Source: Girardia tigrina
Taxonomy: Eukaryota
Assembly: GCA_001938485.1 (NCBI GenBank)
Contig: MQRK01247043.1
Span: 1-50,403 of the forward strand
Reading direction: 5' to 3'
Length of the DNA stretch: 50,403 bases
The translations under genes were made by a program, and so were the position numbers. Positions 1 to 50,403 of the stretch are shown here, piece by piece (positions within the stretch are counted from its first letter, which is position 1; the number at the start of each line of letters is the position of its first letter). A model generated the notes under the pieces. It saw nothing but the letters and a program-made list of their open reading frames with translations, made no database searches and was not told the origin of the DNA.

Positions 1-1100
1 AATTATTCGAGTATAATTTGCATTTTAAAGTACAGCATAAGATATTTAAAAAACTTTAAAAATATTAAATCGTTTCAAATTTTCATATTAAAAATTTAAA
101 TAAAGTAAATAGCTTTTAAATAAGTTTTAAATTAAATAAATGTTCTTTCTTTACATAAAATCTTTTTTAAATAAAATTAATATATAGATAAAATTATTAC
201 TAAAATTACAAAATTTGAACTTTAAAAATAAAATCTGAAAATAATGAAAAATTTGTTCGAATAATTGTTTATTAAAAAACATTAACTAAAATTCATCAAT
301 TTAGAACGATGTCGAATTACGAAAGCTTTGTTGAGAGTTGTCCAAAAGACAATTCTAATTGTATTGAAAATAAAAGTTCGAAAAGCCATGTTGGTGTTCT
401 TAATATTTACAAAGTGAAAGGTTAAAAAAGTATTTTAAATTAGAAAAGCTGTAATAATATGTCCCCAAATTTAAAGCTCTAAATTGTTCAAACTTCTTAA
501 GGTACATAAAATTTAACAGAAAGAAATTTTTTATTCAGGTTCGTATTTTTACAAATAAAGCAATGAATAAAATGGGGAAAATATACTTAACATTATTTTT
601 ACCAATTATGTCAAATAATTCTAAGTTTTGACTTAAAATCATTTACTAAGTTTATTAAATTAAATGAACAGAAAATATATTAATTTTTACTGGAAAACAG
701 TAAAATCTATAGAGAACAAGGGATTAACATTTAAAAAATAACTTTTAGTCGAAATTATAAAAGTTTCAATTGAGTTGTATTAACATCAATATGAGGTTTA
801 CAACATTTATTAATATCACAAGCGCATTCACTATTAAACATTTTTCTTGGTCAATATATTTCTGAATTCATAATAATTAATTTCAATAAATGAAAATCTG
901 TTAATAAAAATTATTAATTATAAAGAATCTAATTGGTTAAAATTAAATCTAAATATTATATAAAAAGTATATATTAAATTATAATATTAAAATTTTAAAT
1001 TACATTAAAAAATAAATAATACATTCAAAAATTATTTTAAAACTTTTACTTTAAAAATAAATTAAATTATTTTTAATTAGTAGGAATCAAAGAAAATACC

Positions 1101-1186
1101 AATCATCCATCTGGGTAGGAGAGGCACAATCCGAATCAACATACAACATGCACAATATCAACACACAATTCAAAACATTCCTCACA
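1101..1186 (+). repeat. Interspersed repeat family A core, copy 1
   Basis: CCATCTGGGTAGGAGAGGCACAATCC...CAACATACAACAT...ATTCCTCACA, shared with the copies at 9061, 28433 (rc) and 33706 (rc). Confidence 0.8.
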
Positions 1187-2174
1187 AGGTGGTTGGAAAA
1201 ATAGTATTAATGATCAATTATTTTTGTGAATGATGAAAATGTTATTTTAGATATTATAAAGTGATGTGTTTATTAAGGTGAATGATTGTTCATGCTTTCA
1301 ATTATTACAAGGAAACCCCCAGACCATGTTCGAAAAATGAATTTATAAAGAAACAAGCGAAAGCAGTACGAGAAATAAGATTCGTCAATTATTTCCAGAG
1401 AGCGTAGTATTTTTAAAGCGAGAACAACAATCTAAATATTTGGTAAAGTATAATACACTTCAATAATTTTAGTCAAAATTGTTAAAAAAAACACAAAGCT
1501 ACAGGAACAAATAAGGTTTATAATATAACTTAAATTGGAATCTCTCTGCGTGAAAAGAGTAAAATAGGAACATATTTATATGAATCGATTCATTACATTT
1601 AATTAATGAAATGTTTTTACCTTCAATACATTTTAAAGAATATAGCAATATAATTTATTTAAAGCTCGTTTAAAAGTACAATCATTTTACTTTTTCGATG
1701 TTTCTTACATCAACATCAGTAATTATTATTTCTTACAATAAAAATACAAAATATAAAAATCAAATTTAGTAAAATAAAAATAGTAAATTACACATAATAG
1801 AAATATTATTGGATGTTAATGATAATTTATATTTTATTTATTTAAAGATTTTAAGTATTTAATAGACCTAACTTTACTCATTTTTATTATTAATTAAAAT
1901 GGTTGTAGTATTTTATCAATAATAATTGACAACACAGCCGCTCGTAATGTAAATCGAAATCTTTTTGTTGAAAGGAAATAATATGTACGCAAACAAACAA
2001 ATAGAGCATAACATTAGAGTTATATTGGTCAAATTATGAGCATATAAGATATAAATGCGTAAAAATGTTTTACAAATAGAAGAAAATGTAGTTAATTGAA
2101 TCATCTAATTTTTATGAATAATATAGTTTTTTGTAAATCGAAAAAATTATCTTATTTTACAAGCTATCACGGCA

Positions 2175-5100
2175 ATGAAAGCAATCAGTAATTTGAAGAA
2201 ATTTGATGGTGGGGAGGACGTCGAACATTTGATCGATAGATTCGAGTTTGCCATCGAGGTAGACGGGCTAATGGAAATAGAAGTCTCATGCGTAGTCATG
2301 TTCTTGGACGGGCTGGCATACGACTCGTGGAAGGGCTTATCGCTGGATCAGCAGAGAAATACCAAGGAAATCAAAAGTGAGTTGCGCCGAGTGTTTGGTG
2401 TGGGGAGATTTGACGCATGGATGTTGCTTGGTCAAAAGAAGATTCTCCCGGGTGACAGATTGGACGTGTCGGCGGCCGAGATCAATCAGCTGATACGGAC
2501 CGTTGTTGGGGACCAGGATCCGATCGATGCATTTTGTACAATGACATTTATTCACAGTTTACCGGATCAATTAAAGAAAGAGGTGCAACCAAGATTGGAC
2601 GTCGAATTCACGTTCAAGAGTGTGGTGAACTTGGAAAAAAGATATCACCTCATCAACATCATCAAGAAGTGATTGCGACGACCAGCAGTAAATTTCGATG
2701 TATTGGTTGTAATCGACTTGGACACGCGCAGAAGACGTGTAGGGTTAAATGCTTTAAATGTGGAGAAGTCGGCCATTTAAATGCAAACTGTTAACATGTC
2801 GGGAAACGACAGAGGGAGAAGGTCACGAGTCCAACCTCTCCCCAGTAAATGGTGTTGGACCAAATGTCACAGTAAGAGAGGGTGGTGGTATAACTACCGA
2901 CAATAGTTACGCCTATAAAAAGCCACAACGCCCCGAGGACAACTGTGTCAACAGGGCGGCCGTGAATCGCTTCGAAAATTCGCAATCGCCATTAATTTAT
3001 TCATGTTCAGCTGCTATTCCGAATTTATTGATTCGTCAAGCGCTAATCGACGGGGAAATGATGAAGGTGATGATCGACACGAGGAGTAGTGCCACTCTTA
3101 TTAGAAGAAGTTGCACAAAGTCAAGAATCGAAGGAGTTAGAAACATGAACCTGATAGCGGTCGACGGTAGTCAGGTAAATATCCTGGGTAAAGTGCATCT
3201 ACATGAGATTCTATTTGGCAGTATGAACCTGGGGCCTGTTGGAGCAACTGTGGTTGAAAGGCTACCTGCAGATGTCGACATCATAGTGGGAAACGATGTT
3301 ATTCTCAAACTTGGACTGACAATACGGGTAGACGGTGATGATGTTTGTATAAAATTTGGCAGTAATGGAGTAAAATTGGAAGCTATTACTGCAGCAACTG
3401 GAGTGAAAAGTGGAAGACATTTGCAGATAAAAGAGGATGATTTTGAAGCTCAATTTGACGGAAGGTATTGGAGCATACTATGGAGAGTTTTCGATGACCA
3501 TCCGGTTGGGAGAACCTCATGTATCAATTATGATATTCCCAATGAAGATAAAGAGCCATTTAAAGATGAAGTGAATGAGTGGGTAAGCGAAGGTGTTCTG
3601 ATAAAGGGGGGTGAAAAGCGAAACGGGAAGATTCGTAACATGATACCGTTGATTGGAGTGTGGCAAGTCAGAGGCAAAACGGCACGAATACGATTGGTAT
3701 TAGACTACAGGTTACTGAACGAACAAATTCATAGCTATCCGGGTAGCAGTTATACCAGTTGCCAGTCACGATTACGGGAGTGCAGAAAATTGGGACCCAA
3801 CTGCGCTATAATGGATTTAAAAAAGGCTTACCTAGAAGTAAGGGTGGCTCCAGATTTGTGGAAATATCAGGCGGTTATGTGGAAGGGCGAAGTGTATGTG
3901 ATGACCAGTTTAGGGTTTGGTCTATCCATTGCGCCCAGAGTCATGTCAAGAATAGTTGAAACGATTATCAAGGAAGAGCAGACGATAACTGCTTTTGAGT
4001 ATATTGATGACGAGTTCATTGCGGAAATTTCTTGTAATGCAGAGGATGTAGTAGGAATTTTTCGCCGGTTTGGGTTGGAGTCTAAACCTATAGAACGGAT
4101 TGGCTTAGACAAAGATGTCAGGGTGCTTGAACTGAATGTACAAAGCAATTTGCAGAGGAGAAGAGACCAAGAGCTCGTAACTAGGGAGCTTGAGAAAACA
4201 ACGAGGAGAGAATTACATGGAATTTTGGGCGAGTAAACAGGCAATGTATCAGTTGCAGGATAGTTCCGGGTTGCTTGTGTCTATATTCAGAGATTAACCG
4301 CAAAATACAAAATAGACTGAGATGAATTAATGCCAAAAGACATCATAGGGAAAGTTAATGAAATCTGTCAAAGGCTGAGGATGGATGGAGATCCAGTAAC
4401 AGGTAAATTGCAATAATAATGTTGTCATTTGGACAGATGCAAGTAGTATAGCAATGGACGTACTACTGTGTGAACGGTGATATCGTTGAAGACACTGCTT
4501 GGTTAATGAAAGAAGACGATACAATCCATATTAGTATGAGTGAACTGGATGCGGCCATAGGGGAAATTAATTTGGCAATAACCTGGGGCTTTCATAAGTT
4601 CAAACTGATGACGGACTCAGCAACAGTGTATGGATGGCTCATGGCAGTATTCAAGAATACACACAATCCAAGAACCCGCACATTATTTGAACATTTGGTA
4701 CGCCGAAGACTCGATATCATGAGGGTTGAAAGATCAAGAAAAACTGGAATTGGTGAAATCTCAATTGAATATGGCAGATTGTTTGACCAGGGTTCCAAAA
4801 CAATGGCTAAACAGGAAAGTGGAAGTAAATGCCATTGAAGTAAATCAGTATCCAAGTGTTGATGAGATCAAGAAAATTCATGATATCTGTCCCTTTGGAG
4901 TCGACAGGACCAGTGAACTGTTGAGGGAAAAATATGGGTCTAATGCAATAAAGTCGGATCAAGTTAAGGAAGTTATCAAGCAGTGTGTTGAGTGTTCAAA
5001 GATCTATCCAGCCCCACGAATTGAGTATCGACATGGGCAATTGTCAACTGACAAGGTATGGTACCAACTTTATAGCGATGTGACTTATTTCAACGGTGTC

Positions 5101-5210
5101 GCGTATCTGATCATAGTAGATTCAGCAACAAGATTTTTAATTTGGAGAAAGTTGCGCAGTGAATCCGCCGAGGAAATAGGTTGGCATATAGATAGCGTAT
5201 GCTCTGAATT
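2175..5210 (+). mobile_element. Decayed Ty3/Gypsy-type LTR retrotransposon internal region (gag-PR-RT-RNaseH-partial IN), truncated, no LTRs seen
   Basis: Gag-like ORF 2175-2672. Two frameshifted CCHC knuckles (CIGCNRLGHAQKTC, CFKCGEVGHLNANC). Protease MIDTRSSATLI (DTG degenerate). RT motifs RLVLDYRLLN, MDLKKAY, LGFGLSIAP, YIDD. RNase H motifs WTDAS, ELDA, TDS. Integrase zinc region (IH...CVEC) and SDVT...IVDSATRF. Domain order PR-RT-RH-IN is Gypsy-like. Multiple stops and frameshifts; homology breaks near 5210. Confidence 0.93.
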
Positions 5211-5385
5211 TTTATTGCTTTTAATCAAATTACATCATGAAACAGAGCGCAGCAAAATTACACGACGGGTAGTACATAGTCCTCATAGTGATAGACGACA
5301 TCGAATAGAATCAATAGAATAGATGTAGACTGGAGTTTTAGACTGTCATAAAGTTTCATGGAGACATAGACATCGTGTGTCATAT

Positions 5386-7179
5386 TCAGTGTGATGGCTG
5401 TGCTTGCTTCTGCGTCACAAGCTTCGCAATACGTGGCACGGTTTTAGACAACGTGCATCTGAGATCGTTCTCCACGACCAGGCGATTTCGCTGCTTCGTC
5501 TTCAAAAGCAAGAGCTGGGAAAATCCGCTTTCGCACAGGTAAGTCGATGGGAAGAGAAGGAGAATTTTCAGTGCCATCCGAGAGACCCTGGGATACGCCG
5601 TCGCCATTGCGCACCAGAATTTTGGGAGGCTCACTTGGAGAAAGAGCTCTTTCGCACTGCTCTCGTTAACCATCTCGATGAATTCTTCTTGCACCTCGTT
5701 CATGGTATCTGAGATGCAATCTGCGCTCTATGGAAAGGTATTGCGCACAATTTGGAAGTCGGCAGTGTTGACGTCTTCCAAATACTTGGACATTTCTCGA
5801 TGCAACGTCATCAAATGCTCCTGAATGGCAGACTTTATGCAGTCGTCCAGGGTCTCTTCTTTCAAACTCAACCAATTGTTCAGGGTGTCGAACATATTCA
5901 CCTTGCTCTCCGAAACTTTCGTGTGCCACAGCTCCAGCTTCATTAGAAAGGCCTTGCCTTTGTCAACGAAATCAAGGATGGTGCGCTCGCTACCGTGCAT
6001 GGACATTTTCAGGATGTTCAACCGAGATAAAGATGTCGACAAGGTATGCCAGACGCGTAATCCACGCTGCATCTTCAAACTGAGCCACGAGTTTGCTTTT
6101 TTTCTTTAATGCTAGAAATTCTTGAATCATTTGGCGAAGTGAAAACACATGCTGGATAACATTCCCACGGGAAAGCCAATGTACCTCGGAATGGTAGAGC
6201 AGCGCATATGTGCCAGAATCTATGTCCCTGCAGAGTTCTGCGAAAAGCCTTTCCTTCAGAGCACTCCCTTGATGTAGTTGACTGTCTCGACCAACCCCGC
6301 CAACACCACCGACAGCGAACTCGGAAGGGCTTTCGAAGCCACGGCATATCGGTGGATCATGCAGTGCACTGAGAGGACGTCGGCCCCTTGCTCCCGGACG
6401 AATGCCTGGAAACCAGACTTACGTCCCAACATTGCTGGAGCTCCATATGTATAGGTTCCACAAAGGTTCTTCCATTCCAGTCCTTCTCTGTCGAAGAAAG
6501 CCTTGATTTTCCCGAAGATTTCGATGCCCCTTGTGTGTGTTTCAAGAGGTTCGCAGAACAAGAACTCTTCTTTTAGGTCCCCTTCATGAACAAATCGGGT
6601 GAACACCATCAACTGCGTACATGATGCTACATCTATATACTCGTCCACCTGTATTGCAAAGAGTCCCATTGGCTAATTCTTAATCTGCGAGATGACCTGA
6701 GACTTGATGTCTTGCGACATTTCATCGATTCGGCGTTGCATGGTGTTGTTAGAGGGGGAAAGCGGCAGGAGCTTCTTGGCACTTTCTTCGCCTAACATAA
6801 TGCGAACGATATCAGCCACACATAGCAAAATTAAATTTTCCGCGATAGTGTGAGGTTTCTTTTGCTGGGCAATGCGGTACGCGACTGCATAAGACACTTC
6901 TACTGCTGCGGTCGTTTGCTGCCGACCTGTCGCATCCAGTCGTGAGTGCTTGACAGCAGCCTCCTTTCTCTGGAAGAAGGTTGCGTCCTTGTCTTTTAGC
7001 TCCGAATGACAGCCTTACAGATGCCTCTTCAGTAAGCTGGGTTTCATGGATTCTGCAGAGAGCGCTTTATAGCAAATGACGCAATGAGGCCACTCGATGC
7101 CAGCAACACTGAGCACCGTGAATCCGTATTTGATGTAGTCTTCATTGTATAGCCGTTTCTTTACATGTGAAGCTGCCAT
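5386..7179 (-). pseudogene. hAT transposase pseudogene
   Basis: ATG at 7179 (MAASHVKKRLYNEDYIKYGF...PHCVIC...MKPSLLKRHL, BED finger). Further motifs KPHTIAENLI, SNNTMQRRI, FAIQVDE, EEFLFC, GAPAMLG, HCMIHR, and the C-terminal dimerisation motif FPSTYLCESGFS...KTKQRNRL...QAQPSH. Several in-frame stops and a frameshift. Confidence 0.92.
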
Positions 7180-7180
7180 C

Positions 7181-7396
7181 CTGCAAGAGATATCACCATA
7201 TTCGCATATTAAGACAGAAGTAAATAAACCGACTATTAATTCACTTCTTACTTGCTTTCTGCAGAGCTGAATCAGATAATTTTTGCTCAGTGAACGTTCC
7301 TGAGAGAGTGGAGCAAACAGTATGTCAGCTGCAATTGACAGAGTGAGCTATATATAGCGGCTGCCAAGGGGCTTAAGCTGCAGGCTGCACCCAATA
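7181..7396 (-). promoter_or_regulatory. Candidate hAT transposase promoter and 5' UTR intron
   Basis: TATATATA at ~7349-7356 and CCAAT at ~7391-7395. Candidate intron 7251 (GTAAG) to 7181 (TTGCAG) ends 1 nt before the ATG. Confidence 0.5.
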
Positions 7397-8263
7397 GCGT
7401 TGTTTAACTAACTGCAATCAGCATTCATTATTGCGTGCGTGGTGTATGTGTGTCACAGAGTGAGAGAGAGACACCCCCCATGCAAATGCTTAAATACAAT
7501 ATACAAGCGTGTAAAGACCGCATCACTTGCTTCAAAACCAAGTACCCGCCGTTTTAGCGTTTTGTACCCCTGGGGATACGCATACCACAGGTTGGGAACC
7601 ACTGAATTAGACACTAAAGCCGATTAATAAACATTCAAAATAGACAAAGTAAGGCTTTCTCAATTCTAAAAATCTTTAATTAATTAAATAAACCTTTATA
7701 GTTAACCCTTTCAGATGTATGTTGGTATATGTGTCCTAGTACCTTTGACCATTTATTTTAAATGTCTTTATGAGACCTATAATATGATGGACATGATATC
7801 TNNNNNNNNNNNNNNNNNNNNNNNNNNNNNNNNNNNNNNNNNNNNNNNNNNNNNNNNNNNNNNNNNNNNNNNNNNNNNNNNNNNNNNNNNNNNNNNNNNN
7901 NNNNNNNNNNNNNNNNNNNNNNNNNNNNNNNNNNNNNNNNNNNNNNNNNNNNNNNNNNNNNNNNNNNNNNNNNNNNNNNNNNNNNNNNNATAAAAATACC
8001 ATACTATATTTTCATGTATTTCTGGCATTTAGTATAATGTATTCATTTTTTCATTGTAAAATTTTGGTTGTCAATTCATATTTTTATTTTTCTTATTATA
8101 ATATTTATTCTTTCCAAATATATTTTTGCATTTTATTTTGAATTTATCTTTTTGAATATTGATTGAAATCATACAAAAAATAATTATATGTAATTTTCTA
8201 AAATAGTGGGTATCTCGTAAATGGTTCGTGATATTTTAATTTTTATTTCAGATTCGTGATCAA

Positions 8264-8637
8264 TAGGGCACTGAATTTAATGACCTTAAAAATCAAAAAA
8301 TGACTCTATTTTATTTCCTCTCTTTCCGAGTGAGATATTATTTTGTTCTTCCCCTCTGCAAATAGAAATACTGCCGTCACCAATCCGCCGCAGTCACACC
8401 ACTGCGCCATCCACTATGTTATCAATGATGATTTTTATTATTATTAATATTATTATTAATAATAATAATAATAATCACTGATAATAGAGTGGTTGGCGCA
8501 GTGGTGTGACTGCGGCGGATTGGTTACGGTGGTATTTCTATTTGCAGAGAGGAAGAACAAAATAATATCTCACTCGGAAAGAGAGGAAATAAAATAGTCA
8601 TTTTTTGATTTTTAAGGTCATTAAATTCCGTTCCCTA
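8264..8637. mobile_element. Foldback MITE, probably hAT superfamily
   Basis: ~374 bp near-perfect palindrome with TAGGG...CCCTA termini and an (ATT)/(AAT) centre. Flanked by GTGATCAA (8256-8263) and GTGATCAT (8638-8645), a 7/8 match to an 8-bp TSD. Confidence 0.88.
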
Positions 8638-8819
8638 GTGATCATCATCTAATTTTGATTAAGATAGCTTGTTTTTATAAAAAAAACTCTCTGTCTCTTG
8701 TTAAGAGAACTCACACATTTGACAGAACATTTATTACATTCACATTTCTTATCATCTTTATGATGATCAATAGTATTGCTATCACTTAGATCAATCAATC
8801 AATTTTCAATATCTCCCAT

Positions 8820-9310
8820 TATAATCTGAACTATACTTGAGAAGATTATTTTATTTTAAAATATTTAATTTAAATTTTATTGGCAGAAATAAAATATTTT
8901 TATAGTCATTTTTAAACATCAATTTGATTTTAATTATTTAAAAATTTACAAAAATAAAATCAATAATCTTATTTAAAAGTTGCAATAATAAAAATTAAAA
9001 ATTTGAATATTAAATCTAAATTTAAATAAATTAGTTTCAGATTATAAGAAATTAAATATTGATAATCCATCTGGTTAGGAGAGGCACAATCCCAAAGCAA
9101 CATACAACATTTAAACATGCAAACACTACACAAAAACATCCACACACCAAATATTCCTCACATCCCTAAAAGGTTAATATCCAAAATTATTTCAGTAAAG
9201 TATAATTTATAAATTTTATTTTATCAATTTTAGTTTTTATATTTTGTAATTTTATTGAAATAATTTATAGTTTATGATGTTAATGTATGAAACATCGAAA
9301 CATATATACT
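8820..9310 (+). repeat. Interspersed repeat family A, longest copy, ending in a hammerhead relic
   Basis: Core at 9061-9162. The upstream part matches rc of ~28515-28790 and the downstream part (9173-9300) matches rc of ~1693-1820. Boundaries are approximate. Confidence 0.7.
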
Positions 9311-11503
9311 ACAACTTTTTATAACAAACTTTGAGTCAACTATAATACAGCAATACCAAATTAGCGTTCACAAGTCTCAAAAAATATACCAATAGATAAT
9401 GTATTCATAATTTAATAATAACTGGACTTAAGTAATATGGGAAAAATTTAAGACAAAATCCTTTGATTTTAGAATGAGGATTTTATAAACTATTCATATC
9501 TTTTTTGATAGCCTTTCTTATGAATTATTAATTATGCAATTATTAAATAAATAATATATCATAGTTAGGTTTGCATGAGGTTTAATTCTACAAATTTGGT
9601 TACAATAATAACTAATTGTCGGTGTTAGTCTTTACAAGAAAACTTAATTATTTAGTTATTTATGTCTTTTGTTGCCTATTTGGGTGATATTTTGAAAATA
9701 CTTGTAAGAATCTTAATTTCCAAATCAAACAAATCCTAAGAGACAAATCTCAATGTCATAAGTTTTAGCGATTAGTACTAAGATAATTTTTATCTAAAAG
9801 AATCGACAAATCAAGGTTAAAGAAATTACAAAGTTTATAGTTTATTATGGCCAACATCAAAGAATTTATTTATAATTATTCTAAGAAAAAAATATGCATT
9901 TATTTATTTTGGCAAACATTATTGTGAAATATTAAATAAGATGTAATAATACCACAATTTAATTTTTAAGTTACCAATAACATATTGCCATTTTTTTTTA
10001 TTTTTGTCATTGATTTAATTTTGAACTCAACTAATTTATTTACAAAAATGTGATGTATACGAAAATATGAGAAAATTATAGAACGGTATTGTATGAACTT
10101 TTACATGTATTATTTCCATATTTTGAAATAACATTTAGTCTTGGCTATTCTCTCTGGAATATGGGGAAATATACATGATAGGAGAAATGCTTTTTATAAA
10201 AAATCATTAATGTATTACTAAGTTGTTTTTTATTATTGAATGATAATATTAATGCATCAAACTGCTAAAAACCCCGTAAATAATTTCTATTATCAGAAAG
10301 TCATACAGAGATTAGAACATGAATTCAAACAAATCACTGGATAGATATACGTATATAAATACATATATCGAAATAAAAACAATTAAGAATTATGTCGTAT
10401 AATTGTAAAAATATTAATTTATACATTATGATGTTTCCTTCCGATATTGCAACCTTACACAATTTACATTGATTTATTCAAAACCGACAGTGTGGGAAAA
10501 TGAAAATATTACTGATTAATTTAATATGAAATAGCTGTGGAAGAATGATTGATGGTGATAAACAATCTGAGATTTTATTCCAGATATTCCATTGCTCATT
10601 GGCAACAGACTTTCCCGCAAAAATGGGAGAAAACGNNNNNNNNNNNNNNNNNNNNNNNNNNNNNNNNNNNNNNNNNNNNNNNNNNNNNNNNNNNNNNNNN
10701 NNNNNNNNNNNNNNNNNNNNNNNNNNNNNNNNNNNNNNNNNNNNNNNNNNNNNNNNNNNNNNNNNNNNNNNNNNNNNNNNNNNNNNNNNNNNNNNNNNTA
10801 TATTCTGAAACTGTTTTGATTAATGTATTTGCTAAACAAATTTAACTCAAAGTTAAAACAAAAATATTTTAACATAAATTTTAAATGAAAATAAAAATAT
10901 ATTTGTATTAAAAATTTCTTACAAGTTTAGTTTTGTTGGAAAGATTAAAATACTTGCATAACGTCAAAGATCTTAATGTACTCTTTTGCATTTCAACCAT
11001 TAATTCGGTTTGTATGCGATAGTAATAAAAATAACCTAAATTTTAGTTAATTTACAAAATTTTTTAACAAAATAATAAATAAATTTTACATAGAAGTAAC
11101 TTAAGAAAATTAATTATTTGAATCGTCTTTGATTAGAATTGAGTTACATCCCAAATGGGAAATCTGAAGCAGCAATATTTTTAACATTTCTGTAACAAGC
11201 AGAGCCTTTTAAAAGAAATATTCATTGAAGCATGGGGCTCTAGTAAACTAAGATTTGTCAAGTCACAAAACAAAGTAAATTTTTTGGATGATAAAATAGT
11301 TATATTCCTTGTTTTCTTATAATGGCTGTCCCTCTTCTAAACAGCTCATTTATCAAGTGTTCTCAGATTTAAAAGAAGGAATTATACAAGTGACCCTACT
11401 CATAACATTTTACTATCAGTTCAACACGAGATATATTGCACAAAATTTCAACATATATTACTTTTTTAAAAGCAGATAATAACAAAGTCTCTTTCTGAAT
11501 AAA

Positions 11504-12564
11504 TATTGAGTTGCCCAAAAAGTTCATTCTAAAGACCAAAATTCTTGCCGTTAAGAGAATTTCACTACTATCTGAATAAGTGATAGTAGGAAGAGACTGT
11601 GTCGGGGAATATGAAGGGTGAGGTAGCACATCGCAGCAAAGGTCCAAGAACTTTTCATCGTAGCCTAAGAGATATGTCGTCTGGCATTGCCATGAAGTAA
11701 CACAAAGCCTTTCTTGTTTGCTAATTCTAGGCGTTTTTTTCTGGTTCGCTGTCCTTAATTCATCCAGTTGGGAACAGTACTTGTCTGAATTAATCGTCTG
11801 GTTGTTTGGTAAGAGCTCATAATATAGAGTTCCTTTAAAATCTTTACCACATAGAGACCATGATTTTCTTCAGATGAAGACCGGCTTTGGAAATATACTA
11901 ATGGTGGTTCATCTTGTTTATCCCAAGGTCTTTTTCTTTCGAAATTGTTATAGACGATGCACTTTTTCTCACCACTATTATTTACAAAAATTGTACATTT
12001 TCGTTGCGTTTGTAAAGTGAATTACAATAGTTATTTGATCAATCAGTTTTTTTTGCTTAGATTATGCGTAAGATTCACGTAACTATGCTTCACTAAAAGA
12101 TAATGCACGGGGGTTTTCTATATCTTCAGTATTTCTACTAATTCACGAGTATTGTACCGAGTATTGGTCTCGATCAGTGTTGGAGAATCTAGCAGTGCGA
12201 TCTTGGTCTTGGAGGTTGAAATACCCGGCTTTAAACTTAGAAAACCCCTTAGGAACTATTCAGTTAGCTAAAGCATGTTCTCCATAAACAGCACATATCT
12301 TGTTTCTTGCTTGACTAACATTCTTGTCTTTCTTGAAATAGAAAAGTATCAAGTGTCATAAATGCTCAAGTTTTATTCCTTCTTCAAATCGGCGCGTAGT
12401 AGATACAAATCAACTTAGACAAAAAATTATTTTCTAAAGATGCGTCAGACTATCACTTTTATCATATATAAACAATTCACAGGTTTTCTATGCCACTGTC
12501 ATATTCTAACATATGTCAGTGTCATATTTAAACAATCCACATGAACTTTCCGGAAAACCCAATA
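11504..12564 (-). mobile_element. Decayed mariner element with internal deletions
   Basis: Imperfect TIRs TATTGAGTTGCCCAAAAAGTTCAT and revcomp TATTGGGTTTTCCGGAAAGTTCAT, both beginning in TA. Minus-strand remnants HLILFYFKKDKNVSQARNKICAVYGEHAL (HTH), YELLPNNQTINSDKYCSQLDEL and VLPHPSYSP (YSPDLAP motif). Many stops and frameshifts. Confidence 0.88.
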
Positions 12565-15133
12565 TCAAAGGTTGGGTTTCTTTCTCGTATTTCTTTCAGT
12601 CGAAAGAACTCTTTCACAGAAATGTAAAGATGAAACAGATAGGTCCCTTTGCCATTCAATGCGATCATTATACGAGAGTTAGTCGTCTAAATTGAAACAT
12701 ACTGTGTGGAGTATGTGTTACCAAAGACGATATTACTTTCAAAAGAACTCTACTGCAGCGCTGAAGGAGAGTTGTCAACTTCAATGGTGGTAATACAATG
12801 GTACACACTCTGACAGATCATAAAGTGTTATTTATAGTCATTGTGAAATTAGTTAGTCATTGCAGAAATTAGTGGACCTTCATTGTCTTATCGACTTATC
12901 TTATTTGTTTTGTATAAGGAATACTCACTAACCTTTTAAAATATTTAGGTATGTTTAATTACAAGACATTCCACTAATCTAAATGACTTGCGCCAATTGA
13001 GAACGTTCTTCAATTGAAGAGTTTCATTGATGTTAAAACACTAAATAGTAAGCTTTTGTCATGAAGAGGTTTATTTAACGAGAAAGGACTAAGGAAAAAA
13101 ACAAGTTACATATGATGAATATACAATGTAAATTTATTCAAATATTTAATTTCAAAAGTAATACATTCAGTTTTTTTCAAAATTTCCCCCAGACTCTCAC
13201 TTTTGCCTTATACTAATGGAATTTTTGTTTCTTGGGGGGTCTAGGGCCCCTCTCGTCTCTATGTTAAAAAAGGTCAATTTTGCAAGTGATTTTAGAGGAT
13301 AAGTTCTATTTAGCAACTATAATGATTGTATTTCATAGACATGAACACTAACAAAATCTTTAGCAGACTTATAACCTTTTCAGTTATTTTACGTGGGAAA
13401 CGTAAAGACAAATTGTAAAGCAAAAATGAAACACGATATGCAATTCTTCTCACGACTGGAAGATCAAATACTTTTATTAATTTTTAGAATTTTTATTTAA
13501 TTTGCATTTATATTATTTAATCAAAAAACTGATGATTCTTCAATTTTCTTGAAATATGTGTAATGGTAATTTTCTTCAAAATTTATCTTTTATAGGTTTT
13601 AATATTATATATATATAATCATATATAAATGAAAAATAATTTAAAATCTTTTAAGAATTTGATTATTTAAAATGTTTCGAAGTTTCATATTTCATCATCA
13701 GGAAATATATTAAATTATTTGAATTTTAATTTTTTAACGTAATATAATATTAAACATAGAATGTAAAAAAGGTAGATATATAATATTTTTTCTCTAGATA
13801 TTATTTTATATTTGATTTTATTTAATTAAAGATTTGAAGAATTGAGGCGGCATTAATTTACCCATTTTAATATGAATGAATATGTTGTAGTGGCTTATCA
13901 ATAATGATTCACAGAACTACCCTTTGTAATGTGAATCCAAGTCTCTCTGTAAAACAGAAAGCTCATTCTTTCAATGAGATTGTCACACCAATTATTATCA
14001 CCGGTATAATAATTTTATATTTAAATATTAAAAATAAAATAATAATAATATATGATAGAATTTCCCAACAAAATATAATTCAGGTTCCGAAAAGGTAGTT
14101 GAATTGCCGGTCACGTGATTCCATCCGGTGATTATGATTGATGTGGCAAGCTCATCGAAAGTCATACAGTATCAGCGATAACTCCTCACGGGAAATGTGA
14201 ATCATTATCTATGTAGAAGGTGCACGCACACGAACAACTCAAAAATCGATGCTTAAATCTGGCGACATAATTGTGACTAATGTAGCATTGTCAATTTCGA
14301 TTTCCTTATTATAAACAGTCTGTCTGCTACTCCTGCTGTCTAAGCAACACAACTATTCCTCTAATCGAAGTAAACTGGCAATCCCCGCCGTATTTAATTT
14401 TCCAACGACTCCTTTCTCTGACAGCTACCAACGATTTCGACTAGATATTGCCACAAAAAGCAATGACTATAACGACGACAAATTCTAGATTTGCAGCTTA
14501 AGACGACTCATGAGACAAGTATCTTATGGAAGACAGCTGCCAATCATCAATCGTGGGTGGTTGACAGCGTTCATTCATCAACGAATAGTCTGCTGTGTTG
14601 ATAAAAACCTGTTGTGTGACATCGACGAACAGAGTTAGCCTCTATAGGGATTGTTTATTTACATGCCCCACCTCAAACAGACATCAGTCATCCTGCTGCC
14701 CAGTCACTGAAAGATTTAACTGTTGTTTGAATAAAGATTATATTTGGATCAGACGAAACAATGTACAATAATCTCGTTTATAGATAGAAATTTAAATAAT
14801 CTATGTTAAAGCCAACTCATTTGATAAACTAAAATTAAACTAAAGTTATGTATGATTTGTATTTGTGAAAAGTGATCTTTATTGAGTTTTCGATGACGAT
14901 TTAAAAAACCTTTATTTAATACTATTTTGTTTTATCATGAATTTATATTATTATTGAAAATAAAATTCATAAGTTTAACCTTTTCGACACCGTAACTAAA
15001 AATTTCTTATATCAAGTAAAAGTTGCACATTTTTTATTTTATAGTACAGCATATTTTTAATATATATATATATATATATATTTCGCATGTAAATGTGAAA
15101 CTGTTTTTGAGGATAATAATAAACATAGCTTAC

Positions 15134-15977
15134 TATCATGAGTTTTCTTGTTGGTACCGGCTGATAGGTCGATAGAACTGTTATCAGCAGAAAGATTATT
15201 TATATTGGTCCCATTGACATTCATAACTGACGAAAACACTGATGGAAATCCCTTAGGTACTTGAAACAGATCATTTGTGAAGGAGAGACTATTTGAAGTA
15301 TTTGTAGCATTGGTATTATCGGTATTTGTTGACATAAGTGACGCACCACTCAGCATTGTATTTGGAGAGCTGCAAGAAAACCCGGAATTACTAGCCGAAA
15401 TTACGGGGCTATTTCCATTGACAGCTGCATAGGCGTTCATCATGTGTTGATGTAATGATGGCAAACCAAACTGCGTATGGAGACTGGACAAAATCGGAGA
15501 TGTTATTAATTGACCAGGATTCAGACCGTTAAACCAGTTAGCTCCATTTAATCTGGGATTTATTGAAGGTACCTTATTTGATATTGGAAAAGGTAAAGAG
15601 AGTCCAACTGAGCAAAAGTTTTCCATATTTGGAGAAAGTTTCTCATCATTCACTGTTGGTTGAGGGCTTGGATTGGCAGATTGTTGCATTATTAAATTAA
15701 AGAGACTACTACGATTCTGAAGAGAATTTGAAATATGATTAAAGGATTTCAATGGGGATTGTGATAAAAATTCAATTGACATAGAGTTATTTCCAGATGA
15801 CGTTCTAACAGCTCTTTGGTCCGTCATCAGGGGATCAACTGTCGATTCTTCATTAGAATTTCCAGAGAGGTAATGTTCTTTATAATCATTCTTCGGGGAA
15901 ATATCATCTTTGTTCTTGTCATCACTGTCATCATTATCCAAGACATTTAATGTTTTGTTAGAATAAGATGAACTTCT
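15134..15977 (-). CDS. Internal coding exon (Ser/Asn/Pro-rich low-complexity region) of a probable zinc-finger transcription factor
   Basis: 844-nt open frame between acceptor TTCTAG (15978-15979, phase 0) and donor GTAAG (15133, phase 1). Composition is transcription-factor-like and includes SIDLS. Linkage to the 45 kb exon is inferred from strand and phase only. I did not find the downstream exon. Confidence 0.8.
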
Positions 15978-18900
15978 CTAGAATTTAAAAGATTTAATAT
16001 TGCGAGTATTTGAAAATTATATTTTAACATTCAAAATATAAAATTATCCAAATTATTTTTTCTAAAATTTTCTATGAAATGCAATTATAAATATATATTC
16101 AAAATTTTTCAATGTCTCATAAAAGTAACTCAAAATAATTTCAGAGCGGTTAAAATGGTAAATACAAATAAATAGTAAAAGTCCTTAAATCAATTAAGAT
16201 ATAAAAACGTATAATTGGCTTCAAAATTTAAATGCTTAAACTTACTTACTTAAACTACTTCTCTTTTTGCTATGTAACGTCTTAGATCACTCTCCCTTAC
16301 TTTCCAGTGTATTAACCAAAAAATCTTATTAAATTTAATGGGATTTTGCAAATATCAAATATTACTGGACAGAAGCAGAACATAACTCATGGTCAATTAA
16401 TTAATTAACAAGATAGGTCTTAACTGAATTGAGAGCACCATTCCCAACTAATATTTCCAAAGATTAGTTACTGGAAATAAACATTAACAAAAATTCAAAA
16501 CATAAACTTCATATTATTTTTAATCCCCAAAGAATGTCAGTAACTTTTCTTTGAAAAATCAATAACATTTCTAATTTTATTTTTATATCCAAAAATTGAA
16601 AGTCAAAAATTGTTCTAATTTTTCAAGAAAGGTTCGTGGGCCAGAAAAAGAGAAAAAACGAATTAATAATTACAATACAGTAGTAGCAAATAATTGACAT
16701 TTTATTGTTTAAATGACTAGAATCAAGAAAAACACGATCATGACCCGATATGGAGAGCAAGAGTGTCAGTCAATTTGTAGCACCCAAGGAAAACAAAACA
16801 CTGACCCAGTAAGAGTGACAGTTGAGAAGCTCTCGCCACAACTGCAACTGTATTCACTCGACTTCCCCCCACGCTTTCATTTTCTTTAGATTATCGATAC
16901 AATTATCGATAAAACCTTGTCTTACACTAGTATAACTCATACTTTATACACATAACATACAAACAGACATGCACACATCTTGATATATATATATATATAC
17001 TCATTTACTAACAATCAAGTAACAGGGGAAACACGATAACTCACACACCCACTGACCGCCAAACTGACACACACACTCCTGCGCCACTGCGAGTGAGTTG
17101 TTCTGCAGTAGGCCTGTGACAATTTTATATCCCATTAGATTTGCAATTGTCAACTAGCAGTATGTTCTGCTCGGCGAGACTCTATGAGAACACATGCCAT
17201 CAAATCGCAGTGCTTATGAGTTACATTAGACTTCGAACAACAACAGAATTAAAAAGAGAAAAAGATTCTTTTATTTCAAAAGCATTCTAAATTAATTTCT
17301 AGATCAATTTATTAAATAGTATAATATTAATAATTTTATTTATTAAAAAAATAATTTTGATCATTTTAATTCACCAAAAAAAATATTTTTTCGTTTTATT
17401 ATAGAAACTATAATCATCCTTTCAACATCCTGAACTCTAGTTGATAATGATGTACCAAAGTAAGAAAAGATTGTAGAAATAATAATAATAATTCCTGTTT
17501 CCATTGGCGTATTGACAAAGATATAATAATTCTCCGTGTGTTATCTTCTGCTGAACATTAGACTGCTGCAGCATCAGCAGCATTATCTATCAGGTAGACG
17601 CAATTCTTTCAGTGACAGGCAGCAGCAGCACTGCAGCTCACTGTAATTAGATGTTTTACTCTAATCAATATTTAATTTTAACAGCATCCTCATCAATTCA
17701 ACCTACAGCTTAGCCATTATTACTGTCTAGAGTGAGACTATTAATTAATTAATTCGACCAACTTAATTGCCATTGCATCCACGTGTCATCGAACTATAGA
17801 TCAATATGGATTATGCATTTATAGATTTTAATTTAATGGCATCTACGTCCAACAGTACTGTTATCCATTGATTTCAAAATTGTATAATAATAGTATTGTA
17901 GAATAGATTAATGTTATCGATTAGGAAAATGAAACTAATACATAGTATTTAATTTATGTTTTAATTGATTTTGCTTAAATAATATTTCAAGGCAGTCAGG
18001 CAATAATAAATACTATGAATAAATAAGACTTGATAAAAAAATGCATGAGTTTTGGAAACATTGAAACATCTCTTTTCAATTTTATTGATAATAGAAATAA
18101 AATTTAATTAAATATCACTATAATTGATTATTTAAATAATAGATTAACGCTTATTGATTATATATATTTTTACTTAAAATGACTGCAAAATATTTTTCTA
18201 TTATATAAATTAGTTTAAAATAAATTGTCACTTATTATACAAAAAAAATAATTGTGCAAAAATTTTACATAATTTACAAAAATACATTTTTATATTCAAT
18301 CCCCTAAAAATTGGTTAGAAATAATCAACAATTACTTTACAAAAGATTTTTTATATATCTTATTTTATATTTTATATATCTTAGAAATAAAAAATAACAC
18401 GATAAAAAATTAAAAGAATTTTAATTCAATGTAGCAACAAATAATAAAAAAAAACTTTCCTCAAAAACAACTCGGAAAACACTTTTATCAAATACAATTT
18501 CTAATTGTAAAATCGATCAAAATGTCACTTGTAAATTCTTCATTCTGTTCAAACTCAAACATTAGTTGACGCTTTAATCGATTTTGTGAATTTTCAAATT
18601 TCCTTCATTGAGCGTCATTTAAAATAGATAATTATTAAATATAATGATTCTTTTTACATAATTATTTCACGAATTCCTAAAAGGGTATACATTTTGCAAA
18701 TATTTAGTCTTAGTAGTTCCTTTTCAGAATAGGACATTCTTAGTTTTCCTTCATTTAAATTAATCGAATAAGATGCATTTAGATACGGCTATCTTTTTTC
18801 TAATTTTCTTTTTAAAAACATTTACAAATCGTTCACTTTTATGAGATTTTTTCTGTAATCAGGATGCTATCAGCGATTTATTGTCTCGATCAATAATATT

Positions 18901-20083
18901 AAATCCTTGTACTTAAATTTAATTATAATCAATAAATTTTGAACAAAGGCTTCTAATGAAAAAATCAATTTGTTTAATCAGTTAATTATTTTTTTTTTAA
19001 TTCAAGGTCGCTCAATGGATATTTAGTTTTAATTAGATATGCACTGATCTCTTATTAATTGATAAGAATGTGTTTTTGATAAATATTTTTACAGGTGTCG
19101 ATAAATTATCAAATTAAAACACAACATTTTGTATTTTGTAACTTTAAGATTTGAAAGAAATCTTTCGAATCTAAACTTAACACAAAATATATTTTATTCA
19201 TTTTTTGCTTTGTGATCCCATGAAATAGTACTTTATGAGCAAATAATATTTATTATATATATTTTTAAAGTTTTTTTAAGAAATTGATTATTGTACTTGT
19301 TTCTGAAATTCTTTGTCCATAAGCAATTATTTTTTTTAGTTATAATGTTACTTTTTTATAAAGTTATTTAAAAAGATAACATTTATTTATTTATTTATCT
19401 TAATTTAAGATAATATCTTAATGTCTACAGCTGCTATAACCAAATAAATGATATATTTGGAATCATAGTCAAATATATAACCAGAATCATTTAAAAATGA
19501 CAACAAAACAACTTTTTGTTATTTGCAGTATTATAATTTATTATTTGAATCCTAATATGAATTAGAGATTTTCTTTCGATAGATTTGTATTGTTTGAGTT
19601 ATTTTTCCTAATGAACAAAGTGATACTATTAATTTTTATTTTTGTTGATATTTTGAGCACGCTTTTTCCATTTTATTCAATAAGTACATGGTAAAGCTTT
19701 TTATTAATACCCTCAAAAACTTATTTTTAAAAGGTATGGTAAAATATTGGAAAAGATACAAGTCGCTTTGTTCAATATCAGGATTGTAGAGTGAGGAACT
19801 GAAACCTACATCCTTTGATAACTGTCAATGTTTGACCACTTTTGTAAACTGGTAAACTCATTTTAGCGTATTCATTTTTACCCCAGGTCACTGTATAAGG
19901 AGTCATGAGAAAAATCAATTTCAACATAATTCGTACAGATGATCCCGCTATACTTCCAGAAAACCATAAGAATCATCGACTTTTACTGTTGGTCACAGAT
20001 CACACCTTACGAAAATTTCTACCTATGGGAGGATTTCAACTCAAAATATACCATTTTCTGTTCAATTTGAACATTTTTGTTTT

Positions 20084-20222
20084 TCAAATTGAACATTTTA
20101 CCAATGAATCGCAACATTTTATTTTTCAAATTGAACATTTTACCAATGAATCGCAACATTTTATTATTCAAGTTGAACATTTTACCAATGAATCGCAACA
20201 TTTTATTATTCAAATTGAACAT
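20084..20222. repeat. 42-bp tandem repeat (~3.3 copies) in the left subterminal region of the Tc1-like element
   Basis: The unit TCAAATTGAACATTTTACCAATGAATCGCAACATTTTATT(T/A)TT is repeated, and one inverted copy lies at ~21493-21532. Confidence 0.9.
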
Positions 20223-20292
20223 GTATAAACTAAAAAAAACAAGATATGATAATAGTTTATTAATATATTAACAACTCGTAATAACAACTTGT

Positions 20293-21381
20293 TTAATGAT
20301 GAACATATGTCCATTCAGCTGCGCAGTTTATAATATTTTGAAGAATGTTCTTAAAATATCCCGCGCTATCTGGTTCCGTGATGTTATGCGTTTCAGATAA
20401 CATCAGTTCAGACAACAATAATCCATTAGTCCCCAATCTTAATTTTGATCTTGCACCATTCTTAATTTTTGAAAAAGCATTTTCAATATGGTTAAGCATA
20501 TAAGAATAAGGTGAAAGGAATTTAAATTCAAAATTAAATTCTGAAATTATTCTTTCAATTTCTTTTTTATGTATTCTGGCGTTATCCATTTTTAAACAAG
20601 CTTTTTGCATATGAAGAACATCTCTCAAATAGCAACATAGTTCAGTAATATATTCAGTAAAAATATTAGCATTGACGGTAGAGTTAGCAATTGTTTTGCA
20701 AAAGCCCATTCCGTTGATTATCATACTTGCAATTAAAGAAATTGATCTACCTCTTACTGTTGGTGTTGATACTATAGCACGAGTTCCTTGTTTCGATCTC
20801 GTATGAGATCTTTTCAAATGTAAATTAAAAGATGATTAATCGATAAATGTCTCCCCTGAAAAATCATTGTTGAAATGGTTGTTAAACCACAGCGCATATT
20901 CCTTTCTCAAAATGATTTTTTCGGTCGAATTAACTCTATCCAGCTCTCTATGGGAAAGTTTCATAGTTATTTTTAGCTCTTCTAGGCATCTATTAATGCT
21001 AGAAATTGATATCGAAATTTTCGGATCAGCTGCTTGATCAAGCATTTCTTTAATTTCTTTGACTGTAAACTGTGGATTAAATGTAACGATCTCCTCAATT
21101 TTGTTTATATTAGGCACTGTGAGAACTGTTCTTATTGAACCACCTTTTGCTTTGATGTTAAAAATATTGTGCTTGTTATATTTATTGACTATTACTCTTG
21201 CTGAATTATAGTTAATTTGAACGATCTCTGATGCTTCTAATATACTCTATCCTTGTTCACAGACGAGTCTAATTAAGCTTTGACGTTTTTCATTTGATAT
21301 TTTAGCATATGAAACTCTTGTTGGGGTTTGATTTGCAGGATTAACTGTCAAGGCAGTATTGTTCGAATTATTTGAATCCAT
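20293..21381 (-). pseudogene. Tc1/IS630-like transposase pseudogene
   Basis: One frame from ATG 21381 (MDSNNSNN...YAKISNEKRQSLIRLV) with two in-frame stops (~21248 and 20836, FID*SSFN). Catalytic motifs MDNARIH and LSPYSYMLNHIE, with 33 residues between the second D and the E. Confidence 0.88.
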
Positions 21382-23256
21382 TTTGATTTTTGAAAAAAGC
21401 GTGAAATTTCTTTTTTATATCTCTATATTTAATATTAACCCTAACTTATTTATTAGGTTAGTTATTAGTTAAAATTTTTGATTTAAATTTTTGAACAAAA
21501 TGTTGCGATTCATTGGTAAAATGTTCAATTTGACCGGAAAATGGTATATTTGCTGTTTGATTCCGGAATTCAGATATTGGAATTTCATCCACGATAGCAA
21601 TATTGTTGAAGACATTTTCTTTCTAATCCTACAAATTACGAGTAAAATTGAAGGTAATTTTCATACATTTTAGTTGAAAGAAATTTTTGGACATGTGGAA
21701 GCTAATTCTTAATTTTCAAAATCATACAGCATGTTATTCATGCTTAATATTCATAAAAGTCTTTGTGATAGTTCTGATAGCGATTCGACATCCAGTAAAC
21801 ATTAATTAACTATATTTCTTGAAATGTTTAATTAATTCGTGAATTGTGGTAAGTAAACGTAAAATTAGAAACCTTGTCACCCTTCGTTACATTACATTAA
21901 ATAAAATGAGCAATGTCTTACAGGCTTAAAGATTATTACAAAACAAATTATAAAATATAAAATGAGTATCAAATTTGGTTTCTTTCTATCATTCATGACT
22001 GCAATATCAAACGTTTTTCATTAATAATTATGGTTAATTAATATTTTAAATTAAAAAGAGACCACTTAGACCAAATAACAATAAATAACGGTTCAAATTA
22101 GAATAATAAAAGAAAGAAAAAAAAGGTTCACTTTATCTATCATTATTTATGATATTTATCACGATTTATATTCATTCACTCAGTTTGTCTGTTTAGTAAT
22201 AATATTTTCGCCATCATTTCTCCAAATTTACATTATTGGAAAGAGCTGAAATTTTGAAAATTTATTCATTCCCAATGACGTGTCAATATTTTATCAAATA
22301 TTTTCATTAATTAATGAATTAATTAATCAAAATAATTGAAAAACACAAAATCAACAGAAATAAAATCAACAATCAGTAGGAAAACTTTAGTTAAAATAAT
22401 AATAAATCAATGTATGATAATTATTCGTATCAAAATACAAACTCCTAAAATATAAGCATGGTTTTTAAAAAAATATATTTTATATATTTAATTCATTTGT
22501 TTATCATTTTTGCTTTCTATTCTGACATTTATTAGTTTGATACTTATTTAATGTATCATGTATGATTATTTTTTAATAAATGGAGTTCCTTGATAAACAT
22601 TTCATTCATTTCGGGTTTCCGGAGGAATTCGTTTCAAATAGTTAATTCATAAAAATATAATTATTATTTAAAAATTCATTGATATATTAATATATGCTGT
22701 AAATATTAAAGAATGTTTATTTAAATTCAAATAAATACATCTATGACAAATAAAAAGACTTTAATAAATCTTTAGTTACTTATCATATAAAAATATTAAA
22801 TTAAACTTAGTGAAACATGATTTTATGATGAACGTAATCGAAAATTTAACAAAATCAAACATCAAAAGTAATTGAACTGTAAGAGATAATTAAGGGCCCC
22901 AATTTAAAAATGCAAGTCAGCTGAAAGAAAATTAGAAATTTTCTTTTTTCTAATGTAAGCTAACTCATACCTGAAAGAAAGCAGCTTGTGAATAAAAAAG
23001 TGTCAATCAACGAAACAAGACAAATTTCATTGTCTATAGCTCGATTGAATGCAGCTGTATCAATTGAATTACAAGCTCCCATTTCTTCTGTCACTGCTGA
23101 CACATAACAGAATGCTATTATTATTTTGTCAATCAAATTTTCCATGAATTGACACTCGTGATATTATCGGTTACATTTCCATTCAGTAAACGACTACTGA
23201 TTATGGGAATCTGACTCACGGAATCTATTTTAATCGCCATTTTTCAATTTAATTTA

Positions 23257-23259
<3 letters not shown>

Positions 23260-23298
<39 letters not shown>
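23260..23298. repeat. (TA)n microsatellite
   Basis: Pure TA run. Confidence 0.95.
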
Positions 23299-23300
<2 letters not shown>

Positions 23301-23782
23301 CAAATAAATATCATGTACATCATTTAATAATTATTTACTATTATTTGCTGTACCAAAATTAGTTTTAAAAAATATTATTTTAATATAAATGTAAATTAAT
23401 TTTCAAATTACAAAAGCAATACATCCAGCATACGTGGCAAATATTTTATTCCATGAAATATTTTTATTATTTATATCCATGCGGAATTTCTAGTATTATA
23501 ATATAGATCTTAAATGACAAACAATAATTGACAAGCTAAAATACCATGTAAAATGTGTTGTCATTAAATTATTTATTTATGCTCAATGATTAAATTAATT
23601 TATTGAGTAAAAAGATTCCGTATTGGAGTTACAATTACCGTATTGTCAGTTACAGAATTAATTAATAATTATTAAAGTTTGTGAGATAAAACTCACTAGT
23701 CAACCTTTAAAATTACATTTCAAAATTATCAAATAGCTGATATGAGTTAATTATAAAACTATTATTTTTATGTAAATACATA

Positions 23783-23785
<3 letters not shown>

Positions 23786-23839
<54 letters not shown>

Positions 23840-23912
23840 NNNNNNNNNNNNNNNNNNNNNNNNNNNNNNNNNNNNNNNNNNNNNNNNNNNNNNATATATA
23901 TATATATATATA
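23786..23912. repeat. (TA)n microsatellite spanning an assembly gap
   Basis: TA runs on both sides of N 23840-23893. Confidence 0.95.
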
Positions 23913-26900
23913 AATTTTATATATATAAATTTTATCTAGAACATATTTATCTTAATCTCAATTATCGTCTTACTTGAATAATACGATAATTAAATAGGCA
24001 CTCAAAGAAGGAATATTCATAAGAACCTGTTTTATCATTAAAGGCTACAGAGATGTTTAATATTGGAAGGCAATGTCTTTTACAAGAAGCATTTAAAACA
24101 TTGTAAAACATTCATCATTCTTCACTTCTGAAAAAGAAAAAAAAGTAATGTTTCCAAAAAATCATTTTGTATAAATAAACTCTTTTTGTATTTGATTTCC
24201 TTTTCCAATATTACTTAGTTTATCATTATAACATTAAATAACATTTGATTTTTAAAATTCTTGTATTTTCATTGTCTACAATTAAGTTTGTGCATTTTCA
24301 GTACTTATGTTGTAATCGTATAAGATACTATAAAATAAAAAACAATAACATTTTTGAGCATGTATGAAACAAATATGGAGTCATTAAAAAATGTTAGAGG
24401 ATCATACCATTGTCTGCATATAGATTATCAAATTCAAAACTCCTAAACAAGAATAACATCCGCAAATGTCATCTTCAATATCTGATGATTTTTAGGGGCA
24501 TGATATTTTATGAATTTATAGAAAAAGTATGTCAAAAATTCTAAGCGTTATTATTCTTAAGTAGATAAGATTCATAATATATTTAAAGTTGTTAATGGAT
24601 CTCAGATTAACATAATTTACCAATAATTTTTCAAGAGAATGTTAAGATTTTTCCAGCTCTAAAACTTTAAAAAGTGTTATCAAATGAAGAAAAGGCATTT
24701 GAAATTTAAGAGACAATTAATATTATATTAATTTGTAATTTTTGATTTATTTTCTTTCTTTATTTAACATTAAAAACATTTAGAATGTATTATACAACTT
24801 AATAAGCGCATATGTATATTAAGTAAATAATTAAAATAAATGTTTAAAACATTTTTTTGGATAACATAGGTATAAATCATTTTTATGTTTTCTTTTATAA
24901 ATTGCAAATAATTTCAAATTAAACATTGTGTACAGAGAATATATATAAAAATTTTATCTAGAACATATTTATCTTAATATCAATTATCGCATTACTTGAA
25001 TAACTCTTTAAAAATCCTTAAAATAATTAGTTCTAAATAAATATTTTTAATATATATTTACATATTTTATGCTCGAGGATGGTCATAATCAAAAGTCAGA
25101 AAGACATTACCGATCTAAACACTTCTCTATATGAGTTTATTTCATTATAAACGATCTGAGATGCTTTTTCGTAAAATCAGCAAAAGAAAATTATATTAAA
25201 ATACAGTGAACTAAATTATTAAATTTTAAAAAATGAAATAAATTAAATGTTGTAAAATAAATTGTGAAAACAGCAAACATATTATATGAGCAAAATAATT
25301 TTAAAAAACTAATGTAATATTTTCGAAATATTTCTTTTAAAAAATTGTAGACATTATAAAAATAAAAATACAAAAATTTTGACTTAAATAATATCGGAAT
25401 GGTATAAATACATACTTTTTTTATTTAAGTGTAAACTTTAAATCTAAAATTGATAAAAAATAGAGATTGTATTTAATAAAATATGAAAAATGAGCATACA
25501 CTACCAATTTTTTTTAAAGAAAAAAGGAAAACTATTGATATATTAATTTACTTATTATTACTCCAAGCCTTTGTAAGCTATTTAAAAATTTCGAGATTTT
25601 GTTATTTTAATTACTAATTTATACCGAAAATTCAAAAACAACTTATTTAGCTTTAATGTATTCTTATTAATTCTATTTTAGGTAAATTACCTTAATTCTT
25701 AAAGTTACATTAAAATAAGAAAAACGTTTTCAATACATAACTATAGGTAAATAAGTTTTTCAAGTAATTTGTAAATGGTTTTAAAATCATTATTTACATA
25801 TTTACTTCTTTCTGTAATCTATTTTTTTCAAATTTTCATCATATTGGCTGTGTTTTTTTTAAATATAGCTACTTTTAAAGTAAAGTCAAATGTGTAAACT
25901 TTTAAAACAGTTCATTTAATAATTCTTTCAAATTAAAATTTTATTTAGCAAAAAATCTTTACAACATTAATGTTAAATATATTCTGACAAAAATGCTTCT
26001 CATAATGGTTTCGTTTTATTCTTGACTTGTCCACAAACATTAATCGGTATTTTCGCTTTAAAATTTCCTTTTATTCTTCTCGTCTGTTAAAATGAAATCC
26101 AAAATTAAGTCCGTATATATCCATCCATCATTTCAGTATTCAGAGAACTCCAAGTCATTATAAATACTATTTCGAAACAATTGAATCCCTAATTTTCTTA
26201 AAATTTCATATTACAAAATTGAGCGCAAAGTGAAAAAATTGTTTCAAAATTTATTAATCAGTTCATTTATTTTTTAAGCAATTCAACGAATAAATTTAAT
26301 ACTGTTTTCCGCTTACTATCTTATTTAAATTGTGATTTTGTTGTTTTTGTCGATTCACAAATAAAAAAACTTAATTTTATTTAGGGAAAATGTTGTTTCA
26401 ATGGAAAATAAGTGTTGAAAATAATCATCTTGTTGCTAAAAAACAAAAATCAACCAATATTCATTAAATCATTTTGTCAAATATGTACCAGAGTAAACTT
26501 TTTTTAGAACTTTTATATCATCTTATTTCTTATATAATCTTGTGGCTAGAATTTACGTTAGTGTAGGCTCTCGTAATGTATGGATTTAATGTCAAGTAAA
26601 CAGCGATTATTAACAAACCTAGTACCATACACAATATTTTTGTATTTATTTTTACATTGGTTTCTATTTAATAAAAATATAATTATTGGGCTTTACTGAA
26701 GTTATACAGTCAGTTTGTTGATAAGTGTAAAATTATTTGAATATAGCTGGTCGACTTGGTACAAGTAATGTCAAATTAGTTGATGTATTACTTCACTGTT
26801 ACAACGATTATATGTACATAAAACTTTCTTGTGGAGCAAGGGTCGACTTTTCATTTTATCGGGTAAATAAAACAGTTAAATGACTGTTTTGCTATCGTGA

Positions 26901-28432
26901 TGGAATTAAGGTTTCAGTAGTTTTAAAAAAGTTTATTAGAAAGTGTTTATAAATTTTTTGATTATACTCAAAATATTTAGTTTTTAGTTGTAATCCTTCA
27001 ATATTCCTATGATAAATAAGTAAAATACAAAAAATATTTTTGTATTTGATTAATCACGAAAAGAAGTCTCGGAACAGGTATAGATATACAATTTTTAAAA
27101 GATTTACTAAAAACCAGTTCACCAATTCTTGTTTCATTCAGTGTTCTCAAATAAATAATTACAATTCTAGTACATTTACAACAAGTCATTTAAAGTTTAC
27201 AATAATGGCGGTTAACCTTTTACAAAAAATTTACTTACTTAAATCAATTTAAATAATATTCCTTTTCTTCATTACTATATGAAAAGATTTAGATAAATTG
27301 ATTTCAAAGCTATCAATTTTATTTTCTCGAAATTGTTTCAATGGAAAATTAGTGTTGAAAAATAAATCAATCATCTTTTAATTTTAAATAAAAAAACAAA
27401 AATGTTTTGAAAAATATGCTCAAGTTATATTCTGCAGCATCCTCATCGACCTCATCAATGTCATCCACGGTTGAACAGGTTGATGAAAACCAATCAGCCG
27501 TTACTTGTAAAGCTATGGGTACATATACATATACGCGTACATATACATATGCGTTTTGTCAAGTCACTAGAGTCTATCAAAATCATTGGCCTCCATTGAG
27601 ACTTATTGTCAAATTATTGATAAATTTTAATGTATTGTCAATTAACTCATAGCAACACAAAACCAGTTAATCAATTAAAAAATGTCAAATCCGGATATTT
27701 GATCTATTTCAACTAATACAACAGCCAACATTTTTCTATAATTATCTCTAATTAAATAAAGTTCTAGAAACGTAAAGTCCGCAAAGGAGGAAATATTGAA
27801 AAATAATACACATTATTTGAGATTGCTGTGTTTTAGGAGACTTTAACCGGTGATAGCGTTTTCAGAAAAGAAATCGTTGTCATGAATGAAAAGTCAACTA
27901 AACAAAAACAATTTTATCATTTTTATTTGTGGTAAATTAGTTTTTTTCTCTGTTTTAAATATTATATTTTCATAGAAATATTGTCAAAATTCAATAGAAA
28001 AATTCTTCGAAATCTAGATCAAAAATCATTCAAGTTTTTTCAATGATTTTTAGAAAAACATTCCATGAGAAATAATTGCAACTGATATCTCATATATGAA
28101 ATGAAACAATTAATAGACAAATAATTTTCATTTCTAAAGTACACATGTTCAAAAAAAATATTTTTTCAGTAAAATTACGATATTTTACTCCACATTTTGT
28201 TTCATAAAATAATAAAAATTCCCTTAGCATACTTTCAAGAACAAGAAGAAATAGAAAATCAAAATATTGTAAACAGATTAAGAAATATAATTTCGTTCAA
28301 AAATAAGAATATACGAAAATTATCCAGTTCTGCTGGTGATCGTGAACGTATGAAGACTTTCATTTGGAATAAATTATTTTTTTGTCTCTGACATCTTTAA
28401 TTTTTAATAAGTAGAATAACAGTCAAATGCAT

Positions 28433-28790
28433 AGTGAAAGGAGTTTTTGAATGTTTGATGTGTTTGAATGTTGTGTGTTGATTTGGGATTGTACCTCCTA
28501 CTAAGATGGTTGATTGATTGTTTGTTTAATTCTTATTATCTGAAACTAATTTGATTTAAGTTAAATTTTTATGTTTATATTTATTTAAAATTTTAAAATC
28601 ACTTTCAAATATTAAATGATTTCAATAATTAATTTTAATTTTAACCAATAAAAATTATAAGATATATATTTTTTAAATAATCCAATGTCAAATTAAGATG
28701 ATTTGAAATTAGAATCAGAAATTAATTGAATTGTGTAAACCTTTGAAAGTTTTGTTAATAATTCTTCTCAGGACAAATTAACTTTTTATA
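28433..28790 (-). repeat. Interspersed repeat family A, copy 3
   Basis: Reverse complement of the core (GGGATTGTACCTCCTACTAAGATGG) followed by TTCTTATTATCTGAAACTAATTT, which matches 9029-9052. Confidence 0.7.
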
Positions 28791-28888
28791 ATAATGGGTG
28801 TCGAAAATCATATTAGTATTTTTAATACATAATTTAATAAAAATAATTTTAATAATAATTGCAAAAGAAAAGATAAATAATGTAAAAT

Positions 28889-29843
28889 AAAAACACGCCA
28901 TTTGTTAAATTTATTTTTTACGACAATTAATTTCGACGGTATAACCGTCATCGTCAGGTCTCAAGAAAGAAATGAATTTTAAATCTGCTTATATAGGCAA
29001 GCAGTGATTATGTCATCAATGGATTATTATGTCATCTAAACACGCTTAATAGGGTTTTCGAGAGACCCGTTTGCACATTAATCTTAGGATCTAAAGATCT
29101 GATATAAAGTGCTTCACAGGCTACCCTCTCCCAATAAAGTTTTTAGTTTTTTGTTCTGTGTCTCAATTTTGTTACGAAAAATTTTATTAGCGTGATAATT
29201 AGAGACAATATTACACCAATGAAAACACAAATCACTACTTACATTATACAATGCAGATCTAACAATAGTTAGTCGTTTCATAATTTCTATTCTTCGTTTN
29301 NNNNNNNNNNNNNNNNNNNNNNNNNNNNNNNNNNNNNNNNNNNNNNNNNNNNNNNNNNNNNNNNNNNNNNNNNNNNNNNNNNNNNNNNNNNNNNNNNNNN
29401 NNNNNNNNNNNNNNNNNNNACAGGAAGCCAAAAAATATATATCCAATTCCTTTCTTCGTAACGAACAAACTAATTTCAGATATTTCTTGAATGTAACCAG
29501 CGCATCAGGAAAATAATGATTCAAAAAATTAAAAAATAATGGCAAATTATGTTGAAAAACAAAAACACGCCATTTGTTAAATTTATTTTTTACGACAATT
29601 TCATCGGAAGATCCTAAGGAGAATGCTGGAGACAGAGAAGAAACGAAGAATAGAAATTATGAAACGACTAACTATTGTTAGATCTGCATTGTATAATGTA
29701 AGTAGTGATTTGTGTTTTCATTGGTGTAATATTGTCTCTAATTATCACGCTAATAAAATTTCTCGTAACAAAATTGAGACAGAACAAAATCTAAAAACTG
29801 TATTGGGAGAGGGTGGCCTGTGAAGCACTTTATATCAGATCCT
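28889..29843 (-). mobile_element. Non-autonomous Penelope-like retroelement with partial direct repeat and inverted 5' segment
   Basis: 40-bp direct repeat at 28889-28928 and 29561-29600. The ORF fragment has a FL..C motif (ELDIYFLASC) and ...QNKKLKTLL, resembling PLE N-termini. 29641-29843 is an inverted near-identical copy of ~29097-29299. The terminal repeat holds TATA, a hammerhead and AATAAA. An N gap lies at 29300-29419. Confidence 0.75.
28922..28960 (-). ncRNA. Minimal type I hammerhead ribozyme
   Basis: Minus strand reads GAC-CUGACGA-U-GACGG-UUAUA-CCGUC-GAAA-UUAAU-U-GUC. This gives the intact core CUGANGA/GAAA, a perfect stem II, a palindromic minimal stem III (AUUAAU), stem I GAC/GUC, and predicted cleavage after AUU (28925/28924). 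Confidence 0.8.
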
Positions 29844-30414
29844 TAACTCTATCAAATTGAGGTTCCATTACGAAAACCAAAATATTATTGGGAATTTATC
29901 GTTGTCAATCGATTAAAAAAATATTTGAAAATGTTCAATCAAAGAAACTGAAGGATTCGATAAAATCTGCGACTTAATAAACACTCGAAAATATACCGAA
30001 TAATTGATGAACATTTAATTACGTTTCGATAACATTTATCGAATTTGTCCTTCTTTAATAAATAAAGTTTGTTGTGTGAGAAAAAAAAAGATTTGAATAA
30101 ATAAAAAAATTGAATTGAAATTAATTTTACTAAAAAAATGGAATTGTAAAAAAATTGATATAATTTGTGTTATTTTGTTGAAAATTGAATGCTGTTTAGA
30201 ATTATGAAATTTATTTTAATGAATTAGTGAAGGTGAAATTTATGGCGGTTTTGTGATTAATGTGTACGTGATTAATTTGATGTTTTGTGTTTTAATCGAT
30301 AAATTTTTGTTGACAAATTTGGCAGAAATTTGATTTTGTGAAATGGTTCGAAATAATAAAAAATTGGCATGGAGATTTTTTTTGTTTAATTTGAGGTTAA
30401 ATGGTGAATTTTAT

Positions 30415-30740
30415 GAAAAGGGCATCATTGGTCAAAAAATCGAAGAAATTTTCAGTCGCTCTTGATCGTTATAATAAAATTATCGAACTTGATCAAAAAA
30501 ATTGCATGTTGGGGCTGAACGTTTCCAGAGAGGAGAATATTCGCAATGTATTGTAATGTGTAATAAATCCGTTGAAGTCTGTCGTGGAAATCAGGCTGAT
30601 TATAAATTATTCGCCAAAACCGGTTCAAGAGCGGGGAATACTCATTTAAAATAGGATGATCTAATTAATGCGAACAAGCAATTTGAAAAATCTTTATCGG
30701 AACAGCGTAATCCAGACATTGTTAAAAAATTAACGAATTG
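30415..30740 (+). pseudogene. STIP1: STIP1/Hop (Hsp70-Hsp90 organising protein) TPR2A-domain pseudogene fragment
   Basis: Manual translation gives KKFSVALDRYNKIIELDQKNC, then a frameshift, then GAERFQRGEYSQCIVMCNKSVEVCRGNQADYKLFAKTGSRAGNTHLK*DDLINANKQFEKSLSEQRNPDIVKKL. This is colinear with STIP1 TPR2A as I recall it (KKDFDTALKHYDKAKELDP...FEKGDYNKC...KAIEVGRENREDY...AKAYARIGN...KSLAEHRTPDVLKK). Confidence 0.88.
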
Positions 30741-30959
30741 TTCGATCGACATTGATGGAGTGTGGTGGAGATGCTTTGAGATGATGGAGAATGAGTGCTT
30801 GTCGCATTTATTTTAAAAAGAGGGCGGGGCTGGAACGGAGAGCCGCAGAGATCTGTCGATCGAGATGAGCGAGGATGATGGTGGTGAGATTACGTTGTGA
30901 TTCTCCTCTCCAACCCCAGGACGCCGCCTTCGCACTGCGCCCGCTTTAACACAAACATC

Positions 30960-30962
<3 letters not shown>

Positions 30963-31002
<40 letters not shown>
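30963..31002. repeat. (TA)n microsatellite
   Basis: Pure TA run. Confidence 0.95.
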
Positions 31003-31005
<3 letters not shown>

Positions 31006-33705
31006 TGTCTAAACATTTAATTATATTGTGATTAAAATAAAAAGCTGCGATTTTCTTTCCAATTTTACGTAACGAACATACCTATTTTATCATTAATGTT
31101 TTGCCAGACAACGAATTGAAAGGAATAATTGCTGCAGAGATAATTGATCCATTACATATGGATAATCTATAATCTATTTCATTTGGAAAATTCTTATGAG
31201 TATTTTTTCATATAATCCAGGGGCTTCTAAAATGCTTCCAGATGCTTTAAAAGTCAAATATCATTTTATACATACTTCCTTTGAACATATTTTGTATTTT
31301 GTGTATAAATTCTACATAATTATATCAAGAAAATAAATAAAGTAATTAAACAATATTGGACGTTTATAAAACAATTATTCATTTGTAATAGAAATTATCA
31401 AACATTAATTGAAATATTATATTATAATAATATTATTAATAATATTAATAGTAATGATGATGATAAATAATTATGCTTTCAATCCTTAATTTGATTTATA
31501 ATTTCCCTGAGTTTTTAATTTAGTCTAGAGACTGCAAAAATATAATAAATAGTAAACATTAATTTATTTATATAGTACTTTCAATTGATTTGTAATGTCA
31601 TTTATAGTTCTTGTAAAGATAATTAAACTTATGATAATATTTATTATTACATATTTCTGTGTAATTGTAATCTACAGAAGGATCTAAAGTGTTTGTAAAT
31701 AAATCTACTGTGTTTTAATTTCAGGGACAATAGGCCCATTTTTAGTAGTATATAACAAATTGTTACAATATTGAGTCTTACGAAGGCTATTTTTATATTT
31801 TGAAAAATAATTTAGTTATGGCTTGTTTTAAAAAATTAATACTGTACATGTTTGATGTTTTTCATACTTTTTTTCATAATTTTTTATTTATTTATTATTT
31901 TCATCAATATTTATAAAGATATTAAAAGGTTGATACATTTTTAATGATCATTTTCTAAAACAATCTTAAACTAAATTGCTTTTCAAAAATAAATGTTTGG
32001 AAATTCTTATATTTTCCAAGTTGATCAACTTTACATTCAATTATATAGAAGTCTTCTAATAGAATGTGCATGTTATCTAATAGCCTGAAATGTTTACATA
32101 TTAACTTAGTCATAGAGTAAAGATACAAATAGCATTTAATTTTTCCAAAATATTATATTGGGATTAAAGGTTCAATTGGTAACTTTGTTTAATTAATAAT
32201 GTACATTTTAATATAGTTTTAATAGGAATAATAATTATTGGAATTACGAAATTTTTTATACTGATCAAAATAAATATAAAAAAATATTTATTGTTAGAAA
32301 CAGTTTATAATCAAAATTTAAACAGTTCTAACAGAAAATTTAAAAATCATTTCAAAATGATTAAAATATTTTTTTAAATATTGTCACAAATTAAAATGAA
32401 TTCCAAAAGATTTATATATAATAAAAATAATATAATAATAAAAATAATAAAAATGTTTAATCTGTTTTAATACAAAAACAAAACGAAAACAATTTTACAA
32501 TTCAAACATCAATTTAGTACAAAATATATTAAAAACAAATAAACTTCAAATATTATTTTTATATTTTATAAAATTGATGGTTAAAGTTAAATATTTTTCG
32601 TTACACAATAAATCAAAGATTTCCTCCATAATTACTGTAATTTTTGTAAAAAAAAGGCCAACAAAAAGATTGCTAAAAGAAAAGCACATGAACAACTGAG
32701 ATTTTGTTAGTCTTCAATTAAACAGCTTCAATTGTTCTCAAAAAAAATTTACTAAATTTTTTATTTCAAAATAGAGTAACATAGAAATAACGGAAATATA
32801 AAAATAAAATATAGAAATAAATATATAGAGGTTTTTAAATCTGTATTTGATTGAAATCTTTTTAAGTAAACATCATAAAGTCACTGAAATATTAATTTAA
32901 CGATGATTTATATTTATAACACTCGAGTTGTTCATGGCTTCCAGTTCCTTGTATGTCAACAAATTAATCCCAAGACAAAGCTCATTGAACTAAGGATTAA
33001 TTTGACTTTTGTTGGACAGAATTTCTACAACTACTATTGATAAAACTCGAAATTTGTCAATTTCTTTCAATTTAAATTTACTGGGTAATTAATAAAACGA
33101 TTGTATCACTTTGTGAGTTTTACTGAATTTTGGGATTTAGGTTCACAATTGACAGAATCAGGATTGGGAAATGACTATTGTTTAAATAACATCTGTTATT
33201 TACAGTAAAATTGTATAAAACTTTATAAAATATTGGAAACTCGTAATTTCAAACTTTTGAATGTGTCAATTTTATTAGAGTAATACTTCTAATAAACTTA
33301 ATATGTATTCCATCAATTTCTACGATTATATAACCTTCAGTTGAGATTTTTATAAATAAGTTAATGATTTAAATTCTTTATCAATGGAAAGACCGAGTCA
33401 AAGAATTAAATTCAAATTTTTCAGATGATATTATTTATCAAAAAAATATTTTCAAATAAACAAATATTTAAATATATACCCTTTGACCTCCATTTTACTG
33501 TAATCTCAAAACAACACAACTAAACTAAGTAATATAAGATGATATTGTTAAACATGAGAGAAATTAACTTCAAAAGGTTTCTAAACAAATTAAATTAATA
33601 GTCAAATGGAATAAAAGAATTTTTAAATGATTCAAGTAAAAGCATTTTCAGCATGGACAATGTTGTAATGAAAACTTTTGAAAACTTAGTTTTCGGTTTT
33701 ATTGT

Positions 33706-33803
33706 TGTGAGGAATATTTTAATTTGTTTGAATGTGTAAATGTATGGATGTGGTATGTTAAATTTAGAATGGTGATTCTCCCACCCAGATGGAAATTGGT
33801 ATT
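33706..33803 (-). repeat. Interspersed repeat family A core, copy 4
   Basis: TGTGAGGAATATT...CTCCCACCCAGATGGAAATTGGTATT is the reverse complement of the core at ~1095-1186. Confidence 0.7.
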
Positions 33804-36800
33804 TTTTATTTAAATTTAAAGTGATTGACTATTCGAACACAATTAAAATTAAGTTTAATATTTTTTAGTAAAATTTAAATTAAATGCATTTTTAATAATT
33901 TGATGACATTTTTATTATTTAAGATTTATTGAAAAATGGTAAAAATTATTATTTTTTTAATTAATATTTTTAGAGGCTAAATATTTTAAAAAATAATTTA
34001 GAAACATTGTTCGAATAATCATGATTAAAAACAGAAATAAGAAAACAAATTAGAAGGATGACAAACGATGAAAGACTTTCTGAGAGTCATAATGACTCTA
34101 AATGTGATTGTAATAAATGTAGTGCCCTACTTACTGACACTGCATGACTGTTTTGTTTGTATGTCTTTTGACCTTTGTGTTTCTTTCAATTTACTTCTGT
34201 ACAAAGCCTTGGAGTGACTAGTTATTTTTTATACATAGGGATTCCCTTGTGTGTGAGGCGTGTGATGCATATTGTTTTTTTTTGATGTTATTTTTGAAAG
34301 CCGTTTTCACTTCTTAATACAAAGTATTCTATCGTCAGTATTAAGTTTTCAAATAAAAGATGAAAAACCAAAAGTTCTCGGAAAATTTCTTTAAACTAGT
34401 GTACATAATTTCTGCTGCTTCAACAATACGATTTTATGTGATGTTACGAGCACTGTTGCCTAAGAAAACAAAGTTGAACAACTATGATCCAAAGATTAGT
34501 GAAAATGAAGTTGATTTTGACAGTAATGAAAAATTGTATAATCAGATAGTGTGGATTAATTTTTAATGAAAGTTGCGCANNNNNNNNNNNNNNNNNNNNN
34601 NNNNNNNNNNNNNNNNNNNNNNNNNNNNNNNNNNNNNNNNNNNNNNNNNNNNNNNNNNNNNNNNNNNNNNNNNNNNNNNNNNNNNNNNNNNNNNNNNNNN
34701 NNNNNNNNNNNNNNNNNNNNNNNNNNNNNNNNNNNNNNNNNNNNNTTACATAATATCCGTTTAAGATTTTCCAAGAATCTAATATATACATATGTTGGGA
34801 AACAATTGTTTTTCGGATACTGTTGGATTCGGTTACTTGTATTCGAGCTGGAATGATTATGAATGCAAGTCAATGTGGGAAACGTGTAACACTTAATTTT
34901 AGTCATGTTAATCATTATATCGTCCTAATGGGATTGTATTTACAGGAATCTGAAATTAAATCGATATTAATTATCGACTCAATTAAGATAATTAAATTAA
35001 CTTACTTACCGCGTTATGACAATGCATTATCGGATTAATTAACGTTTATGAATCATGAAATTCGACGATTTTGTTTTTTTATTCACGTATGTAAGCTCGT
35101 TATTGAATTTGTTTTTTTTTGTTCACAATTAAAGATTTTTATTAACTGTTTAACTTTATTTTATTTATTTACTTTTATTTATTTGTAAGTAAAAATAGTT
35201 GATCTATCATTATCACGGGATCAACTATTTTTACAATAAACATTCAAACGAGACTTGTTTAAATGTTCTTAATAATTGTAAAGAGATAATTTATTAGAAT
35301 ACTTATCGAGACAAAAGATATTTAAGAGTTTGAAACATAAATTTCATTCAAAGACAAGACAACTTACATTTTACTGATCATAGGTTGACAAAAAATTCAA
35401 AATTATTATTAAAATTTAAGAAGAATTTTATATTTGGTAAATTGAGTAGTTATTACTTTAAAAATCGCAAATGGTTAGGTTTGAAGAATGTTAGTAATAC
35501 TATATTTTTATTATTTAAAAAGCTTTTTAATAATAATCATTTTCACTTATAACCTCAAAAAACTGATTATTGAAGGCATATAATTTTTTTAACACAATTA
35601 CTTGAATGTTGATCTAATGTATGATGTCATTAATATATACAACTATTATATCCAAACTAACACAACTTGAATTTATAACTTCCAGACTCTAATTAAAATA
35701 AAACCAAAGTCTTTTTTTATTATTATTCATATATTTGACTGATAATCATTTTAAAATAAAAGCAATTTATTAAATATAAAATTAAAAATAAAAATTTATT
35801 AATTATTCATAAATATTAATAATTCATTATTAAATCACAATATTTTGTACAGAAAATTAAATAAATATTTACTATCTTTTAACACAATTCCTTTTTCTAA
35901 AATCCATATCTGTATTTTGATCAACTTACATAAGTATAATTCTCAGAAAAATTGTCATATTGTTTTAAGTAACAATTTGAAAAGAATTTAATTAAAAACA
36001 TTTTGTAATTAACAATGAGAATACAAAACGATAGAACAAGGTAAATTTTCTATTTTTTATTATGTTAAAAATACTAAAAAAGAAAATAAATAAAATTTGT
36101 AGAATTACAAAAAAACTTTTTCCTTATAATATAGTTAAATAAAAGTAGCTCAATGATATCAGTTACATTTTTAAAACATCTTTATTAAAGTTTTCAAAAC
36201 TTTATTTTTACAATTGAGTAAACATGGAAAAAATATTCCGCAAAAGCAACGAATTATATTATTAGGATATCACTTTGATTTGGGTTTGATAGATAACATT
36301 TTTTATGAAAAATTCTTTAAAAAATCAATAAATATTTTCATAGAATAAAACAAAGTTCTTTCATGGTAATCCCGCAAATTTTTTCATGAAAAAAATTCTG
36401 CATGGTTTTCAATTCATTTGCGTCAGGTCATATTTCAAAAGTTTATTAGTTGGCGACCACTTTCTGACAGTGTCGTCAAAATGAAACCTATTTTTCTGAA
36501 ATGGATCTTTTTCAAACCATTCGGGAAATAACTTTTAGTATTAATACCCTTCAATGAATAACTCTGGTTGATTACTGTACACGTGTACAGTCGCAACGTA
36601 ATCTATAGAAATGGGACTGTGATTACCATCAGAATAATGAGTTTATGAATCAGTCTATTTGCCGTGCTGCAAAGAGTAAGAGTCAAAATGGGGGAGCGAG
36701 CGATAAAGAACGATAAAATTTATTTCTATAGTTTATTTATCCGATAAACCAGTTACATCTGGAGGTGGAGGAATATGGAGCTACACCACGAAATATTCTA

Positions 36801-39800
36801 TGTGTGTGCTCACTTCCTCTATTAATCAATGACTGGGCACCCATTTGGGCGCCCAGTTACTATGTTAAAACATTGCCTGATTTGCGTAATCAATTATTAT
36901 TGTTTTGTATGATTTTATGCATAGTTTTAACAATTTGAGAGCCTTTACGTAGATTATATCACAATTTAATAAGATTTATTAGTATCTGCTCGCAGTCGAG
37001 TGAGACCTAAAACAAAGGCTATAGCTAGTTTGCTTAAAGCGTCTCTGAATGAAAAGAATAAAATGATGATTCTCGAGGTAATTTAAAGTTGTAAACTCTT
37101 TTAAAGTAATTTATGGAGAAATATCAAACATAAAAACATTTTTTTTCGTTTAATTAAAAGTTATTCCTTAAAAAATAATTTATTTGTAACTTCACAGACT
37201 CTAGATAATCTTGGACAATTCAAGGTTTCATGGAATGAAAAGAACAAGCAGTCGTTGCTCACTTTAGTTCTCACAAGCATATTCCTTCTCGGTGTTTCCA
37301 AATATCTTTCACATCTTATGAATGGCTAAAATGCTACTTGATTTTGTCAACGTCTATATTTTTTCAAAAGAAGAATGTTACAGAACCTTAAAAACATTAG
37401 ATAGAAAAAGATTAAAAGAATAAGAACAGATATAAATTCGCTCTAAACACTCTCTATAAAAAAGTTTTTTTATTTAAATAAATATCTAGAATTTACAAGT
37501 TAACTGTCGTTAATACATTATATTATAGAAATACCGGTCAGTGGGGACCCCCACGACAGTCAACGCTCCAATAAGTCATTCAAAATGATTTATTTCTACA
37601 TTTCAAATAAATCATCAAGCAGCACAAAGTTAAGGAAAAATATAATTTTATAGTTTCCTAATGAATTACTTTGTCAACAAAAAATATTTTCGTAAAAACC
37701 TTTTCAAATACAAATTCAAAAAAAAGAAAAATTGGAAATTTTATTTTGAATTTTTCAAATCATAAACAATGAAATTTATTCAATTCGATTGTTTTCAATT
37801 TTTTAAAAGAAACCAATTACTATTTTTTTATTATTTATCATTATTTTGACAGAAATTAGAGTTCAGCTGGAAAAAAGAAAAAACGATTTCAAGATGAAAA
37901 TGTTAAAATCAATTTATTATTATGAATCCATGTATGTATAAATTATATTTCTACAGAAATAGAAAGAAAATCCGCCATATTGATTGTGTTTTCAGTTTTT
38001 ATCAACAAACTCATTGATCAAAGGAAAATGCCATATATGAAAGCTTGATTTAATTCGGTAATTATCCCAGTCTCAGTCACAAATTGATAGAAATCAATTA
38101 AGCTAATAAGCCATGACAATTGTCTTATATAATCGAGATGAAAAAGGATAATAATCTCTCTGTGTAGTTTATACAACTCAATCATATTTAGATTGATTTA
38201 GTTGACAAATTTCCACTGCAATTATTTTTATTGATTTTTTTAATCGATGCCAAAATTATCCATCCTGCTTAAAAGAAGAAAAGAAAACGAGAGAAAACTG
38301 ATATTTTATTATTAGTAGTATTATTATTATTATATTCAAATAATAATTAAATAAATAAATACTTTATTTACTCGTTTAATATAATATTTTTTAGATTATT
38401 TATAATACGAAGAAATTAAAACAAAATATTAGTTATTGTCACTTATGCAAAAAACGAAAAAAAATTGAGGATCATTATATAGCAGGTTCCAATAAGACAC
38501 ACGAGATCCAAGATAATTCCGAGATCAACCATACGTGGTAATGAACTTTCGGTTGTACTCGGTTGTTAAATATTCATCGTTTACGCAATTAATTTACCAA
38601 AATATCATTAATCAAAGCAATTATCAAATATAACAGCACGCATAAAACTTTCCTTGTTCCAAATTATCAAAAAAATATTAAAAGGTGAAATATTGAAATA
38701 ATCATTATTCTGTATATATTTTCCAATAGAACTAATAAATTAAAATTTGTTAATATAAAAAACATTTATCAAAAACATCTCAAAAATTGATTTCTTTATA
38801 ACAATAACATGAAAGTTAAAGAAATAGCAGAAATTAATTTAATAATTTATTAAATTTTAGAAATATATGTACATATAAATTTGTATATATGAGTAATTGT
38901 TGGGAACATGGGTTTAATTCAGCAGCAGTTAGAGTAAAAAAATGAGAAAATAAGAGTGTTGAGGAAAATGGATGAAGTCAAACAACAATATCGTGGTGAG
39001 TACATCAGTGCAGCATTGTCAAACGATGGCGAGCATTCACCTGTTTTCACTACATTCAAGCAGTCGTATCGACAAGGGAGAGAAAAGAAAACACTTCGTT
39101 ATTTGCAATAGGCGTGTAACGTTGCGTGACATACAAACATGCTGGGTTGACAAAAAGACCATATGTCAACCATATGTCGAGCTCACAAAATAATATACCA
39201 CAGAGAATAGTTACGCAAGCAAATAATACAGTTCTCATCGAATTCCAGCTTCACTTTACCGCTTCATTCTGTATAAATAAGACGACAGAAACAAGCATGT
39301 TGGATATGTCGTTTTTTTCATAAATATTGTCAATGCGTTTATCGTCATCGATGTGGAAAAAACGTCAGAAATTTGTATCAGTTAACATTTCCTGCAGTAT
39401 TTCGTGATGTTGTCGTCATTGTGAAGAAGATGAGGGAGCATTTGTAAGAGGAGTTTCAATTATCTATAGGTTGTAATTGCCCAGGATAAAGGATATTCCC
39501 ACCTGCATCCCCCCCCTGCAACTACACAAAACAGCCACACATACACACACAAACACTCCCTTGCTCACATTAAAAAAGAATATTTCCACACAACAAGCAA
39601 TCAGTCATTGGAGAAAATACGATTTAAATTTTTGTCTTCGACATTTCAATGTATTTTTGAGACTGAACGATGGACTTTCACAACTGAAATTTATGAACGA
39701 TTTTTGATGACATATTTGAAAACACTGAACATTACTACCTTCTCTTAATTTTTTTCTGTTTTTTTTTCATTTTGTGTTAAAATAAAATATGTCATATGCA

Positions 39801-42800
39801 TCTCTTTCTGGCATGTGGAATTCCGAAAAGAAATAAAACATATTAATATACATATTATCAAATAATGAAATTATTATTCCTATGTAAATAAAATTTAAAT
39901 TATTCGATCATTATATCTCATAGCATAAGAAAAAAAGAAATAGAAATTCATTAACAATTAATTTTGAAGAAAATTGATAATTATATTAACTTATAATTTT
40001 TTTACAATGAAAAAAAAAATATAAAACTGAGTTAAATAAAAAATTAATTTAATTAATTTTCCTTTTTCTAACGAAGTAATATAATCTAGATTTTTAAACC
40101 ATATGAATATACCTTTTGTTTTAATCAATGAATTGATATTACATATCAATTTAAAAATTAAAACAAGAAGATCACTGTTGTAGGCTGGATTTAAAATTAA
40201 CGAAATCCCATTGCATATTTCCTGCATTATTGCATAAAAAGTCTTTTTCTTCTTCGTCATTCAATTAATCTCTGAATTTCAAATATACACATTTAGATAA
40301 ATTCAGAGCTCATTGAAATCCAATGTCACAGAATTCAACATTTCCATTAGTTACACTCAATTTGGTTATATTTTAAATTTATCAGTAATAATTAATTGTA
40401 TTAATAGAGAAAAACAGTTTATTCCATTAAGTTAATATAAAAAAAAATTTTGAAAATATATTTAGAGAAATTTTAGAAATGTAAAAAAGTATTTAAAGTT
40501 ATCATTTCCATTATTTTATGATGATTAATAAATAATTTATTAAGTATTTATTACATAATATATAAAATAAAAGTAATATTTTATGATTAACTTTGGATTA
40601 CTATGTTATTTTTTTCATCAATAAATTTCTTGTCAAGTTTACTAAATTCTTATTATATTTGTTCTTTTTAAATGATTAAACAAATATTGTTAAATAAGAA
40701 AAAGAGATGAAAACATATAAAGGTATCATCTAACAGCTGAAACCTTATTTTATTTTTCAATTACTGATTAATTAAATCAAATGAGAATTAAATAGTTTTT
40801 AAATAAAAAAATAAAATTAGTTTATTTATACCCGAAAGCTGTTTTATTAAATGATAGAAATAAATAAATATTACAATATTATGTAATACAAATCTGTTGA
40901 TAACTATTTTAATACATTAAGACTACAATTTGTGTTGCTTTTTTTAATTTTTTGTAAAATATCTTAACGAATTTTAATTTAATGATTTCGGTAACTTTGT
41001 ATAAAAATAGAAAAAAATAGTAGTTTATTTAACTATTCCCAGCTTATTATTGTCATTTTGAAAATATATTTTAAAGTACCCTTACGTTTCTGACATTACA
41101 TATTTTGTTCATAAATAATAAAACAGTATCGTTAGTCCATCCATAGATGGAAAAAATGTACTTGTATTTTTGGATTTCCTTATTTATGATTTTCATTTGC
41201 TTTTAGTTGGAAATTTACATATTAGTCAAGGAGAAGATTTTTCAAACAAACTTTATTTGGGCTGGAAAAGACTAACTAATTATTTTAAATCACAAATCGT
41301 ATATTTTTAATCTTAATTTACGAATTATAATGAATAAAAAGATTTCAGTTTTACATAAATTAGACTCAAACTTGAAATAAAACTCTTAAGAAATTTTAAT
41401 CTAAAACTAATTATTGTAATATTAAGCTAAAATTACTATATGATGTTGTACAAAAAACATTTAATATTATGAAAACCCCTTTAAATTTTAAGAAAATAAC
41501 CAAATGGAGATGTTCTCGTAAAAAATTAATTTTCAAGTTATCAATACGAGTTAAGACCAAAACTAATGAGAGGTGTTGGCCATGATATTGATGACACTAG
41601 ATCCCTAAATACTAAACTCCTTTTATCATCACCTCATTTCTACTCGTCACGAGAAGTAATAATATATTTTTTTATTTAAACATCAAAGCAATATTCAAAG
41701 CTACAGTAAATTTTTTTTTCATGTATTGCTAATAAAATAAAATGGGGCTTCCTCTAATATTATTATATATTTAATATTTTTTAATATTAATAAACATTCT
41801 TTCTATATTATATTTTGCGTTATTACAAAACGAAAATGTCCAAAATGGGAATACAAAAAAGAAAAAATAGTATCTTTGAACATTTTATAGAAATAAGGTT
41901 TTTTAATGCAAATGATAATAACCGAGTTTACATTAGATGTTAAATATTAGAAGATTAATTTAATGAAAAGCATTAATTAAAATAAAGTTGATTAATTTGG
42001 CCATAATATATTCGTTATGGATGACATCAATTGACATTTTGCGTCGCTAAATGTTTCTTTTTAGTTTTCTTAACACTATAAATCCCAGAAAAAAGCTTCC
42101 AATTTCTTAGTTTATTTTTAACAGGATTTTGCATTTAAATTTCGTCAATATTTATATCAGTAATTTTCGCATGTGATTATTTTTAAATAACAAAGTGAAA
42201 AAGTTACCGCTCCGAAGGACACTTGCAAATGCATTTCAAAGAATCATTAGCTCATCGAGATATGAATAATAATTTCTGAATCAATTTTTTAATTATCCAT
42301 CGTTTAAATTTTATATTTTACACTATCTTAGACACAATTTTAATTTTTGAAAGTCTAAGTAAACATTTTATTGCTTAATACTCGTTTATTGAGACTACTT
42401 TTTAAATTCATGGACTTGCGTGTTATAAAAACATGCCACTAACTTTTTGACTCAGACAAATAAATTTTAATTAATTTGAAAATTTTTATATTCGAACTTA
42501 TCAGTATTATTGTAAGGTGTAAGGAAAGTTTTTCATTAAAAAGCTATTCTACACTTTGTTTTGGTAGAATATTGATATTTTGATTGCAGTTATCAAATAC
42601 TAATTTAGTAAAGGTCTAAATAAATTTATACTATAAAACTTAAAAAATATACATCTTAATCTTTGATTTTGTTTCTTAAGATAAAAAGAATTTAAAACAT
42701 TTGCTAGGTATTTATGGATGTTTTCTAACATTTTTGAGAATTTAAAAAACCATAGCTTTTTAGTTTGAAATATTCAAATTCTATAAATCTTTATTTACTG

Positions 42801-45185
42801 TGGTAATTTTAAAATTTCTCTAAAATACAATTGCAACAAAGATATAGAAACAAATGTTTTCATTGTCATCATGGAACAAATTAAAAGTTGTAAATGAAAA
42901 CCTAAATGGAGTATTTATTAAATAATATGTAGTAATACGTTCATTAGTGTCTTTAAGTGTTTGTAAATACTTTTGAAGCTTATTATAAATTATTGTGTTT
43001 TTATATTTCTTTATTTCAAGAATTCAAATTTCAGTTCATTTAATTTAATGCATGCTTCATAAAGCGCCACCTTTACCTTATCGTAGTCTTTTTGGCAACC
43101 AAAAGACTAATTCAAGAATGTAGTCTTTCAAACAGCATCAAAATGACCGCCATATTATAAAAATAGCAAATAGCAGCTGTCAACTCCAACTTTTGACACC
43201 ACACACCATAGCCAAACTGAATCCGTAAATTTGATTTAACTCGTGGTAATAAAGCCACAATAATTTGACGCACCAAATCAACAAAAAAATAGTTATCGTA
43301 TAAAACGCACCCAAACAAAAATTTTGGACAATTAAAACAACAATCAAATAAGATAATAATTAAAATCAAAAATTTTACATTTGTGTTGCATTAAATTTTT
43401 GTGGGTTAAATCAAAGGGTTACAATGTCGATATTATATATAAAAATACCCAATATAGTTTCTTATAATACGAATTATCATTTGAGATCAATAATATATAG
43501 GCCCAGTGTTGTCTGTCTATAACGCTCAAAACAAGATAAATTAATCAGAAATTTTGTTGTAATATGAAATTAATCAGTCAATGATTTTGATTTACTACTA
43601 TTCGTTACTACTATTCGCTTAATAAATTGTCTTTTTTGCTGTTGAAATTTTTTAATAATTTCATTATTGAATAATGGTATCAAAAATGTTTTATACGAAA
43701 CAAATATTCCCATAAATGTTTAAATGTAAAATTGATTTTCTTCGCCAAACAATTATTAGTTGAACAAGATGAAATTGTATAAAATTTGATTACCTTTATT
43801 TGACTTTTTAGTGTGGATTATTTGGATTACTTTTTAGATCTTTAAAGAAATCTGGATAAGCTAAAATATTTCAATTTATTGAAAATAAAATTGTAATTAT
43901 GTACTATTACGGGCCGCATAAATCATAGATTATTTCCGTTGATGATACGATACTTTATTTTCTAACTGACGTAACTGTTGTTGGAGGTAGATGCAAACCA
44001 TTAACGATGGTAACAGAACATTATTCTTCATGATTGAGTTTTAAAAAATCTAAGTTTCAGAGTGACACTTTTCTTTTGTTCTTATTAGTTTTTGAATGAA
44101 GGGTTCGGGCGCATCCGGGTCCATAAGTGAGAGCCAACCTCGAAGATAATTATTTCCATTTTTGAGATCCCCTCCCTCTTTTCTTTCATTATCAACGACC
44201 AATTTGAATCGAAAACTTTGTTTAAATGAAATCGTGGCCACAATATTTTTGACATCCTCGACATCAATATAAATTGCGTTTTTTCCATTTCCGATTGATG
44301 CGACAATCGCTTCTTTGGTCTAGGACTTGCTACTGTGAATTCCGATGAGTTGCGGGGTAAACTAAACTAAATCCCCGTCAATTGTCCAACTCCATAACCG
44401 ACTTACTTAAATGATTTTCAATTTCACAATTTTTTAATTAATAATCCCCAAATAATCAATAATCTCCGTGACATTATCGGAAGAATATTCCATCCGACTT
44501 CTATATAATTTCGATTGGAATTCGTTGTTAAGGAGTTTTAAGAAATCTTCAATTTAAATTTATATTATGTTATAAAATTCAAATAATCAATAATGATTAA
44601 AGTTTTTTAAAAAAGATTCGATCGAAATTCAAATTTTATTTAATTAAACAAACGATGCAAAGCAAAGATTTCCTCAAATAAATTACAAAAGAAATTTCTA
44701 GATCATAAAAAAAAGTTAATTTGTTTAATTATTTTTTTAATACAAAAATTCTATCATTAAAAAATACATTTCTTTTCGAAATTCAAATTGTTAAATAAAT
44801 TGACAAATTTGAGAAACAAAATAACGTAAATTTAGATTTTAAAAACAAACTGATTTCATTACAATGTAAAACAATTATAATTTGAAAAAATCGGTTATTA
44901 AGACGAGGTCCACCTGAAGCTGGCAACGATTAAAGATCAATAATATCTTCCTAAGTTAGCTTTGTTTAAAATCAATTTGAATAATGTTCACTTGACTTAA
45001 ACGTAGACATTTCATTCTTCGTACTCACACAAACAAAATAGTAATAAATGAGTAAAATTTGCATTATTATTAATTTTTGCACTAAATATCATAATTATAA
45101 TTATGTCGAAAATTTAAGCAGTACTTATTTTAATTATTATCAAAGATAATCATAAATAAATAAAGAATAAAATCAAAAATCTCAC

Positions 45186-45800
45186 GGATTCCGTGTGAAG
45201 AGTGCTGTGTAGTTCTTTTGAATTGGATTCTCCGAGCGGACGAATACCGTGACGAACGTAGTGTAACTGCAATTGATGAAAGGATTGCTGGCTACAATTA
45301 CAGAAAATACATTTGTATTGTTTCTCGGCCAAGTTCTGGTCGACCGGGTCTGAATTGGTTCTCGAGCACGGTCTCGTGTCAGGCGAATGCGGCAATTGCG
45401 ACAAATCCGACACAAATCCATTCGATTTGTGACTTTTCGAATACAATTTACCGGAAAAATAAATCGAAATACAGGCGATATTGCCGTAAACGTCGGTGGG
45501 ATCGGGCGACGACGACGATTTCGTGTTGGACAGATTGTCTTGTAAGAGACCGGAATTCGACGATTCGCTGTTCGATGGATGTTTGTTGTGGATGAGAGTG
45601 ATGTGCTCGTGCATGAAGTGGCGACAAGAGGCAACTTTGTGACAAATTGCACATCGGTAAATGATATAATCGATCATCTTATCCGGATGGACTTCATCGA
45701 AATGTTCTTCGATATTGTTTAATAGGTGACTGTGAAATGTACAAAGTGGACAATGAAGAACGAGTACATCTGTCGGCATTAATTGCGGCAATAGACCCAT
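45186..45800 (-). CDS. Coding exon with three C2H2 zinc fingers (probable first coding exon)
   Basis: Fingers CPLC...HFDEVH, CAIC...HITLIH and CIFC...HYVRH. Start context aaaATGg at 45800, acceptor AG at 45815-45816 after a T-rich tract, and donor GTGAG at 45185 after exactly 205 codons (phase 0). Confidence 0.88.
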
Positions 45801-46084
45801 TTTAGAGTGAGAATCTTAACGAGAAAAACAAACAAAAATAAATGAAATATATTAAGAATTGTTTACTCACATGTTTCTTTTAATTGAATACGATTTATTA
45901 AAAACAAAGTTCAGTGGAAAATGATAATCAAAAGATGGGAAAAAACAATGATGAAAAATATAAAATAAGCACGGAAATAAATCACAGAACCATGAATGGA
46001 AAAAAAACAGTGTCCAGTAATATAACAGTTGTAATCAGATGGAAATGTTGCTCCTGTAAACAATGCATTCAGCGCTCCCGCGAT

Positions 46085-46119
46085 AGATTGACAGAGTGAC
46101 AGTTATTTATATTTGAAAT
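46085..46119 (-). promoter_or_regulatory. 35-bp module, copy 1 (TATAAATA plus two TGACA sites), candidate core promoter
   Basis: AGATTGACAGAGTGACAGTTATTTATATTTGAAAT is 32/35 identical to 47138-47172. It lies upstream of a CAT|GTGAGT donor at 45870. Confidence 0.5.
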
Positions 46120-46497
46120 TTCTGGCTATTTTTTTGCTTTCGCAAAAACGAGTATTGGTGTGTGTGCATGTTATAATATGTTATTTACAGGCATGTGTTT
46201 GTATGTGCGCGAAAGCCCAGCAATAAGATTTTCTTTTCCAGGCTAAGTTGGGTGTGATAAATGTATTTTTCCTATTTTTTTTTCAAAATAAGTCTGATGA
46301 TATCAATATGCGCATAGAACGAGAATTAAGTTGACATGCCAGTCAATTGTATAGAGCAGATGGCTTTTTACACATCGAGTATCATTTCAGAGGTTGGTCA
46401 AATTATTTGACACAGGTATCATAATTCAAAAAAAATATTAATACGAAAAAAAGAATATCTTTAATTTCAGAAATACAATCATAAAATTATATTACAC

Positions 46498-46797
46498 TCA
46501 AATTTAAATTCAAATCAAAATTTGAATTCAATTCAGAATTCAAATCTCTGAATTCAAATCACTAAATTCAAATTTGATTTCAAATCATAATTCAAATTTG
46601 ATTTTAACTCATAATTTCAATTCAAATATCTGAATTCAAATCATTAAAGTCAAATTTAAATTCAACTCTTAATTCAAATTCAAATCACTAAATTCAAATT
46701 TGATTTCAAGTCATAATTCAAATTTGATTTCAACAGATAATTCAAATTTGATTTCAACTCATAATTCAAATACGAATCACCGAATTCAAATTTGAAA
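46498..46797. repeat. Degenerate AATTCAAATTTGATTT-type minisatellite
   Basis: Repeated ~24-bp units such as AATTCAAATTTGATTTCAACTCAT, built from AATTCA-like hexamers. Confidence 0.85.
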
Positions 46798-47137
46798 TAT
46801 ATTTGTGAATAAATAAACAAAACGCAAAATTTTAATTTAAACATTCTTTTAAAAATTCAAATAAAATAAATCTTACATGGTAATTTGTTTGTTTTTTTGG
46901 GGGTTGTTGGATTCCGAATATTATAAGAAATGTTCAATAAATAATCATTAAAAAAGTTTTTGTTGTTGCAAGAAAAGCAAATAATAATAAAATTGAAGGG
47001 AGAAAAAAATTTTAAAATTTAAAATACAATGGTTTTAAAATTCTAGAGAAGAATTTTTGAAAAGTAATCTCATAGGAAAATAAAGTCCCGAATCAAAATC
47101 TCGTCCTGTTGTTTATTTGAATACTGCTTGTGATGAG

Positions 47138-47172
47138 AGATTGACACGATGACAGTTATTTATATTTGAAAT
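47138..47172 (-). promoter_or_regulatory. 35-bp module, copy 2, candidate alternative core promoter
   Basis: AGATTGACACGATGACAGTTATTTATATTTGAAAT lies upstream of a CAT|GTAAGA donor at 46876. Confidence 0.5.
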
Positions 47173-50100
47173 GTCTTACCTAAGACTGCATACACAAGTT
47201 TGTTGTCTGACTATCACCGCTTCAAATCAACGACTTGCATGCAAGCACTACAACATGTCATATTAACACACACATACATACACGCCAAGAGAAATCAACT
47301 TGTAAACACATGTACATATACTGCAAAGTACACACACACAACGCACACGGTTTTTATCATTGAGAATATATTATTTAGTTCATACCTCTTTATTTCTCAT
47401 CTCCCGAAAGAAACAAATTATTAATGAGTTGATCGAAGACTTTTACAGGGCAATCTATGCTCAACATGTATTTTGAGCAAAAAAAAACTCAATACTAAAA
47501 TACAGTAAAAATGTTTATCACTCCTTATATTTTTAAACATACTTCTTTTTGTTATTGCACTTGTCAAAAAGAAACGCAAGAAACAATAACAATCTCGACA
47601 GATAAAACAACCAATCATAATAAATGATTGATAGAGAGGGTCAACCAGAACTTAATGTTTTTTTTTAGTTTTCTCATTTTAATATTAATAATAATATTAA
47701 CTTTGATTCACTTAAACAAAACACAATGATTTCAAAAAAATTATTTTTTTTAGAAAAAAAATATAAGAAAAAATATAAATTTCTTTCTTTTTTTCTATTT
47801 CTAAAAAAAATATGTTAAAATTATAAGTTTCAAATGATTTTGATAATATATTTTTTCTTATTCATTTAAACAAAAAATTATATAAAAATATTAAGAAAAA
47901 CAAAACAAAAAAAAAACGTTATATACATATAGTACTTAAAAATTAATACGTTTTTTTTCTCTTTGATTAGACAGAAAGTTTTGACTCAGAAAAAAAAATA
48001 ATTTATTCTTATGAAAATATGAAATTATTATTAATAATATTATAATTAATAAAATAATAATAAAAATAATCTTACTTGAAATTTTTTATGACGATAATGA
48101 TTGAAAAAAATTTTTTTGTATTACAATAATAATAATAATATAGAATTCAGTATGATTAAAATTGAAAATGAAAACTCCGGTCTGATTTGCTTGACAGACT
48201 ACTCGAAACTAAGATAACTAAATGACACGATGAATATTGTGACAGTCGACCTGATAATAGACTGCAATTCTGCATGCCTAGTCAGTATTATTGAGTGTGT
48301 GTGTAATGCCACTGTCATACATATCAGAGTGATATGAAGTGTCGGGTGTGTACCAGTGGTGTCTCGGTTATGTCACACACACAAACACACTCATACACTT
48401 CAATATACTGAATAGTGGATAATCTTTTATTGAGAGATAAGACATGTGGGTCCGGTAACAAGTTCAGTGACTATGTGCGCGTATCTTGATGTTGTCATTT
48501 CACTGTCATTCTTTTTTTTGTCTCATCATGTAATGATTGACAGCGTAAATAGATGATGTTTTCTGTGTCGATTTGGCTCAAACTACCTTATGTTTATGTT
48601 TTCAACTTTATATAAATTGACAATAAAAATATTGCCAAATTATTGGAAATTTTCAATTCTATCTATTAGTTATTAAATTTAGTAAAACAATCAAATCAAA
48701 AGAAAAATAAATAAAGCTTCTTTTTTTTATTTTATTTGAAAGTTGAATTAAATTAATTCATTCGGTTGATTTTATTTCAATGATATTTTTGTTTTGTTAG
48801 AGAACTGCAAAATTTGCAATATACAAATTAAATTAAATGGTCAAATTTGACCTGTTTAATGGACCATTTCTATCTGATTTATGACAATGAAATTGTCATA
48901 TTCTTTCAGTAAATTTGACGCGTATGCAATTGCAAATCTGAGCCGGGTTAGATTGTGTTTCAGAAATTTCTTTTTTTTTGATAAAATTGATAATATAATG
49001 AAATTCGTTAAATGAAAATGTCAAATACCTGATAACAAAACTAACAACACCGTTTACAACTTTTTAAGGACATTAATAATAATAATCAAAATCAAATCTG
49101 AATAAAGAATTTTAAATGGATCGTGTTTGATTACGCCATGTGGCGCCCATGGGATTTTGGTTTGATCGGATCCAGATAGACAACAACATTTTAATGAAAT
49201 CTTAACAAAGAATCAATAGAAATTATGAATATTTATTTGGCCCTAATCAATCAAAAAAATTATACTTTTGTTTAACTGAATTTTACTTAATTTTAGAATT
49301 TTTCTGGCAGCTATATAATCCGCTGCAGCCGTCGCTTATAAGTTTTACAGTAGTACTTTAATGATGAAAAATTGTAATTTAAGTTCTTTTGTGTCCAGGA
49401 GTCAACTTTCAATGAAGATGTCGCAAACCTCACAGACAAATACAATTCTAAACGCAAATCCATAGTAGACATGGAAGCGCTGTCAACTTCAGAAATATGG
49501 TTTCATATTTATAAATTTTTAACAAGATGAAAATTGAGCTTTCTTTTTATTTCTTTAATGGAAAATATGAAAAAAATATGAAAAAAATGTCACAACGTTT
49601 CTTGCAAATATTATCATATGGATTTAAGAGACTCATCTGAACTTTTGGTGCACGTAAAGCTTTCGTAAACTAGAAATTTATCTTCGATTCTTTATTCTCC
49701 CTGCTCTATTTACTAAAACAGTAGCGTAAATGAAATTATTCTGTTTACGTACGTCTACAAACGTATAACAATTATAAATATTAATATTTAAGAATGGTAA
49801 CTTCATTTACTAATCTCTCATCATCTAATGTCATCTCTAAAATGTAAAAAGGAGAATGTTTCAAGCATTTCAAAATTGTTTTTACTAAAACTGAAAAAAA
49901 GAATAATAATAATTAACCTAAACCATTAATTCACAAAGGTTCTGATATATCGATCTCAATAAAAAAATGTTATTTAAATTTACATCAACAAAGTGTATAC
50001 AAAATAATATCATCAATATTTCTTTAAGAAAAAATCATTTTACAATCACTTCATAAAATAAAAAATTATTGACAATTCTTAAAATATAATAATACTTTAA

Positions 50101-50287
50101 TTATTGCCTTAAGTGAAAATAAAAGTCTTGGAAAAAGCTAAATTTAACAGTTTTAATTATTATTATTCTTTATTTCCATAAAATGTAGTAAATTTCTGAC
50201 AATGAAAGAGACTTTCAGATTCTTAATTTTCTTTCAATTCAAATAATTCTTCCTTAACATATGTAGTGACCTATGTAGTCGCTCATA

Positions 50288-50403
50288 TACAGGGTGTCCC
50301 AAAAATATGTATACACATTAAAAATTTAATTTTATTGAATTTTATAGAATTTTATTTATGTTTAACTTTCATTATATTTAATATAAATAGTTTTTTTAAC
50401 ATA
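50288..50403. mobile_element. Possible left terminus of a Tc1/mariner-superfamily element running off the window
   Basis: TA followed by CAGGGTGTCCCAAAA resembles common Tc1/mariner-type TIR starts. The partner end is not in the window. Confidence 0.4.

Follow-up and report, generated by a model that had tools for sequence, protein, structure and literature searches.

A minimal hammerhead motif in the pLTR of an internally deleted Penelope-like element from Girardia tigrina

Hammerheads of Penelope-like elements and the motif at the locus

The minimal type I hammerheads published from Penelope-like elements (PLEs) share an intact core, an extra nucleotide that separates position 9 from position 10.1, a G10.1-C11.1 pair, a short stem I, a palindromic segment 15.2-16.2 with a small insert, a location in the pLTR and occurrence mostly as lone copies of truncated elements. 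All of these characteristics are found again in the motif described here, which differs in host and in family. As monomers the published motifs are inactive and as dimers their activity is low (PMC4209133), and the role of the hammerhead in PLEs has been called unclear (PMC8557442).

In the Poseidon element PAc of Anolis carolinensis the ORF begins at stem II and the cut follows 26 bp later, an optional tail marks two starts of reverse transcription, and hammerhead activity depends on the PLE protein (PMC11167929). The present locus is alike in that the start codon stands at the start of stem II with the cut 26-27 nt on, and in that two 3' end points define a 30-40-nt tail. On the other hand, the ends fall at about +68 and +104 here, compared with an initiation loop at 111-118 in PAc, and the activity of PAc has been assayed, whereas the motif in the window (the whole 50,403-nt stretch of DNA that was analysed) is known from sequence alone (PMC11167929). 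The pLTR of Adineta vaga Pen2a resembles that of the locus in having a TATA box and an Inr-like motif about 20 bp apart, an ORF start inside the pLTR, an optional tail and an adjacent inverted copy; the available part of that account, which reports for rotifer PLEs a pLTR with TATA and Inr that also takes in the ORF start, contains neither a discussion of hammerheads nor positional statistics across families (PMC3846280). Penelope of D. virilis is TATA-less (PMC2377424). An AUG within the core, a TATA/Inr arrangement and a bimodal tail are already published for other PLEs.

Non-LTR retrozymes (PMC7229834; bioRxiv 10.64898/2026.07.22.740005) are likewise non-autonomous and PLE-derived, with a type I hammerhead and possibly a unit that runs from cut to cut, but in them every unit of a tandem array has its own ribozyme, whereas the locus in the window has kept ORF remnants. 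Identity with a non-LTR retrozyme was rejected because the locus has no tandem array and one complete motif.

The hammerhead occupies positions 28922 to 28960 of the minus strand, as read from the letters and from a descriptor scan, and its predicted cut falls after AUU, at 28925/28924. Stem I, of 3 bp, consists of GAC (28960-28958) and the closing GUC (28924-28922); between them follow the core CUGACGA (28957-28951), the extra U between 9 and 10.1 (28950), stem II of 5-6 bp (GACGG at 28949-28945, CCGUC at 28939-28935), GAAA (28934-28931), UUAA (28930-28927), and U16.1 and U17 (28926 and 28925). All core features of the PLE minimal type I hammerhead are present (CUGACGA, GAAA and AUU as NUH site), as is the G10.1-C11.1 pair with one nucleotide between 9 and 10.1 (pair probability 0.99), and the palindromic AUUAAU replaces stem III, so that positions 15.2-16.2 and loop 3 are palindromic as in other PLE minimal hammerheads. 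Every base of the layout given in the earlier note was confirmed on the minus strand; its description of an intact minimal type I hammerhead from a PLE terminal repeat, with an extra nucleotide and a palindromic stem III, is also borne out, the core and stems at 28960-28922 being intact in sequence and the end of a GIY-YIG endonuclease lying directly upstream. The relaxed descriptor gave 28960-28922 as its sole match in the window, far above chance (0.01 matches in each shuffled window), whereas the Rfam hammerhead covariance models gave zero matches to the locus at both thresholds tried, including gathering.

The ribozyme class, the start codon and the promoter

In the genome, the minimal-hammerhead pattern with a U insert has 40,353 matches, compared with 20 in the control, and 1,197 matches to the pattern have another insert; U is found in 97%, so the core reads AUG. 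These roughly 40,000 matches are high in number against the counts of up to about 9,000 that have been published, although the descriptors differ and the assembly is fragmented, and the figures are therefore not directly comparable. At least 11 multi-copy hammerhead families are present in a sample of 73. Across 19 motif clusters the pairing is 48/57 for stem I, 53/57 for stem II and 32/38 for stem III, compared with shuffle means of 24, 30 and 16, and 0 of 20,000 shuffles reach the observed values; the family clusters are related, and both this covariation and the TATA statistics given below overstate independence, yet the pairs change on both sides. Stem covariation between genomic copies, whose absence from stem II the earlier note had named as a point on which its reading could fail, is thus seen between families for all three stems. 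The palindrome also varies between families (UUAA, UAUA, CAUG, CGCG, CUAG), while there is little variation within the young family of the window copy. The paired changes argue that the ribozyme is under selection as a class. A second hammerhead family, found at L003/L026, has C at the insert and therefore no AUG, together with a CAUG palindrome.

The inserted U, placed between core A9 and G10.1, completes an AUG (28949..28951, minus strand) that is the start codon of the PLE ORF (MTVIPSKL...), and in copies that continue, this AUG opens a PLE frame of 100-162 aa. The open frames place the beginning of the PLE ORF within the catalytic core. An ATG at 28901 was rejected as ORF start, as its frame in the family stops after six codons whereas the frame of the core AUG stays open. 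AAUAAA (28910..28915, minus strand), a candidate poly(A) signal of the element located 9 nt after the cut and 6 nt after GUC, doubles as the Lys-Asn-Lys codons of the ORF start, and PLE copies run 30-70 nt past it.

The putative TATA box of the pLTR (28988..28996, minus strand) contains TATATAA at 28995-28989 with C at 28996, and lies 44 nt before the AUG. Taken alone, both motifs occur at chance level, TATATAA being seen 47 times with 40 expected in AT-rich DNA, and AATAAA 24 times with 17 expected in the AT-rich DNA of the locus. The support for them comes from positional enrichment across PLE families and not from local frequency. Of 49 sampled copies, 19 have a TATAWA that starts at -47..-37 from the AUG, and so do 9 of 23 motif groups; no other bin holds more than 2 copies. 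Of 39 copies, 14 have an AATAAA that starts 0-14 nt downstream of the cut, and later bins hold no more than 3. These bins were picked after viewing the data, and members of one family do not count as independent, but families whose stems are unrelated share the enrichment. Several families have TCAGT or TTAGT on the 5' strand of stem I, about 30 nt downstream of TATA, which favours a transcription start at about 28965-28960; transcription thus probably begins just before stem I. TCATT (28975-28971, minus strand) was rejected as start site, since it is only 22 nt from TATA, below the usual distance of about 30, and the other families point to stem I.

The earlier note had described a TATA-ribozyme-polyA cassette. 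This description holds as far as the positions of TATA and AAUAAA around such ribozymes are concerned, although not by the frequency of either motif; what it left out is that the extra U supplies the second letter of the PLE's start codon and that AAUAAA lies inside the start of the ORF. Read from its motifs, the cassette is the promoter and ORF start of a PLE.

The element copy, its origin and its possible cleavage

The ribozyme lies in the pLTR of an internally deleted PLE copy at about 29845-28884, in which the ORF-start part of the pLTR (28884..28921, minus strand) ends at AUG+68. Copies of the family have two alternative ends, at about +68 and +104 from the AUG, which leaves a 36-nt optional tail, and the window copy ends at the first of them. 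On the other side of the ribozyme are the PLE stop codon and 3' UTR, which holds the TATA box (28961..29034, minus strand), the last 34 codons of the GIY-YIG endonuclease (YWERVACEALYIRSLDPKINVQ...; 29035..29136, minus strand) and an N-terminal ORF piece (29137..29600, minus strand) that has neither TATA nor AUG and includes the masked positions 29419-29300. A TAAAAACT microhomology marks the point where this piece meets the endonuclease end, and the deletion, judged from contig C239624, is about 1.9 kb. The inverted arm (29597..29845, plus strand) repeats the N-terminal piece together with the same deletion junction, is 96% identical to the sense arm and shares AATT with it at their junction. 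An 11-nt direct repeat (GATGACATAAT twice) at 29036-29006 on the minus strand, in the PLE 3' UTR just before TATA, is common to the family.

Longer copies of the family carry the upstream VYKF..YIGE..R motif of the GIY-YIG endonuclease, and in one longer copy an RT with YVDD follows the N-terminal piece in frame (RVT_1 E 4.8e-7, above the cutoff). A single ORF with RT and then a C-terminal GIY-YIG is found in family copies, and the window copy has lost both by its deletion. Because the GIY-YIG end lies directly upstream and the RT is in the same frame of the longer copy, the pLTR is taken to be the 3' pLTR of an endonuclease-containing (EN+) PLE; a pLTR with the ORF start, an optional tail of 30-40 bp and an inverted truncated neighbour are all found, as in other EN+ PLEs. 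Assigned from domain order and motifs alone, the element is a Penelope/Poseidon-type EN+ PLE, and look-alike proteins carry HTH_animal and GIY-YIG, at a low score that makes them a lead only.

The closest neighbour copies are 96-98% identical to the window copy, and the 34-nt core has at least 1,330 exact copies in the genome, compared with 0 in the control. By these measures the PLE family is young and abundant, and this youth, rather than retention by the host, explains why the window ribozyme is intact. In many copies, at L002, L013, L032, L034, L044, L048 and L053, the endonuclease end and pLTR likewise follow an N-terminal piece, the units measuring about 660-1,100 nt, and the deletion in L002 (86% identical) has nearly the breakpoint of that in the window copy. 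Near-identical breakpoints and short units suggest recurrent non-autonomous derivatives.

We consider it highly probable that this hammerhead is the usual one found in the pLTR of Penelope/Poseidon-type PLEs, passively carried by a recent, dead and internally deleted insertion. In an intact tandem PLE the pLTR would be the 3' end of one copy and at the same time the promoter of the next. Guided by the TATA box at about -44, transcription would begin just upstream of stem I, and, by analogy with published PLEs, cleavage 27 nt beyond the A of the start codon would need a second copy that pairs through AUUAAU and/or the PLE protein. Cutting would strip the cap and the AUG from the element mRNA, or trim tandem read-through RNA. 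A lone copy in a host pre-mRNA would most likely stay uncut and be spliced out.

A further question is whether the insertion is the cDNA of a ribozyme-processed RNA, with reverse transcription having run off a self-cleaved 5' end. This is compatible with passive carriage of a standard pLTR hammerhead, but on balance we regard it as unlikely. The sense piece has its first base inside the 4-nt AATT that it shares with the inverted arm, an overlap that ends exactly at the cut position, and it comprises one unit of 672 nt reaching from one cut site to the next, together with a normal tail. Among about 23 independent copies with an ORF start, a small sample that was selected for long matches, about 7 begin within 9 nt of the cut, but another 7 begin at +26..+34 and the rest are scattered upstream, and in this sample the 5' ends do not pile up at the exact base of the cut (+1). 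Moreover, junctions at this position could be favoured simply by the palindrome and by AT-rich microhomology, and palindromes have been noted at inverted junctions (PMC3846280). For PAc, RNA-seq revealed no ends at the cut, and cleavage was dispensable in vitro (PMC11167929). The start of the 5' piece at the cut-site position hints at cleavage in vivo, and is a lead rather than evidence. It is likewise doubtful, to about the same degree, that the ribozyme acts in vivo as a switch on the element's RNA, in which case the RNA would begin at stem I and lose its cap and start codon through the cut, yet could still be reverse-transcribed once cut, leaving insertions that start at the cut site.

In the folding models, which omit the tertiary contacts of the hammerhead and their energy, a competing 7-bp helix pairs the core with the cut site with a probability of 0.83, compared with 0.013 for stem I, and the AUUAAU palindrome duplex contributes only -0.2 kcal/mol. 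AUU is among the slower cleavage triplets. The triplet and the competing inactive fold, together with low published activity and the unclear role of the hammerhead in PLEs (PMC8557442), could mean that the motif cleaves no longer and is kept as promoter or start-codon context or as a protein-binding fold. We hold this to be improbable, as covariation is seen between families in the catalytic core, the NUH triplet and all three stems, and as the motifs of PAc (PMC11167929) and Schistosoma (PMC4209133) do cleave, under assisted or dimer conditions.

As one copy among thousands of a motif kind described in 2014, the single locus matters little. More useful is the class, since tens of thousands of motifs in many families make a good data set for the question of cutting in vivo that has been left open (PMC8557442, PMC11167929), and the large copy number would let a histogram of 5' junctions address what PLE hammerheads do.

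The host gene and other elements in the window

The first coding exon of the host gene (45186..45816, minus strand) encodes C2H2 zinc fingers and ends in a phase-0 donor, and the probable next exon (15134..15977, minus strand) is Ser/Asn-rich and has a phase-0 acceptor whose frame matches that of the zinc-finger exon, which makes a 29-kb intron on the strand of the ribozyme plausible. The two exons were searched separately rather than as a joined gene model. Full-length flatworm relatives of the zinc-finger exon, with relatives in schistosomes, also carry a TALE/KN homeodomain, and the closest match to this exon is unspliced. Against the window, the full-length relatives matched only at the zinc-finger exon; no homologues of the Ser/Asn-rich exon (15977-15134) were found, a blank that says nothing of longer kin, and a homeodomain exon was not found in this contig. 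The predicted intron is plausible on two frame-compatible exons, and homology gave no confirmation of it.

The ribozyme has the orientation of the zinc-finger gene, as the earlier note had said, but its further suggestion that this copy cuts or terminates the host pre-mRNA is unsupported by the results. Such an effect on the zinc-finger/homeobox transcript, whether this copy acts on its own or has another PLE RNA as pairing partner in trans, is very improbable. On the one hand, the core is intact and on the strand of the host exons, AAUAAA is followed by a GU/U-rich run, potential partners are many genome-wide, and intronic ribozymes can affect mRNA levels elsewhere, CPEB3 being an example (PMC10919898). 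On the other hand, the copy is one of at least 1,330 with an identical core, and the relaxed descriptor found no second hammerhead motif on the same strand of the predicted intron that could pair with it in cis. To this are added the weak palindrome, the competing fold and the 112 AATAAA that the predicted intron already holds on the same strand. Published monomers are inactive (PMC4209133) or protein-dependent (PMC11167929), there is no sign of conservation beyond the youth of the family, and the intron itself is predicted only. If it were true, a transposon ribozyme would tune a developmental transcription factor; nothing here points to that.

The predicted intron also contains, at 30780-30960, a G+C-rich island with CpG beside a (TA)n run, which could be regulatory or another repeat. 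Other mobile elements in the window are a degenerate LTR retrotransposon with protease and RT (2175-5322, plus strand), the remnant of a hAT-like DNA transposon with a weak DUF4371 (5386-7179, minus strand) and a DDE_3 transposon remnant (20293-21117, minus strand).
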